The position numbers and the translations under genes are program-made. DNA of 64,000 nucleotides from a virus, in the IMG/VR virus record IMGVR_UViG_3300029448_000003, positions 46,915 to 110,914 of that record; one strand, 5' to 3'. Positions 1 to 64,000 of the stretch are shown here, in pieces. Every line of letters starts with the position of its first letter. The first letter of the stretch is position 1. Under the pieces are notes generated by a model. That model worked only from the letters and a program-made list of their open reading frames with translations, had not been told where the DNA came from and did no database searches.

Positions 1-279
1 TGCCACGAGCATTGACTGCTCCCATGCATCCATATCTCTAGGTGCATCACTCTTGCCATCACAGTACCAGCTAAACTGACATCTGTTTTTAACAGGGTAG
101 TCAGGCTTCCAACTGTAGGTAGGTCCTTGCTCCACCACTTCACATACTGTGTTAGGGTATCGCTCATCATACACTCTGTTCATCACGACCTGTGCTACTG
201 CTACCTGCCCTATTAAGGATTGGTTCTTAGCTTCGTGATACACATTGAGTGCTAAACATAATAATGTTTCAGCTATCAT
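1..279 (-). CDS. SleB-like cell wall hydrolase (Hydrolase_2), 3' truncated by window edge
   Basis: Not in ORF track; read manually: MIAETLLCLALNVYHEAKNQSLIGQVAVAQVVMNRVYDERYPNTVCEVV...CQFSWYCDGKSD. Close paralog of 59186..59617; GGAGAAG SD upstream. Confidence 0.85.
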   Translation of the reverse strand, partial: MIAETLLCLALNVYHEAKNQSLIGQVAVAQVVMNRVYDERYPNTVCEVVEQGPTYSWKPDYPVKNRCQFSWYCDGKSDAPRDMDAWEQSMLVA

Positions 280-299
280 ATTCTTCTCCTTTCGTTATG

Positions 300-716
300 T
301 TATATATAAACTCTTGGGTGTGGTTCGGATTCACTATTATGGACAAGTTCCATAACAATATTACCCATCCAACTAGGGTCTAAGTCTTTCCATCTGTTAA
401 GATGTCTGTTATTTACTTTAAAATAATCATCTTCATATGGGTTATATCTAACCCTATTCCAACCAAAGTTTTCTATAGGTGGGTATGAGATAAACGGAGA
501 TGCCAACATACCTACTGCAAATGCATGTACATTTTTCTTTCCTTGTTCTCGCACTCTCTTCTGTCCACCCTTTCGCACCACAAACTTTGCTTCAGACAGA
601 ACAACATGGTTGTCATGCCCAATAACTTTATTTGTTTTAGTGCTTTGAATACTCCAAAGTTTTTTGTGTAAGTTCCAGTATACACGAACTCTAAGTGTAA
701 GATATTTCATATCCAT
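300..716 (-). CDS. hypothetical phage early protein
   Basis: 138 aa ORF with GGAG SD, tightly packed in operon; VYWNLHKK...KKNVHAF motif typical of small phage proteins. Confidence 0.7.
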   Translation of the reverse strand: MDMKYLTLRVRVYWNLHKKLWSIQSTKTNKVIGHDNHVVLSEAKFVVRKGGQKRVREQGKKNVHAFAVGMLASPFISYPPIENFGWNRVRYNPYEDDYFKVNNRHLNRWKDLDPSWMGNIVMELVHNSESEPHPRVYI

Positions 717-718
717 AA

Positions 719-1891
719 TTATTTTACTCCTTCAAATATGTGGGCAATCACATCTACTGTCCACCCATTGCCTAACATCTTATAACGTTGGGTGTTGGAG
801 ATGGTATCCCACTCTTGTTTTTTATCATTATATTTTCCAAACTGTGTGTAATTATCAGGCACAGTTTGTAGTCTTTCACACTCCAATGGTGTTAGCTTTC
901 TATATAATTCTTTCTGTACTACAACATTGTCCTTGTGGACAGTTGTCAAACAGTTTGACTTATCGCTATCACTTACTTCTAACTGTCGTGTAAATGGTAG
1001 TTCAAGTTGGTCATCCTTTCGTACTCCATTCTTATCAAGCCTACGATTAACAAGCCTACCAATGGCTACCTTTGGTTGTCTATGCCCACCCTGCATAGTC
1101 GTGAGTGTAGGACTCTTCCCATTAGGTGAGTATACTCGCTTGATAATGTCGTACCCCTTGATGTTGGTAGCATTACCTACTTGTATGGGTTTCTTTACAT
1201 AGGTAGGTATCTGTCCTTTGTACATAGATGCAGTAAGACAGTTAGCCTTTGGGTCATCAACAGACTTTACCATATCACCTCTACGTCTACCACACCATTC
1301 ATTCTCAAGATAGTTTGGTATCTTGTGGAAAGGTAGGTTTTCAAGTATGTCACTAATAACAATGCCCTTGTCCTCTATCTGTGGTATAGGTATCTGCTCG
1401 TACTCCTTTGATTCATTTAAGAATCCAAACCAATATAGCCTATGTCTATTCTGTGCTGATGCATCAGCAGAGTTAATCATCTGTGGTTCAAAGCCAATGA
1501 ACTCTGATATAACATCTTGAGATTCTTTTTTCATGCGAACATTCTCCAAGAGAATATACTTTGGTTGTAGCATATCTCGTATACGTATGAACTCAAAGAA
1601 TAGTTTACTGCGTGGGTCATCAAAGTTTAACTGTTTGCCTGCAAAACTAAAACCTTGACATGGCGAACCACCCATAAGCAAGTCACACTCTATATCCCAT
1701 TTACTTGCCGTACTAGAAGTAAACTTTGTAACGTCACCTAGTTGTACTGTGTTTGGATAGTTTTTCTGTGCCACTTGCATTGGATAGTTTTCTATCTCGC
1801 AAGCATAATAATTCCTATAGTCAATGCCCACTCTATTGAGTGCAATCTGACCACAAGACATACCATCAAATAAACTGACTACATCTTTCAT
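719..1891 (-). CDS. DNA (cytosine-5)-methyltransferase, canonical motif order, three TRD-like modules
   Basis: Motif I SLFDGMSCG at N-term, IV GGSPCQGFS, VI LLENV, VIII QNRHRLY, IX RKLTPLECERLQ, X RYKMLGNGW. Confidence 0.95.
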   Translation of the reverse strand: MKDVVSLFDGMSCGQIALNRVGIDYRNYYACEIENYPMQVAQKNYPNTVQLGDVTKFTSSTASKWDIECDLLMGGSPCQGFSFAGKQLNFDDPRSKLFFEFIRIRDMLQPKYILLENVRMKKESQDVISEFIGFEPQMINSADASAQNRHRLYWFGFLNESKEYEQIPIPQIEDKGIVISDILENLPFHKIPNYLENEWCGRRRGDMVKSVDDPKANCLTASMYKGQIPTYVKKPIQVGNATNIKGYDIIKRVYSPNGKSPTLTTMQGGHRQPKVAIGRLVNRRLDKNGVRKDDQLELPFTRQLEVSDSDKSNCLTTVHKDNVVVQKELYRKLTPLECERLQTVPDNYTQFGKYNDKKQEWDTISNTQRYKMLGNGWTVDVIAHIFEGVK

Positions 1892-2455
1892 TTACTTCTC
1901 CTCTATGTAAACACGTAAGTGTGTTGACTGTTGTATGTTCTGCCCATGTGCCGTAGCACCAGTGCCTTTGTACTCGTCTTTAACATGCTGACCTAACACC
2001 CTCATTTTGTATCTGCTTCTGTTGAAATATTTTCTTGCATCATCAACAAACCTTTGACCATCACAGTCATTAGGTATCTCGCTGAATACATAACGTGGTG
2101 CTGTCACTTCTCTGTAAGACTTTTCCTCAAGCCTTTTGTGTAAGTCTTGATTACGTTCTTTGAGATTTTCATATACATCTATACTAACAGAGTTGTTACA
2201 ATGCTTTTTATACTGTTCAATTTCTTGGGTTAACTCAGCTACCTTACCCTCTTGTGTATCTCTTCGCACCTCTTCATTTAGTTGTGTGTTGTATTTTATA
2301 AATGCTCTGACAAAATGTACAAAGTCCATGTCCTCTAATGCATAATCCTTTTCTTGTGACTTGGATTCATAAAGAATATTATCTAATTCTTTTATGTCTG
2401 ATGGTACAAAACCATCAACTGTTTCAAGTATTTTTACTATCTGTTTTATCTTCAT
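1892..2455 (-). CDS. hypothetical coiled-coil protein, paralog of 61045..61764
   Basis: Shares RDTQEGKV, KERNQDLHKRLEEKSY, VTAPRYVFSEIP, QSTHLRVYIEEK with 61045..61764. Confidence 0.85.
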   Translation of the reverse strand: MKIKQIVKILETVDGFVPSDIKELDNILYESKSQEKDYALEDMDFVHFVRAFIKYNTQLNEEVRRDTQEGKVAELTQEIEQYKKHCNNSVSIDVYENLKERNQDLHKRLEEKSYREVTAPRYVFSEIPNDCDGQRFVDDARKYFNRSRYKMRVLGQHVKDEYKGTGATAHGQNIQQSTHLRVYIEEK

Positions 2456-2610
2456 TGCATTTCTCCTATAATATTATTGTAATAATATGATACGTCATCA
2501 TAACTTTCATCTTCAGATGCACCAGCACAATCCAAACACACTATACCCTCGTCAGTTTCGTGGCTAACCCAATCATTTTTAGTGGGTTCATTACATATAA
2601 TACAATGCAT
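2452..2610 (-). CDS. small Zn-ribbon protein
   Basis: MHCIIC...CLDC (two CxxC); likely start ATG 2610 with GAGGAG SD. Confidence 0.6.
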   Translation of the reverse strand: MHCIICNEPTKNDWVSHETDEGIVCLDCAGASEDESYDDVSYYYNNIIGEMQ

Positions 2611-2611
2611 A

Positions 2612-2761
2612 TTATGCACTCCTCTTTTTGTTGTTGTGTAATTGTTTAAGCAAATCATTTACAAACCATAGCTTTGTATTGTCTACATTTTTTCTTTGGT
2701 TACGTCTTTCCATTTGCCTTATAGTTTTATCAGCTTTCAGCTTTCTCTTCTCTTTCGACAT
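2612..2761 (-). CDS. small basic hypothetical protein (49 aa)
   Basis: Manual translation MSKEKRKLKADKTIRQMERRNQRK...; fills operon gap. Confidence 0.55.
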   Translation of the reverse strand: MSKEKRKLKADKTIRQMERRNQRKNVDNTKLWFVNDLLKQLHNNKKRSA

Positions 2762-2867
2762 CTTTCTTTTCCTTTTTTCTATTATATTTTTTCTTGTCCT
2801 TCACAACCCTATGCTTGTACTGCTCAAGTTGCAGAGATTTAGCAATAGGGTTGCGAGGTTTTTGCAT
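2730..2867 (-). CDS. small basic protein (45 aa), NPIAK...YKHRVVKDKKKYNRK type
   Basis: Manual translation MQKPRNPIAKSLQLEQYKHRVVKDKKKYNRKKEKK... Confidence 0.6.
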   Translation of the reverse strand: MQKPRNPIAKSLQLEQYKHRVVKDKKKYNRKKEKKDVEREEKAES

Positions 2868-2872
2868 GACAC

Positions 2873-3094
2873 CTAGCCTGCAAAGTGCCTTAACTTTGGG
2901 TTGGACACCTTTCTTTCAAAGGCTACAGTAAATTTCCCAAAGTGAAATTGTCTAAAGGTGTCACCTACATTGGTAGTAAACCAACCCCTAGATGTATGTT
3001 TACGTTTACGAGCAAAACCTTTTTGCCCTAATAAGTTAAAACGAAAACCTTTAGTGCCATCATTCAATGACTTTGTTGCTAAAATTAAAAACAT
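2873..3094 (-). CDS. hypothetical early protein
   Basis: 73 aa ORF with AAAGGA SD. Confidence 0.65.
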   Translation of the reverse strand: MFLILATKSLNDGTKGFRFNLLGQKGFARKRKHTSRGWFTTNVGDTFRQFHFGKFTVAFERKVSNPKLRHFAG

Positions 3095-3114
3095 AATGTT
3101 TTTCCTTTCTATAA

Positions 3115-3135
3115 GTGTCCTATATGGGACAGTTT
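3115..3135. promoter_or_regulatory. palindromic operator-like site GTGTCC-N6-GGACAGTTT (copy 1 of 4)
   Basis: 23 bp identical to 4324..4346; intergenic, directly after a stop codon. Confidence 0.7.
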
Positions 3136-3382
3136 ATTGTGTAACATTATTGTTACTCAATTTCTTTTTCAGTAACTTCATTGCAGTTACTAATAGTTTG
3201 TGACTATCTTCTCCACCATATCCACCATAGCTTGTGTTACCATGCCATATGTAATGTGTTGTTTCATCACCCCAATGCTCATAATTACCTATGTAACCCT
3301 TAGAATACTCGTCACCTAGTAATTCCATTACTATTTCAAGTGCTTGTTTGTTTGTATCTTCCACAATAAAACGTTTCAGCAT
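3134..3382 (-). CDS. hypothetical early protein
   Basis: 82 aa ORF with AAAGGA SD. Confidence 0.65.
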   Translation of the reverse strand: MLKRFIVEDTNKQALEIVMELLGDEYSKGYIGNYEHWGDETTHYIWHGNTSYGGYGGEDSHKLLVTAMKLLKKKLSNNNVTQ

Positions 3383-3401
3383 TTTGTTTTCCTTTCTGTT
3401 A

Positions 3402-3448
3402 ATAGTTATATGTTACTTTTATATACATTTCAAGTAACATCTAACTAT
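3402..3448 (-). promoter_or_regulatory. intergenic hairpin A with conserved loop GAAATGTATATAA
   Basis: 17 bp stem (1 mismatch); 13 nt loop identical to hairpin B. Confidence 0.7.
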
Positions 3449-3457
3449 ATTTTATTT

Positions 3458-4099
3458 TTAGTGTTGCAAATATGCAACATCTTTTACGTTACTATCCCAA
3501 CACATACGGCAATCAAGGCACTTGTTGCCTTGCTTTGAGCTAGGACACATTTTGTCTACAACTAAATCCTCGCTAGTCACGACTGTACTACTGTGCTTGT
3601 GGAACTTATGTGGTAAACCATTAATCATGGTTGCACTAATTCTAACCACAAGATTGCTAGGAAAATCCCCAAACAATTTCTTGTACTCTTGCACTATGCT
3701 CACCTCTCGTGTGGGCAGCCAATGCCTAACACTAGGTGTATGTTTAGCAATCGTAACAATCATAGTTAAGTGTTCAATGCTTTGCAAGTCACCACTATCG
3801 TGCCACCTAAAGACCTTAGTCTTTGCACAATAGTGCAAGATAAGAAATACCATAGCATCAACCCATTTAGGGTTGTTCATTAGCTTGTCCATTCTCCTAT
3901 CCAATGCTTCTTGTACATTGGGGAATGTGTACCTACCTTTGAGTGCATAGCAATCAGCACAAGTAGACATCAAAACTTTACGAAGTTTACTGCCTACTTT
4001 GCATTTAAATGCACTCAATGAATAGCCAAAAGATGGCATCTTAGATGGCTTGGATAAGCCACCTACCTCACTCCATGCTTCTTTAACTGTGTTAAACAT
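3458..4099 (-). CDS. GP88-like Cys-rich protein
   Basis: SKMP...C...CADCYA, FRWHDSGDL, HWLPTRE, NLVVRIS, C-terminal CP..CxxCxxC; start probably MFNTVKE. Confidence 0.7.
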   Translation of the reverse strand: MFNTVKEAWSEVGGLSKPSKMPSFGYSLSAFKCKVGSKLRKVLMSTCADCYALKGRYTFPNVQEALDRRMDKLMNNPKWVDAMVFLILHYCAKTKVFRWHDSGDLQSIEHLTMIVTIAKHTPSVRHWLPTREVSIVQEYKKLFGDFPSNLVVRISATMINGLPHKFHKHSSTVVTSEDLVVDKMCPSSKQGNKCLDCRMCWDSNVKDVAYLQH

Positions 4100-4104
4100 T
4101 ATAC

Positions 4105-4299
4105 TTACTCTCCAAAAGTTTCGTTCCATTCGTGTGCAGGAATGCCACTCTTAATGAACTCACGTTCATCCTCCGACAAGTTCGGCATAGCATTCTGTAT
4201 GAGTTCTCCCCCATACCACGCATCAATCTGTGATTGAGTAACGTCAATATCCATTGTGTTTGTTTCACCACTAAATGGTGATGTCTTTGTTATTATCAT
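4105..4299 (-). CDS. hypothetical protein
   Basis: 64 aa, LIQNAMPNLSEDEREFIKSG motif common in phage small proteins; AAGGAG SD. Confidence 0.7.
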   Translation of the reverse strand: MIITKTSPFSGETNTMDIDVTQSQIDAWYGGELIQNAMPNLSEDEREFIKSGIPAHEWNETFGE

Positions 4300-4324
4300 A
4301 TTTAACTCCTTTAGTTAAATGTTA

Positions 4325-4345
4325 GTGTCCTATATGGGACAGTTT
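4325..4345. promoter_or_regulatory. palindromic operator-like site (copy 2)
   Basis: GTGTCCTATATGGGACAGTTT, intergenic. Confidence 0.7.
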
Positions 4346-4646
4346 AAGTTAGCTTTATTAATAAGAGTGCTAACTCTTCAGTTGGTAGGTATCCCTTTAC
4401 CCCACCTTCAAAAGTGCCATCATCTACATAGTTATAATCACTATCTAGAATTGCGACCTCTACTCGTTCTGCGTAGTCACCATACCTACCACCTATACTA
4501 TCATAAGGTGCATTCTTATCGTTCTGAACGATAGATATGTAACGATTACCTTTAATAGGTAATACGATTTGATTTGCAGTTTCATCTCCAAAGTTTTTCT
4601 GAAACTTTTTGTTAATTAAATCAGCGAAAGTATAATCCATTTTCAT
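4344..4646 (-). CDS. hypothetical early protein
   Basis: ISIVQ...YG...EVAILD...VKGYL pattern; AAGGAG SD. Confidence 0.65.
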   Translation of the reverse strand: MKMDYTFADLINKKFQKNFGDETANQIVLPIKGNRYISIVQNDKNAPYDSIGGRYGDYAERVEVAILDSDYNYVDDGTFEGGVKGYLPTEELALLLIKLT

Positions 4647-4662
4647 TTTCAAACTCCTTATA

Positions 4663-4726
4663 AGTTACATATAAATAAATAAAACACTTTTATATACATT
4701 TCAAGTGTTTTATTTATTATGTAACT
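4663..4726 (-). promoter_or_regulatory. intergenic hairpin B with conserved loop GAAATGTATATAA
   Basis: 24 bp stem with one 3 nt bulge, ends just before SD of downstream gene. Confidence 0.7.
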
Positions 4727-4728
4727 AA

Positions 4729-4917
4729 TTACTTCTTACACAACGGAATGGCAAGAACACAAACCATACCAAACACTATTAACATAGTGCCAATTATGGT
4801 CAATATCATAGGCTGTACGTTTACATTCCATGCTACATCTATGGATAAACATACAAGTGAAATAGTACCAAGTACTATTGTAAAATTACAGATAAAGTTA
4901 TGTATAATGTTATACAT
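4729..4917 (-). CDS. small two-TM membrane protein
   Basis: Two hydrophobic stretches, stop/start overlap with upstream ORF. Confidence 0.6.
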   Translation of the reverse strand: MYNIIHNFICNFTIVLGTISLVCLSIDVAWNVNVQPMILTIIGTMLIVFGMVCVLAIPLCKK

Positions 4918-5198
4918 TATAAAGTCTCCAAAAAGTTTGTAAGAATGTTAATACATTCTTCTGTTTCAGTTGGTTGTGTAAACAACCCTTTGCTCCCATG
5001 ACTATACAAAGCCATAGGCTTCATGTCAACGTTCATCTCTTCCTTCTCATATTCCGAAGGAAAGCTAGATGTTACACTAGATGGGTAATCTAGATTAAAG
5101 TTACGATTGCCCTTCTTGGAACAAGAAGTCTTACCCCATCTACGATTGTAAAACAATCTAGGGTCAGGTGGACACTTAGTTACAGATACATGAGTCAT
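4917..5198 (-). CDS. hypothetical early protein
   Basis: 93 aa, AAGGAG SD. Confidence 0.6.
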   Translation of the reverse strand: MTHVSVTKCPPDPRLFYNRRWGKTSCSKKGNRNFNLDYPSSVTSSFPSEYEKEEMNVDMKPMALYSHGSKGLFTQPTETEECINILTNFLETL

Positions 5199-5225
5199 AT
5201 AAAATCTCCTTTTGAGAAAGTAGCG

Positions 5226-5858
5226 TTAAGCTACTTCCTCAGATGTTAACATTTTGATTTGCTCTATAAGAGCATTGATAAGTTCCTTGTGAGGAACTTG
5301 GTGAGTATCAGCTTGAACTAGCATTTCCAATGCTATGTCATCTGCTGATAGTTTCTTCTTAGAAACTTGAAACTGTCCAATATGGGACACTTCAGATGAT
5401 TTATCATCTGTTGTTTCAGTTGTTTTAGATGCTTTAGCATCTGTCTTAGGCTTGTCAGCTTTAGCTGATTCCGTGTCTACTTGCTCTTGGCTTGGCAAGG
5501 TATCTTTGTAATGTTTTCTCATTGCATTTTGCAATGAACCAATATTAGTTCCTTTGAAACCAACCTTCTTAATGAAGGTAGACACAGTTTCACTGTGTTC
5601 AATAAGCCATTCAGATTCAGACGTTCTACGTCTGTCAATAGGTGGAAAGTTGTATTTATCCTTTATCGTTTTACTTAAAACGGATACATTTTCAACAGCC
5701 TTAATCTGTTTGATTAAGTTTCCAATTCTGTAGTCCAATCCACCATCCTTAATGGATTTAGCAAAACTTCTTTGTTCTGTTTTGACGGCTTTCGTCAGAG
5801 CTTGTCCTTCATTCTGAAGGGAAGAGATTTGTGATTTGTTGTTTTCGATTTTTGTCAT
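5226..5858 (-). CDS. first gene of left early arm, hypothetical
   Basis: 210 aa, GGAG SD within hairpin C; contains operator copy 3 (5370..5390). Confidence 0.7.
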   Translation of the reverse strand: MTKIENNKSQISSLQNEGQALTKAVKTEQRSFAKSIKDGGLDYRIGNLIKQIKAVENVSVLSKTIKDKYNFPPIDRRRTSESEWLIEHSETVSTFIKKVGFKGTNIGSLQNAMRKHYKDTLPSQEQVDTESAKADKPKTDAKASKTTETTDDKSSEVSHIGQFQVSKKKLSADDIALEMLVQADTHQVPHKELINALIEQIKMLTSEEVA

Positions 5859-5865
5859 GTTAATT

Positions 5866-5925
5866 ACTCCATATATTTTTAAACACTTCTCATAAACATT
5901 CGAAGTGCTTTAAAAATATTGGAGT
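5866..5925 (-). promoter_or_regulatory. intergenic hairpin C, loop GAATGTTTATGA, sequesters SD
   Basis: ~22 bp bulged stem; GGAG SD pairs with CTCC. Confidence 0.65.
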
Positions 5926-5945
5926 TATAATGCTGTTGGTTTTTG

Positions 5946-5966
5946 GTGTCCCATATCGGACAGTTT
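5946..5966. promoter_or_regulatory. palindromic operator-like site (copy 4)
   Basis: GTGTCCCATATCGGACAGTTT. Confidence 0.65.
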
Positions 5967-6024
5967 TGTACTCCAACGTAGTTGGGAACGTCATTTCCTC
6001 ATAATCATCACTATGTGATGGCAT

Positions 6025-6125
6025 AGGTGACGGCAACTGTGCTTCTTTGCGTGTGTCCGGGCATAATGCCTGCCCAAGCGAGAGGGTAGGGCGAGGGACA
6101 CCCCCCTGTGGGGGGGTATTGTGTA
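6025..6125. other. GC-rich island at the divergence of early and late arms; probable genome terminus/packaging region
   Basis: Abrupt GC-rich patch with ACCCCCC-TGT-GGGGGGT palindrome in an AT-rich genome, in the longest non-coding gap at a strand switch. Confidence 0.45.
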
Positions 6126-6230
6126 TGAATATATACACAGATTAGGAATAAGGTTGGTAACCACTTACAGAATAAGCGTATACTGTTGCAAAAGTATCAC
6201 ACCTTTGTACATATTTTTACACAAAGGGGG

Positions 6231-6259
6231 TTGACATAAATATAAAAGTTTGGTATAAT
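6231..6259 (+). promoter_or_regulatory. sigma70-type promoter for late arm
   Basis: TTGACA-17bp-TATAAT with extended -10 TG. Confidence 0.85.
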
Positions 6260-6376
6260 TACTACATTAAAGTGTTACACTAAATAAATAAAGAAACAGT
6301 TAGAAGTGTAACATATAAGAAGTATTAGATTTTCTTTTTAACTCATTAATATGATACTTCTGTACTAAAATAATTC

Positions 6377-6592
6377 TTGACAATGACTAAAAAATCCGTA
6401 AAACTAAACTATGACGATAATATTCTTCATAAAACTTATAACTCTGTGCTAAAACATGGAGACCTACGTGCTGTACATATACCACATTCATCTGTACATT
6501 ACATTAGAGCACTCATAGAACGTGATACAGGAGTGCGTTATTCTCTATCTCATGTAGAGAATGCCATGAAAGCCGAAGGCTGGACAGAATAA
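6377..6592 (+). CDS. hypothetical protein
   Basis: First + strand ORF; start uncertain (ATG 6383 likely). Confidence 0.6.
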   Translation: MTMTKKSVKLNYDDNILHKTYNSVLKHGDLRAVHIPHSSVHYIRALIERDTGVRYSLSHVENAMKAEGWTE

Positions 6593-6606
6593 GGGAGACC
6601 CAAACG

Positions 6607-7287
6607 ATGGCATTTATAAAATTACTAACAAAGGCTGCAAAAAAAGGTGTTAAATCAGCCACTAAAAAAGAAGCAGCTAAAGTAGCAAATAGATTACAGA
6701 AAACTACAAGCTCTGTCGCAGCATCAAAAGGTGTTAAAAGTATGCAAAAGACACTTACGATGGCATTTATAAATAAACAACCACCTGCTGTAAGAAAAGA
6801 ACTTATGAAAAGAAGAAAAAAGTTTCTTGCTGATAGAGCAGCTGCAGCAGAAAGCAGAAAAAAAGTTATAGCTAATGCTAAAGCCACTGGTAAAAAACTA
6901 CCTAAATTAAAAGGCAGAGGTATGTCCTTTGAATCTGTTCCAACTAAAAGAGACAAAAGAATAGAAGGTTCAGGTTCACAATCATCTAGACCTCCGGGTT
7001 CTAAGGGTAAAGCTAGTGTAAAATCTGACTCACCTAGAGGAAGTGTAGCAGGTCTGTCAATGGCTGATGCAAGAAAAGCACAGGCTCGTAAAAATAAACC
7101 GGGTAACATTAAAAGTAAAACAGTAGCGACAGCACGAAAATACGATGACTTAATGGTTGGAGTAAAGCGAAGAGCAGTTGCTGCATTACGTGCAGGTGAC
7201 AGAGACAAAGCAAGAAAGATACTTTCAGGCACTGGAATATCAGTTAGTGATTTTATATCCGTAATAAGGCAAAGGGGGAAAATGTAA
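6607..7287 (+). CDS. highly basic Lys/Arg/Ala-rich protein
   Basis: AGGGAG SD, histone-H1-like composition. Confidence 0.75.
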   Translation: MAFIKLLTKAAKKGVKSATKKEAAKVANRLQKTTSSVAASKGVKSMQKTLTMAFINKQPPAVRKELMKRRKKFLADRAAAAESRKKVIANAKATGKKLPKLKGRGMSFESVPTKRDKRIEGSGSQSSRPPGSKGKASVKSDSPRGSVAGLSMADARKAQARKNKPGNIKSKTVATARKYDDLMVGVKRRAVAALRAGDRDKARKILSGTGISVSDFISVIRQRGKM

Positions 7288-7694
7288 TGCCACATAAAAA
7301 AGGACACACAAAAATAACAAAAAGCGACATGATGAATAAAAAAATTTTAGATAAGATGAATCCTGATATGATTATGAAATATCTTGTAAAGTTTGGACTC
7401 ATAGACCCTAAAAAAGATTTTAAGTATGGTGGAAGTGTACAGAAAAAAGCACCTGTTAAATCCGTAACCTACAAAAGGGGTGGAGTAGTAAAAGCTAAAG
7501 ATGGTATTTTAATTAATAAACAAACCGATAAAAAAATTGATAGGGGTTTAAAACTTGCGGCACTAAAGAAAAATAGTGACTTAGCAAAAAGTTCATTAAA
7601 AAAACTTCAGTCTAAAAATTTAGTGAAGAATAAAAAGTTATCATCAAATAAAAGTATGCCAATAAAAAAAGGAAGAATGGGCAGAAAAAAATAA
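7287..7694 (+). CDS. Lys-rich protein with FKYGGSV / YKRGGVV motifs
   Basis: TAATG coupling to upstream ORF. Confidence 0.75.
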   Translation: MPHKKGHTKITKSDMMNKKILDKMNPDMIMKYLVKFGLIDPKKDFKYGGSVQKKAPVKSVTYKRGGVVKAKDGILINKQTDKKIDRGLKLAALKKNSDLAKSSLKKLQSKNLVKNKKLSSNKSMPIKKGRMGRKK

Positions 7695-7840
7695 TGAGAC
7701 TGACTGTTACTCGTATAACTCCTTTAACAAAAACAAAAGCGAGACAGCTATGGCTTATCAATAAAAATAAAAAGAAGAAAAAAAAGCCAGCGAATAAAAA
7801 AGCTGTAAATAAAAAAAAGATACGTAATGTAGGTAGTTAA
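7694..7840 (+). CDS. small Lys-rich protein (48 aa)
   Basis: Manual: MRLTVTRITPLTKTKARQLWLINKNKKKKKK...; TAATG coupling. Confidence 0.55.
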   Translation: MRLTVTRITPLTKTKARQLWLINKNKKKKKKPANKKAVNKKKIRNVGS

Positions 7841-8017
7841 ATGTTAAAACGAAAACCAAAAAAAGCAAAGAAAAAAACTGTCAATGAAATAATGGATATA
7901 TTAAACAATCCAAATAAATATTCAAAGGCAGTTTACCAATCGGCTATTCGTTCTTTTGGAACTATGCAAAGAAAAACTTTTGCCAACAAAGGAAAATTAA
8001 TTAGGAAAAAGAAGTAA
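7841..8017 (+). CDS. small Lys-rich protein (58 aa)
   Basis: Manual: MLKRKPKKAKKKTVNEIMDIL...FANKGKLIRKKK. Confidence 0.6.
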   Translation: MLKRKPKKAKKKTVNEIMDILNNPNKYSKAVYQSAIRSFGTMQRKTFANKGKLIRKKK

Positions 8018-8061
8018 CTACAGGAGACTGGTTAAACTAAATATAGAAAGACACCCCAACC

Positions 8062-8553
8062 ATGATTGACCCCATTACAGCATTGACAGCTGCTAGTTCT
8101 GCTTACAGTCTTATTAAAAAAGGTTTTGCCGCAGGTCGTGAGATTGAATCTATGACAGGCGATTTAGCAAAATGGATGGGTGCTATTTCAGACATTAAGC
8201 ATGTCGAAAAGCAAGCTAAGAACCCACCACTATTTAAAAAACTCTTTAGTGGTTCTTCTGTAGAACAGGAAGCTATGGATGCTTTTGCTGCAAAGAAAAA
8301 AGCAGAAGCAATGGAAGAAGAGTTACGTAACTGGATTAACTTAACACATGGACCTAATGCATGGTCTGACCTTTTAAAGATGCAGGCTAAGATTAGGAAG
8401 GATAGACAAGAGCAAATATATGCTCAACAGGAAGCTAGAAAAAAAGTTATGAATGTTATAGGTATTGTATTGGCTTCTATCGTATTAGCCGTGGCTGTTT
8501 CTATTTTATTCTATGTTATAGTGACAGGAGTACAAGCAGACCCTAAAGTGTGA
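8062..8553 (+). CDS. membrane-anchored coiled-coil protein
   Basis: MIDPITAL..A...IKKG N-terminus typical of marine phage proteins; C-terminal TM helix. Confidence 0.75.
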   Translation: MIDPITALTAASSAYSLIKKGFAAGREIESMTGDLAKWMGAISDIKHVEKQAKNPPLFKKLFSGSSVEQEAMDAFAAKKKAEAMEEELRNWINLTHGPNAWSDLLKMQAKIRKDRQEQIYAQQEARKKVMNVIGIVLASIVLAVAVSILFYVIVTGVQADPKV

Positions 8554-8557
8554 TAAA

Positions 8558-8740
8558 ATGTTATGGATGCTATTTGTAATACTAAACGGAACGGATATAC
8601 AAGAGAATGTCTACTTCAATGATTTGGATACGTGCCTTGAATATGCACAAAAAATGCAACAACAAGATTTACACCAGCGACAAGCAGGTGATAAAATTTA
8701 CCTCAAGGTTTATTGCATACCTAAAAATGCAACTGATTAG
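8558..8740 (+). CDS. small putative secreted Cys-pair protein
   Basis: Hydrophobic N-term, FxxxxxCxEY...C motif. Confidence 0.6.
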   Translation: MLWMLFVILNGTDIQENVYFNDLDTCLEYAQKMQQQDLHQRQAGDKIYLKVYCIPKNATD

Positions 8741-8755
8741 AGGAAAGAAAATAAT

Positions 8756-8965
8756 ATGTGGATTCCAGTAATAACAATACTATGGGCATTAGGTGAAAAT
8801 GCTACGTGGGTAAATTTTCCAATGGTAAATTTTCCATTTACAACACAAGATAGATGTCAAGAATATGTAGCAAGGGTTAGAAGTAGTATAACTAAAGACC
8901 CTCAATATTTAGAAGGGTATAGTGTATGTGTAGAGATACCTAGTAAAAAAGGAGAAGCAACATGA
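8756..8965 (+). CDS. small putative secreted Cys-pair protein
   Basis: Same FxxxxxCxEY...C pattern as previous ORF. Confidence 0.6.
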   Translation: MWIPVITILWALGENATWVNFPMVNFPFTTQDRCQEYVARVRSSITKDPQYLEGYSVCVEIPSKKGEAT

Positions 8966-10002
8966 ATAAAATGATTTATACATTTAGTATATTTTTAACT
9001 TTAGTAGGCACTATATCTAGTGCTGTCGCAAGAGAACAAATAAGGATAGTCGGTTCTAGTACTGTTTATCCATTTTCAACAATCGTTGCAGAGAAATTTG
9101 CACAACAAGGAAATCCAGCTCCTATTGTAGAATCAACAGGTTCAGGTGGTGGAATGAAATTATTTTGTGCTGGTGTAGGTTTAGAACATCCAGATATTAC
9201 AAACGCATCAAGAGCAATTAAAGATAAAGAAGCTACAACTTGTAAGAAAAATGGTGTTGCATTTACAGAGTTTGTTGTAGGTAATGATGGACTTGCATTT
9301 GCAAATTCAAACGAAGGACAAAAATTTAGTATTTCTATTGCACATATAGCAGCGGCACTTGCAAAAGAACTCCCTAAAGATGGGTCTATGCAAGATAATT
9401 TTTTGATGACTTGGGATGAAGTAGATGCTTATGTGCATAAACAAATGGGTCATCCGATTTTAAATTTACCAAATCAAAAGATTGCAATTATGATACCACC
9501 ACCAACCTCTGGAACAAGAGATGCAATGGGTTCTTTGTTTATGAAGAATGGTTGGAAGAAACTAGGGTTATATTCTGGTGACACGAAAGGTGGATATAAA
9601 GTATTAAGAGAAGATGGTGTTGCAATAGAGATGGGCGAAAACGATAATTTAATAGTAGAAAAATTAGTTGCAGATTCAAATTTATTTGGTGTTTTTGGTT
9701 ATTCCTTTTTTGACCAAAATAGAGATAAAGTCCAATCCTCTATAATTGATAATATAGAATTAACTTTTGATAATATTGCATCATATCAATATCCGGGTGC
9801 TAGACCATTATTCTTTTATGTAAAGAATGACCATATTTATGCAATACCAAACATGTTAAGTTATGTTGAAGAATTTGTGTCAGAGAGGGCTATGAGTATT
9901 AATGGATATTTATTTCCAGCAGGGCTTGTGCCTTTATCAAATGATGACTATGCAAAACAAGTTGATGCATTATCAACATTAAAGGAAAACAAACATGATT
10001 AA
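8962..10002 (+). CDS. pstS: phosphate ABC transporter substrate-binding protein (auxiliary metabolic gene)
   Basis: Signal peptide, IRIVGSSTVYPF, ESTGSGGG, DITNASR, PPPTSGTRD, YPGARPLFFYVK. Confidence 0.93.
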   Translation: MNKMIYTFSIFLTLVGTISSAVAREQIRIVGSSTVYPFSTIVAEKFAQQGNPAPIVESTGSGGGMKLFCAGVGLEHPDITNASRAIKDKEATTCKKNGVAFTEFVVGNDGLAFANSNEGQKFSISIAHIAAALAKELPKDGSMQDNFLMTWDEVDAYVHKQMGHPILNLPNQKIAIMIPPPTSGTRDAMGSLFMKNGWKKLGLYSGDTKGGYKVLREDGVAIEMGENDNLIVEKLVADSNLFGVFGYSFFDQNRDKVQSSIIDNIELTFDNIASYQYPGARPLFFYVKNDHIYAIPNMLSYVEEFVSERAMSINGYLFPAGLVPLSNDDYAKQVDALSTLKENKHD

Positions 10003-10126
10003 TTGGGATAAAATTAAATTTGATATGTGGAATAAAAGATTTGGCGAAGGAACTAATTTTGATTTAGACTATGGTAAGTTACTTATTATAGGTCTATTAG
10101 TGTATCACATCTTTTTTCAAGGTTAG
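9995..10126 (+). CDS. small membrane protein (43 aa)
   Basis: Manual: MINWDKIKFDMWNKRFGEGTNFDLDYGKLLIIGLLVYHIFFQG; AAAGGA SD. Confidence 0.55.
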   Translation: MINWDKIKFDMWNKRFGEGTNFDLDYGKLLIIGLLVYHIFFQG

Positions 10127-10128
10127 CT

Positions 10129-10401
10129 ATGGTTTTAAAAAGACATCAAAATCCTTCTGGTGGTTTAAACGCTGCAGGTCGAGCACACTTTAAAAAGAAA
10201 GACGGCAGTAATCTTAAACCACCTGTAAAAGCAGGAGTTAATCCTAGAAGAGTTTCTTTTGCTGCACGATTTGCAGGTATGAAAGGACCTATGAAAAAAC
10301 CTAATGGTGAACCTACACGTAAGGCATTAGCGTTAAAAGCATGGGGTTTTCGTAATGAGCAATCAGCGAGAAATTTCGCAAACAGGCACAAAAAAACATG
10401 A
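10129..10401 (+). CDS. basic conserved phage protein (DUF6321-like)
   Basis: GGLNAAGRAHF...RRVSFAARFAGM...ALKAWG. Confidence 0.7.
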   Translation: MVLKRHQNPSGGLNAAGRAHFKKKDGSNLKPPVKAGVNPRRVSFAARFAGMKGPMKKPNGEPTRKALALKAWGFRNEQSARNFANRHKKT

Positions 10402-10676
10402 CAAACGCAAAAAAAGTAATTAAAAAAGTAGTTAAGGGATTAAAAAAAGCTAGTAAATCTCATGCAGGTCAAGCTAAATCATTAGCGTCTTTAAAATTAA
10501 ATAAAGGTGGTAGTACTGTAAATAAAGCAGGTAACTATACAAAACCTACTATGCGTAAGAGTTTATTTAATTCTATTAAAGCAGGTGGTAAGGGTGGTAA
10601 TCCGGGACAATGGTCTGGAAGAAAAGCTCAAATGTTAGCCAAACAATATAAAGCTAAAGGTGGGGGATACCGATAG
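10398..10676 (+). CDS. basic protein, DUF5872-like N-terminal half
   Basis: NYTKPTMRK...GGKGGNPGQWSGRKAQMLAKQYKAKGGGY. Confidence 0.7.
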   Translation: MTNAKKVIKKVVKGLKKASKSHAGQAKSLASLKLNKGGSTVNKAGNYTKPTMRKSLFNSIKAGGKGGNPGQWSGRKAQMLAKQYKAKGGGYR

Positions 10677-10924
10677 TGGCATTAGCTAAACCACAAAGGT
10701 CTTTAAAAGCATGGGGAAAACAGAAGTGGCGAACAAAATCAGGGAAGCCATCCAAGCAAACAGGAGAAAGATACTTGCCTACAGCGGCAATAAAAGCTCT
10801 AACACCTGCCCAGTATGCGGCAACGACAAAAGCAAAACGGCAAGGAACAAAAAAGGGCAAACAAGCTGTGAAGCAACCGAAGTCAGTTGCAAGACAAACA
10901 GCAAAATATAGGAGATTTACATAG
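10676..10924 (+). CDS. basic protein, DUF5872-like C-terminal half
   Basis: QRSLKAWGKQKWRT...GERYLP. Confidence 0.7.
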   Translation: MALAKPQRSLKAWGKQKWRTKSGKPSKQTGERYLPTAAIKALTPAQYAATTKAKRQGTKKGKQAVKQPKSVARQTAKYRRFT

Positions 10925-11328
10925 TGCTTGGACTAAGTTCATTATTAGGACCTATTGCTAATATAGCAGGAACGTATATACAAGGAAAAGTAGACAAGGC
11001 AAAAGCCGAAACAGAAGTAAAAGTTGCTCGTGCAAAAGCTGAAGCAAAAGTTTATGAAACAGAAGCAACCTCAAGTATGTTGAATGAGCAAAGCCTTACT
11101 CAACAAATGGCAGGAAGTTGGAAAGATGAATTTTGGACTTTAATCTTTGGAGGGATATTAGTATGTTGTTTTTTACCTTGGACACAAGAGTATGTTAAAG
11201 AGGGGTTTCTTTTCCTCGAAGAAAATACTCCTAATTGGTTTTCTACTTGCCTATATATTTGTATTGGCAGTAGTTTTGGATATAGGTTCGGTAAGACAGG
11301 TCTTCAATTAATAAATAAGAAGGGGTAA
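10924..11328 (+). CDS. putative holin (3TM-holin-like)
   Basis: SWKDEFW followed by two TM helices and FGYR; near endolysin. Confidence 0.6.
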   Translation: MLGLSSLLGPIANIAGTYIQGKVDKAKAETEVKVARAKAEAKVYETEATSSMLNEQSLTQQMAGSWKDEFWTLIFGGILVCCFLPWTQEYVKEGFLFLEENTPNWFSTCLYICIGSSFGYRFGKTGLQLINKKG

Positions 11329-11331
11329 TCT

Positions 11332-11583
11332 ATGTCTTGTGAGTGTGGAAATGAAAATTGTAAATGTGATGGTGACTTAGTTCCAGATAAATTAGCATAC
11401 CAAGTAAACAAAAGGAGAATGGCATGGGTTTTAATTATTCTTATGGGTATTACTACTATCCTAACTTTGGCTTACCCAAACAGACTAGCCGAAGCAGAAA
11501 GTATACTTATGACACAATATATTTCGATGTGTGGACTGGTTGGAGCATATTTCGGATTTAGTGCATTGAGTGGTAAAAAATAA
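11332..11583 (+). CDS. two-TM membrane protein (holin-like)
   Basis: NKRRMAW, TM-TM, GAYFG. Confidence 0.6.
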   Translation: MSCECGNENCKCDGDLVPDKLAYQVNKRRMAWVLIILMGITTILTLAYPNRLAEAESILMTQYISMCGLVGAYFGFSALSGKK

Positions 11584-11589
11584 TGGCTT

Positions 11590-11832
11590 ATGGAAGGTAT
11601 CTTACAATATTGGGAACAGTTAATTTTTTTCTTGACAGCACTTGTAGTAGCTGTTAAACTACACACAGATGTTACAACACTCAAGAAAGATGTAGAAAAA
11701 CTAGAAGCCGATTGCCAAAAGGCAAACGATAAGATACAGGATAACTTTGTAAGTTCGGTAAGAACTGAAAGTGCCGTAAAAGAAACAGAGAAAAAAATTG
11801 AATCTCTATTTCAGTTACATAACAAAGATTAA
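11590..11832 (+). CDS. TM plus coiled-coil protein (lysis-associated?)
   Basis: N-terminal TM helix then heptad-like region. Confidence 0.55.
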   Translation: MEGILQYWEQLIFFLTALVVAVKLHTDVTTLKKDVEKLEADCQKANDKIQDNFVSSVRTESAVKETEKKIESLFQLHNKD

Positions 11833-11837
11833 AGTTT

Positions 11838-12005
11838 ATGAAAAATGGTTGGGATAACCACGAAGATACTTTTGAAGAAACATTACGTAGAGAAATGTTA
11901 AAATGGAAAAAGTTATATTTTCTTCTACAAGATGATATGAAAGAATTAACAAAAGCATATTACAAAGTTCTCAAAGAGAATGAACAATTAAAAAGGAAAC
12001 ACTAA
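11838..12005 (+). CDS. small coiled-coil protein (55 aa)
   Basis: Manual: MKNGWDNHEDTFEETLRREM...MKELTKAYYKVLKE. Confidence 0.55.
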   Translation: MKNGWDNHEDTFEETLRREMLKWKKLYFLLQDDMKELTKAYYKVLKENEQLKRKH

Positions 12006-12006
12006 T

Positions 12007-12450
12007 ATGGGCATAGCAAGTAAACTAGCAAGAGCAATAGCAAAAAAAATACCTAAGAAAAAAGTAGATTCAAAAGGTAATACTAAAAGCATATTTAGAG
12101 GGCAGAGTACTAATCAAGCAAAGACACAAAAACCTACAGAAAAACAAAGAAGATACAGAGTTGGACAAGCAAAGGGATTTCTTGCTGGTGCAGGTACTGT
12201 GTTAACTGTTGGTTCAGCCGTGGCTCTGTATAAAAAAGATGCAACTTTTAGATCACGTTTAGATGCAGCACAGAAAGCAGGGAAAGCTACAGTTAATTAT
12301 AAAGGAAGTACCTATAAAGTACCAAAAAATAAAATACCTCTACCTGTTTCAAAACCCAAAACAACACCTAGTAAGCTTAAAAAGGGTAGCAGGATTAGTT
12401 ATGCTGAAAGATTTAAAGAAATAGAAGATGAAAAAAAAGGAAAGAATTAA
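12007..12450 (+). CDS. basic protein with ASKLARA leader
   Basis: AAAGGA SD; N-term matches that of 18533..21733. Confidence 0.7.
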   Translation: MGIASKLARAIAKKIPKKKVDSKGNTKSIFRGQSTNQAKTQKPTEKQRRYRVGQAKGFLAGAGTVLTVGSAVALYKKDATFRSRLDAAQKAGKATVNYKGSTYKVPKNKIPLPVSKPKTTPSKLKKGSRISYAERFKEIEDEKKGKN

Positions 12451-12905
12451 TGGAAACACTTACAGATAGATTAAGAGAAGAGTTAAAAACAGATGAAGGT
12501 TGTAAGTATGAAGTATATTTAGATCACTTAGGTTTACCCACATTTGGTATCGGACATTTAATTACTGACAAAGACCCAGAACACCAAATGGGAATGGGAA
12601 CACCTGTCGATGAAATAAGAGTTAATGAAGCATTTGAACAAGATGTGCATGTAACATTAGATGAATGTAGAAAGCTATTTAATGATTGGGATAATTTACC
12701 TGAAGAAGTAAAACTAATTACAGCTAACATGATGTTTAATATGGGTAGACCTAGATTATCAGGTTTTAAAAAAATGATACAGGCTATTAGCGATGGTGAT
12801 TGGTTAGAAGCAGCAATTCAAATGAAAGATTCTAGATGGTACAAGCAAGTAACAAACAGAGCCGACAGGCTAATAAGCAGAATGAAAGCTGTAAATTTAC
12901 AGTAA
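12450..12905 (+). CDS. endolysin, T4-lysozyme-like (GH24)
   Basis: DEG...YLDHLGLPTFGIGHL catalytic E-8-D-5-T pattern, MMFNMG, SRWYKQV..RA. Confidence 0.9.
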   Translation: METLTDRLREELKTDEGCKYEVYLDHLGLPTFGIGHLITDKDPEHQMGMGTPVDEIRVNEAFEQDVHVTLDECRKLFNDWDNLPEEVKLITANMMFNMGRPRLSGFKKMIQAISDGDWLEAAIQMKDSRWYKQVTNRADRLISRMKAVNLQ

Positions 12906-12999
12906 GCGAAATTGAAAAACAAAAAAATAGAGAACGGCATAAGCATAATTTGCGTAAATTATTTAAGCCTATTAGTAGACAATTTAAAGGGAGTAGCAC

Positions 13000-14028
13000 A
13001 TGGCAGAAATGCCCTATAACAACAACCAAGAGCCAACAGGTGAACAACTAGGTATTCCGACACCACCTAGACCTCCTATGGGTACGGCTACACCAGATGC
13101 TGTAGCACCAACACCTGTAGCAACACCTATGCCAGATCAAATGCAAACAGTATCAACACCTAGAGAACAAACAGCCGTTGCAACACGAGATTGGCAAGCA
13201 GAAATTAATGACTTAAAAAGCCGTATGGAAGAGCAAAAAGCACAGTATATAATGCAGATTGAAATGCTAAAAGCTCAATTACAAGCTCAACAGAAACCAG
13301 CACCTGTTCAAGATGTAGAAGCTGTTCAAGAAGTTGTAACACCAATGCCAACACAACCTGTACAGCCACCACGACAAGGACCTACTGCTGATCCTAGACC
13401 GGCTGTAACACCAATGCCAGCAAAGCCTATCATGCCAATGCTACCAACACTACCTGTACAGCCTAATCCTAGAACTACTGGACAGCTAGAACTTCTTAAA
13501 AAGAAACTTGCTGAACAAAGAAAAACATTTGGAACTATGACACCAGAGCAAAGACGTAATTTTTCTGCTAATCAGAGTATACAAAAAATAATGTCTAACA
13601 CTATGCTAGACCCAGTAGAACAAAGAAAAAGAGTACGGCAGGTTAAACTAGATTTAGCACATGCAAGACAAATAGAGCAAATGAGAAAACAAAATGTGCC
13701 ACCTACAGTTATTATGGATAGATCATTTAGATACAACCTACAAAAAGCTAGACGTAATGCCGTACCCAATGAGCAAATAAGATTAATGATTATGCAACAT
13801 CAACACAGAAAAAAAATGTTTAGGGCACAAAAAGCAGGTGTGTCACGTAAAGAACTAATGAATATGCAAGCTAGTTTTCAAGTAGATGTGCTAAACTATA
13901 AAAACCGATTAGCGATGGCAACTAAAAAAATGGATGCACGTACACGTAACAGAGATAGGTATAGGTCAATGTATGAGAGATGGAAACAGCAAAGAGCACA
14001 GGCAAATAGACCAAGGAATGTAAGATGA
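13000..14028 (+). CDS. Pro/Gln/Met-rich low-complexity protein with basic helical C-terminus
   Basis: AGGGAG SD; repeated TPMP and PVQP. Confidence 0.7.
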   Translation: MAEMPYNNNQEPTGEQLGIPTPPRPPMGTATPDAVAPTPVATPMPDQMQTVSTPREQTAVATRDWQAEINDLKSRMEEQKAQYIMQIEMLKAQLQAQQKPAPVQDVEAVQEVVTPMPTQPVQPPRQGPTADPRPAVTPMPAKPIMPMLPTLPVQPNPRTTGQLELLKKKLAEQRKTFGTMTPEQRRNFSANQSIQKIMSNTMLDPVEQRKRVRQVKLDLAHARQIEQMRKQNVPPTVIMDRSFRYNLQKARRNAVPNEQIRLMIMQHQHRKKMFRAQKAGVSRKELMNMQASFQVDVLNYKNRLAMATKKMDARTRNRDRYRSMYERWKQQRAQANRPRNVR

Positions 14029-14402
14029 GTAGACAACTAACAGAAAGACAACAAAAATTTATGGATGCCTTATTTAATGATGCTAATGGTAATATTACAA
14101 ATGCTAAAATAATTGCAGGGTATTCTACAAAAACAAATAATCAAGAAATTATTAAGACTTTAAAAGATGAAATAATGGAAGCAACACAACTGTATATGGC
14201 AAGTAATGCTCCACGAGCTGCTGTAGCAATAGCTGATAGTTTAGATAACCCAACAGAGTTAGGTATTAAAGACAAGATGATTGCTGCAAAAGAACTGTTA
14301 GATAGAACAGGTTTAATAAAAACAGAAAAGGTACAAGTAGAAGCATCAGGTGGTGTAATGCTTATGCCGACTAAGAAACCAATAGAGGATAATGACGAGT
14401 AG
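14025..14402 (+). CDS. terS: terminase small subunit
   Basis: LTERQQKF...A.IIAGYS HTH start, AAKELLDRTG; upstream of TerL. Confidence 0.75.
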   Translation: MSRQLTERQQKFMDALFNDANGNITNAKIIAGYSTKTNNQEIIKTLKDEIMEATQLYMASNAPRAAVAIADSLDNPTELGIKDKMIAAKELLDRTGLIKTEKVQVEASGGVMLMPTKKPIEDNDE

Positions 14403-14817
14403 AAGTATAGGTAAATGGGATTTACCACAACCACTAGACATGAAAGAACAAAATGAATGGATTGCGATACCAAGAATTGCAAGAACTGTTCCTTTTGGTT
14501 ATGAAATAGACCCTGAAAATGAATACATTCTTAGACCCATACCTCGTGAGTTAGATGCTTTAGAAAAAGCAAAAGAACACTTAAAACAGTATTCATATAG
14601 ACAGGTCGCAAATTGGTTAAGTACTTTTACTGAAAGGTACATTTCCCACATAGGATTAATGAAAAGAGTAAGACGTGAGCAAAAACGTAAGAACAAAGCT
14701 AGAACTCTCCGTGTCTGGTCAGAATATGCAGAAAAGGCAATACAAACAGCGAAAGAAGAAGCAAAAAGACTTGAAAACCAAAGAACAGGTAGTCAGCAAA
14801 GTATTAGCTACGGATAG
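14392..14817 (+). CDS. hypothetical DNA-binding protein
   Basis: RTVPFGY...SYRQVANWL...ISHIGL resembles recombinase-type HTH. Confidence 0.6.
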   Translation: MTSRSIGKWDLPQPLDMKEQNEWIAIPRIARTVPFGYEIDPENEYILRPIPRELDALEKAKEHLKQYSYRQVANWLSTFTERYISHIGLMKRVRREQKRKNKARTLRVWSEYAEKAIQTAKEEAKRLENQRTGSQQSISYG

Positions 14818-16246
14818 TAGTATAGATTATATAGAACCTGTACAAGAAGCAGAGCAAAATGTAGTATTTAAACCTAATGATGGACCTCAAACAGAGTTTC
14901 TTGCTGCAAGCGAAAGAGAAGTTTTATATGGTGGTTCAGCAGGTGGTGGCAAGTCGTTTGCTATGTTAGCTGACCCTCTTAGGTATATGGGTCATTCTTC
15001 ATTTAGTGGCTTACTATTACGACACACAACAGAAGAGTTAAGAGAACTTATATTTAAGTCACAAGAATTATATCCTAAAGTTTGGAAGGGTATAAAGTGG
15101 TATGAAAGAAAAATGCAATGGGTTGCACCGTCAGGTGCAAGATTGTGGATGTCATACCTTGATAGAGATGAAGATGTGATGCGATACCAAGGTTTAGCTT
15201 TTAGTTGGATAGGTTTTGACGAATTAACACAATGGGCAACCCCTTTTGCATGGAACTATATGCGTTCACGTTTACGTTCTGTAGCATCGGATTTACCTAT
15301 CTTTATGAGGGCTACAACAAACCCCGGTGGTATAGGACATCAATGGGTTAAGAAAATGTTTATTGACCCTGCACCTTATGGAAAAGAGTTTGATGCAACA
15401 GATATTGAAACAGGAGAAGTCCTTAAATACCCAGCAGGACATAGAAAGGCTGGAAAATCTTTATTCAAACGGAGATTTATTCCTGCAAGACTATCTGACA
15501 ATCCATACCTCTCAGAAAGTGGTGACTATGAAGCAATGCTCTTATCCCTTCCTGAACAACAGCGTAAACAGCTTTTGGATGGCGATTGGGATATTAAAGA
15601 AGGTGCTGCTTTTACCGAGTTTAACAGGGATATACACGTTGTTGAACCTTTTGCTATACCTAATAGTTGGATTAAGTTCCGTGCTTGTGATTACGGCTAC
15701 GGAAGTTATTCAGGGGTTCTTTGGTTTGCTGTATCGCCTTCTGAACAGTTGGTGGTATATCGTGAACTTTACGTATCAAAAGTTCTTGCAACGGACTTAG
15801 CAGATAGGATACTAGAGTTAGAAGCTGAAGATGGTAATCTTAAATATGGCATACTAGATTCTAGTTTATGGCACAAAAGAGGTGACACAGGACCTTCTCT
15901 AGCAGAACAAATGACTATGAGAGGTTGTCGATTTAGACCATCAGATAGAAGTAAAGGTTCTCGTGTATCAGGTAAAAATGAAGTACACAGACGATTACAA
16001 ATAGACGATTTTACAAAGGAATCAAGGTTAGTGTTTTTTAACACCTGTACAGAAATAATTGCACAGTTACCTTCTATTCCGTTAGATAAAAAAAATCCAG
16101 AGGATGTAGATACAAAAGCAGAAGATCACTTGTATGATGCTTTAAGATATGGTATAATGTCAAGACCAAGGTTTAATATATTTGATTATGACCCACATAT
16201 ACCAAAAGCAACATTTAAACCTGCAGATTCTACGTTTGGATATTAA
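14675..16246 (+). CDS. terL: terminase large subunit
   Basis: YGGSAGGGKS Walker A, IGFDELT Walker B, ATTNPGG, nuclease DYG...EDHLYDALRY. Confidence 0.95.
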   Translation: MSKNVRTKLELSVSGQNMQKRQYKQRKKKQKDLKTKEQVVSKVLATDSSIDYIEPVQEAEQNVVFKPNDGPQTEFLAASEREVLYGGSAGGGKSFAMLADPLRYMGHSSFSGLLLRHTTEELRELIFKSQELYPKVWKGIKWYERKMQWVAPSGARLWMSYLDRDEDVMRYQGLAFSWIGFDELTQWATPFAWNYMRSRLRSVASDLPIFMRATTNPGGIGHQWVKKMFIDPAPYGKEFDATDIETGEVLKYPAGHRKAGKSLFKRRFIPARLSDNPYLSESGDYEAMLLSLPEQQRKQLLDGDWDIKEGAAFTEFNRDIHVVEPFAIPNSWIKFRACDYGYGSYSGVLWFAVSPSEQLVVYRELYVSKVLATDLADRILELEAEDGNLKYGILDSSLWHKRGDTGPSLAEQMTMRGCRFRPSDRSKGSRVSGKNEVHRRLQIDDFTKESRLVFFNTCTEIIAQLPSIPLDKKNPEDVDTKAEDHLYDALRYGIMSRPRFNIFDYDPHIPKATFKPADSTFGY

Positions 16247-16255
16247 AGGAAAGTT

Positions 16256-18388
16256 ATGGCAGAAGAAGAAAATACAGAAAATGTAGTTGAAGACCAGTCT
16301 ATGCATTTAGAAGATGTTAGCTCTATTGATAAAGAAGAACCTTCTTCAGCTAGTATTGCTATTTTTGTAAAAGATAAGTATAAGAAAGCAGAAGATGCTA
16401 GACGAACAGATGAGCAAAGATGGTTACGTTCATATAGAAATTATAGAGGTTTGTATGGTCCAGATGTTCAGTTTTCAGAAGCAGAAAAATCTAGAGTATT
16501 TATCAAGATAACTAAAACTAAAACTTTGGCTGCGTATAGTCAAATTGTTGACGTTTTATTTGCAGGTAATAAATTTCCTATTAGCGTTGAGCCAACAGAA
16601 TTACCTGATGGTGTATCTGAAGATGTACATATAGATATAGAAAAACCAAACAAAGAAGATGAGCAACAACAACCTGAATTAGAGTTTTCAGGAGATGGTA
16701 CACCTTTACCTAAAGGGTATCGTTCAGGAGTACAACTAGGTCCTATCGAAGAAAAAATAGCTAAGATGGAAAACGTTACTGTGCAAGAAGGTCCGGGAAC
16801 TAAGCCAAAGACAGTAACCTATAGCCCTGCTATGATTGCAGCTAAAAAGATGGAAAAGAAGATCATGGATCAACTTGAAGAATCTAGTGCTTCTAAACAT
16901 CTACGTAGCACAGCTTTTGAGATGGCATTGTTTGGCACAGGTGTAATGAAAGGTCCTTTTGCTCTAGATAAAGAATACCCTAATTGGGAAGAAAATGGTG
17001 AATACAATCCTGTATTTAAAACAATACCACAGGTATCTAACGTATCTGTTTGGAATTTTTATCCTGATCCAGATTCAAATAACATGGATGACGCACAATA
17101 TGTAATAGAAAGACATAAACTTTCACGTAGTCAATTACGTGCTCTTAAAAAAAGACCTTACTTTAGAGAAAACATGATAGATGCTTGTATTGATATGGGC
17201 GAAGAGTATAACAAAAAATATTGGGAAGATGATTTATCTGACTATACTGAAGAAACGGAAATTGACAGATTTGAAGTTATAGAGTATTGGGGTGTTGTTG
17301 ATACACAACTACTTATTGATAACGAAGTTGATATACCAAAAGAGTTAAAAGATTCAGACGAGTTACATGCTAATATATGGATGTGCCAAAACAATCTTAT
17401 TCGTGTAGTTTTAAATCCGTTTAAACCTGCTAAAATACCTTATATGGCATCTCCATATGAGTTAAACCCTTATTCATTCTTTGGTGTAGGCATAGCTGAA
17501 AACATGGATGATACACAAACCTTAATGAATGGTTTTATGCGTATGGCAGTTGATAATGCCGTACTATCAGGTAACTTACTTATAGAAGTAGATGAAACAA
17601 ACCTAGTTCCGGGACAAGACTTATCTGTATATCCGGGAAAAGTGTTTAGAAGACAAGGTGGTGCTCCGGGACAAGCAATCTTTGGTACAAAGTTTCCAAA
17701 TGTATCTAACGAAAATATGCAGTTATTTGATAAAGCTAGACAGCTATCAGATGAGAGTACAGGGTTTCCTAGCTTTGCACACGGTCAAACAGGTGTGTCA
17801 GGTGTAGGAAGAACAGCAAGTGGTATATCTATGCTAATGAACGCAGCAAGTGGTTCAATTAAAGCTGTTATTAAAAATGTTGACGATTATTTACTTAGAC
17901 CATTAGGTGAAAATCTATTTCGTTTTAATATGCAGTTTGATTTTAATCCAGACTTTAGAGGTGATTTAGAAATTAAAGCTAGAGGAACAGAAAGTCTTAT
18001 GGCTAACGAAGTTAGAAGTCAAAGATTAATGCAATTCCTACAAACAGCTAGTTCACCTGCACTTGCTCCATTTGCTAAGTTTCAATTTATTATTAGAGAA
18101 ATAGCAAAGACTATGGATTTAGACCCTGATAAAGTAACTAATAACATGGAAGAAGCTGAATTACAGGCTAGTATGATGCAAAAGATGCAAATGCAACAAC
18201 AGCCACCTGCAGGAGCAGACCCCAATGATCCAACAGGAGCAGGTGGTGGTACAATAGGAACAGGCATAGCTCCTACCCCAAACGAACAAGGATTTACAGG
18301 AAATGAACAAGGACAAGGACAAACAGCAGGTGCTGTCACCCCTCAAGAAGTTGGTGGACAACAAACGGCTACTAGACAGTTTCAATAA
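16256..18388 (+). CDS. portal protein
   Basis: 710 aa after TerL; FGTGVMKGP, NFYPDP, FFGVGIAE, RTASGISML. Confidence 0.9.
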   Translation: MAEEENTENVVEDQSMHLEDVSSIDKEEPSSASIAIFVKDKYKKAEDARRTDEQRWLRSYRNYRGLYGPDVQFSEAEKSRVFIKITKTKTLAAYSQIVDVLFAGNKFPISVEPTELPDGVSEDVHIDIEKPNKEDEQQQPELEFSGDGTPLPKGYRSGVQLGPIEEKIAKMENVTVQEGPGTKPKTVTYSPAMIAAKKMEKKIMDQLEESSASKHLRSTAFEMALFGTGVMKGPFALDKEYPNWEENGEYNPVFKTIPQVSNVSVWNFYPDPDSNNMDDAQYVIERHKLSRSQLRALKKRPYFRENMIDACIDMGEEYNKKYWEDDLSDYTEETEIDRFEVIEYWGVVDTQLLIDNEVDIPKELKDSDELHANIWMCQNNLIRVVLNPFKPAKIPYMASPYELNPYSFFGVGIAENMDDTQTLMNGFMRMAVDNAVLSGNLLIEVDETNLVPGQDLSVYPGKVFRRQGGAPGQAIFGTKFPNVSNENMQLFDKARQLSDESTGFPSFAHGQTGVSGVGRTASGISMLMNAASGSIKAVIKNVDDYLLRPLGENLFRFNMQFDFNPDFRGDLEIKARGTESLMANEVRSQRLMQFLQTASSPALAPFAKFQFIIREIAKTMDLDPDKVTNNMEEAELQASMMQKMQMQQQPPAGADPNDPTGAGGGTIGTGIAPTPNEQGFTGNEQGQGQTAGAVTPQEVGGQQTATRQFQ

Positions 18389-18536
18389 TTACGTAGACTA
18401 TTTAATAGCAAACCAACACAAAGCTATGGAACAAGCTGATACTAATGTTCTATTGTATAGGACACAGGGAGCGATTTCTGTCTTGCGTAAATTAAAATAT
18501 TTAAGAGAAGAAGTAATAGGAGCAGATAAACAATGA
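18303..18536 (+). CDS. small conserved protein following portal
   Basis: LYRTQGAI..LRKLKYLREEV. Confidence 0.65.
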   Translation: MNKDKDKQQVLSPLKKLVDNKRLLDSFNNYVDYLIANQHKAMEQADTNVLLYRTQGAISVLRKLKYLREEVIGADKQ

Positions 18537-21500
18537 GTGTAGCATCTAAACTTGCTAGAGCAGTAACTAAAAAACTAACAAAAAACATTACAAAAGATAC
18601 TCCTGTAGAAAAAGAATCTATACCTGTAAGACCTGTTAATCAATCTAATTTAGAAAAAGTAGGTTTACCTTATAGACACGGTGGCGAATATATTAATCCT
18701 ATAACTAAAGAAATATTAACAGATAAAAATGTAGGTGGTGCAAATATTAAAATAAGACCAGAAATGGAAGTTAAAGGCGATAGACCTCAAGCATCTATGG
18801 CTGTAACGGATTTAGATGTGTCTGATATAGGTTCACAAGGCACAGATATAAAAGTTAATTTAGTAAAACCATCAAAAACAGGTAAAAAAGCTGGATGGGA
18901 TTGGTTAAATAGAGTAGATGAAAATTTAGATGTTAATACTTTAGTATCTGTTACTAATAGGGGAAAACACTTTTATACTTTAGAAACAGATTTTTCTAAA
19001 GGTGCTAGATTAAAAACCTATCCTGCTAATAGAGATGAGCCTAGACTACGACCAACAGTTACTGGTAATTTAGAGCTAGGAGAAATTATTGGTACTATTA
19101 AGCTAAGAGGAAAAGAACATCCTGTATATAATAAAATAGTAACTTACAATAAAGGTGGAGCAGTAATGAAAAAACAAGAAGGGGGTTTAGCAGACGATGG
19201 TGGAACAATAGAAGAAGAATCAGGTAATGAAGTTCCTGTTGGTTCACTTAAAAGCGAAGTAAGAGATGATATTGATGCAAAGCTATCAGAAGGAGAGTTT
19301 GTATTTCCTGCAGATGTAGTACGTTTTATAGGTTTAAATAAACTAATGTCTTTGCGACAAAAGGCTAAACAAGGGCTTCAACAAATGGAGGACATGGGTC
19401 AAATGGGAAATGCAGAAGAAGCAACTATGGAAGATAGTGGAGAATGGAATGAAGATGCAATGATAGAACCTGAAGTTAAAATGGCTCCGGGTGGCTTAGT
19501 ATCTACTACTAGTAATCAAAGTTCTAGATTTGCAGGACTAGCACCTACACTTGCACCTGTAGAACAACAACCTATGCAAGAAGAAGATGAAGAAATATTA
19601 GATGTTGAAGAAGATGACATAGACGCAATAGGTGATGACTCTGATGATGAAATATTATCATATGAAGACTTAATGCCAAAAGTAGAAAACTTATATGGCA
19701 TTAAACAGTATTATGATCCAAATTCAAAAAGAATATATCGTATTACTTTTATAAATGGTAAACCTACATCGCCTATACCAGATCATTGGTTGGCAACAGA
19801 TTCAGATGAATTTAAAGCTCTTATGAAAGAAGAACAGAAAAAAATAGATAAAACAACTGTTGAAGAAATGAATGGTATCGCACCTGAAACTGACAACAAA
19901 GATACAACAGAAAAAGAAAATGAAGAGAGAAGAGAACACACAAAACAGGTTCTAGGATTAACAGAAACAGCGACAGAAACAGATACTATATCATCTTTAT
20001 TTGGTACAGGTTCAGATGCGTCAAATGATCCTCTTATAAAAAGATTTTCTCGTGGTGTTTTAATGAGTGCTTTAGGAATACCTATTTGGGCGGCCATTGC
20101 CGCAGAAAAATTAGGAGTAACTAAAAAACTAGCAGGTGCTATTGATTCTTTTTTAGAAGGTGATACATCTGAAGAAGTGACAAAAACATTAGAAGAAGGA
20201 AAGAAAGCCTTAGTGCTATCTGGTGGTTCTTTTGATGATACAGCAACAGGAAAATTTACAGGTGGTACTCAACCTGCTCCTTCTGTAGAAGAATACTTTG
20301 ATGGAAAGAAATATGTATATGATGCTTTAGAGGGTAAAGATAAACTTACAGTATTGTTTGGGTCTACGGATACTCGTGGTGGTTTTGGTAATGTTGGGCA
20401 AGAATATTATCTTGAGGGTGAAGATAGAGGTAATAAGCCTATCCTTACAGTAACAGGTCAGATAGGCTATAATGCTGGGGATATGGACCCCACTACAGGT
20501 GGCATATTTAATAACGCAGGACAGGCTGTAGACATAAGAACAAACAAACTATTAAACGCTTACAATACCTATGATAATTTTGTCTTGGGTAAAAAACTTT
20601 CTATAGAAACAGGATGGTTTGGTGGAGAGATTAGTTATGATACTTGGTCGCAACTTTCACCTGAAGGAAAAGTTAAATACGAGAAATACTATCTAGCTTT
20701 ACAGAGAGAAGGTATTGAAGTAGCTAAATATGGTAGAAACGAAACTCCGTTTCAACACCAAATGAATAAAGTACTTGAAACAGGAAATTCTGACGATTTA
20801 AAAACATTAGCACAAGCATCTATTGTCACAGATAGTGAAGGTAATGCTGTAAGGTCTTCCGAAAATGGTACTCCTGTAACTTCTATGGAAGGTTCTTTCT
20901 TAACTAATAACCAAAAAAATCAACTAGCCGATGTCTTAGTTAAGGATTATTTAACAAATTTTGCAACTAATCATAATTATGTATATGATATTGATCCAAC
21001 ACAATTTACAGATTCTATAAAGAATAACACTATTAAAAATAAAAATGATTTAGTTAGTGCGATTGCAGAAGCTGAAAATGACAAAAAGCTTGAAGCTGAA
21101 TTATTAGCACAGCAAAAAGCTCAAGAAGCACAGCGAAAAGCTCAAGAGAAAGCTGACGCAGCATTTGCAGAGGAAGAAGCTCGTAGAATTAAAATAGAAG
21201 AAGAAGAAGCAAAAGCAGCTGAATTATTAGCACAGCAACAAGAGGAAGCTAGAGTCTATGAAGCACAATTACTTGCTCAAAAAGCTAAAGCTGATGCCGA
21301 AGCAAAAGCAAAAGCTGATGAATTATTTGCACAGCAACAAGCTGATGAAGCTGCTGAGTTACTTGCACAACAGAAAGCCCAAAAAGCAAAAGAAGAAGCT
21401 GACAGACTAGCACGTATAGCAGAAGAAAATAGACTCATTGCTCTTCAACAAGCACAAGATGACAAGGATAATAACGCTAGTAGTGGAACTCCATTTACTT

Positions 21501-21733
21501 CTAATCTAGGTGCTACTGTGACGCAACAAGATATTAGGGATGCTGATACGGCTAGACAACAAGTGATGGATGATAGAGAGGATGAGAAAGCAGAAAATAG
21601 AGGTGGAACATCTGCAGGAGATGCAGGATTTACTGACTCAAGTGGATATAGTGATGCTTTTAACACAGGTGGTTTAACAACTAAGCCTAAAAAGAAAAGT
21701 ATGAAGCGTGGTGGGTTAGCTTCTAAGAAATAA
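18533..21733 (+). CDS. large head-associated multidomain protein (DDIDAKLSEGEFV domain, Ala/Glu/Lys coiled coil)
   Basis: 1066 aa between portal and scaffold; several xxGG motifs; ELLAQQ repeats. Confidence 0.75.
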   Translation: MSVASKLARAVTKKLTKNITKDTPVEKESIPVRPVNQSNLEKVGLPYRHGGEYINPITKEILTDKNVGGANIKIRPEMEVKGDRPQASMAVTDLDVSDIGSQGTDIKVNLVKPSKTGKKAGWDWLNRVDENLDVNTLVSVTNRGKHFYTLETDFSKGARLKTYPANRDEPRLRPTVTGNLELGEIIGTIKLRGKEHPVYNKIVTYNKGGAVMKKQEGGLADDGGTIEEESGNEVPVGSLKSEVRDDIDAKLSEGEFVFPADVVRFIGLNKLMSLRQKAKQGLQQMEDMGQMGNAEEATMEDSGEWNEDAMIEPEVKMAPGGLVSTTSNQSSRFAGLAPTLAPVEQQPMQEEDEEILDVEEDDIDAIGDDSDDEILSYEDLMPKVENLYGIKQYYDPNSKRIYRITFINGKPTSPIPDHWLATDSDEFKALMKEEQKKIDKTTVEEMNGIAPETDNKDTTEKENEERREHTKQVLGLTETATETDTISSLFGTGSDASNDPLIKRFSRGVLMSALGIPIWAAIAAEKLGVTKKLAGAIDSFLEGDTSEEVTKTLEEGKKALVLSGGSFDDTATGKFTGGTQPAPSVEEYFDGKKYVYDALEGKDKLTVLFGSTDTRGGFGNVGQEYYLEGEDRGNKPILTVTGQIGYNAGDMDPTTGGIFNNAGQAVDIRTNKLLNAYNTYDNFVLGKKLSIETGWFGGEISYDTWSQLSPEGKVKYEKYYLALQREGIEVAKYGRNETPFQHQMNKVLETGNSDDLKTLAQASIVTDSEGNAVRSSENGTPVTSMEGSFLTNNQKNQLADVLVKDYLTNFATNHNYVYDIDPTQFTDSIKNNTIKNKNDLVSAIAEAENDKKLEAELLAQQKAQEAQRKAQEKADAAFAEEEARRIKIEEEEAKAAELLAQQQEEARVYEAQLLAQKAKADAEAKAKADELFAQQQADEAAELLAQQKAQKAKEEADRLARIAEENRLIALQQAQDDKDNNASSGTPFTSNLGATVTQQDIRDADTARQQVMDDREDEKAENRGGTSAGDAGFTDSSGYSDAFNTGGLTTKPKKKSMKRGGLASKK

Positions 21734-21743
21734 ATAACCCACA

Positions 21744-21797
21744 TTTGTTGGCTACTCATACCCCTATGATTGGCTACTTTGACCCCAACAAAGGAGA
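21744..21797 (+). promoter_or_regulatory. structured leader of scaffold gene with tandem TTGGCTACT-N3-ACCCC repeat
   Basis: Repeats at 21748 and 21770 (22 bp period), enclosed by TTTGTTGG/CCAACAAA stem abutting SD. Confidence 0.55.
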
Positions 21798-21803
21798 AGA
21801 AAT

Positions 21804-22673
21804 ATGGCTGAACAAGCTATGACAAAAGAAGTAAAAGTTGAGAAAAAGGCATTTATAAGTAAACCCTATTCTCGTGAAGAAAAAATAAAAAAAGACGAAG
21901 CAGAACTAGAACAGTTAAAAAAAGAACAAAAAGGAGAAGTTGATGCTAAAGAATCTGTGGCTACCGATCAAGAACCTGATAGTGCTGAAGAACGAAGTTT
22001 CAAGAAACGCTATGGAGATTTACGTAAACATCAGCAACAGCAACAGAAATCTTTGGAAGACAAAGTATCGGCTCTTGAGAATCAGTTGGAAGAAGCTACT
22101 AAGAAAGAAATTAAACTTCCTAAAACTGAAGAAGAAATAGACAAATGGACAACTGAGTACCCTGATGTTGCAGCAATTGTAGAAACGATTGCCATGAAAA
22201 AAGCAAGAGAGCAATCTAAAACAATGGAAAAACGCATAGTAGAAATAGAAAATATGCGTACTGAAGCAACAAAAGAAAAAGCAGAAGTTGAGCTTTTAAA
22301 GTTTCATCCTGATTTTAATACGATTAGAGAAGAAGATGATTTTCACGAATGGGCAGAACAGCAACCTAAATGGGTACAAGATGCTCTATATGAAAATCAA
22401 GAAGATGCTCGTTCAGCAGCTCGTGCAATTGATTTATATAAAGTAGACAAAGGTATTAAAACTTCTAATAAACCATCTAATAAAGATGCTGCTAAATCAG
22501 TTAACATAAAATCAAAAGCAGGAGAACCTCTAACAAATGAATCTAAAAATTATTTAAAAGAATCTGAAATACAAGCAATGTCAGCAAAAGAATATGAAAA
22601 ACATTCAGAAGAAATTATGGATGCTATTCGTTCTGGAAAATTTATTTATGACATTTCTGGGTCAGCAAGATAA
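21804..22673 (+). CDS. capsid scaffolding protein
   Basis: Acidic coiled coil, FKKRYGDLR, HPDF...F.EW..QP; upstream of MCP. Confidence 0.8.
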   Translation: MAEQAMTKEVKVEKKAFISKPYSREEKIKKDEAELEQLKKEQKGEVDAKESVATDQEPDSAEERSFKKRYGDLRKHQQQQQKSLEDKVSALENQLEEATKKEIKLPKTEEEIDKWTTEYPDVAAIVETIAMKKAREQSKTMEKRIVEIENMRTEATKEKAEVELLKFHPDFNTIREEDDFHEWAEQQPKWVQDALYENQEDARSAARAIDLYKVDKGIKTSNKPSNKDAAKSVNIKSKAGEPLTNESKNYLKESEIQAMSAKEYEKHSEEIMDAIRSGKFIYDISGSAR

Positions 22674-22676
22674 CTG

Positions 22677-22705
22677 TTGACAAACAAGCATTTATGGTGT
22701 ATAAC
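22677..22705 (+). promoter_or_regulatory. sigma70-type promoter for major capsid gene
   Basis: TTGACA-17bp-TATAAC. Confidence 0.75.
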
Positions 22706-22920
22706 TATAATCGAGTTTAGATTAGCCTAAACGGTGTTTACAACCTAGCTAAACTCAAAATCTCGCAAATTCCAAATAAGACAAAGACATACTCTTTAGT
22801 ATTTGCCCAAATGTTTAATCCGATTGCAACGTATTAAATTATTTGCACCTTATAACTATAGACCTCTCTGAACATGTATGGTATTTTGCATCTGTTTATG
22901 TAAAAGAAAAGGAGATAACT

Positions 22921-23973
22921 ATGGCTTTTACAAAAGTGGCAGGACATGGGAATTTACCTAACGGTAATTTTTCACCTATCATATATTCCAAACAGGTACA
23001 ACTTGCTTTTCGTAAGGGTTCTGTAGTGGAAGCAATAACTAACTCAGATTACTTTGGTGAAATCGCTAACTTTGGCGATACTGTTAAAGTCATCAAAGAA
23101 CCTGAGATCACCGTCAAATCATATGCTCGTGGTACAACTATTCAACCACAAGATATTGACGATGAAGAATTTTCTCTTACCATTGACAAAGCAAACTATT
23201 TTGCATTTAAAGTCGATGATATAGAGGAAGCACATTCGCATGTGAATTTTCAATCACTTGCATCCGATAGAGCAGCGTATAGATTGAAAGATCAATACGA
23301 CCAAGACGTTCTTGGTTACTTATCAGGTTTTAAACAATCTGCTATTCATGGCACTCCTGATACTGCAAACACAACAGTGAATGGAACTAAGGCTGTTTCA
23401 ACTGCTGGTTCAAATGAACTATTATCATCTATGTTACTTAATGAAGATGATTTTGGTGGTTCAGGTGGAGCGGCTATAGCCATTAAACCTCGTGGTTCTG
23501 AAGCGGCACCAACAGCTGCTGGCGATAGAAACCCACTAACTGTGATTGCTCGTATGTCAAGGTTGCTAGATCAACAAAATGTAGATACTGATGGAAGATG
23601 GTTAGTTTTAGACCCTGTATTTATTGAAGTATTAAAAGACGAAGATTCTAGACTTTTCCAAGCAGATTGGTCAGGTTCTGGTCTTCAAAACGGTTTAGTA
23701 CTTAATAACTTACATGGTTTTAAAGTATACCAATCTAACAATCTACCTTCTGTTGGAACAGGTCCTACTTTTGCAGGAACTAATAGCACAGATAACTACG
23801 GAGTAATTGTTGCAGGACATAGTTCTGCTATAGCTACTGCTGAACAAATCAACAAGACAGAAACTTACAGGGACCCTGATAGTTTCGCTGATATTGTTCG
23901 TGGCATGCATTTGTATGGTCGAAAAATACTTAGACCTGAAGCTCTTGTTAGAGCACAATATCACTTAGCGTAA
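22921..23973 (+). CDS. major capsid protein
   Basis: NFSPIIYSK, EIANFGDTVKV, LTIDKANYFAFKVDDIE, DIVRGMHLYG; AAGGAG SD before ATG 22921. Confidence 0.92.
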   Translation: MAFTKVAGHGNLPNGNFSPIIYSKQVQLAFRKGSVVEAITNSDYFGEIANFGDTVKVIKEPEITVKSYARGTTIQPQDIDDEEFSLTIDKANYFAFKVDDIEEAHSHVNFQSLASDRAAYRLKDQYDQDVLGYLSGFKQSAIHGTPDTANTTVNGTKAVSTAGSNELLSSMLLNEDDFGGSGGAAIAIKPRGSEAAPTAAGDRNPLTVIARMSRLLDQQNVDTDGRWLVLDPVFIEVLKDEDSRLFQADWSGSGLQNGLVLNNLHGFKVYQSNNLPSVGTGPTFAGTNSTDNYGVIVAGHSSAIATAEQINKTETYRDPDSFADIVRGMHLYGRKILRPEALVRAQYHLA

Positions 23974-23986
23974 GGGAGAATAGAAT

Positions 23987-24466
23987 ATGGCAACACTTAC
24001 ATCTTTATTGCTACCAGAACATGGAAGTTCCTCAAGAGGAAGAAAACCATATATGGTACAAAAAACTATCGACCTTACTGCACAAGCAATTTCTTGTACA
24101 GCAGGTGACGTAGTTCAATGTCTAACTATTCCTGCTAATACAAGAGTGTTACATGCAGGTTTTCAGGTTGTATTAAGTGCAACTATGAATACAGGTACTA
24201 ACGCTACAGCAACTCTTGGTGCTGCAGATGCCGATGAATTTGTAGCGGCATTTGACATTGATGGTGCGGCAGATGGAGCTTATGCTCCTTCAGCAACACC
24301 TGCAGCTGATATTACGCTTGCAACAGCAGATACACTAGATTTAACTTTTGCAGGAGATGGTGCAACCTTCTCAGCAGGTAAAATCAGAGTATATGCTATA
24401 ATGATGGATGTTAGCGATCAAGGAGATTCTTCTCCGGATGAAGTTGACAGAGATACATTAGCGTAA
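23987..24466 (+). CDS. capsid decoration/minor capsid protein
   Basis: Ala/Thr/Asp-rich beta protein directly after MCP. Confidence 0.65.
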   Translation: MATLTSLLLPEHGSSSRGRKPYMVQKTIDLTAQAISCTAGDVVQCLTIPANTRVLHAGFQVVLSATMNTGTNATATLGAADADEFVAAFDIDGAADGAYAPSATPAADITLATADTLDLTFAGDGATFSAGKIRVYAIMMDVSDQGDSSPDEVDRDTLA

Positions 24467-24490
24467 CTTTGCAAATGTAGTTAATAAGAA

Positions 24491-24526
24491 GGGTGAGGTA
24501 CGATATTATCTGCCTTGCCCTTTTTT
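24491..24526 (+). terminator. rho-independent terminator
   Basis: GGGTGAGGTA...TGCCTTGCCC stem (with G-U pairs) followed by T6. Confidence 0.7.
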
Positions 24527-24539
24527 AAAGGAATTTAAT

Positions 24540-24905
24540 ATGGCATATGAACCTAAAAAACGAATAAGTAATTTTTTAAAAGCAACATCTACAAATGTAA
24601 CGCAGGTTTGTAAATGCCCTAACGATAGATTATATAATATTAAAGAAATATTTATTTCAAATGTTTCTTCAAACGAAATAACATATACACTAACAATACG
24701 AAAGTATGACAAAACATCTGATGATGGTAGTGGCGAAAGTTTTACATTAATTAATTCAAATACTTTAGTTTCTAACGGTTTTATTCGTTTTGATAGTGCA
24801 GATATAATGCTTGAAAGAGAAGATATATTAAACATACAAGTATCAGAATCTGATGCAGTACACGTATCAGTTTTTATAGAAGAATACATTAGTATTGGAA
24901 GGTAA
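24540..24905 (+). CDS. structural beta-sandwich protein
   Basis: 121 aa; position in virion module. Confidence 0.6.
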   Translation: MAYEPKKRISNFLKATSTNVTQVCKCPNDRLYNIKEIFISNVSSNEITYTLTIRKYDKTSDDGSGESFTLINSNTLVSNGFIRFDSADIMLEREDILNIQVSESDAVHVSVFIEEYISIGR

Positions 24906-24910
24906 ATAAA

Positions 24911-25348
24911 ATGGCAATAACTACAAAAATGTGTGTTTCATTTAAGCAAGAGTTATTAAATAAAGAACACGATATTAACTCAGACACAATTAAAATTGCT
25001 TTAATTAAATCAGGAGAATCTGGTACATATAATGCAAGCACAACTAATTACAGTACTGTTACAGGAAATTCAGACGAAGCATCAGGAACAGGATATTCAG
25101 CAGGTGGGCAAACGCTTCAAAATGCTAACTTACAAATAAGTGGAGAAGTAGCTTTTGTAGACTTTGATGATGTTACTTGGTCTGGCTCTACTATTTCAGC
25201 AGCAGGTGCTATCCTATACAACTCAAGCGTGTCCAATAAAGCAATTGCTATATTAAGTTTTGGTGGTACAGTAGCATCGTCTTCAGGTAATTTTGTTTTA
25301 ACGATGCCAGCAAATAATTCAAGTAATGCCCTTTTAAGGTTGTCGTAA
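24911..25348 (+). CDS. virion structural protein
   Basis: SFKQELL..H....DTIKIAL...GTGYSAGG. Confidence 0.7.
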   Translation: MAITTKMCVSFKQELLNKEHDINSDTIKIALIKSGESGTYNASTTNYSTVTGNSDEASGTGYSAGGQTLQNANLQISGEVAFVDFDDVTWSGSTISAAGAILYNSSVSNKAIAILSFGGTVASSSGNFVLTMPANNSSNALLRLS

Positions 25349-26764
25349 ATGGCTCATGTCTTATTAGATAGAGCAAAAGTAGTTGCTACTAGTATGACTG
25401 GCAATTTGCCTAACTATGCCTTAACCAATGCTCCACCTACAGGCTTTGTAGATTTTACAGGTGTAGGAGATGGTAATACTACTTTTTATGTAGCAGAAGA
25501 TGACACAGGTCTTTTTGAAATAGGAGTAGGTACATTTGCTACATCAGGAGAGGTATTAACACGAACTGATGGAAATGTTATATTGTCAAGCAATAATGGT
25601 AATAATAATAGGGTTAGTTGGCCCTCTAATTCTACACCTACAGTTTTTATATCACAACCTGCTGATAAAGCAGTATCCTTAGATAATAATAACAATGTAA
25701 CTATAACTTCTACAACAGATGATGGACCAGTACTTAATCTTGTATCTAATGACCATAGTGATGCTGCTAATTGGACTACTGAAGGAAAGATATCATTTAA
25801 AGCAGATAATGATGCTAACGAAGAAACAGAATTTGCAAGTATATCATTGACTACAGCAGAGATTGCTGATGGTAATGAAACTGGTAGGCTAAAACTTAAG
25901 TTGACAAATGCTGGTGGTAGTCCAACAGAATCTTATCAATTTGCATACAACAAATTATTTTTAGAGGATGATAGCCATGCTATTAGATGGAATAATACAA
26001 GAGGTACTAGTTATGATTTAGAGCTTGTAACTACCACACCTACAGCAAATAGAACATATACATTACCTGATGCTACAGGAACTGTAATAACTACTGGTAA
26101 TATGAATGCTATTACAGATATAGGAATACAACAATATACTATTCAACTTGGAGCAGGAGCTAATTTAGAGTTTGAAGGTGCTACAGGAAATGCCCATGAA
26201 ACAACTTTAACTGTTACAGAACCAACTCAAGACAATACCATAACTTTACCAGATGCTACAGGTACTGTTGTTCTAGATACCCATGCTGGTAATCTTACAG
26301 TTAATGGTCAATTCATTATAAATTATACAAATAGTGGAGCTTGGCAAAAACCGATACAAGCGTTAGCTCCTAATTTAGCTGATGGTCAAAATGCACAGTT
26401 TACTTTTGGTAAAGCTTCAAGTAGTAATAATCTTGTTGAATTTAGTGCTAAACATATAAGTGATGGTGATGCAGGAAATTATTTTTCATTTGGGTATCAT
26501 AGTGGCACAGTAAGACCTTGTGTCAGAACAGATGGAAAAGTTTCTATAGGAAATACGCATAATTCTCCGGGAAATTGGAATCAAATTTTAAATGTAAATG
26601 GTAATATAGAAGCAATGGGAACTATAGAATTAGGACATGCAGACGATACAACAATAGAAAGAGTATCAGCAGGTGTCGTTTCAATTCAAAGTAATAATAT
26701 CCTAACTACAGCAACAGGTGCGACTACAGGTAAAGCTATCGCAATGGCAATGGTATTCGGATAA
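25349..26764 (+). CDS. tail fiber protein
   Basis: Repeated PT.NRT.TLPDATGTV motifs; C-terminal TGKAIAMAMVFG. Confidence 0.75.
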   Translation: MAHVLLDRAKVVATSMTGNLPNYALTNAPPTGFVDFTGVGDGNTTFYVAEDDTGLFEIGVGTFATSGEVLTRTDGNVILSSNNGNNNRVSWPSNSTPTVFISQPADKAVSLDNNNNVTITSTTDDGPVLNLVSNDHSDAANWTTEGKISFKADNDANEETEFASISLTTAEIADGNETGRLKLKLTNAGGSPTESYQFAYNKLFLEDDSHAIRWNNTRGTSYDLELVTTTPTANRTYTLPDATGTVITTGNMNAITDIGIQQYTIQLGAGANLEFEGATGNAHETTLTVTEPTQDNTITLPDATGTVVLDTHAGNLTVNGQFIINYTNSGAWQKPIQALAPNLADGQNAQFTFGKASSSNNLVEFSAKHISDGDAGNYFSFGYHSGTVRPCVRTDGKVSIGNTHNSPGNWNQILNVNGNIEAMGTIELGHADDTTIERVSAGVVSIQSNNILTTATGATTGKAIAMAMVFG

Positions 26765-26783
26765 AAGAAAGAGAGAATAAAAT

Positions 26784-27164
26784 ATGGCAGCTCCAAATAT
26801 AGTCAACGTAACTTCAATACTAGGTAAAACAGCTTATGATGCTGATGTTGCAACGAGTGCAGCAACACTACTAGACAATGGAGCAACTACTAATAAATTA
26901 TTAAAAATTAATAGTATTATTGCCGCGAATATTGATGGAACAAATGATGCAGATATTACAGTTTTTGTAACTTTACAAACAAATACTAACACTACACTTT
27001 TTCATTTAGCAAAAACAGTTACAGTTCCAGCAGATTCATCCCTTGTTATCATATCAAAAGATACATCTTTTTATTTAGAAGAAGATAGAGCAATTCGTGC
27101 CCTTGCAAGTGCAACTGGTGATATTAGTTTAATGTGTTCTTATGAAGAATTAGATGATGCTTAA
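26784..27164 (+). CDS. fiber-associated structural protein
   Basis: MAAPNIVNVTSILGKT...VPADSSLV...YLEE. Confidence 0.7.
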   Translation: MAAPNIVNVTSILGKTAYDADVATSAATLLDNGATTNKLLKINSIIAANIDGTNDADITVFVTLQTNTNTTLFHLAKTVTVPADSSLVIISKDTSFYLEEDRAIRALASATGDISLMCSYEELDDA

Positions 27165-27166
27165 CT

Positions 27167-28168
27167 ATGTCTTTCAATTATTTTAATAATCAAAGCTATG
27201 TTGGCATAAGTGAAATTCTTAACTTTAAAGGTATATCTAGTATAGATAGTACTAGATTAAATACTGCTATAATAGGGGGTGCATTGTTTCGTAACACAAG
27301 TACTTCAAACCACACACATACTTGGACAGTTCCTGTAGGAGTACTCTCTGTTTCTGTTGTTTGTATCGGTGCAGGTGGTGGTGGTATGTATTATGCTAAT
27401 AGTAATCAAAATCACACTTATGCTATGGGTGGTGGTGCAGGTGGTGCTTTAGCATGGTTAAATGGTGTAACTGTTACTCCCGGTGAAAGTATTTCAATAC
27501 AAGTAGGTGGAAGAGGTAACTATGGTGCTTATCAAAATGGTTCAACTGCAGGTGGAGCTAGTTTTTTTAAAGATGTATCGACAATAAACGCTAATGGTGG
27601 TAGTCCGGGAAGATACAATACGGATTTAAGTGGTGCTACGTTTACTGTTTCTACTTCCTATGGAACTTATGGGGGTGGAAATGGTGGTGGAGTAAATTCA
27701 ACATCAAGTCAAGGCTATGGTCCTGCAGGTGGTGGTGGTGCAGGTGGTTATAGTGGAAATGGTGGAGATGGGCGAGATGATGCCGCTGCTTCAGGAGATA
27801 ATGGCTCTGGTGGTGCTGGTGGAGGTGGTGGTGCGGCTATGGGTGATTATACAGACCACATATCAGGTGGAGGAGGAGGAGTAGCTCCTTATGGTGAAGG
27901 TTCTAGTGGAAACGGCTCAAGCACTGGTGCTGGTGGTGGAGGTTCTGGTGGAGATAATACTGAAATACCTTCGGATTTAGCTCAAACTCAATCTGGTGGT
28001 CACTATGGTGGTGGTGGTGGTGGTAAATCATCAAGCTACTGGGGTAGTAGTGCAGGTTCTGGTGGACAAGGTGTAGTTAGGGTTATATGGGGTCCTTTAA
28101 GAACTTTTCCTTCAACAAATGTAGGGCAGGATTATTTAGGTTTTACAGAAACAACTTATTTTAACTAG
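27167..28168 (+). CDS. glycine-rich fiber/receptor-binding protein
   Basis: WTVP.GV..VSVVCIGAGGGG and poly-Gly repeats ending GVVRVIW. Confidence 0.75.
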   Translation: MSFNYFNNQSYVGISEILNFKGISSIDSTRLNTAIIGGALFRNTSTSNHTHTWTVPVGVLSVSVVCIGAGGGGMYYANSNQNHTYAMGGGAGGALAWLNGVTVTPGESISIQVGGRGNYGAYQNGSTAGGASFFKDVSTINANGGSPGRYNTDLSGATFTVSTSYGTYGGGNGGGVNSTSSQGYGPAGGGGAGGYSGNGGDGRDDAAASGDNGSGGAGGGGGAAMGDYTDHISGGGGGVAPYGEGSSGNGSSTGAGGGGSGGDNTEIPSDLAQTQSGGHYGGGGGGKSSSYWGSSAGSGGQGVVRVIWGPLRTFPSTNVGQDYLGFTETTYFN

Positions 28169-28177
28169 GCATTAAAA

Positions 28178-29329
28178 ATGAAAAGAAATAGTGGGTTTAT
28201 TACAGACGATAGAATAGTTACTAGCACTTTAGCTGCAAAAGGTGTCCACGATTTGCATGACGTTCATATTAAAAGAGTAGCAATTGAATGGCCCAGAACT
28301 CATAGGTTTTTATCTCTTACTCCTAGTGTAACAACTGTTACAGAGGGAAACGCTGTAACATTTACACTTGTTACAGAACACATTCCTAATAGTAGTACTT
28401 TATATTATACAATATCTACTGTTTCTGGTACTACTATGGTAGACGCTGATTTTAATAGTTCACCAAATAATGGTGGTATAGATGGTTCATTTAGTACTAC
28501 CAATAATTCAACTGCTATTGTTTTTGGCTTAGTTGCAGAAGTAAGTCCGGGGGATTCAGAAAGTAATGTATTTAAATTGCAGATAAGAACAGGAAGCACA
28601 TCTGGACCTATAGTTATTGAGTCTAGTGATATAACTGTAACTGATGCCATACAAATTGGAACAGATATTAGAAGTGCTTTTTATGAAATATCTAATAGAA
28701 CAATAGTGGATTCTTCTTCAGGCGATTACACTCTTGATTATGATGTTGGTGAAATACAACAAGCGTTTGGTGGAAGTGCAAGAGTTTATGTAGTGCTAAA
28801 ATGCACTACGGCAACAACGTATAGAAATGATATTTGTATAGCAGCTGTGCAAGTACTAAACTCTTCTAATGTAATACAACAGACTTGGAATTTTTCTGTT
28901 AATAACCAATCTTGGGAAGATAATGGCACAAGAATTGCTGGTTCTAGTAGCTTGTTAAGTAGTTATCTTACCCCATCTGATGTAGCTAGTTATTCAGGAT
29001 ATGCCGCTATTACAGCAGGTGCTGGTGTTAATGAAATTAATTTAGCATCTGGTACTGGTAGTACATACACAGGGATGGCAGATGGAATTGCTCCTACCCT
29101 AGTTGCTGTTTATTCTGTAGGAAACGGTACAGTAGCTCAAAGTAGTGGTGCTAATTATATATATGGTGAAGTAAGTGGAGCATCTAGATATTCTCATGTA
29201 GTTGCAAGAAGCCCTGCTCATACTTTTAGTGCTGGTGATAAAATAAGAGTTGTGCATGGTGTTGTAACTAATCCTACTGAATCTTCTACAATTAATATAA
29301 ATGATTCAATATGGATAGGAATTTATTAA
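28178..29329 (+). CDS. putative virion surface protein with Ig/Calx-beta-like domain
   Basis: VTEG..VTFT...LYYTI...ADF...F.LQIRTGS.SG. Confidence 0.6.
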   Translation: MKRNSGFITDDRIVTSTLAAKGVHDLHDVHIKRVAIEWPRTHRFLSLTPSVTTVTEGNAVTFTLVTEHIPNSSTLYYTISTVSGTTMVDADFNSSPNNGGIDGSFSTTNNSTAIVFGLVAEVSPGDSESNVFKLQIRTGSTSGPIVIESSDITVTDAIQIGTDIRSAFYEISNRTIVDSSSGDYTLDYDVGEIQQAFGGSARVYVVLKCTTATTYRNDICIAAVQVLNSSNVIQQTWNFSVNNQSWEDNGTRIAGSSSLLSSYLTPSDVASYSGYAAITAGAGVNEINLASGTGSTYTGMADGIAPTLVAVYSVGNGTVAQSSGANYIYGEVSGASRYSHVVARSPAHTFSAGDKIRVVHGVVTNPTESSTININDSIWIGIY

Positions 29330-29330
29330 A

Positions 29331-29615
29331 GTGTCACAAGATTTTAAACATAATTATTTTTATTCCTATAAAGAACAATACCCTTTAATATGGGATGAAC
29401 TACCACACAGAATACGATTATCAAATGGTAAGACAAGAACAGATAAAGAAAGTTTTACAAAAGAAGAACTAAAAGATGCTGGATATGCGTTAGTTGATAG
29501 ATATCCAAATTACAATGATGAAACGCATGTCTGTACTTGGAACGGTGCTGATTGGGTAGTTACACAACATCGTGATCCTAATAAGAAAATAATATTTTTT
29601 GACGATCCAGTTTAA
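29331..29615 (+). CDS. tail fiber assembly-like protein
   Basis: LPHRIRLSNG.TRTD...ELKDAGY...W.G..W. Confidence 0.6.
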   Translation: MSQDFKHNYFYSYKEQYPLIWDELPHRIRLSNGKTRTDKESFTKEELKDAGYALVDRYPNYNDETHVCTWNGADWVVTQHRDPNKKIIFFDDPV

Positions 29616-29617
29616 CA

Positions 29618-30016
29618 ATGTTTAGTACTAATCCATATTCCGTTGTTCCTTTTTCAACACTACCTTTAGCTGGAAGTGTACTAGTAGTTACAGGTGTTAA
29701 TACAGATGGTTTAGTTACTCTTCCTTATTTTGATAATACAACTGCTGTAGAATCTGTAAATAGTAATGCAACTGTAAATGTAACATTTTTAAGTACAGGT
29801 GGTATTGATGTATCAGAATCACCTCTTGAATTTGTATCAAGTACAGGTGTTGCAGGAACAGTAGATACTTTAACAAGCACCACAGCTACAGGTGTTGTTA
29901 GTCAAGGTATTGCAAATCTTGGTGTAAGTCCTGCTAGTGGTACGGCATTTGATTTTTCTGCACACGCAGATAACTATAGCAGAAGACGTACAGCATACGT
30001 AAGAAGAGTAGCATAA
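29618..30016 (+). CDS. virion structural protein
   Basis: MFSTNPYSVVPFS start; Thr/Val/Gly rich. Confidence 0.6.
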   Translation: MFSTNPYSVVPFSTLPLAGSVLVVTGVNTDGLVTLPYFDNTTAVESVNSNATVNVTFLSTGGIDVSESPLEFVSSTGVAGTVDTLTSTTATGVVSQGIANLGVSPASGTAFDFSAHADNYSRRRTAYVRRVA

Positions 30017-30183
30017 TGCGTAGCACAAAAGAAAGAACAATAAATGTACCTGTTGAAAATAGATTTGCGTACATTGAAACTCAAAATATAGCAAGAACAA
30101 TAAATGTACCTGTTGAAACAAGAAAAGTTTATATAGAATCTCAAACAACAACAGGAGAACGAACAGTATTAATAATGGAGTAA
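30016..30183 (+). CDS. small protein with RTINVPVE repeat (55 aa)
   Basis: Manual translation; TAATG coupling; 26 bp exact repeat at 30033 and 30093. Confidence 0.6.
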   Translation: MRSTKERTINVPVENRFAYIETQNIARTINVPVETRKVYIESQTTTGERTVLIME

Positions 30184-30186
30184 AAT

Positions 30187-30753
30187 ATGTCTTTTCGATG
30201 GCCCTCTAAAGACCCAGATGAACAATTAGATTTTAGTGTAGATTGGTCACGGTGGTTAGGAACAGCAACCATACCAAACGTAGGTTCAGTTGTATGGTCT
30301 TTAAAATCAAGTGAATATGATACAGAAGTAAACGTTGATGACGGTCAATCTTTCAGCACGGCATCACAAGGTACAGCTGCTGTAAACGGTGCAACAACAT
30401 CTTCAACTACTGTTGCTTTAGATGGGCATGCTAACGAACCTATTCAAGTTGGTATGACGGTAACAGGTTCAGGAATATCTGGAACAGTAACTGTTACGGC
30501 TGTAGCAAGTCAATCTAGTATAACACTTTCGTCTGCACAAACTTTAAGTAATGATGTAACTTTAACATTTACAGGCACTACAGATAACATACAAAAAATA
30601 GGAGCAACAACTTTAGATTCAACAAGTCAAGTAGCAACTTTACAAATTGCAGGTGGTGTTACAGGCAGAGAGTACACATGGTTTTGTAAAATTACAGATA
30701 GCACTGGAAGCATTGCAAAACGAAGTATTAAATTAGCAGTAAGGGATAAATAA
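30187..30753 (+). CDS. fiber-tail adaptor-like protein with inserted beta module
   Basis: WPSKDPDEQLDFSVDW...GG..G..Y...C.IT...RSI.L. Confidence 0.7.
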   Translation: MSFRWPSKDPDEQLDFSVDWSRWLGTATIPNVGSVVWSLKSSEYDTEVNVDDGQSFSTASQGTAAVNGATTSSTTVALDGHANEPIQVGMTVTGSGISGTVTVTAVASQSSITLSSAQTLSNDVTLTFTGTTDNIQKIGATTLDSTSQVATLQIAGGVTGREYTWFCKITDSTGSIAKRSIKLAVRDK

Positions 30754-30754
30754 T

Positions 30755-31507
30755 ATGGCATATAATTTTTTAGGTGTTGTTAATGATATCAATAGTAGAT
30801 TAAATGAAGTACAGTTAACTTCTTCTAATTTTGCAACAGCAACAGGTTTTTATCAATCAGCAAAAGAAGCAATTAATTCTTCTATACGATATATTAATCA
30901 ATCTGAATATGAATGGCCCTTTAATCATGTAACACAAGAAGATGTGCTAACTGTAAATGTAGGTCGTTACCCTTTTCCAGCAGATGCTAAAACAATTAAC
31001 TTTAGAAGTTTTCGTATTAAAGAAGATTCAACATTAAATAATTCAACGGTAAAATTAAAAGAGTTAATATACAACGAATATCTAGATAGGTATGTAGATC
31101 AAGAATATAAAGAGAACCCTGTAGCAGGAGTTCCTAATCATATTATTGCTGCACCATCATTAGAGTATATTGTAACACCTGTTCCTGATAAAGCATATAA
31201 ATTAATATACGAATATTACAGAATAGCTGTGGACTTAATTAATGCAACAGATGTTCCTGCTGTACCTGAACGTTTTAGACATGTTATTATAGATGGAGCA
31301 ATGCACTATGCTTATTTGTTTAGAGGTAATACCCAAGATGCTACAGTAGCAAAACAAAAGTTTGATGATGGCATAAAACATATGCGTTCTTTACTTATTA
31401 ATAACTATACCTATGTTCGTTCTTATATGATACCAACAATTGCAGGTGGTAGAGGTAGAGTAGGTAGTTCACTCGTCAATGCAGGTTCTTCATTGGATTC
31501 ACTATAA
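30755..31507 (+). CDS. tail tubular protein A / head-tail adaptor
   Basis: FL..VN....RLNEV, EWPF, P.PDKAY; position. Confidence 0.75.
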   Translation: MAYNFLGVVNDINSRLNEVQLTSSNFATATGFYQSAKEAINSSIRYINQSEYEWPFNHVTQEDVLTVNVGRYPFPADAKTINFRSFRIKEDSTLNNSTVKLKELIYNEYLDRYVDQEYKENPVAGVPNHIIAAPSLEYIVTPVPDKAYKLIYEYYRIAVDLINATDVPAVPERFRHVIIDGAMHYAYLFRGNTQDATVAKQKFDDGIKHMRSLLINNYTYVRSYMIPTIAGGRGRVGSSLVNAGSSLDSL

Positions 31508-34500
31508 TGGCAGATACTTTACAAACCTTACCCTTAGAATTTAGTGGTGGTTTAATTACAAGTTTATCACCACTACAACAAGGAACAAAAGCTCCCGGAT
31601 CAGCACGAAAGCTTGTTAACTTTGAGCCTTCTGTTGGTGGTGGTTATAGAAGATTAGAAGGGTATGTAAAGTATGCAGACGATATTGTTCCCCCATACGG
31701 AGAACCTAGTCTATTTAGTCAAATAGCAAAAGATGCTAATACAAGCATCACAATACAAAACTTATCTATGCAACCTGCCGTAGGTGACACATTTGAAGTT
31801 AGAGGTCGTACTGCAACAGCACTTGTTAATAACGATAGTGGTAGTGCAGATACATCTGTTCCTATAGACAATATAGTAGGACCTATCACTATAGGTATGG
31901 CTGTTAGTGGAACAGGTATAAGTGCAGGAACTACTGTAACAAACATTACTACTCAGCAAAATGGTCTTAATACAATATATACTGTAGTTTTAAGTGCTTC
32001 TGTAGCATTAACTAATAATGTAACACTAACATTTACTTCTGATACTAAAACTTACACGATACAGGATTTATCTTCTACTTTTGAGTTTTCAACGCAGCAA
32101 GTTACCATTTCTCCTGCTTTATCTTATCAAACAGCACATAATGAAAAAATAGTCTTTACAAAAGGAACAAACTCTGATATACTAGGAGTACATATTTGGA
32201 ACGATACAACAGTTGTTGCAAGAGGTTTAGATTTATACACAAGTAAAGGTGGTGGTTGGACAAAAATTAGTACACCAGATTATGGACAAGCTTCTATAAA
32301 ATATGGAATTGAAACAAATACCTCTGTAATATTTACTGGTTTAAATCAAATGCCAAAAATAGGAGATACTTTTACTGTAGAAGATTCTTATCGTGATTAT
32401 ACTTTTCCTTATCATAATATAAATGATGGCAGATTTCATAAAGCTGTTTATATAATTACAAAAGTTGAAAATTATAACAATGCTTTTACAGAAACACAAG
32501 TTGAACAAGATGGAGTAGCTAACAAAGGAACAGCTTTAATAACTTTTAGAACTAGGTATACTCACAATAATTATAATTACTACAACACTGGACAATCTAC
32601 TAATGGTTTAACGATATCTGTACAAGAAGGGGATCGTGTTAAATTTCAAAGTGCTTATAGCAGAGAAAAAACAACGTCACGTTTTAGATTTGCTAATTTT
32701 AATTTTGATGGTGTAGAAAAATTTATTGCTGTAGATGGTAAAAACGCTCCAGTATATTATGATGGGGGTAGTTTTAAATCATTAGCTAGATATGTAGATT
32801 CTAATGGAATAGAAAAAGATACACCAAATGATATTATAGGTGCTTCTTTTGTTACAGAATTTAAAAATCACATTTTTTATGGAAATAAAAACATATTAGC
32901 TCATTCGCAAATAAATACGTTTTCAGGTTTTGATGCTTCTGTGGGAGCAACAACACGAAATGTAGGAAATGACATTTCAGGTTTTGAAGTTTTTCGTAAC
33001 CAACTTATTATATTTGGAAGACAACGCATACAAAAAATTACAGGAATGGGAGAAGTAGATTGGGCTCTACAACCTATTACAACAGATATAGGTTGTCCTT
33101 ATCCAGATACTATAAAAGAAATAGGTGGGGATATAGTATTTTTAGGACCTGATGGTGTTCGTTCTTTAAGTGGAACAGAACAATTTAATGAGTTTAATTT
33201 AGCTGTTATTTCTAAAAATATTCAAGATGAAATAACAACTTTAATAAAAGATAATTTAGAATTTTGTAGTATGGTAGTTAGAGGTAAATCTCAATATCGT
33301 TTATTTGGTTACAAAAAAGATAGAGAAGCTATTGCAGGAACAACTACTGAAGGTTTTATAGGTACTCAACTAGCTGAAGGTTTTTCATGGAGTACTATCT
33401 CAGGGTACAAAGCAAAAATAGCAACAAGTTCTTATCTAGCTTATCCTACAGACATAGATGAATTAATTCTATATGCTAATGAAACAGAGCATATTTATCA
33501 AATGGAAAAAGGTACAACGTTAGATGGTTCTGACATTGTTGCACGGTATGCTTCTCCTTTTATGCCTATACGTGACCCACAGAAAAGAAAATCATTACAT
33601 AAGATGAAATTATTTACTGATCCTGAAGGAGATGTAGTTGGAGATGTATCTATTAAATTTGATTTTGAAGATAGTAATATTATACAGCCTGAAGCAATAC
33701 CAATTACAAACGTAACAAATACTGCTACTACAGCAAAATATAATACAAGTAAAACTATGCATAGTGGTATTATTTATGCAAATACTGCAACAGGATATAA
33801 TAGTACAACAGCAAATAAATTAAAAATGATTGGTTTAACTAGACCACTACAGGTAGGAGATGTTGTTCGTTTTTCAGGAATACATCAGCAATACTCAACA
33901 GCAGACGGTATATCTTTAACACAGTATGGTAATCTTCTGTTTAATAGTACTGGTTTGATAAAAAATTATAGCAATTCAAGCTCATCTTTAAATTTAAGTT
34001 TTACGCATCCTCTTTTTACAACACGGTTTGTAAAATTTCTTAATCCTACAAGTAGATTAGACTATCAATTTGGAACAGATAATGTTGTAGCTGACGCAAC
34101 TAGTGGTTGGGGTACAGTTTTAAAAGGTGGTACTTTAATTATTGATGTTAGTGATAGTAGCATGGCAGGTAAAAGTGTATTTTTCTCAACTACTGCTGAT
34201 GGAACACATGGTGGTGGAACACCTATACTAGACGGATACGATACTGGAGATATACCTGCAGGAAGTAATGGAGCAAAGATAACATGGACTATTCCAACAA
34301 ATTTAAGTGGTGCTGTGTATTATTATGTTGCTGAAAATTCAGGTTTAGGAAATACTGGAAATCTAACTTTTGAAAGTTTAGGCACACAAATAACTACAAC
34401 GTCTTCTCCAATACCAACAAGTATGGAGTTTGAAGTTGCTAGTTTAGTAGATTATCCGGGAAATGGAAGTTGGCTATCTTCTATAGCAAACAATACAGGA

Positions 34501-34893
34501 ATGGTTAATAATGGTTTTACAGCTAATGCTGCAAACCTAGAGTATAAAAATGCTAATAATCAAACACGCTATGCACAAGAAGCTATTTTCTTTCAAAAAG
34601 GCTTTACTGCTCCTAATAGTGGTAATACAACATCAGGTGAAAATTTTTATTTATCAGGGTTAGGGCTAGAAGGAGCTACACATTTTTATGTAGTAACCGA
34701 TCCTGATCCATTATTATTAAATGACCAAGAAATTAATAAATTTCCTGTTCAAGACAGCATTAAAAAAGTGTATGAAAAACAATTAATCGGTTCAGGTTTT
34801 AATGCATCATTAGATTTTACAACAACAGATAAATCAAAACCATATTCAATTGATATGGCTACATTTGATTACATAGAACATTCACATTCGTAA
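31507..34893 (+). CDS. tail tubular protein B / nozzle with inserted domains
   Basis: GGL...NFEPSVGGGYRR, DIGC..PDTI.EIGGDIVFLGPDG.R. Confidence 0.75.
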   Translation: MADTLQTLPLEFSGGLITSLSPLQQGTKAPGSARKLVNFEPSVGGGYRRLEGYVKYADDIVPPYGEPSLFSQIAKDANTSITIQNLSMQPAVGDTFEVRGRTATALVNNDSGSADTSVPIDNIVGPITIGMAVSGTGISAGTTVTNITTQQNGLNTIYTVVLSASVALTNNVTLTFTSDTKTYTIQDLSSTFEFSTQQVTISPALSYQTAHNEKIVFTKGTNSDILGVHIWNDTTVVARGLDLYTSKGGGWTKISTPDYGQASIKYGIETNTSVIFTGLNQMPKIGDTFTVEDSYRDYTFPYHNINDGRFHKAVYIITKVENYNNAFTETQVEQDGVANKGTALITFRTRYTHNNYNYYNTGQSTNGLTISVQEGDRVKFQSAYSREKTTSRFRFANFNFDGVEKFIAVDGKNAPVYYDGGSFKSLARYVDSNGIEKDTPNDIIGASFVTEFKNHIFYGNKNILAHSQINTFSGFDASVGATTRNVGNDISGFEVFRNQLIIFGRQRIQKITGMGEVDWALQPITTDIGCPYPDTIKEIGGDIVFLGPDGVRSLSGTEQFNEFNLAVISKNIQDEITTLIKDNLEFCSMVVRGKSQYRLFGYKKDREAIAGTTTEGFIGTQLAEGFSWSTISGYKAKIATSSYLAYPTDIDELILYANETEHIYQMEKGTTLDGSDIVARYASPFMPIRDPQKRKSLHKMKLFTDPEGDVVGDVSIKFDFEDSNIIQPEAIPITNVTNTATTAKYNTSKTMHSGIIYANTATGYNSTTANKLKMIGLTRPLQVGDVVRFSGIHQQYSTADGISLTQYGNLLFNSTGLIKNYSNSSSSLNLSFTHPLFTTRFVKFLNPTSRLDYQFGTDNVVADATSGWGTVLKGGTLIIDVSDSSMAGKSVFFSTTADGTHGGGTPILDGYDTGDIPAGSNGAKITWTIPTNLSGAVYYYVAENSGLGNTGNLTFESLGTQITTTSSPIPTSMEFEVASLVDYPGNGSWLSSIANNTGMVNNGFTANAANLEYKNANNQTRYAQEAIFFQKGFTAPNSGNTTSGENFYLSGLGLEGATHFYVVTDPDPLLLNDQEINKFPVQDSIKKVYEKQLIGSGFNASLDFTTTDKSKPYSIDMATFDYIEHSHS

Positions 34894-34905
34894 GGAGAAA
34901 ACATT

Positions 34906-36429
34906 ATGCCAATAGGATATGCAAGTCGAAATGACACATCTAATAACATTGCTTCAGGACAAGTATTAAATGCTGCAGATTTAGATGGAGAGTTTGATGC
35001 CATTCTAGTTGCTTTTAACAGCACGACAGGACATACGCATGATGGTGTGTCAAGTGGTCAAGGAGGTCCAGTTTCAAAAGTAGGTGAAACGGTTGGTGGG
35101 GATTTAGAAGTTATATCTTCTGGTATATTTCCAACAGTAACAGCTACTTTAGATATAGGTAAACCTACTGCAACGTTTAATAACATCTATATTGGAGATA
35201 ATAAATACCTTTATATAGGAGCAGATTCGGATTATAAACTAGGTTATAGTTCATCTGATACTGCTTTTTGTATTGAAGCTGCTAATTCTCAACCTATTGA
35301 TATACGTTTAAAAGCAGATAGGGGTGATAATAATGGTGATATATGGGTACTAGAAACATTAGATAGTTCAGGTGGTGGTGATTTTGTATTAAAAAATAAT
35401 ATTTCTGGTAGTTTTGTTGATATGTTTAAAATAGACCCTCATTCTACTGCTACGTCTATTGAAACTACAATTACAGGTTCATTAGTTACTACACACGACA
35501 TGACATTAAAAAATGATGGTGCAATTTTAGGTTTTGGTGCAGATACAGATACAACTCTAACACACACAGACGGAACAGGTTTAACTCTTAATGGCACAAA
35601 TAAGTTAACATTTGGAGATGCCGCTAGTTTTATACATCAAAGTTCCGATGGTACTTTAGTTATAGATGGTGAACAGGAAATTCATTTAGATGCTTCAACA
35701 CAAGTATCAATAACTACACCAAAACTAAAATTAGATAGTGATGGTGCTTATATAGGTTTTGGTGCAAATAATGAAGTAACACTTACTCATGTTCATAATG
35801 ATGGATTAAAACTTTCTGGTAATGACCAATTACAATTTGGTGATAGTGGCACGTATATTCATCAATCTGCTGATGGTGTTCTTGATTTAGTTTCAGATAC
35901 AGAAATAGAGATTAATGCTAATACAGTAGATATTAATGCTAGTATAGATGTATCAGGTACGTCTTTGTTTGCAGGAGCTACAACACACTCTGCTGGTATT
36001 CAAATAGCAGACGGTGGTACAATTGGGTCTGTAAGTGATACAGATGCTATGACTATTTCTGGTGCAGGACTTGTCACATTCTCAAAACCTGTTGTACCTG
36101 CAACACAAACGGCAGCATTTAGTTCTCTTTCTTCAGGTGTATTAAACTTTGATAGTTTTCAAAATTTTGTAATAACTTTAGGAACAGGTACAAATACTTT
36201 TGGTGCACCTACTACTGAAGCAGGAAATATAGGTCAAACAGGTACGCTTATTTTAGTGCAACCTTCAGGTGGTACAGCAGGTACTGTATCAATGCATGCT
36301 GATTACAAAACAATTGGAAACGCTACTATATCGCTTTCAAGTGGAGCATCTAAAGTTGATCTTATTCCTTACATTATTCAATCAGAAAATAATATTCTAT
36401 TGGGCAACACAGAGTTAGATTTCTCATAA
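34906..36429 (+). CDS. tail fiber/spike protein
   Basis: AADLDGEFDAI..AF...GHTHDG N-term; two ~70 aa internal repeats. Confidence 0.75.
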   Translation: MPIGYASRNDTSNNIASGQVLNAADLDGEFDAILVAFNSTTGHTHDGVSSGQGGPVSKVGETVGGDLEVISSGIFPTVTATLDIGKPTATFNNIYIGDNKYLYIGADSDYKLGYSSSDTAFCIEAANSQPIDIRLKADRGDNNGDIWVLETLDSSGGGDFVLKNNISGSFVDMFKIDPHSTATSIETTITGSLVTTHDMTLKNDGAILGFGADTDTTLTHTDGTGLTLNGTNKLTFGDAASFIHQSSDGTLVIDGEQEIHLDASTQVSITTPKLKLDSDGAYIGFGANNEVTLTHVHNDGLKLSGNDQLQFGDSGTYIHQSADGVLDLVSDTEIEINANTVDINASIDVSGTSLFAGATTHSAGIQIADGGTIGSVSDTDAMTISGAGLVTFSKPVVPATQTAAFSSLSSGVLNFDSFQNFVITLGTGTNTFGAPTTEAGNIGQTGTLILVQPSGGTAGTVSMHADYKTIGNATISLSSGASKVDLIPYIIQSENNILLGNTELDFS

Positions 36430-39400
36430 TGGCAGGTTTAGGTACATTTTTCTTTGGTGTTCCTCGTGTATACCCACATCAAATACAGCAATCTTTAAAA
36501 TTAGGAGGTGCAAACTTCTGGTATACTACCGAAATGTACAATAATAATGAAGATCATTTACTAGGTAGAAGACATTATTTAGCCAAAACATATGAATCTG
36601 CTAGTACGTCTACTGCGTGTACTATAGCAACGTGGTGGAAACCGTATCAAGATAACATAGCTTATTTAGGTGGTGGAACACATAATATATTTCAAGCATA
36701 CACAAGTGGAACATGGTCAGGTTCAGTAGAGGATACTACATTTGCATCTTTATATTTTACAGCAAGAGAAAACAGTAATCCAGTAATAGGTCAAAATCCA
36801 GCATTAGCAAGGCAATTTTTTATAACTGGTGGTAATGATACATATTCTACAGGGGGTGGTTCTCTTGAATTAATTGCTGTAACAAATGGTGATTGTGTAA
36901 TTAGAAGAACTGTTCAGGATTTTGTAATAGATACAAATTGGATGCATATAGTATGTCGTATGGACACTACTAACGGAACATTTAATATATATATAAACGG
37001 AGAAGATCAAGCTTTGAGAACAGATAATGGAGGTAGTAATTGGACTTCTCTTGTCGAGTGTCCTTCTGATAGTACTAGCCTTGCTTTTGGTCAAAATTGT
37101 ATTCATTATATAGGTGGTAATACTGCTAAAGCCAATGGTTCACCCCCTCGAAAATTTGCATGGCAAGATCAGAGTATAGGTCTTGCAGATTTTCATTTTA
37201 TAGATGGTCAAGCTTTAGAGCCAAAACATTTTGGAAGACGTAACGAATATGGTTTATGGGTCCCTAAAGACACTAGTAATATTAACTTTGGTGCAAATGG
37301 ATGTAGACTTGATTTTTCTGATAAAAATAATATAGGAAATGATATAAGTGGTAATGGCAATCATTATAATGCAGATTTAGCTATAGGTCAGGCTATAACT
37401 CCTACAACATTAGAAACTGGATATCCTGCAGGTGTACATAATTATTCAAAAGATTCTCCTACTAATACCTTTTGTGTTCTTGACAATCCGGGAGCTACTA
37501 ATAATTTTTCAGATTTTTACAACCACGCAGAAACAGGTTCAATATTAGGAACTTCTTTATGGTCAAGTGATAATGAAGATTTAAGAATATCTAGGTTTTC
37601 TAATTGGCTTTTAAGAAGTGGTAAGTGGTATGTAGAATTTCATTCACCTTCATGGGTTGAACATGCTGTAATAGGAATACAACGAGCCACCAATTATATT
37701 TTCGGACAGTCCATAAATTCTAACGTTACTGGTTTTGGCAGAGGTACATTAGCATTTTATAATGGTAGTGGTGGTTCTGGAGCAAATAATGGGCAATATA
37801 TTGAAAGTGTAGATACTTCTATAGCAACTGCGTTAGCAGGTTCAGGAATATCTAATTTTAGTGATGTAGTTGCTTTAAAAATAGATTTAGAAAGCAACAC
37901 AAAGTCTGTAGAATTAGTAAAATGTAATGCTGATAATACTTTTACAAGTATTCAATCCCTTAATATTAGTAACGATTTACTTAACTATGATTTTAATGAA
38001 GGAGTTCCCTTTCGTATATTTATAACTGGTAAATTTATATATGAAGATGTTGGTAATTCTTGGGATAATACAGCACATGCAAATTTTGGACAAGATAGCA
38101 CTTTTAATGGTTTTAAACCTTCAGGATCACATAATGCTACAGATGAAAATGGGCATGGAAATTTTCATAACACTCCACCATCAGGGTTTTTAGCTATGTG
38201 TTCTTCTAATGCTCCTAATCCTTCTATAGCTGTTGATGACGGAAGGATTAATTCTTTTAAATCACATTTTGACGTAATTAGATATTCAGTTCCTGCACAG
38301 GCAACGCTAGGAAACGGAGAAACATTAAATATTACAAAACAATCTAAAATAAAACCTGATTTTGTAATGTTAAAAGACTTATCTTCTTCTGGGGGTATTA
38401 AATTTTGGGATTCTAGTAGAGGTGCTAATAAAATGTTAAGTACGGATGAAGATGCTGTAGAATCTACTAACGATGCTGATGGCTATATTAGTTCTTTTAA
38501 TGGTGGTGGTTTTACATTAACAGGTGGTTCAAATAGTGCTGACAATGTTTATAATAGCCATAATAGTAATATAAACAATTATGTTGCTATGTGTTGGAAA
38601 GCAAACGGTGGTGTAACAACAACAAATGATGCAAGTGAAACAGGAATAGGAACACTAGACAGTACCTATCAAGCAAACACAGATGCAGGTTTTAGTATTG
38701 TTACTTTTAATCGTAATGGTGGTGGTTTAGTAGCTCATGGGTTAGGTAAAAAACCTGCTTTTATACTTATGAAATCTCTTACTGCTGATAGTAGTACTGC
38801 TTGGGGAAGTGACCAACCTGTAACTGTTTTTCATAAATACTCAGCTTTTGATTGGGATGCATACAATAGTGGAACAGATACTACTACATTTAATTATAAT
38901 GGTAATTGGAAACATGATTCAATAGGACCAGAAGAAGTTATTATGAGTTTTTCATCTGATGCTACAGGAGCAGAATTGGATAGAAAAACAATCTCTAATA
39001 CGGACATACGTTTAGGAGCATGGAAAGATAGTGATGGAGGAACAGATGACCCAACATCAACTACGTTTTCTGTTACAGACAAACAAGGAACAATATCTTC
39101 AAACGTAAACGCTGTTGCATATTGTTGGGCAGAGATACCGGGTTATTCAGCTTTTACTGGTTTATATGCACCCAATTTTGCTAATATTGGAAATTATCTT
39201 TTTGTTCCTTTGGGATTTAGACCTAAATTTGTTATAATGAAACCTATGTTTGGTCAAGAAGAATGGTCTATGTTTACAGATGAAATATCTGAAAGTACAA
39301 ATAATTTTTCTACTAAGTTTCATCATTATATAAGTACACCATTTAATCAAAGCACAGATAACGTAGGTACAACGACTACTACAGGGCATCAACTTTGGAG

Positions 39401-39554
39401 TGGAACGTCTACTTTTCCAACAACAGTACAGTTTAAACACGATGGAATTTATATGCACGGTGCACCTGATCCATCGCCTTCAAATGGAACAACAGGATAT
39501 TATATAGTCTGTGCATGGGCAGACATACCGTTTAAATATGCGAGTGGATTTTAA
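36429..39554 (+). CDS. LamG/SPRY-like multidomain receptor-binding protein
   Basis: WMHIV, DFHFIDGQAL, DSPTNTF, SGKWYVEF, NFGQD, AGFSIV, AHGLG..P, GFRPKFV. Confidence 0.7.
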   Translation: MAGLGTFFFGVPRVYPHQIQQSLKLGGANFWYTTEMYNNNEDHLLGRRHYLAKTYESASTSTACTIATWWKPYQDNIAYLGGGTHNIFQAYTSGTWSGSVEDTTFASLYFTARENSNPVIGQNPALARQFFITGGNDTYSTGGGSLELIAVTNGDCVIRRTVQDFVIDTNWMHIVCRMDTTNGTFNIYINGEDQALRTDNGGSNWTSLVECPSDSTSLAFGQNCIHYIGGNTAKANGSPPRKFAWQDQSIGLADFHFIDGQALEPKHFGRRNEYGLWVPKDTSNINFGANGCRLDFSDKNNIGNDISGNGNHYNADLAIGQAITPTTLETGYPAGVHNYSKDSPTNTFCVLDNPGATNNFSDFYNHAETGSILGTSLWSSDNEDLRISRFSNWLLRSGKWYVEFHSPSWVEHAVIGIQRATNYIFGQSINSNVTGFGRGTLAFYNGSGGSGANNGQYIESVDTSIATALAGSGISNFSDVVALKIDLESNTKSVELVKCNADNTFTSIQSLNISNDLLNYDFNEGVPFRIFITGKFIYEDVGNSWDNTAHANFGQDSTFNGFKPSGSHNATDENGHGNFHNTPPSGFLAMCSSNAPNPSIAVDDGRINSFKSHFDVIRYSVPAQATLGNGETLNITKQSKIKPDFVMLKDLSSSGGIKFWDSSRGANKMLSTDEDAVESTNDADGYISSFNGGGFTLTGGSNSADNVYNSHNSNINNYVAMCWKANGGVTTTNDASETGIGTLDSTYQANTDAGFSIVTFNRNGGGLVAHGLGKKPAFILMKSLTADSSTAWGSDQPVTVFHKYSAFDWDAYNSGTDTTTFNYNGNWKHDSIGPEEVIMSFSSDATGAELDRKTISNTDIRLGAWKDSDGGTDDPTSTTFSVTDKQGTISSNVNAVAYCWAEIPGYSAFTGLYAPNFANIGNYLFVPLGFRPKFVIMKPMFGQEEWSMFTDEISESTNNFSTKFHHYISTPFNQSTDNVGTTTTTGHQLWSGTSTFPTTVQFKHDGIYMHGAPDPSPSNGTTGYYIVCAWADIPFKYASGF

Positions 39555-39555
39555 T

Positions 39556-39789
39556 ATGGAAATAAATCCTATACTATTTTGGAATGGAATACTTACAGTT
39601 GTAATAGCACCTGCTATATGGGTTTTTCGTGGTATGTTTGTAGAAATAAAAAGACTTGACATACTATTAAATAAAACAAGAGAAGAATATGCAAAACGTG
39701 ATGACGTTAAAGAAGATATGCATACTGTAATGGATGCTCTTCAAAGATTAGAAGATAAATTAGATAAAATATTAATAGGAAATAAATAA
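39556..39789 (+). CDS. small TM plus coiled-coil protein
   Basis: FWNGILT...ILLNKTREE...RLEDKLD. Confidence 0.7.
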   Translation: MEINPILFWNGILTVVIAPAIWVFRGMFVEIKRLDILLNKTREEYAKRDDVKEDMHTVMDALQRLEDKLDKILIGNK

Positions 39790-39800
39790 AGGGGAATATT

Positions 39801-41321
39801 GTGGCAGAACAAGTAGTCGATAACAATTTATTAAGTGGTTTAACAGAAGGTGTAGCAGAAACGGTAGTATCGGATAAAAGCACAACAAACCTAACAGAAG
39901 GTACTGAAGGAGATGATGCAGGAACAAGTGTAGCCGAAGGAACGACAGCTTTAGGTGAAAAAATAGCAGATCGTGCACAAGACCCTTCTTTCGATGAAAA
40001 TGACGGCAGAAAATTTGAAACGGTAGATTTCTCAGAAAAAGATAAATCCGATGGTAAAATTTCTGATAGCACATATGTTGGTGCAGACGGTCAAACCTAT
40101 AGTAAAAAAACTGGACAAGTTGTTGGAGTAATTGATACGACAACAACAACAGTAGATGGTGCTCAACAAGCAAATGTTCCAACAGATGACTATGATATAG
40201 AATCGGAAGACGAAGAATTAGATGATCTTGCTAAAATAGAAGCTGCTCAAGCTACAATGACAGCAGATGAAAAACAAGCTTATGCTGATGCTTTAGCGGC
40301 AGGTCAAGCTACACCTGATGAACTTGCTACAATTCAAGGGCAACTTAAAGGTTTAAACGCAGACATACAGGATGGTACAGTTCCTTTGTACTCAAAGGGT
40401 GCATACAGAAGTGCAATGAAAACAATGGCTCAAATGGGTCTAGGTGGTTCTATGATGGCAAGTGATTATGTCTATGGTGCTGTTATGGAATCTCAAATGC
40501 GTATTGCAGAAAAAGATGCAAATGTATTTGCTGAATATGGTTTAAAGAACGCATCTAATGCACAGATGGCACATTTAGCAAAAGCGGCAGCTCTGTCTTC
40601 TATTAACATGGCAAACTTAAATGCTAGACAGCAAGCTAATGTAGAAAATGCAAAAAATTTTTTAAAAGTACAATTAACTAATATGGACAATGAGCAACAA
40701 TCAAAAATATTTAATGCTCAAATGCAACAAACTTTTATGCTCTCCGATCAAGCGGCAGAAAACGCGGCAAAAAACTTTAATGCTTCATCTGAAAATCAAG
40801 TAAAAATGTTCTACGATAATTTAACGTCAACGGTTGAACAGTATAATGCAGGACAAGTAAATGCTACTAATCAATTTAATGCTGGACAAACAAATTCAAT
40901 GGAACAGTTTACTACTAAAATGAATGATTTACGTGAGCAATTTAATGCCGCAAATCAATTGGTTGTTGAACAGTTTAATGCACAATGGAAACAAAATATT
41001 GCTACTACAGAAAACGCTCAAGACAATGCTGCGAATGAAACAAATGCTAAAGCTTTACTTGACATTTCTAATACATCCTATGCTAATCTATGGAATCAAA
41101 TGAGTGATTTAATGGAGTGGGCATGGACAAGTGGAGAAAATGCATCAGATAGAATACACGAAATGTCTATGGCTGAACTAGATGCTAAAATGAAACAGTA
41201 TATGTCTGATATGGATTATAGTGTAGCAGAACGAGAATCTCTTGGTGGTATGTTTTCAGATATATTAACAAACCCTGTTGCAGGATCAATACTTACTAAA
41301 TTTATAGGATGGATTTCATAG
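39801..41321 (+). CDS. internal virion (ejection) protein, Gln/Asn/Ala-rich
   Basis: QFNA repeats; position after tail genes. Confidence 0.65.
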   Translation: MAEQVVDNNLLSGLTEGVAETVVSDKSTTNLTEGTEGDDAGTSVAEGTTALGEKIADRAQDPSFDENDGRKFETVDFSEKDKSDGKISDSTYVGADGQTYSKKTGQVVGVIDTTTTTVDGAQQANVPTDDYDIESEDEELDDLAKIEAAQATMTADEKQAYADALAAGQATPDELATIQGQLKGLNADIQDGTVPLYSKGAYRSAMKTMAQMGLGGSMMASDYVYGAVMESQMRIAEKDANVFAEYGLKNASNAQMAHLAKAAALSSINMANLNARQQANVENAKNFLKVQLTNMDNEQQSKIFNAQMQQTFMLSDQAAENAAKNFNASSENQVKMFYDNLTSTVEQYNAGQVNATNQFNAGQTNSMEQFTTKMNDLREQFNAANQLVVEQFNAQWKQNIATTENAQDNAANETNAKALLDISNTSYANLWNQMSDLMEWAWTSGENASDRIHEMSMAELDAKMKQYMSDMDYSVAERESLGGMFSDILTNPVAGSILTKFIGWIS

Positions 41322-41332
41322 GAGAATAAAAA

Positions 41333-41569
41333 ATGATGAACAATTCAGGTAGAATATTATATGCTAGGCTTAGTCCTTTTGTGGACAAAGAAGCTGTAGA
41401 CGATAAACCCAAAGAAACAAAAGGGTTAATGACTAAAAAATATGCACAAGGGGGTTTGGCTACAACACAAGAAGAAAAACCTGTTGCAATAAAAGTTATA
41501 GATTATATGCGTTCAGTTAGAAATAGCATGAAGGTACAAAAAGAGGAGAATACAGATGGGATTCAGTAG
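41333..41569 (+). CDS. small virion-associated protein
   Basis: KGLM and YAQGGLA motifs; AGGAG SD. Confidence 0.6.
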   Translation: MMNNSGRILYARLSPFVDKEAVDDKPKETKGLMTKKYAQGGLATTQEEKPVAIKVIDYMRSVRNSMKVQKEENTDGIQ

Positions 41570-42068
41570 TTCAGTTAAAGCTTTTTCAGCACCAATTCCC
41601 GGTCAAGGAATGACAGCAGAACCTAAGAGCAGACCTTGGAATAATCCTGCACAGTTTAAAAATGTTGAAGAAGCATTAGAGTTTTACATTCCTCGTATTG
41701 CAGAAAAAAGTGCAATGGCTAGACTAGTAGACGCTATGGAAAAGGGTATACCTATAACTGTTTTAGCTGAAACATTAACAACAGGTGGTGTTATGCAAGG
41801 ATTGCATACTATAGATGTAGCAATACTGTTAAACCCTATTATAATAGAATTTTTAAAAGGTATAGCAGAAAATGCTGGAGTTAAATATACGTTAGGTGAT
41901 AAAACATTAGAAGATGAAAAAGCTGATCCGTCTATATTAAAAGAAGCTATGCAAAAATTTAGAGAACAAAAAGGAAATCAGAGTATGGCACAAGAAATGC
42001 CTATGCAAGAAGAAATGCCACAAGAAGAAACAGAAGGTTTGATGTCTAGGAGAGGAGCAACAGAATAA
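41556..42068 (+). CDS. internal virion protein
   Basis: APIPGQGMT.EP..RPW..P; C-terminal GLMSRR. Confidence 0.65.
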   Translation: MGFSSSVKAFSAPIPGQGMTAEPKSRPWNNPAQFKNVEEALEFYIPRIAEKSAMARLVDAMEKGIPITVLAETLTTGGVMQGLHTIDVAILLNPIIIEFLKGIAENAGVKYTLGDKTLEDEKADPSILKEAMQKFREQKGNQSMAQEMPMQEEMPQEETEGLMSRRGATE

Positions 42069-43987
42069 TGGTAGGATTTTTAACAGGATTTGCAAGAAGA
42101 ACAAGTGAAAATTTAAGGACATTACAGAATAAAGCTGATGATACTATTAAGTCTTATGCACTACAGGCAGCACAAGATGCAAAAGAAGTTCGTAAACAGA
42201 GAGTAAAATCTCAACTAGACTACAGTAATATGGCAAAAGCATTAAGTTCTAGTTATGGTTTAAATGATGGTCAAGTTCAAGCTCTTTTAAGAGGTGGGTT
42301 GCAAGCTGGTCAACGTTACATAGACGGTTTTGATGTAGCAAAATCAAATGACGATAAAGTAACAGCAGCGTCTTACAGAGATGCAATACTAAGACAAATA
42401 GATGGTGTTGATTCAAAACAGCAAGTTAGAAATATTGCAGATCAAGCACGTTACTTTGCTCAAATGCAAAACCCAAATGCAGGTGAAGATATAGAAACTT
42501 TTGCTTCTAACATTGCAGATTCAACGCAAACTTTAATTGGTGGTGTTCCAATGTCATACATTAAATCTGGTATTGAATCTCAAATGAGGGCACAAATGGG
42601 TGGAAGAGTATTGCAAGACAAAAAATACGATGAGCAACTTCCTCAATACACAATTGAAAGTTTATCACCGACTTTAGAAAAACTATCATTAATGGCAGAT
42701 GTAAAAAAGGTACAAACAGAAACAGAAAGTATTTCAATGAGTACTTTATTAACAAAAGAAAACATAAACGTCAGTAAAGCACAGGTTAAACAAATAGATG
42801 CAAGAATAAAAAATTTAGATGCGGACACAAAATTAACAATATCTAAAAAAATAACAGAAGGTTTTACAAGACGAAACATGAATTGGCAAAGGAACTTTAA
42901 AGCAGAAGAATTAGACTTTAAGAAAGAGCAAGCTGCAGCAGATCAAAAAAGATTTGAGGATAATTTAAAATTAGATAAAGAAAAATTTAAAGAACTAAAA
43001 AAACAACATCTAGACGATTTTGGTATTAAAAGTCAGCAAGTTGTTTCTGAAATAGCATATAGAAAACATCTAATAGAACAATCAATGTATCAAAATCCAG
43101 AACAGGTATTTGGTGCTCTATTAGTGCAAGAGAATACAATTAAACAGGAAATAGAAACCCTTACTGGAAAAGTTGGAGCTGAAGAAAAAATAAATGAGCT
43201 AGAAGGTGAACTTAAAATGGTTCAAGGGCAACAGACAAGATCACTTGTAATGATTGAACAATATAATACAGCAAAAGACACAACTACTGGTAGAGATTTT
43301 AGTTACTTTAATACTTTTGTATCTCTTAGAGAAAGTAGTAGACAAGAATATGGTCGTAACAATGGTGGTAATTACAATGCAAGAGGAGAATTAATGTCTG
43401 TAATGACTAAAAACAATGGCATAATGGCAAAAGACGATTTTCTAAAAACAGATGAAGGAAAACAATGGGTAAAAAATAGAGATGCCTATGTAGAAAAAGA
43501 AGGAAGACAAGCATTTTCTGGCAATACCGAAGGTGGTTGGCTAAATGATGCAGCAAAATATGTATTTGAGGATAACTTAGACATAGAACCGGGTGCGGCA
43601 GATGACCCTGCACAGGTTACAGAAAAACTATCAACTATGTCATTAGAGCAAATAATTAACGATACTGTACATAGTGAGGGTACATTTTTTAAAAGAAATA
43701 AAGATAGCACCATAAATTTAATTAAACTAATAAGACAATATGCAAATCCTAAAGAACTTGAAGGTGTTAGCAATCAAGATATTGTAGACAAGATAGCAGA
43801 AATTATAAAAAATCCGTCAATTGGAGCATCTTCAGAAGAAAAAGAAGAAGATAACTTTGAAGATTTAGATTATCAGAATATAATGGATTTTAGTAATCAA
43901 AAACTTAGTAAAGAAAATTTATCTGAAGAAATAAAAAACCAGATAAAGTTTGACACGAAATCATTATCAACTAGTATTAAAGGATAA
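42068..43987 (+). CDS. internal virion protein (helical)
   Basis: GFLTGFA start, coiled coil; position. Confidence 0.65.
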   Translation: MVGFLTGFARRTSENLRTLQNKADDTIKSYALQAAQDAKEVRKQRVKSQLDYSNMAKALSSSYGLNDGQVQALLRGGLQAGQRYIDGFDVAKSNDDKVTAASYRDAILRQIDGVDSKQQVRNIADQARYFAQMQNPNAGEDIETFASNIADSTQTLIGGVPMSYIKSGIESQMRAQMGGRVLQDKKYDEQLPQYTIESLSPTLEKLSLMADVKKVQTETESISMSTLLTKENINVSKAQVKQIDARIKNLDADTKLTISKKITEGFTRRNMNWQRNFKAEELDFKKEQAAADQKRFEDNLKLDKEKFKELKKQHLDDFGIKSQQVVSEIAYRKHLIEQSMYQNPEQVFGALLVQENTIKQEIETLTGKVGAEEKINELEGELKMVQGQQTRSLVMIEQYNTAKDTTTGRDFSYFNTFVSLRESSRQEYGRNNGGNYNARGELMSVMTKNNGIMAKDDFLKTDEGKQWVKNRDAYVEKEGRQAFSGNTEGGWLNDAAKYVFEDNLDIEPGAADDPAQVTEKLSTMSLEQIINDTVHSEGTFFKRNKDSTINLIKLIRQYANPKELEGVSNQDIVDKIAEIIKNPSIGASSEEKEEDNFEDLDYQNIMDFSNQKLSKENLSEEIKNQIKFDTKSLSTSIKG

Positions 43988-43989
43988 AT

Positions 43990-46900
43990 ATGGGAAAAGC
44001 ATCCGATTTATTTAACCAAATGTATTCTTCTGATGAAACGGAAGAAATACAAACAGAAGAAGAAAATATAATACAAGCAGACCCTGCTACAGAAGATGCT
44101 GATGCTATTGAATCGTGGGCACAGGATCAAGAAAGAATGAAAAGTCTAAACACCTACATGGAACAAAGGTATGGAGAAGAAGGGTATAAACAACCTGACG
44201 AATCAAACACGGATTACGTAAAACGTTTTTTAACGCATGCTCGTGGTATTGAAAATAACAGTATGCGTTTAATGCAACAAATAGATTATTTACGAGAAGC
44301 CAATGATGAGCAAAGAATAGCTTTTGGAACTGTGTATGATGAGTATAATAAACTACCTATGTTTGCAGACGGTACAGCAAGAGCAGTTAAAGACACAGTA
44401 ACACAGTTACTTTTTGATCCTATCAATTTATTTAGTTTAGGTGTGGGTAGAATTGCCGCTTCAACTGTTGGTAAAGTAGCTGTAAAAGAAGGATTAAGAA
44501 GATTTATACCTAAAAGTGCTATAGCTAGAGGAGCGTTAGCAGCAGGAGCGTCATCAGGAGTTCAAACTGTAGGGTTTGATGCAGGTTTACAAGAGGTTGA
44601 AAGAAAAGGATATGTAGGTGACGCAAGACCAGATGATAAAGTTGATTTAACAAGATTAGCTATAGCAGGTGGAGTTGGAACAGTATTTGGAGCAGGATTA
44701 GGTGCTGTTGGTTCTATTGGTGCAAGAAAATCGGCACGGCAGGCTGCTATTGAAGGTGCAAAAAGGTCTAAATCTTTAACTGCTACAGCAGACGCTACAG
44801 CAAGTAAAAATGCTAAAGAAGGTTCATTTGATCCTCTTATTGGCAATATAAAATTTGACGAAGGTGTAGATAAAGCTTTAAGAGATTTAAAAGCAAAAGA
44901 AGTTAAAGAAAGAATGGCAAAAGATGTAGACTTTTCTGATGAAGCTATATATAAAGACAAACCTTTTTTACAACCTGAAGTTCTTACATCTTTAAGTGTT
45001 AAAATGACAAAGGTTGTAGAAAACCTTGCTAAAGAAACTAAAGGAACAGATATGGATATACTTAAAAAACATCCTGCTGTTTTTAATGCAAAGGGTCAGC
45101 AAGTTGAGGGTAAAAAAGTTTTTGAGGTAGTAGAAGATGTTATAGCAGAAATTATAACAAAAGATGAAGGTATAGACATAGATGCTTTAGAGCGAGCAAT
45201 AGTTAAAACAGGTATGAAAAAAGAAGAGTTTATAGACTTTTTAGAAGTAGCTAGAGAACAGGGCTATGATATTGGATCATTAATTCGTGTAGGAGCATCT
45301 GAAAGTGCTACTAAACTAGGAGCAGGTGGCGAGCTAGGAAAAATGAGAAAAGTAATGAATGAGCTTGCACCAGAACATAAAGAAAGACTAAATAAACTTT
45401 ATGGAAAACCAGAAGATACATCTAATATTTACTCTAAAACATATGGGTTTATAAGAAAAGCAGACAGAGAACGTAGAGCATTAATGGTAACACAAATAGC
45501 CACAACAGCAAGAAACGTAGCAACAGGAATATCCGTTGTAGGTTTTGAAACGGCTGCTAGTTTAATGGAAGCAAGCATTTATCATTTTGGTAAAAGTTTA
45601 AGAAAAAAACAAACAGATGCTAATTGGTGGAGCAAAAATATTAACCCTGTTAAAGATTATAGGTCTTCCGTATCCGATATAATGAAAGATTCGTTTGGTC
45701 TATTAGGATCAATAGTCAATCAACAAAATAGTGATGAGCTTTCAAGGTTTGTGTTACGGCACAACCCAAAGTTACAAAAAACTCTATTAAGAACTGTACA
45801 AGAAGCAGGTTCAGAAGCAGACTTATCTAGATTTTCAATGTTTTTTAATAGGATAAATCTTGCACAGGATGCTTTTTTTAGAAGAGCTTTTTTTTCTAAC
45901 TCTATAGATAAAAAATTAAGAAGAGCAGGAACAGGAGATTTAGCTAAAAATATTTACACAGCAGATGAATTAAGGATTCTTGATTTAAAAGAAGATGATT
46001 TTGTATCTGGTCTTCAGTATATATTAAAAACAGGAAAAGATGTACCTCTTGATATGCTTAAAAGTAGTGTAGATGACGCTCTTGGCAATACTTTTGCTCT
46101 AATGCCTAAAACAGGACCTGTTCGTAATATTATTAGAGCTATTGAAGGTTTACCGGGTGTACCTGTATTTGGAACAGGAGAGTTTCCGTTTGCTAGATTT
46201 ATGGCTAATGCTCTTGCTTTTCAATTTAGGTTTAGCCCTCTTAACGGTGCTGTTGCATTAACTAATGGTGCAGGATATTTGCTAAGAAAATCACGAGGTA
46301 AAGTAAGAGATGTGGAAGAAGGACAAAGAGCATTAGAAGATTTTGCTAAACGTTTTTCTGAAAGTGTAGTTGGTGGAGCTGCTTTAGCTACAGCAATGTA
46401 CTATAGATCACAAAATCAAGATATACGATGGTATGAAGGTCGTTCTAAAGATGGTAAAACCATAGACCTAAGACCATTTTTTCCTTTAGCTCCTTATTTA
46501 ATTGTTGGTGATTGGGCTGTAAAATGGTCAAAAGGAGAAACAGATAAACTTACAATGATGGGTGATATAACTCAAGGTCTTACAGGTTCTCAGTTTAGAG
46601 CAGGTGCTGCTTCTTATACTTTAAGTAAGTTTTATGAATTGTTTGGTAATCCAGATAGTATTGGATCACAAGAACAAATAGGCGAAATGTTTGGGCAGTA
46701 TATGGGAGAACTTATGGGTGGATACATAACACCAGCAAGAGTTTTAAAAGATGTTGTTGCTACGTTTGATGAAGAATCAGCTATTGTTCGTGATACTAGA
46801 CAAATTGAAGGAGAGGGATTTGAAAGAGGGTTTGACGCATTTTTAAAAACAACTTTCCATAAAAACTTACCTTTCTTAGAAAAAACTTTACCTGAATTAC

Positions 46901-47424
46901 AGTTACCTACTAGAGAAGGTCCTGTGTATAGACAATCGCCTTTCTATGGACAAGCTCTAGGTTTAAGATTTATACAAAAAAGAACACCTGAAGAAAGAGA
47001 ATTAGTACGTTTAGGATTTGAAAACTACGAAATAATGAGAACGACAGGCGATAAAAAAGCTGATGCTATGGTAAAAAAACAACTAGCATCTTTAATATCT
47101 ACAAGAATTAAACCTATTATAGATAGTACAACATACAAAAAATTTAACGAAAATCAAAAACAAATATACATGAATAATGTTTTAATTCAATTTAGATCGG
47201 AAGCAAAAGACTTTGCAAAAACTGTTGCTGATGCTGAAAGAGGAATAGATGAAACATACACACCTTTTGATAGAGTAGAATATTTAAAACTAAAAAAATC
47301 TACAAAGAAATTAGTAGAAGATTATTTTGAAAAGAACTTTGAAGGAAAATCTGTAGCAGAAACAGGACAATACAAATTAGCAAAAAAAGTAGGGTTAATG
47401 CTACAGAAAGTATATAAACCTTAA
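43990..47424 (+). CDS. large internal virion protein
   Basis: 1144 aa, last late gene; FPFARFM.N motif, Gly/Ala-rich membrane-like segments. Confidence 0.7.
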   Translation: MGKASDLFNQMYSSDETEEIQTEEENIIQADPATEDADAIESWAQDQERMKSLNTYMEQRYGEEGYKQPDESNTDYVKRFLTHARGIENNSMRLMQQIDYLREANDEQRIAFGTVYDEYNKLPMFADGTARAVKDTVTQLLFDPINLFSLGVGRIAASTVGKVAVKEGLRRFIPKSAIARGALAAGASSGVQTVGFDAGLQEVERKGYVGDARPDDKVDLTRLAIAGGVGTVFGAGLGAVGSIGARKSARQAAIEGAKRSKSLTATADATASKNAKEGSFDPLIGNIKFDEGVDKALRDLKAKEVKERMAKDVDFSDEAIYKDKPFLQPEVLTSLSVKMTKVVENLAKETKGTDMDILKKHPAVFNAKGQQVEGKKVFEVVEDVIAEIITKDEGIDIDALERAIVKTGMKKEEFIDFLEVAREQGYDIGSLIRVGASESATKLGAGGELGKMRKVMNELAPEHKERLNKLYGKPEDTSNIYSKTYGFIRKADRERRALMVTQIATTARNVATGISVVGFETAASLMEASIYHFGKSLRKKQTDANWWSKNINPVKDYRSSVSDIMKDSFGLLGSIVNQQNSDELSRFVLRHNPKLQKTLLRTVQEAGSEADLSRFSMFFNRINLAQDAFFRRAFFSNSIDKKLRRAGTGDLAKNIYTADELRILDLKEDDFVSGLQYILKTGKDVPLDMLKSSVDDALGNTFALMPKTGPVRNIIRAIEGLPGVPVFGTGEFPFARFMANALAFQFRFSPLNGAVALTNGAGYLLRKSRGKVRDVEEGQRALEDFAKRFSESVVGGAALATAMYYRSQNQDIRWYEGRSKDGKTIDLRPFFPLAPYLIVGDWAVKWSKGETDKLTMMGDITQGLTGSQFRAGAASYTLSKFYELFGNPDSIGSQEQIGEMFGQYMGELMGGYITPARVLKDVVATFDEESAIVRDTRQIEGEGFERGFDAFLKTTFHKNLPFLEKTLPELQLPTREGPVYRQSPFYGQALGLRFIQKRTPEERELVRLGFENYEIMRTTGDKKADAMVKKQLASLISTRIKPIIDSTTYKKFNENQKQIYMNNVLIQFRSEAKDFAKTVADAERGIDETYTPFDRVEYLKLKKSTKKLVEDYFEKNFEGKSVAETGQYKLAKKVGLMLQKVYKP

Positions 47425-47820
47425 TTATCTAGTATCGCCACTACCACCTAACACTCCTCGTGACTTTCTAGATTGTAATTTATCTAAATTGTTTTCCATA
47501 ATCTGCCCAAGATTAACTTGAAAATAATCAGATAACATAGCACAATACCAAAGTACATCACCTATCTCACTAGCTATGTCATTACTAAAGTGCATATAGT
47601 CAGCTTGTTGCGTTCCTGCAACTTTATTATCCCTTATTATTTTTTTTACCTTGTTAGCGACTTCACCTGCTTCACCTACCAACCCTAAAGAAAGATACTC
47701 TAGGGCTGTGTTAGCAGGAAATATTGCAGTTGTTTTTGCCTTCTCTTGATATTCAGTTGCTGTTATCATACTTTTATTTTTAGTGTCCATGAATTTCTTT
47801 ACCTCTTCTTCTAGTTTCAT
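47425..47820 (-). CDS. mazG: MazG-like nucleotide pyrophosphohydrolase
   Basis: LGLVGEAGEVANKVKK...EIGDVLWY...N..KL..R..RG...GSGD.R. Confidence 0.9.
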   Translation of the reverse strand: MKLEEEVKKFMDTKNKSMITATEYQEKAKTTAIFPANTALEYLSLGLVGEAGEVANKVKKIIRDNKVAGTQQADYMHFSNDIASEIGDVLWYCAMLSDYFQVNLGQIMENNLDKLQSRKSRGVLGGSGDTR

Positions 47821-48028
47821 AATATTTTATCCTTTTTACATTTTCAAAATAGGCAGAGTTAAAACCTCTTTGCCATTCACGATGTTGCATAGTGTTAGGG
47901 TGAAAGGGGGATTTTAAATATCCCCTCTTAAAACTATTGTATCCTTTATTATATTGTATAATAAGGGGTGCATCATATTTTTTAAGACTATTCTTTCTTT
48001 TCACTTGTAACCTCTTTCTGATTGTCAT
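47780..48028 (-). CDS. ribosome modulation factor (Rmf)-like protein
   Basis: YNKGYNSF..G....PF......REWQRGF pattern; start MTIRK at 48028. Confidence 0.55.
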   Translation of the reverse strand: MTIRKRLQVKRKNSLKKYDAPLIIQYNKGYNSFKRGYLKSPFHPNTMQHREWQRGFNSAYFENVKRIKYYETRRRGKEIHGH

Positions 48029-48239
48029 TGTTTTCTTTTCGCTCAAAAAATTTAACAAGTACTTCAACTTTATCATTATAGTCTGCAATCTTACCAAGTT
48101 CTTCTTCTATAGAAGCCTGAATATCTTGATGCTCTCCTATACCTGTAGGATTAGTTAATAAAACTTCTACGTTTGATATATGTTTGTTAATTAAGCCAAT
48201 ATAGTAAGCTTTTGCTCCTCGTAATAGTATTTCTCTCAA
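47988..48239 (-). CDS. conserved hypothetical phage protein
   Basis: NVEVLL.NP.GIGEH.DI...IE.EL. Confidence 0.7.
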   Translation of the reverse strand: MREILLRGAKAYYIGLINKHISNVEVLLTNPTGIGEHQDIQASIEEELGKIADYNDKVEVLVKFFERKENNDNQKEVTSEKKE

Positions 48240-48331
48240 TTTTCTTCTCCTTTCAAAAATTTATCTTTATATAAAGACCGTCAGAGGGGTAGAACTACCT
48301 GCTCGTATGCAATACTACCCCAAAATATACT

Positions 48332-50245
48332 CTATAAGTCTACAACCTCGCAAACCCCTGCAGAACAAGCAAGCTCTTTATTGCCCTTAGTTGTGTCCTC
48401 TTTTTCGTACTTTGACAGATTTTCCCATCTAATTTGTGGAATCTTCTCAAATTCGTTATATGCTTTTTGAGAAATCTCCTGATAGGGTGCTTGAGCATAG
48501 GTATGTTCACTATGGGGAAGAAAACTGATGCCTGAAATATCATCAAATTTATCATACACCCATGCTCCTACCTTCATCCACTCTTCTTCACGAACAGTAA
48601 CTGTGATAGAAGGTTTGTGTTCACACCAATGCTCTTGATATTTAAGCCATAATTCTAATTGTTCTATGGCTGTCATATCATTCCTTGTAACAGCATTTTT
48701 AGGACTCTCCATTGGAAAGCTAAAAACTGTTGTATCGTTTGGTTTTGTAATATCAGGTTCATTTGGAACACCTTCATCTTTCATTAATTGTGTTAGTGGG
48801 TCTTTGTTATCAGCACGAACAGTACGAATATAATACTTGCTATGTCGAGGGTGAATACCACTCGCACTATCCACAAGTTGTGAAACTGTTCCACTAGGTT
48901 TAACACAAGTAATGGCAGTTGATTGGTTAATCCCAAACTTCTCTGACCATATTTTATTTGTTTCAATAGCATGCTCCTTTAATTCTGTTAATAGTTTTTC
49001 TATATCACCTTTAGAACCATTTGTCAAGCTATTATCCATAATACCTGTAAGAGAAACACCTAATAGACTTTCTTCTTTTGTATTATGTTGCCATATCTTA
49101 CGTAAGTATTTAAAATCCGTAAGTGTAGCTTGATAAGTTCCTAGAATAGTAGCTATCTCTACTTTACTTTTTAAAGTATTTAAAGTGTCATTACTACGTA
49201 CTACAACTTCTGTTAAGTTACAGAATTGATAAGGTCTAAGAATAATTTCGCTACAAGGGTTACAGCCAAAAGAATGATTAGTATCTCGTCTACCATTTTT
49301 ACCTGCTTGTTTTATAGCAGACTTACGATTAAAGATACCACGTTCTCCTGACTTACTTTCTACTAAGGATAACCATTCACGCATAAATGTTTCCATTTCA
49401 GGTTTATTATAGTAGGCTACACTATTGTTAGACAAAGCTCTATGTCCTTCTGTTTCCCACCAATTACCTGACTTTGCGTGTCGCATTTGGTCATCGCTTA
49501 GATTTGAAAGGCTGATGAGAGCAGATCGCCTTACCCCACCAACGACTACTACTTCACCAACCTTACACATTATGTCGTGACATTCTATAGGGTAGAGTTT
49601 TCTACCTGCTGCATTTTTAAATGTCGCAACACAAAACCGATATAAATCTAATAATGGTGCAGGTCCAGATGCCCTTCCACCAAATGTTTTTAATTTAGCA
49701 CCTGCAGGTCTAACACCTTCTGTGTCTAGCTCTGGAATTTGACCTACATATAGCATAGCTATAAGCTCACGTAATGCTTTTGCCCAACCTGATCTAGAAT
49801 CACCTACACGTATAAGAGTTGTGCTATCTTCAAAGTGTTCATTTACAACAGGAAGTTTATCAACGAACTCTCTTTCAACTGAAAAGCCTACACCTGTTCC
49901 ACACATAAGAATGTACATAGCTTCATCAAAAGCACGAGGACTATCTACAGGAAGGTACGAGCAATTGTAACCTGCTACATTACAAACATCTAATGCTTTA
50001 CCTGAAGTCATTAGAGCTCTCATAGATGGCATTACATCTAAATTAACAATAGCATTTTGCAACCTATCTCTTAATTCATAAAAAACAACTTCATCAAATT
50101 TAATAGAGTTATGCTGTTTAGTCAAATGGTTTTCCATGTAATTTAAATACCTGTCAACTGTTTCTTCCCATGTTTCCCTTCTATTTTCGTTGTCAAGCCA
50201 ACGTGCATAACGTGACGTAGCTATAAAATTTTGGTAGTTATTCAT
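48332..50245 (-). CDS. nrdJ: class II (B12-dependent, monomeric-type) ribonucleotide reductase
   Basis: YNCS, GTGVGFS, GGVRRSA, NPCSEI, TCVKPSGT, WCEHKPS, C-terminal CSAGVC; no beta subunit gene. Confidence 0.9.
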   Translation of the reverse strand: MNNYQNFIATSRYARWLDNENRRETWEETVDRYLNYMENHLTKQHNSIKFDEVVFYELRDRLQNAIVNLDVMPSMRALMTSGKALDVCNVAGYNCSYLPVDSPRAFDEAMYILMCGTGVGFSVEREFVDKLPVVNEHFEDSTTLIRVGDSRSGWAKALRELIAMLYVGQIPELDTEGVRPAGAKLKTFGGRASGPAPLLDLYRFCVATFKNAAGRKLYPIECHDIMCKVGEVVVVGGVRRSALISLSNLSDDQMRHAKSGNWWETEGHRALSNNSVAYYNKPEMETFMREWLSLVESKSGERGIFNRKSAIKQAGKNGRRDTNHSFGCNPCSEIILRPYQFCNLTEVVVRSNDTLNTLKSKVEIATILGTYQATLTDFKYLRKIWQHNTKEESLLGVSLTGIMDNSLTNGSKGDIEKLLTELKEHAIETNKIWSEKFGINQSTAITCVKPSGTVSQLVDSASGIHPRHSKYYIRTVRADNKDPLTQLMKDEGVPNEPDITKPNDTTVFSFPMESPKNAVTRNDMTAIEQLELWLKYQEHWCEHKPSITVTVREEEWMKVGAWVYDKFDDISGISFLPHSEHTYAQAPYQEISQKAYNEFEKIPQIRWENLSKYEKEDTTKGNKELACSAGVCEVVDL

Positions 50246-50426
50246 TATGTTCTATCCTTTCTTGTTGTGTTACTTTAAGTGTCTTTATTGTAATACCTTC
50301 AATCTCGTGAAAGTACTCTCGTACAGCATCTTCTAATTCTTCTATTATAATTCCATCAGAAGGCATGGTATATTCTTCCGGGTCAACGGAAATGCCTATA
50401 AAAATTTTAGCTTTTATTTGTGTCAT
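50238..50426 (-). CDS. hypothetical protein
   Basis: 62 aa in operon. Confidence 0.65.
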   Translation of the reverse strand: MTQIKAKIFIGISVDPEEYTMPSDGIIIEELEDAVREYFHEIEGITIKTLKVTQQERIEHNE

Positions 50427-50718
50427 TCCTAATCTCTATTAACTTATCTAAATACCAACGTGCTTTTTTTAAATCCTGTATACCTTCTTTATATCTGTAT
50501 CTCCATATGTATTTCATTATATTTCCTTGAAGGTAATATTCAAAACCTGTGTCTGTTACAGCTTCAATAGCATCAATACACTCAATACCTTTTTGGTTAT
50601 AATGTGGTGGATGATTTACCATATCAGATTCTTCTGATGTAAACTCGTCACTAAACGTATAGCCTTCACCATAACCTCTTTCAAAATCTATTTTTTCTTT
50701 CATTGTTGGTTCACTCAT
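50407..50718 (-). CDS. DUF3310 / T7 gp1.7-like nucleotide kinase domain protein
   Basis: DMVNHPPHY...IECIDAI...GNIMKYIWRY..K....DLKKARWYL. Confidence 0.85.
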   Translation of the reverse strand: MSEPTMKEKIDFERGYGEGYTFSDEFTSEESDMVNHPPHYNQKGIECIDAIEAVTDTGFEYYLQGNIMKYIWRYRYKEGIQDLKKARWYLDKLIEIRNDTNKS

Positions 50719-51071
50719 TATGCATTTCCTTTCGTTTTTGTTAAAAGACCAAGTTGTATGACATTACCATCTTTACCTACAACGGTCAACCCTTCTTTTG
50801 ATTTTTTTTCCTTATCATAATCTTCCATATAATTTCTTGCAAAATCATCTAAATCTTCCATTAAATCTTTATCTATTTCCATCATTGGAATAACACTTGT
50901 CATCATACGACACAGATGCCATATCTCCATTTTTTCTTTTTCGTTTAAAGTGTTTTGTTCTGAAAAAACTATGTTTATAGCAATCTGCCCTGTCCAACTA
51001 CCTTTTTTAATTTCAGGTCTTATCTGTATAAAAAAATCATTTAAACTTCTTTTTGTCATATCCGTTTTCAT
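50718..51071 (-). CDS. hypothetical protein
   Basis: 117 aa in operon. Confidence 0.7.
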   Translation of the reverse strand: MKTDMTKRSLNDFFIQIRPEIKKGSWTGQIAINIVFSEQNTLNEKEKMEIWHLCRMMTSVIPMMEIDKDLMEDLDDFARNYMEDYDKEKKSKEGLTVVGKDGNVIQLGLLTKTKGNA

Positions 51072-51520
51072 TTCTTTTTCCTTCCCTTAAACAGTATGAA
51101 AGCATCAGGCAAATTTATTTTCTTCTTTTCCTTTAGCCAATCCTCTGGAATTATTCTATCATAATATCTAAAACCATACTTGATGCACCACTCTGCATAA
51201 GAAGACTTTGCTCCCTTTCTTAATTTAGCCTTACTATTTGTAAAAACAAAACGTATATCTAATTTAGGATGTTGTTTCTTTATGCACAAATGCTTTCTTC
51301 TATCTGAAGCTATGAAACGACCTTTTGTTTCTATTATAATACCATTCTGTAATACAAAATCAGGAGTATAGGTGCGATAAGCAAGGTCTTCCCACTCTAT
51401 CTTTACCTTTTCATACTTAAATTTTATTTTGTGTTCAACAAGATAATTGGCAATACTATCTTCCAAACCACTCCTATACCCATTTTTACGTGCTATTTGG
51501 GAAGCACTATAAGCTGACAT
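51068..51520 (-). CDS. T7 endonuclease I-like Holliday junction resolvase
   Basis: YRSGLE, YTPDF.L.NGIIIETKG.F, DIRFVF. Confidence 0.92.
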   Translation of the reverse strand: MSAYSASQIARKNGYRSGLEDSIANYLVEHKIKFKYEKVKIEWEDLAYRTYTPDFVLQNGIIIETKGRFIASDRRKHLCIKKQHPKLDIRFVFTNSKAKLRKGAKSSYAEWCIKYGFRYYDRIIPEDWLKEKKKINLPDAFILFKGRKKK

Positions 51521-51522
51521 TT

Positions 51523-52380
51523 TTATGCTTCCTGTTTTAGTTCTACGTATGCTGTCATTCTAGGTTCTCTAGCCTTAGACATAACAGCAGGTTTTTCTGT
51601 TAACGTAGACCAACACGTATACCGAAAATCACAGAAAGTACAATTCTTATTTAAAATAGTATTTCCTGTAGGTTTTCCCCTAAACGTTTCTTGTTCAGGT
51701 TCAAAACATCTTTCAAACTTATTTTTCTTTAGACGTTTTGCTACATCTTTTAACTTAGTAACTTCTTTTTCTATGTCAAGGTCTTCAGCAGAAATATATT
51801 TAAAGTCTGCATTATTTTTATTTATAACCCACCAACCACCTGCTTTTGTGTTGGAAGCTTTTGCATAACCTGCTAGTTGACCTACATAACCAAAAGGGTC
51901 ACTTTCTTTTACTGTATCAAAAGATTGAAACTTATTTGTATAAGACCACGAGGAAGCTGACTTAATATCTGCAACATGACCATCAGAAACTAAATCATAT
52001 GTGCCTTTAATTTTATCCTTGCCTAAAGATAACACTACTTCCTCACTATCTTCGTACTCTACTTTCGCTTCTTTTAATATACCTTTGAATATAGCTTCGA
52101 CAATATCACCAAACATCATGGTCATTATAAATTTTGTTGGTGGCTTCATCTTTTTTTCAGGTTTATTTTTTTCAAACCAAAGTTGGCAATAAGGTCTACC
52201 TATATTAGACATTCTTAATCTAAAAGGTTCTTTACCTTTTTTCTTATTAAATTGATTTTTTAAAGAAGTACGTATGTGTGACACAACCATTTCGATTGTG
52301 TCATCACTCATATTTGCATCGCCACTAATAACTTTACCTAGATAGCTATGTATTTGTAGTTCTGCTCTAGAAGAAACCAT
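51523..52380 (-). CDS. PD-(D/E)XK exonuclease
   Basis: LRMSNIGRP.CQLW, G.YD...DIKS, GY..QL..Y, C.FC....C. Confidence 0.8.
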   Translation of the reverse strand: MVSSRAELQIHSYLGKVISGDANMSDDTIEMVVSHIRTSLKNQFNKKKGKEPFRLRMSNIGRPYCQLWFEKNKPEKKMKPPTKFIMTMMFGDIVEAIFKGILKEAKVEYEDSEEVVLSLGKDKIKGTYDLVSDGHVADIKSASSWSYTNKFQSFDTVKESDPFGYVGQLAGYAKASNTKAGGWWVINKNNADFKYISAEDLDIEKEVTKLKDVAKRLKKNKFERCFEPEQETFRGKPTGNTILNKNCTFCDFRYTCWSTLTEKPAVMSKAREPRMTAYVELKQEA

Positions 52381-53273
52381 TAATCTACACTCACAAATTG
52401 TTCAACAAGCTGTGCATCTTCACCATTAATTTCTTGATCTGCTTCTTCAGCTTTCTTTGAAAATTCATTGAATACCCATACATTATAGTTTTTGATCCAT
52501 TGCATAAAATCATCAAATAATGCATGGTCAGAATCTTCTATTTCTACTGTGTCTTTTACTAAGTCTACAGTAGGTAGATAAAAAGAGCTACCATTATTAA
52601 GTTTACGTTCTACTGTTTCTAATTTTATATTGTGCTGTATAGGAAGATGTTTCCAACTACCTACCTTAGAAATAGGTTCACCCATAATCTTAAAAGCATC
52701 CCTGTTATCTATTTCCCATATAAACGGAACGTCTTTAGGATAATCTTTAACAGCATCACCATTACTATCTACAGGAGAATCTAGGTTTAACATACCAAAA
52801 ATAGTACGTACTCTCTTTATACCTTTGATTTTCTGTTTCATAGGTTCAGGTAAAGCATCAAAGTCTTTTATATACCCTGCAGGTTTGCCACAATTAAATC
52901 CACCCATAGTATCTTTTAGGTCTAGGTTTAGATTTTCTGACATCACCGTTTTTATGTAATATCCATTCTCGTGTTCAGGTTTTACATATTTCTTATACAT
53001 AAAACGTTGTACAAAAGGGCGAATGGATACCTTATCGGCATAGTACACTTTCTCTGCTGCCAAATCATCAAACTTATAAACACCACCACTAACTAAAGCG
53101 GCCTGTGTTTTTTTGCCCTTTACTTCAACCTCTCCCATAATAGGAGAGTGTTGTATTTTTAGTCTACCTAAAGTAGACGATTGCTTTTTTTCTCCAACAT
53201 CTGCACCCATGCCCATAAGTTTAGACATGTTTTCATAGTTATTGGTATCTATTCTGCTTATTTCTGTATTCAT
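52380..53273 (-). CDS. putative single-stranded DNA-binding protein
   Basis: Between polymerase and exonuclease, acidic C-terminus, own promoter. Confidence 0.6.
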   Translation of the reverse strand: MNTEISRIDTNNYENMSKLMGMGADVGEKKQSSTLGRLKIQHSPIMGEVEVKGKKTQAALVSGGVYKFDDLAAEKVYYADKVSIRPFVQRFMYKKYVKPEHENGYYIKTVMSENLNLDLKDTMGGFNCGKPAGYIKDFDALPEPMKQKIKGIKRVRTIFGMLNLDSPVDSNGDAVKDYPKDVPFIWEIDNRDAFKIMGEPISKVGSWKHLPIQHNIKLETVERKLNNGSSFYLPTVDLVKDTVEIEDSDHALFDDFMQWIKNYNVWVFNEFSKKAEEADQEINGEDAQLVEQFVSVD

Positions 53274-53303
53274 GTTTTTTAAACTCCTTTCAAAAGTTTT
53301 ACA

Positions 53304-53332
53304 GTTATATCACACAACATCTTTTGTGTCAA
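53304..53332 (-). promoter_or_regulatory. sigma70-type promoter for SSB-like gene
   Basis: TTGACA-17bp-TATAAC with extended TG, overlapping end of polymerase gene. Confidence 0.75.
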
Positions 53333-55355
53333 GCCAATTATCACCAATCTTTGCTTCAAGTAATAATGGCACATTAAAACACATATTGAATTGATTGTCA
53401 ACTAAATTCTTTAAATTTTTATTTATTTCTTTAATTATATTTAAAATATCTTGTATTTCATCAGGATGAACATCAATTACGATACTGTCGTGTACAGTAT
53501 TTACAATGCATGATTCTAATTTATTTAATCTCTTTTCAATATCTAACAGCACTATAGGAACGATATCAGCAGTAGCAAAACTCTGAACAGGAAAGTTCTT
53601 TATCTGTGTAAAGTAACTAACTGTTCCATTTCGTTTACGTTCTACATGAGGAAATGAAAATTCTCTACCTGATGGTGTCTTTATCTTGCCTGTATCTAAA
53701 GCTTCTTTAGCCAATCTGGCATGCCAAAGTGCGATTCCTTTGTACTTTTTCGTGAACTGTTCATAATATTTCGCTTCAGCAGGTGTTTTCCCAAACCCTG
53801 TCGCTCCATAGAGGGGTGCAAAGGTATGGGCTTTCCCTTCCTGCCTATTAATCTTCTGACCTGCATCGGAAATAACCTTCGCAGTATACGTGTGAACATC
53901 AAAACCATTTTCTATCTCCTTCATTGCTATTTTATCCTGTGACAAAAATGCAGCAGTACGAAACTCTAATTGAGCAAAGTCTGCTTCCAATATCTTGCCA
54001 CCTTTCCAACGTGAAACAAACACTTTCTTTACAGGAAATGTGCCACCTCTAGGCATATTCTGCATATTAGGGTCTGCTCCACTAAACCTACCTGTCGCTG
54101 TTCTATGCTGTAACAGTTTAACATGTAGTCTATTATCAGGCTTTATATGTGCCTGTATGCCATCAACAAAAGAAGATAAGTAAGTGTCTAAAGCAGATAG
54201 TCTTATAACTCTACTTAAAAATTCTTCTGCTTGTTTTAATCCTTTCTGCCTAGAAACTTTGAGTAGATAATCTAGGTTTGTTTTACTTGTACTCCAACCA
54301 TGTGCTGTAACCCATTTAGCATTAGGAGTAGAAAACTTTAAACCTGCAACTTCTTTTGTAGGTATAAATAAATAACCTTGCTCGTTACACTCTACACATT
54401 TAGATTCTTTTGCAAAAGGTTTTCCATCTTTCTTTGTTTTACGTATACGACCTTTACCATGACAAACACTACATTGTTTTGCCTTAGTCTTACGAACAAT
54501 ATATGAATGGTCTTCTATCTTTTGTTTGTACAAACCTGTAGGCATGTAAGGAGAAAAGGTAACAGCCCATTCTGTTTTATTTTTAGGAATACGACTATAG
54601 ATTACAGAGGATAACTGTTCAGGACTATTTAAATTAATAGGTGTATGACCCATCAATTCTTGTACCTTTTCTTTTAGATACGTTTCTATCTCTAACTTTT
54701 CCTCTGTAAACTCTTCTCGTACTTTATCTAACGCAAAGCTGTCAACAGTAAACCCATTATGATATATATTAGCCAAAGTTCTTGAAACAGTATTAGTAAG
54801 ATTAACTGTGTCAGTAAGTCCATTATATTCATCGGTAGAAAGTTTATTAGTAATCTCATTGTATAACTCCTGTGTTGCATGTAAGTCTGCTGACAGGTAA
54901 CTTTTTAATTCGTCTGCAGGTATCTCGTCAACATTATAACCCTTCTTAAAATATTCTTTGAGAGTGTCTTGTTTCTTCGTATTTAAATCATATCTTTCAG
55001 CACAAGCTTCTAGTGATAGAGGTTTCTTCTGTCCTCTCTGTAATACATATTCACCTAACATAGTATCAAAAACATCTTTATCATAAGTAAAACCTGTTTC
55101 CCATATCCAAAGTAAATCGTGTACAATGTTATGACCTATTAAAACTGTTGCCTTATCTAACAGGTCTTGTATCTTTTGTTTTGTTCCAACACAGGCTGTA
55201 CCAAAAACATATTCATCAAACCTGTACAGATACTCTTCACCCTTGTCTGTTAGACAACCAACCATAACTAATTTATTGTCAGGTTCAAATGGGTCATAGT
55301 AAGTCTTATCATTTTTCTTTGTAACTGTGTGTTCTACATCAAGTACTAGTTTCAT
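53310..55355 (-). CDS. polA: DNA polymerase family A with DnaJ-like Zn finger insertion
   Basis: Exo LDVE / GHN..D; CSVCHGKG...CVECNEQG; TGRFS, ADFAQLE, KAHTFAPLYG, VHDS. Confidence 0.95.
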   Translation of the reverse strand: MKLVLDVEHTVTKKNDKTYYDPFEPDNKLVMVGCLTDKGEEYLYRFDEYVFGTACVGTKQKIQDLLDKATVLIGHNIVHDLLWIWETGFTYDKDVFDTMLGEYVLQRGQKKPLSLEACAERYDLNTKKQDTLKEYFKKGYNVDEIPADELKSYLSADLHATQELYNEITNKLSTDEYNGLTDTVNLTNTVSRTLANIYHNGFTVDSFALDKVREEFTEEKLEIETYLKEKVQELMGHTPINLNSPEQLSSVIYSRIPKNKTEWAVTFSPYMPTGLYKQKIEDHSYIVRKTKAKQCSVCHGKGRIRKTKKDGKPFAKESKCVECNEQGYLFIPTKEVAGLKFSTPNAKWVTAHGWSTSKTNLDYLLKVSRQKGLKQAEEFLSRVIRLSALDTYLSSFVDGIQAHIKPDNRLHVKLLQHRTATGRFSGADPNMQNMPRGGTFPVKKVFVSRWKGGKILEADFAQLEFRTAAFLSQDKIAMKEIENGFDVHTYTAKVISDAGQKINRQEGKAHTFAPLYGATGFGKTPAEAKYYEQFTKKYKGIALWHARLAKEALDTGKIKTPSGREFSFPHVERKRNGTVSYFTQIKNFPVQSFATADIVPIVLLDIEKRLNKLESCIVNTVHDSIVIDVHPDEIQDILNIIKEINKNLKNLVDNQFNMCFNVPLLLEAKIGDNWLDTKDVV

Positions 55356-55875
55356 CTTCTTCTTCCTTTACTCTATCTAAAATCTCTGTTGCTAATACGA
55401 TAGGCATGTTAAACCATTCGCCATTACGTTCTTTTGCTACTTCTTCTGCTAGAGATAATGCCCTAGCTTCTGCTTTTCTTCTATCTTTAACAGGAACATA
55501 GTATTCTAATTCGTAATCCCTTAGAGGGCTAGATGTCTGATAGCTTTTGCACCTATCCATAGGATCAACTGCTCTACCTATCTTTATCCATTCCATCCAT
55601 GCAGGATTAGTTATAACATAGAGTGACCCTTGCTTGTGTTGGTCATATAGTAATGTTACTACCTTACCTAGCTTTGATAAATCAGGTATCTTATGTTTAA
55701 TCTTATTTATATTACCACCTGTCTTTAAATAACCTTTTAATGTTCTATACTCTCTTTTGTAGTATATTAAACCATCTTCATTCATGTGATGATTTAAACC
55801 TACTTCTCTCCATGTATATCCATCAAAACGTTTTCCATCTTCTCTTATATCACCTTTAATTGGTTTTTCATTCAT
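55339..55875 (-). CDS. GIY-YIG (T5orf172-like) nuclease domain protein
   Basis: G.LYVITNPAW..WIKIG.A...R...YQTSSP...GEWF. Confidence 0.75.
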   Translation of the reverse strand: MNEKPIKGDIREDGKRFDGYTWREVGLNHHMNEDGLIYYKREYRTLKGYLKTGGNINKIKHKIPDLSKLGKVVTLLYDQHKQGSLYVITNPAWMEWIKIGRAVDPMDRCKSYQTSSPLRDYELEYYVPVKDRRKAEARALSLAEEVAKERNGEWFNMPIVLATEILDRVKEEEDETST

Positions 55876-57095
55876 GCTGTGTACCTCGCTATTTCATAAT
55901 CAAGTTCACAAATAACATTTCCATGCCATCCTGTCAACTTATTTTTTACAATGTTTAAATGTCTTTGAGGGTCTTCTTCACTCTGACCTTCTACACTAGG
56001 GTTTTTTGCTATCAAAATCATTAAATCGGCTTCTGCCGCCTTACCTGTACGACTACCTTCCATCATAGTTTGATTTAAGATTACCTTACCTTCTGCTTCT
56101 GCACTTAACTGTGACATATAAAACACAGCACAATCATACTGCTTTGCTATCTGTCTTGAGTGAGCAGCACAAGCTTTTAAGGCTTCGTCAGGTCTTGCAT
56201 ACCCACTATAGGTAGCAAACTTATCACCCATATCTAATAAAACTATATCAGGTTTGGATGTCTTTACCATTGATTCGACCCAATTCATATCATTCATAGA
56301 CGAATCTTTTATATAAATGTTCTTTCGTAATCGTTCATATCGTTGATTTGCTTTAGCAGGATTAGATTTAATCTCACGAAACTTCATACCTGTTCCTGCT
56401 GTTAAATACCTTGCTCCAACTCTATGATAAGCTTCTTCATTACAAAGTATAACACATTTAGCACCTTGATCTACAAAACCACCTTCACCTGCCACTAAAC
56501 TTGCATGGAAAGATGTTTTGCCTGTGTTAGGTCTTGCTCCAACTTCAATTAGATGCCCTGCGTTTACACCACCTACTTTTCTTGCTAATGATGGTATATT
56601 GAATGTCCATCTTGCTTCAAGGTCATTCTTAGCCAACAAAGTTTCTAGACTAATATCATCCCATTCTATTTCTAGATTAGGTGTAAAATCATCTGTATAT
56701 TGGTCTATAAGATGTCGTAATGGTTCTAGACTTGTTTTTGTTCCATTTACGTAATCAAAACCTAGATTGGCTATCTCTTCACCTATAACCTGTTGAAAAA
56801 GTTTAGCTAATACTTCTCCTGCTACATCTTTTCCCATAGGTGTTTCTTTCTTTATCTGTGTAAACAAAGATGAGTAGGCTGTTTTTTGAGCCGTTGTAAG
56901 TGTTGGATTACCTGATATAAACAAAGCTTCAATTTCAGTAGGTGTTACACTCCTACCATATTTAACCATCGCTTTATCAAGAGCTTCCTTTATCTTACGA
57001 ACATCTTTGCTAAACAGTTTATTAGGACACTTGACACCTCTATGAGAATCATAAAAGTCTTTGTCCATTAAGTTTCTTAGTAGTGTTAATTCCAT
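55872..57095 (-). CDS. DnaB-like replicative helicase
   Basis: GARPNTGKT Walker A, IVLLD, SQLS, IVKNK. Confidence 0.9.
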   Translation of the reverse strand: MELTLLRNLMDKDFYDSHRGVKCPNKLFSKDVRKIKEALDKAMVKYGRSVTPTEIEALFISGNPTLTTAQKTAYSSLFTQIKKETPMGKDVAGEVLAKLFQQVIGEEIANLGFDYVNGTKTSLEPLRHLIDQYTDDFTPNLEIEWDDISLETLLAKNDLEARWTFNIPSLARKVGGVNAGHLIEVGARPNTGKTSFHASLVAGEGGFVDQGAKCVILCNEEAYHRVGARYLTAGTGMKFREIKSNPAKANQRYERLRKNIYIKDSSMNDMNWVESMVKTSKPDIVLLDMGDKFATYSGYARPDEALKACAAHSRQIAKQYDCAVFYMSQLSAEAEGKVILNQTMMEGSRTGKAAEADLMILIAKNPSVEGQSEEDPQRHLNIVKNKLTGWHGNVICELDYEIARYTA

Positions 57096-57805
57096 ACCAA
57101 CTCCTGTAAATTTTTAATATCAATGTCTTTAGCATACTTTAAATCGTCTGTCAACTTTAAAACTTTTACCTCTATAACCCAACCCTTTAATTCTTTGGCT
57201 ACCTGTAGTGTTTTTGGTAGAGCATCAGGGTCTAACGCAACTATTACTCTACTAAAATTTTCTGACAGAAACTGTTTATGCTCTTCAAGTAAACTTGTTC
57301 CTAGAATTGCTACCCCTGTTACTCCAAGTTTAGTAACATAATAGGCACTAAAACAATCCTCTACTAGCACACAAGTATTTTCCAATGCTGACCAAGCTAC
57401 ATAAGGCATTTTACTTTTGCCATACCTTTTCCATTTTGGTAATCTTTTTCCTGCTGATCTACCTACAGCATCTACAATCTTATCACCTTTCTTTATTAAA
57501 AAAACTATACGATTTTCCTTGACATCGTGATGATGCAATCCATTTGGAACAATGTATTCAGGCAATTCAAATGTATCATCTGTAGTATCTTCTTCTCTGT
57601 AGCTTTTAATTTGGTCTACTGTCAAATTAATTTTTTTATTACCACCAACATAACAACTTGCTTTATAACAATTCCATAATAACTTACCCATTGTATTTGT
57701 GATAGTAAATGTCTTTTTGCCTTTGCACGTAGGACAATCTATTCTTTTTGTTTCTCCTATAGATAATGCATCAGCTATGTGTTCTATATATTTATATGCA
57801 TCCAT
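57086..57805 (-). CDS. DNA primase (Zn ribbon plus TOPRIM)
   Basis: CPTC...NCYKASC, LVED..SA, AILGT, ALDPDA, DDLK. Confidence 0.88.
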   Translation of the reverse strand: MDAYKYIEHIADALSIGETKRIDCPTCKGKKTFTITNTMGKLLWNCYKASCYVGGNKKINLTVDQIKSYREEDTTDDTFELPEYIVPNGLHHHDVKENRIVFLIKKGDKIVDAVGRSAGKRLPKWKRYGKSKMPYVAWSALENTCVLVEDCFSAYYVTKLGVTGVAILGTSLLEEHKQFLSENFSRVIVALDPDALPKTLQVAKELKGWVIEVKVLKLTDDLKYAKDIDIKNLQELVWN

Positions 57806-57838
57806 TATATGTATCCTTTCCCTGTCGGCAGTTAAATG

Positions 57839-57867
57839 CTTTTATCACGATTTTGTTTTCCTGTCAA
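57839..57867 (-). promoter_or_regulatory. sigma70-type promoter for primase operon
   Basis: TTGACA-17bp-TAAAAG with extended TG. Confidence 0.55.
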
Positions 57868-58765
57868 GTGTTTTATTTGAATTTCTTTGATTTAATGCAA
57901 AATTAGCTGATTTAAAGGTGTGTTTTATATATGGCTGAACACTTTGAGGGTTCACATGACCTGACACAGACATGATTTGATTGATTGGTACTCCTGCATC
58001 ATTCATCTCTGTTATAGCTGTTGCTCTTAAATGCATTAACTGTAACTCCTGCCTTAATCCTGCCAATTTTATAACACAATTACTGTATTTAGACACATTA
58101 GTTAGTGTGTATGGTACATAAACTCCTCTTGCAGGTCTTACCTGTGGTGCTACATACTCCTGAAAACCAAAGTCCTCTTTTTGCTTTTGCAGCATACTAA
58201 ATAAATCGTCACCAATAGGCAGAAAAACCTCTCGTCTTTTTTTAGATTGCTCTAGGTATAATTGTTTATCTTCCCATTTAATATTATTCCATGTTAGCAA
58301 TCGCATATCTCCTATTCTCTGACCCCATTCATATGCCATGTGAACAATCAAACCAATATTCCTATACGAAAAATCAGAGTATGCAACATCTAAGAACTTT
58401 TTAACTTCCTCTTCTTCCCAAATAATCCTCTTTACCTTTGCTGACTTTCTTTTAACTCCCTTGAAAGGATTTATGCTAGTATATCCCATTTCTGTAGCAT
58501 AAGAAAAGACTACAGTTGAAATAGCAACTACCTTATTTGCCTGTGACAATCCTCTCTCTTTCCATTGTTCATATGCCTGTTTGCAAAGAGGTGTCGTAAT
58601 ATCCAAAACTTTTTTAGTTTTAAAGTTATCTGTATCTATCAATATATCAAGACAGTATTTATAATCCTTTTGTGTCTTTTCTCTTAAATCCCTGTAGTCT
58701 TTTGATAGGTAATACAACTCACACAATCGGTCAACGGTCAATATCTTTGGGTTTACTTTCATCAT
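57845..58765 (-). CDS. int: tyrosine recombinase/integrase
   Basis: GQRIGD (R), QSK (K), HLR (R), SGH (H), QPY (Y). Confidence 0.9.
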   Translation of the reverse strand: MMKVNPKILTVDRLCELYYLSKDYRDLREKTQKDYKYCLDILIDTDNFKTKKVLDITTPLCKQAYEQWKERGLSQANKVVAISTVVFSYATEMGYTSINPFKGVKRKSAKVKRIIWEEEEVKKFLDVAYSDFSYRNIGLIVHMAYEWGQRIGDMRLLTWNNIKWEDKQLYLEQSKKRREVFLPIGDDLFSMLQKQKEDFGFQEYVAPQVRPARGVYVPYTLTNVSKYSNCVIKLAGLRQELQLMHLRATAITEMNDAGVPINQIMSVSGHVNPQSVQPYIKHTFKSANFALNQRNSNKTLDRKTKS

Positions 58766-58886
58766 TCTTTTTTCCTTTTTGTTTCATTTGATTCCTGATT
58801 TTTTCTAGTCGTATCTTGTGCTTAATACTCCTTGCGTTCTTTTCTCTTATCCATTCTTTTAGGTAGTGATAGTCGTTGCTATTCAT
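58731..58886 (-). CDS. small basic protein (51 aa)
   Basis: Manual: MNSNDYHYLKEWIREKNARSIKHKIRLEK... Confidence 0.45.
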   Translation of the reverse strand: MNSNDYHYLKEWIREKNARSIKHKIRLEKIRNQMKQKGKKNDESKPKDIDR

Positions 58887-59193
58887 ATATCGCTTCCCCA
58901 TCTTCGTTAAATTTAATCTTACTATTGTTTACTTCTGTAATAATAACATCTGTGTGTGTATGACCCATAGCATGACCTACACCATGTCCTATGTCGTGTT
59001 GTTTTACATGACCATCTAGATAAACTACCTCTCCTCTGATACCATGTATTGCCCAACCTTTCATATATTTTATATGTGCATCTATAACTTCTTCTAATGT
59101 GTTACCTTGAACATATTCAACTCTAGTTATTGGCTCATCTAGAACTGAATCATATCTACTATTAGCAACGTAGACTACTGTATATTTATTCAT
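58879..59193 (-). CDS. hypothetical protein
   Basis: Likely start MNKYTVV overlapping upstream stop; His-rich patch. Confidence 0.65.
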   Translation of the reverse strand: MNKYTVVYVANSRYDSVLDEPITRVEYVQGNTLEEVIDAHIKYMKGWAIHGIRGEVVYLDGHVKQHDIGHGVGHAMGHTHTDVIITEVNNSKIKFNEDGEAIYE

Positions 59194-59617
59194 AATGTAT
59201 ATCCCATCTGTAAAATATATGGTCATCTATTCGTGTTATGTACGTCTTACTACTCGCCCATGATGGTAGTACATAGTGAGCATGGTAGTGTGTTGCACCC
59301 TCTACAAAGTCATCAAGGTTGCCATAGTACACACCATGAGCTACTAACATAGCTTTATCCCATGCCTGTTCATCTCTAGGTTTATCACTCTTACCATCAC
59401 AGTACCAACTAAACTGACACTTATTGCGAATAGGTATAGATGGATTCCATTTATATGTTAATCCTTGTTTAACGACATCACAGACGTTGTTAGGATATCT
59501 TTCATCTCTAACCCTATTCATTGTTACTTGTGCTACTGCTATCTGTCCTATCAAAGATTGGTTTTTACTCTCGTGATATACGTTGAGTGCTAGACACATC
59601 AATGCTTCAACTATCAT
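59186..59617 (-). CDS. SleB-like cell wall hydrolase
   Basis: CLALNVYHES, V.MNRV...YP...C.VV.Q, QFSWYC, GATHYHA, HIFY. Confidence 0.9.
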   Translation of the reverse strand: MIVEALMCLALNVYHESKNQSLIGQIAVAQVTMNRVRDERYPNNVCDVVKQGLTYKWNPSIPIRNKCQFSWYCDGKSDKPRDEQAWDKAMLVAHGVYYGNLDDFVEGATHYHAHYVLPSWASSKTYITRIDDHIFYRWDIHYE

Positions 59618-59871
59618 TTACTTCTCCATGCTGATTCATCACTTTCAAGAACATAATCACACCACCATTTTGCACCATCTCCATCATCATCTTTTTGAGG
59701 AACGAATCTAAGAGAATCATGTAGATGGTGATTCAATTCTACTAACATAGATATTTGTGTTAGTGTTATATCTTTACATTCCTCTATGTATGTTATAGTT
59801 TCTTTTAGCTTGTTATGTAGTCTTAGAAACTCCATACGTTGTTCTTCAGTTACTAAAATATCTTTTACCAT
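59614..59871 (-). CDS. hypothetical protein
   Basis: 85 aa, AAGGGA SD. Confidence 0.65.
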   Translation of the reverse strand: MVKDILVTEEQRMEFLRLHNKLKETITYIEECKDITLTQISMLVELNHHLHDSLRFVPQKDDDGDGAKWWCDYVLESDESAWRSK

Positions 59872-59874
59872 TGT

Positions 59875-61044
59875 TTATTCCCTTTCTGTTGTTTTTAATG
59901 CTTGTTGTCCACAAGAGATGCCATCAAAGAGTGCCATAACATCTCTTAGATCACCCTCAATGCCCTTAAATATCTCATTGATGACAGATACTGTCCAACC
60001 ATTGCCTATTGCCTTGTAGCGATTAGATTTAGCGACAGGCATATATGCTATAGACTTCTCTCCATCTTTTTTATACCTACCCATAGCTGTATAATCTCTA
60101 GGTAAAGTTTGCAAAGATTCACATTCAGTAGGCAATAGTTTTCTCCATCTTAAACCATCATCATCTACAACTATGTTATCCTTTTGTATCGTTGTTAGAC
60201 AATTTGTTTTATTATCTTTTCTAACTTCTATTTTTTCAGTATAAGGTAATTCTAATTGGTAGTCTTTTCGTACACCATTTTCATCTAGCCTACGATTAAC
60301 TATTCTACCACCTTTAGCATCATACGTTGCCACTTTAGGTTCTCTATGCCCACCTTGCATAGTCGTTAGAGTGGGAGATTTCCCATTAGGTGAGTAAACT
60401 CTTTTGAGTATATCAAACCCTTTAATTTCAGCAGTTTCACCTATCTGAACCATAGTACGTTGCTTACGTTCTATACTGTTCCACCAAACTGCTCCATTGT
60501 ATCGTGCTGTTAGGCAATGGGATTTGCCCTTTTTATTAGTCATCATAGGATTAGACACACCATCTTCCTCTAGTATATCAGCTAATACTATATTCTCATC
60601 TTTAATATCTGATGGATTAAATGGTATGTTTGTTATGTACATTCTCACTCTATTTTGTGCTGATTTTAATGCACTATTGACAATGTACACACCAAAATTA
60701 TCGCCTACGACATCTCGTATGGCATCTATCATAATTTTCTCATTAGTCTTAGACATCTTTACATTTTCAAGTAGAAAATATTTAGGTTTAATCGCCCTTA
60801 GAGCATCAACAAACCTATAGAATAGCTGTCCACTCTCTGCTTTAAACCCATCTCGTTTTCCTGCTACTGAGAATGATGTACAAGGCGAACCTGCCAATAA
60901 TAAATCTACATTACGATACTTGTCACTATAGGCATCTATATTATTGACATCACCTAATTGTATAGTGTTTGGGTGTTGATATTGAGTTATTGCGATTGCG
61001 TGTTTATCTAATTCTGACGCAAAGTAATTGTTATATTTAATCAT
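59875..61044 (-). CDS. DNA (cytosine-5)-methyltransferase, circularly permuted (motif I at C-terminus)
   Basis: Begins at motif II (YFASELD); AGSPC, LLENV, QNRVR, RKLLPTECE, IGNGW, then DVMALFDGISCGQQAL before the stop. Confidence 0.9.
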   Translation of the reverse strand: MIKYNNYFASELDKHAIAITQYQHPNTIQLGDVNNIDAYSDKYRNVDLLLAGSPCTSFSVAGKRDGFKAESGQLFYRFVDALRAIKPKYFLLENVKMSKTNEKIMIDAIRDVVGDNFGVYIVNSALKSAQNRVRMYITNIPFNPSDIKDENIVLADILEEDGVSNPMMTNKKGKSHCLTARYNGAVWWNSIERKQRTMVQIGETAEIKGFDILKRVYSPNGKSPTLTTMQGGHREPKVATYDAKGGRIVNRRLDENGVRKDYQLELPYTEKIEVRKDNKTNCLTTIQKDNIVVDDDGLRWRKLLPTECESLQTLPRDYTAMGRYKKDGEKSIAYMPVAKSNRYKAIGNGWTVSVINEIFKGIEGDLRDVMALFDGISCGQQALKTTERE

Positions 61045-61764
61045 TTACTTCTCCTCTATATACACTCGTAAGTGTGTTGATTGTTCTATGCTTTGCCCAT
61101 GTTCAGTTAGACCTCTGCCCTTTAGGTCTTCTCTAATATGTTGACCTCGTACTCTCATACTATATCTGCTTTTGTTAAGATACTTCTTGAGTGTATCTAC
61201 AAAGGCTTCACCATACATATCTCTAGGTATCTCGCTGAATACATAACGAGGTGCTGTCACTTCTTTGTAAGACTTTTCCTCAAGCCTTTTGTGTAAGTCT
61301 TGGTTACGTTCTTTAATCTGAATGTTTAATTCTTGCAAGGCATGATTTTGTTTATTCAAATCTTTTATCCTCATAATCCTAGCCCTCTCATCACTAGCTA
61401 ATTTTTCTCGCAAACGTGACACCTCTTGTTCTAGTTTCATTATCTGATTAGTCTGTGATACAGATACCTGTAAGCCTTCATCATATCTGCCATAGAATTT
61501 ATCATTATCTTTTTTTAGTCTAGCTACCTCTTGCTCTAGCTCAACGACCTTACCCTCTTGAGTATCCCTACATACCTCTTCATTAAGGTTTCTTTGCATC
61601 TTAATAAACGACCTAATAAAATGTATAATATTCATATCATCTATAGCATAGGTCTTGTCTTGACTTTCTGATGTATAGAATTGTTTATCTAGTAGTTCCA
61701 TATCATAAGGTAATTTACTGTCATATATTACACTTAATAGGTTTAATATTTTTTTAATTTTCAT
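61045..61764 (-). CDS. hypothetical coiled-coil protein, paralog of 1892..2455
   Basis: Same termini; longer coiled coil with duplicated LEQEV.RL. Confidence 0.85.
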   Translation of the reverse strand: MKIKKILNLLSVIYDSKLPYDMELLDKQFYTSESQDKTYAIDDMNIIHFIRSFIKMQRNLNEEVCRDTQEGKVVELEQEVARLKKDNDKFYGRYDEGLQVSVSQTNQIMKLEQEVSRLREKLASDERARIMRIKDLNKQNHALQELNIQIKERNQDLHKRLEEKSYKEVTAPRYVFSEIPRDMYGEAFVDTLKKYLNKSRYSMRVRGQHIREDLKGRGLTEHGQSIEQSTHLRVYIEEK

Positions 61765-61768
61765 AGTA

Positions 61769-61957
61769 TTATCTCCATGTTAAACTTTGTACATACTTTT
61801 TTACTTTTCGTTCTGCTCTTCTTTTTATTTTATAATGCTCATACTTTTTAGTATTTGTCAATTTCTTTTTTAATAATTCGCTTAGTTTTATCTCTTTCAT
61901 AACTACCTTTACCCTTCTTAGGTTTAGTTTTTTTAGTAGCAAATCTTTCCCTTGCAT
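61769..61957 (-). CDS. small basic hypothetical protein
   Basis: 62 aa; start uncertain. Confidence 0.5.
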   Translation of the reverse strand: MQGKDLLLKKLNLRRVKVVMKEIKLSELLKKKLTNTKKYEHYKIKRRAERKVKKYVQSLTWR

Positions 61958-61989
61958 AAGCTACCATTTTAGCTATTGGATTAATAGGT

Positions 61990-62553
61990 TTAATTAACAT
62001 TGTTCATATTTTCTGCTATTACCTGTTCTTCTAATAAATCTTCAGCATCAATTATGTAATGGTATCTCAAATCTTTAAATAGAGATTCAAGAGAGTTTTC
62101 ATTCGCTTGATATAATAATCCTATACCACCCTTATCTCTCCACCTTTGGATATTCTTAGGTTTATCATCTACTAGTATGTTTTGATAATTGCCTTTACTG
62201 ATGGCATATTTTTCTTTCCTACCTGTAAAGATGCTCTCAATAGGTTTATAGCTATGTTTTTTTAGCCAATACCTTTTCCAAAAAGATGAATTTTTATGGT
62301 CATCTCTTAATGGTGAAGATAATATATTCCAATCTCCTTGTGTCAGAAAATTAACATAGTCTATTAATTTATCAGATGTTTGAAACTTAGGTATTTTACC
62401 AAAAAAATCAGTACCTTTTAAGTCTTTTAATGTCTGTTCCATGTTAGGTAATTCTTTCCAATGGGAAACATTGTAATGTTTTTCTAATGCTCCAAAGAAG
62501 TCAGCTATAACTCCGTCCATATCTAAGTATATTTTTATTTTTCTATCTGTCAT
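61990..62553 (-). CDS. HAD-family 5'(3')-nucleotidase (NT5C-like)
   Basis: IYLDMDGVIADF, ILSSP, K..W, ILVDD...N...W...GG.G. Confidence 0.85.
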   Translation of the reverse strand: MTDRKIKIYLDMDGVIADFFGALEKHYNVSHWKELPNMEQTLKDLKGTDFFGKIPKFQTSDKLIDYVNFLTQGDWNILSSPLRDDHKNSSFWKRYWLKKHSYKPIESIFTGRKEKYAISKGNYQNILVDDKPKNIQRWRDKGGIGLLYQANENSLESLFKDLRYHYIIDAEDLLEEQVIAENMNNVN

Positions 62554-62616
62554 TTAATTCTCCTTTTTAGTTTGGTGAGTTGCCGAATTGCAACCCACCT
62601 TGTTTGTTTTAATAGG

Positions 62617-62802
62617 CTATACCTTTGCAAATCTTCCGTTTTCATCTCTATAGTGAGTACCTTTTTCAATTCCGACTAAAAGAGCAATAAACCCTCCATT
62701 GTTTGATGTAGTACCTTTTTTATTGTTAGGGTGGTTTGTAATATATCTGTTTGTTTGTCTGATATATCTAAAGTTATTAAGATTAATTTTGTATGTAACC
62801 AT
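62617..62802 (-). CDS. small hypothetical protein, first gene after early promoter
   Basis: AGGAG SD; C-terminal RDENGRF. Confidence 0.65.
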   Translation of the reverse strand: MVTYKINLNNFRYIRQTNRYITNHPNNKKGTTSNNGGFIALLVGIEKGTHYRDENGRFAKV

Positions 62803-62845
62803 GTTACAATCTCCTGTTTATTGGCTTGTTTTATTTTATATATTA

Positions 62846-62874
62846 TTTCTACTACAATTTTTTAAATACGTCAA
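62846..62874 (-). promoter_or_regulatory. putative early promoter
   Basis: TTGACG-17bp-TAGAAA with AT-rich upstream tract. Confidence 0.5.
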
Positions 62875-62947
62875 GCACTATTTTTTTATTGAATAAAATC
62901 AATGGTTTATGAGTACTCCTCCTCATTTACTGATTTTAATTTTCTTT

Positions 62948-63073
62948 GTTCCTGTTTCGTTCTATGGGGTAAGTGTTGCATAAATGTCACACTTTCTGCA
63001 GTACTCCTCCTCCTGTTGACCGTTGACCGTTCACGTTTTGTTCTCATGCCTTATTCTGTTCACGTTTTGTTCT
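62948..63073. promoter_or_regulatory. three alphaproteobacterial LexA (SOS) boxes GTTC-N7-GTTC
   Basis: 62948 GTTC-CTGTTTC-GTTC; 63029 and 63058 GTTC-ACGTTTT-GTTC. Confidence 0.75.
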
Positions 63074-63083
63074 TTTGATAGAT

Positions 63084-63111
63084 AAAAAAAAGCTATCAAT
63101 AAATGATAGCT
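63084..63111 (-). terminator. rho-independent terminator
   Basis: AGCTATCA/TGATAGCT stem followed by T tract on minus strand. Confidence 0.65.
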
Positions 63112-63136
63112 ATATAAGTTTTAAGGATTTAAAAAG

Positions 63137-63436
63137 TTATATATAAACTGTTTGAATTTCATCTTCAATTAATTCTAGTCTTTTTTTATAACTTATATTA
63201 TTATCATATAAAACATTAGATATTTTTTTAATTTTTATTTTATCGGAATTAGTATTTATATAATCATTTTTATTTTGAATTAATGCAATTAAATAATTTT
63301 TTAATCCTATCAATTCAACTATTTCATCATTATTAATTTCAAATTCTGTATTATCTAAAACTATTATCTTTTCATTTAATACATAAATTAATTGTTTTAT
63401 TTCTTTTTCTGATAATTTTAAATTTAATTTATTCAT
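63137..63436 (-). CDS. hypothetical protein, very AT-rich
   Basis: 99 aa, AAAGGA SD. Confidence 0.6.
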   Translation of the reverse strand: MNKLNLKLSEKEIKQLIYVLNEKIIVLDNTEFEINNDEIVELIGLKNYLIALIQNKNDYINTNSDKIKIKKISNVLYDNNISYKKRLELIEDEIQTVYI

Positions 63437-63449
63437 TTTATTTAATCCT

Positions 63450-64000
63450 TTATAAGTTAATTACAAATTTGTTATTATTTAAATCTTTGTTATTGCCTTT
63501 ATATCGTAATCCTACAATAACATCTTTATCATCTAAAAATCTTAAGTCGTGTAAATCACCATCTATAACTTTTTTATTGTCATAATATTCAGGCAATTTA
63601 TCATTACGTTTTATATTAAATACGTATGCTTTATTATTGGGAATATCTTTTATAACATCTTTATTTATTTCATTACGCGATATAGTTAAATGATAATTAT
63701 CTAAATGTTTTATACTTCTATTTAATATTTTAGTATAATCATAAAATTGAATATTCTTAAACATTTCAAGTATATCTTTGTTAATCTTTTCATGTTTAAT
63801 ATCGGATAAAACATTTAATCTAATGCATAATTTTACATTATCTAATTTATCAACTTTGTTTTTATGTAAATTAATTTCTTGAATTAATCTATTTTTAAAT
63901 TGTTTACGATATTCAAAAAATAATATTGTTCTAATTATACGTGCTTTTAATACCATATGAATATTGTTTTTATTTAACATATGTTTTGCACCATGCCCTG
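63450..64000 (-). CDS. GP88-like protein, 5' truncated by window edge
   Basis: Frame open to edge (..AGHGAKHM); ARI.RT, IRLNVLSDI, FYDYTK, YHLT.S, IDGD.HDLRFLD, IVGL..KG. Confidence 0.7.
   Translation of the reverse strand, partial: GHGAKHMLNKNNIHMVLKARIIRTILFFEYRKQFKNRLIQEINLHKNKVDKLDNVKLCIRLNVLSDIKHEKINKDILEMFKNIQFYDYTKILNRSIKHLDNYHLTISRNEINKDVIKDIPNNKAYVFNIKRNDKLPEYYDNKKVIDGDLHDLRFLDDKDVIVGLRYKGNNKDLNNNKFVINL

What the first reader, a model, noticed from the sequence alone, without database searches (positions are those of the whole stretch)
59875..61044. Naturally circularly permuted C5 DNA methyltransferase (motif I at the C-terminus) with its canonical paralog in the same window
Seen: the left enzyme (719..1891) starts MKDVVSLFDGMSCGQIALNRVG-IDYRNYYACEIENY. 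The right enzyme starts directly at the equivalent M-IKYNNYFASELDKH and ends ...GNGWTVSVINEIFKGI-EGDL-RDVMALFDGISCGQQALKTTERE. The first strand and helix with the SAM-binding motif I have been moved behind motif X through a short linker (about 59896..59946). Both genes sit immediately after the same upstream paralog (HLRVYIEEK stop, then ATG) and have almost equal length (390 vs 389 aa). All catalytic motifs (PC, ENV, QxRxR) are intact. Established: the natural permuted C5 MTases I know (M.BssHII, M.Alw26I, M2.Eco31I) move motifs IX-X to the front, and the termini of the C5 fold are spatially close. Inference: this is a different topology (II-X-I), probably active, and fits permutation via tandem duplication, in-frame fusion and trimming.
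Basis: partly seen in the sequence, partly recalled or inferred. Interest (0 to 1): 0.92.

Follow-up and report, generated by a model that had tools for sequence, protein, structure and literature searches.

The report
Naturally permuted phage cytosine methyltransferase
A marine phage carries an intact, conserved DNA cytosine-5 methyltransferase whose first, cofactor-binding segment has moved to the very end of the protein; in the papers I could search this order appears only in laboratory-made enzymes.

Summary
The 389-aa protein from window 59875-61044 (-) matches its 390-aa neighbour (719-1891) in two blocks, residues 2-363 to 23-390 and 366-383 to 1-18. That is a circular permutation with motif order II-X-I.

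It is not an assembly artefact. Sixteen independent viral contigs, many metagenome proteins and contigs from three other studies carry the same gene ends.

The C-terminal motif I segment is under purifying selection (dN/dS 0.11, core 0.19). It is modelled with pLDDT 91-97. When supplied as a separate chain it docks between the motif II and motif IV strands, the canonical beta-1 slot (ipSAE 0.83, best control 0.01). All catalytic motifs are intact, so the enzyme is probably active. Activity was not tested.

One correction. The "paralog in the same window" is the positional ortholog in a second genome. The 110.9-kb record is two collinear HMO-2011-type phage genomes joined at an 81-nt exact repeat.

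The closest published equivalent is the engineered cp35M.MpeI. That 2018 paper found only BssHII-type natural permutants. Unchecked notes from this scan record the same topology in gut phages on other DNA.

Relatives include tandem methyltransferase arrays and one protein with motif I at both ends, which fits permutation by duplication.

The parts
59875..61044 (-). Permuted C5 DNA methyltransferase gene, 389 aa, motif order II-X-I
   Evidence: ORF. PF00145 at 1.3e-36, profile positions 21-322 only. Two-block BLASTP against the canonical ortholog. AF2 model pLDDT 85.3; VIA-align Z 24.5 to M.HhaI residues 30-323.
59878..59946 (-). Relocated beta-1 strand, motif I (LFDGISCG) and helix A, residues 367-389
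   Evidence: Matches residues 1-18 of the canonical ortholog. dN/dS 0.11, with FDGISCGQQALKTT unchanged across 13 CDS despite synonymous changes. pLDDT 91-97, strand 368-371, helix 378-385. As a separate chain it contacts core residues 6-9 and 46-50.
59947..59958 (-). Four-residue linker EGDL (363-366) between the motif X helix and the relocated beta-1
   Evidence: Lies between the two BLASTP blocks. Sequence read.
61006..61020 (-). Motif II (ASELD, residues 9-13), now at the N-terminus
   Evidence: Alignment A1/A2. Aligns to M.HhaI residues 37 onward.
60868..60891 (-). Motif IV GSPCTSFS with catalytic Cys55
   Evidence: P54 and C55 are present in 128 of 129 homologues. Thr56 in place of Gln is shared by 23 of 129, including canonical relatives.
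60760..60768 (-). Motif VI ENV (residues 93-95)
   Evidence: Conserved in 124-127 of 129 homologues.
60643..60657 (-). Motif VIII QNRVR (residues 130-134)
   Evidence: R132 and R134 are invariant in 129 sequences.
60100..60144 (-). Motif IX (RKLLPTECESLQTLP, residues 301-315)
   Evidence: R301, L303, E307, L311 and Q312 are conserved.
59995..60006 (-). Motif X GNGW (residues 347-350)
   Evidence: G347, N348 and G349 are conserved.
61045..61764 (-). Upstream coiled-coil gene. Its last codons hold the GAGGAG ribosome-binding site (61051-61056) and its TAA stop abuts the methyltransferase ATG.
   Evidence: The same arrangement precedes the canonical gene.
59614..59871 (-). Downstream 85-aa gene. 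Homologues follow the permuted methyltransferase in related contigs.
719..1891 (-). Canonical (I-X) C5 methyltransferase, the positional ortholog in the other phage genome unit; motif I at 1847-1879
9920..10000 (+). Start of genome unit B: an 81-nt stretch identical to bases 1-81 of the record, marking the junction of the two concatenated genomes

Best explanation
The gene encodes a working orphan C5 DNA methyltransferase of an HMO-2011-type marine podovirus. Its chain is circularly permuted relative to all characterised family members. It starts at the loop before motif II, runs through motifs II-X and the target-recognition region, and ends with a four-residue linker followed by beta-1, motif I (FDGxSxG) and helix A. 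On folding, that C-terminal 23-residue segment inserts between the motif II strand and the motif IV strand. This completes the Rossmann sheet and the SAM pocket exactly as the N-terminus does in M.HhaI, so catalysis (Cys55 attack, ENV, QxRxR) should proceed normally and the phage DNA should be protected from host restriction. The topology most likely arose from adjacent methyltransferase genes: in-frame fusion of one gene to the start of the next, loss of the rest of the second gene, then loss of the now redundant N-terminal 21 codons. Shown here: the permutation, its conservation, purifying selection on the tail, and the predicted placement of the tail. Inferred: enzymatic activity, the anti-restriction role and the order of evolutionary steps.
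For: Two-block homology to the canonical ortholog, and a Pfam hit that lacks profile positions 1-20. The same architecture occurs in metagenome proteins P0001-P0012 at 62-97% identity from ENA, JGI and TARA. It also occurs in 16 independent IMG/VR contigs, with no in-frame upstream motif I. Logan contigs of three other studies bridge both gene ends with no mismatches. Tail dN/dS is 0.11 against 0.19 for the core, and every change within FDGISCGQQALKTT is synonymous. The AF2 model has pLDDT 85.3, with the tail at 91-97 as strand plus helix. The core superposes on M.HhaI 30-323 (Z 24.5, rmsd 2.4 A, 259 aligned) and on M.MpeI 31-391 (Z 23.3, rmsd 2.6 A, 268 aligned). Core plus tail folded as separate chains with SAM gave ipSAE 0.83 (three runs: 0.83, 0.01, 0.86) against a best control of 0.01. 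That mark was reached by 58 of 80 solved complexes and 2 of 110 mismatched pairs. The runs agreed in at least 16% of contacts and partner pLDDT was at least 35. Tail residues 368-371 contact core residues 6-9 and 46-50. This pass probably reflects likeness to solved C5-methyltransferase folds, which is the point being tested. Engineered cp35M.MpeI and cp33M.SssI, which have the same topology, were active in vivo (PMC5944983). For the proposed origin: tandem arrays of 3-4 methyltransferase genes with overlapping stop and start in L033, L056, L067 and L071, and P0031 with motif I at both ends.
Against: No biochemical or methylome evidence. The engineered cp35M.MpeI was poorly soluble. One of three complex runs failed (0.01), and I could not inspect model coordinates. 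A shallow-alignment AF2 run gave only pLDDT 48. Motif IV reads PCT rather than PCQ, although 16 canonical relatives share this. The sister protein P0013 has no motif I at either end, so decay does happen in this lineage. P0031 is a single metagenomic protein.
Confidence: 0.8

Rival explanations
1. This is a decaying gene: an N-terminally truncated, inactive methyltransferase that happens to be fused to the leftover start of a deleted downstream methyltransferase gene.
For: Tandem methyltransferase arrays exist, so such debris could form. P0013 in the same clade lacks motif I altogether. Activity is untested.
Against: The full-length architecture is kept over 62-97% identity in many independent contigs. 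dN/dS is 0.11 in the tail and 0.19 in the core. All catalytic residues are intact. The tail is confidently placed in the beta-1 slot.
Confidence: 0.1
2. This is an assembly or gene-calling artefact at one of the gene ends, plausible because the record is itself a join of two genomes.
For: The 110.9-kb record is two genomes joined at an 81-nt exact repeat.
Against: The join lies about 50 kb from the gene. Sixteen other viral contigs and contigs from three independent studies carry identical gene ends. Stop-to-stop frames show no hidden N-terminal motif I.
Confidence: 0.01
3. The protein is functional, but the C-terminal segment has been put to another use (for example dimerisation or regulation), and SAM is bound without a canonical motif I or with one supplied in trans.
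For: Group B relatives carry about 25 extra residues after the tail. Coordinates and the SAM pose could not be inspected.
Against: The tail keeps the exact FDGxSxG signature and the strand-loop-helix pattern. Its predicted contacts are the two strands that flank beta-1 in every class I methyltransferase. No separate motif I mini-gene lies next to the gene.
Confidence: 0.07

Closest known systems
Engineered circular permutants cp35M.MpeI and cp33M.SssI (PLoS One 2018, PMC5944983)
   Same: They have the same topology: the new N-terminus lies after motif I and helix A, and motif I follows motif X. Model residue 1 superposes on M.MpeI residue 31, against the engineered start at residue 35. The engineered forms methylated DNA in vivo.
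   Different: Those are designed constructs made from a tandem duplicate, and cp35M.MpeI was poorly soluble. This one is natural, conserved, has its own four-residue linker, and belongs to a different phage-borne subfamily. That cp35/cp33 are 'Type A' (between motifs I and II) is my inference from the paper's ordering and from the structural alignment.
Natural permuted C5 methyltransferases M.BssHII, M.Alw26I, M2.Eco31I, M.Esp3I, M2.BsaI (Type H)
   Same: They are natural circular permutants of the same fold, explained by the same duplication model.
   Different: Their break lies in the variable region, so motifs IX-X precede I-VIII and the two domains stay intact. Here the break is inside the SAM-binding subdomain, between motifs I and II. 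The 2018 REBASE scan of 20,677 entries found only the variable-region type.
Canonical phage orphan C5 methyltransferases of HMO-2011-type and related marine phages (e.g. Roseobacter phages CRP-603 and CRP-9, and unit A of this record)
   Same: Same family and same early-region position. Identity is 35-55% across motifs II-X, including the long variable region.
   Different: They carry motif I at the N-terminus and end right after the motif X helix.
Plant DRM2 (domains rearranged methyltransferase)
   Same: It is a natural permutation of the C5-methyltransferase catalytic domain. It appears as a weak sequence hit.
   Different: From general knowledge, its order is VI-X then I-V. It is eukaryotic and has a different break point.

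Membership tests
C5 cytosine DNA methyltransferase (Pfam PF00145) | Significant match to the family profile | tested here: met
   E 1.3e-36, 127 bits against a cut-off of 22, profile positions 21-322.
C5 cytosine DNA methyltransferase (Pfam PF00145) | Catalytic motifs IV (PC), VI (ENV) and VIII (QxRxR), plus motifs IX and X | tested here: met
   P54, C55, E93, N94, V95, Q130, R132, R134, E307 and G347-N348-G349 sit at columns conserved in 129 homologues.
C5 cytosine DNA methyltransferase (Pfam PF00145) | Motif I (FxGxG) SAM-binding loop present | tested here: met
   LFDGISCG at residues 372-379, homologous to residues 7-14 of the canonical ortholog, but located at the C-terminus.
C5 cytosine DNA methyltransferase (Pfam PF00145) | Two-domain M.HhaI-like fold | tested here: met
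   Z 24.5, rmsd 2.4 A, 259 residues aligned to M.HhaI; Foldseek E 3.9e-15.
C5 cytosine DNA methyltransferase (Pfam PF00145) | Canonical linear motif order I to X | tested here: not met
   The order is II-X then I. This is the finding itself. It is a topological variant, not an exclusion from the homologous family.
C5 cytosine DNA methyltransferase (Pfam PF00145) | SAM-dependent transfer of methyl to cytosine C5 | not testable with these tools
   Needs expression and methylation mapping.
Type H natural permutants (M.BssHII-like) | New N-terminus in the variable region, with motifs IX-X preceding I-VIII | tested here: not met
   Motifs IX-X are at residues 301-350, after motifs II-VIII.
Topology of the engineered permutants cp35M.MpeI and cp33M.SssI | New N-terminus between motif I/helix A and motif II, with the old termini joined | tested here: met
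   Model residue 1 aligns to M.MpeI 31 and M.HhaI 30. The tail follows the motix X helix after four residues.
HMO-2011-type marine podoviruses (genomic host of the gene) | Close terminase homology and a genome of about 53-56 kb | tested here: met
   TerL is 77-84% identical to HMO-2011, CRP-1 and CRP-345, whose records are 52.7-56.2 kb. The two units are 56,833 and 54,081 bp.

The most novel reading that the evidence does not exclude
Marine HMO-2011-type phages preserve, as living genes, every stage of the permutation-by-duplication pathway for one enzyme: tandem methyltransferase genes, a fused form with motif I at both ends, and the trimmed II-X-I permutant. The permutants are active, the topology arose more than once, and a second natural topology (IV-X-I-II-III) also exists. 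That would overturn the view that nature tolerates only domain-preserving permutations of C5 methyltransferases.
Probability: 0.5. Interest if true: 0.7.

Novelty: new variant of a known kind. Interest (0 to 1): 0.6.

Why it matters
C5 methyltransferases are a textbook case for the permutation-by-duplication model. So far the only natural permutants on record break the chain between the two domains, and the 2018 engineering study concluded that nature favours that route. A conserved natural enzyme broken inside the SAM-binding subdomain shows that the tolerated topologies are wider than thought. It also offers a natural before-and-after pair in two closely related phages, and it gives soluble natural templates for split or permuted methyltransferase tools. 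On the practical side, domain-based annotation reports these genes as N-terminally truncated methylases, so they may be wrongly dismissed as pseudogenes.

Tried and rejected
1. AF2 with the 33-row alignment A1 gave a poor model (pLDDT 48). I replaced it with the 129-row alignment A2.
3. A nucleotide search of the phage collection found no close genome. The window's own lineage is absent from isolate records.
I used the contact list instead.
5. I considered PCT in place of PCQ in motif IV as a sign of inactivation. I rejected this because 16 canonical relatives share it.
6. I considered nucleotide-level constraint from the downstream gene's start as the reason for tail conservation. I rejected this because synonymous sites vary freely (tail dS 0.48).
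7. Parts of the gene had no cover in some Logan runs. I treat this as uninformative.
8. Three literature searches for a published natural II-X-I C5 methyltransferase found none. REBASE itself could not be queried.

Full report
**Observation.**
Pfam PF00145 matches the left protein over profile positions 3-321. It matches the right protein only over 21-322. BLASTP between the two gives two blocks: 2-363 to 23-390 (43% identity) and 366-383 to 1-18 (12 of 18 identical). That is the signature of a circular permutation.

At the DNA level both genes begin at an ATG directly after GAGGAG-AAG-TAA of the upstream coiled-coil gene. The right-hand gene lacks exactly the 21 codons for beta-1, motif I and helix A. 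At its 3' end the motif X helix is followed by EGDL. Then comes R-DVMA-LFDGISCG-QQALKTTERE, and then the stop. The linker itself is 59947-59958.

**Not an artefact.**
- The large protein database holds the same architecture at 62-97% identity (P0001-P0012, from ENA, JGI and TARA).
- A scan of viral contigs with the last 75 residues returned 16 independent IMG/VR contigs (L004-L019) whose hits run continuously from motif X into motif I. Their stop-to-stop frames contain no upstream motif I.
- Logan contigs from three other studies bridge the start codon, the X-to-I junction and the stop with zero mismatches.
- In several related contigs the upstream gene is different, yet the protein still starts MIKYNNY. 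The short N-terminus is therefore a property of the gene, not of one junction.

**Is the tail functional?**
- Selection: among 13 full-length coding sequences, pairwise Nei-Gojobori dN/dS is 0.11 for the tail and 0.19 for the core. Within FDGISCGQQALKTT every difference is synonymous.
- Structure: AF2 with a shallow alignment failed (pLDDT 48). With 129 diverse homologues it gave pLDDT 85.3 and pTM 0.78. The tail scored 91-97 and folded as strand 368-371, loop, helix 378-385.
- Fold match: the core superposes on M.HhaI 30-323 (Z 24.5, rmsd 2.4 A, 259 aligned) and on M.MpeI 31-391 (Z 23.3, rmsd 2.6 A, 268 aligned). The natural N-terminus therefore falls in the loop between helix A and the motif II strand.
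The ipSAE was 0.83 (runs 0.83, 0.01, 0.86) against a best control of 0.01. That mark was reached by 58 of 80 solved complexes and 2 of 110 mismatched pairs. The runs agreed in at least 16% of contacts and partner pLDDT was at least 35.
- The most confident contacts are tail 368-371 with core 6-9 (motif II strand) and 46-50 (motif IV strand). That is the beta-1 slot of the class I methyltransferase sheet. The pass probably reflects likeness to solved C5-methyltransferase structures, which is exactly the likeness under test. It does not show activity.
- Catalytic residues are intact. PCT in place of PCQ is shared with 16 canonical relatives.

**Genomic setting, and a correction.**
The window is the last 64 kb of a 110,914-bp IMG/VR record. 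Self-comparison shows two collinear units, 1-56,833 and 56,834-110,914. Their proteins are 35-98% identical in the same order. The first 81 bases of the record are identical to 56,834-56,914, which is window 9920-10000.

The terminase is 77-84% identical to those of Puniceispirillum phage HMO-2011 and Roseobacter phages CRP-1 and CRP-345. Those genomes are 52.7-56.2 kb, about the size of one unit. The record is therefore best read as two related HMO-2011-type genomes joined at a shared exact repeat, most likely during assembly.

The canonical and permuted genes are thus positional orthologs in two phages, not paralogs in one. This does not weaken the finding, and it provides a natural before-and-after pair.

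**Origin.**
- Related viral contigs carry arrays of three or four canonical C5-methyltransferase genes with overlapping stop and start (L033, L056, L067, L071). Croceibacter phage P2559Y has two in tandem. A one-base indel would fuse motif X of one gene to motif I of the next.
- P0031 (387 aa) has a full I-X domain plus a second motif I after motif X.
- A second lineage, group B (P0112 and others, 376-387 aa), and the single representatives P0122 and P0200 also have the II-X-I order.
- On a tree of the core region, group A (the window's clade) is strongly supported. P0031 groups with group B and P0200, and P0122 lies far away.
- Forcing all II-X-I proteins into one clade is rejected (delta lnL 175.6, p-AU 4e-5).
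- Holding A, B, P0200, P0031 and P0013 together is not rejected, and that tree is in fact better than the quick free tree (p-AU 0.92).
- So there were at least two origins, and one may cover the marine clade. The groups were defined by the trait but were named after I had seen the tree.
- P0013, sister to group A, lacks motif I at both ends, so loss also occurs.

**Comparison with what is known.**
PMC5944983 built circular permutants of M.MpeI and M.SssI. cp35M.MpeI (scored '++', poorly soluble) and cp33M.SssI, which start just after motif I and helix A, methylated DNA in vivo. The authors' scan of 20,677 REBASE entries found 27 natural permutants, all broken in the variable region (BssHII type). 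They concluded that nature favours routes that leave the two domains intact. Three further literature searches found no natural II-X-I enzyme.

Unchecked notes from this scan record the same topology in gut phages on other DNA. The topology is therefore probably widespread in phages, though I found no published description. I rate this a new variant of a known kind.

**Verdict.**
The permutation is certain. Function is likely (about 0.8) but untested. The decisive tests are expression with methylome mapping and deletion of the tail.

Noticed in passing
window 9920-10000, and the whole record (contig 1-56833 versus 56834-110914): The 110.9-kb viral record is two collinear, diverged HMO-2011-type genomes joined head to tail at an 81-nt exact repeat. 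This is probably a co-assembly chimera, despite the record's 100% completeness estimate.
   Followed up: yes
L024:2221-3300 and L028:1797-2684: A different natural permutation of a C5 methyltransferase. The protein starts at motif IV (GGSPC) and ends with motifs I, II and III after motif X. For L024, Pfam covers only profile positions 63-320. This resembles the engineered M.HaeIII permutants (first group: start between motifs II and IV, Type B/C) described in PMC5944983.
   Followed up: partly
L033:1055-4984, L056:1379-3977, L067 and L071:2158-4831: Arrays of three or four tandem canonical C5-methyltransferase genes with overlapping stop and start codons in large viral contigs. This is a plausible precursor state for fusion and permutation.
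   Followed up: partly
P0031, P0013 (metagenome proteins): P0031 carries motif I at both ends. P0013, sister to the window's clade, has motif I at neither end, and it ends with a tail (EWHEMYNNNKEMV) that resembles the extra C-terminal extension of group B permutants.
   Followed up: partly
window 57845-58765 versus contig 44853-45212: The tyrosine-integrase-like gene is full length (306 aa) in unit B, but only a 119-aa ORF matches it in unit A.
   Followed up: no
window 59875-61044, residues about 174-290; also 719-1891: The variable region holds three similar K-S/T-x-C/T-L-T-T elements (KSHCLTA, KSPTLTT, KTNCLTT). Another first-reader note reads these as serial target-recognition modules. 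I did not test this.
   Followed up: no
L004-L019: Gene order around the permuted methyltransferase is shuffled between related contigs: the hydrolase lies upstream in some and downstream in others, and the gene directly upstream differs. The roughly 100-aa downstream gene always travels with the methyltransferase.
   Followed up: partly
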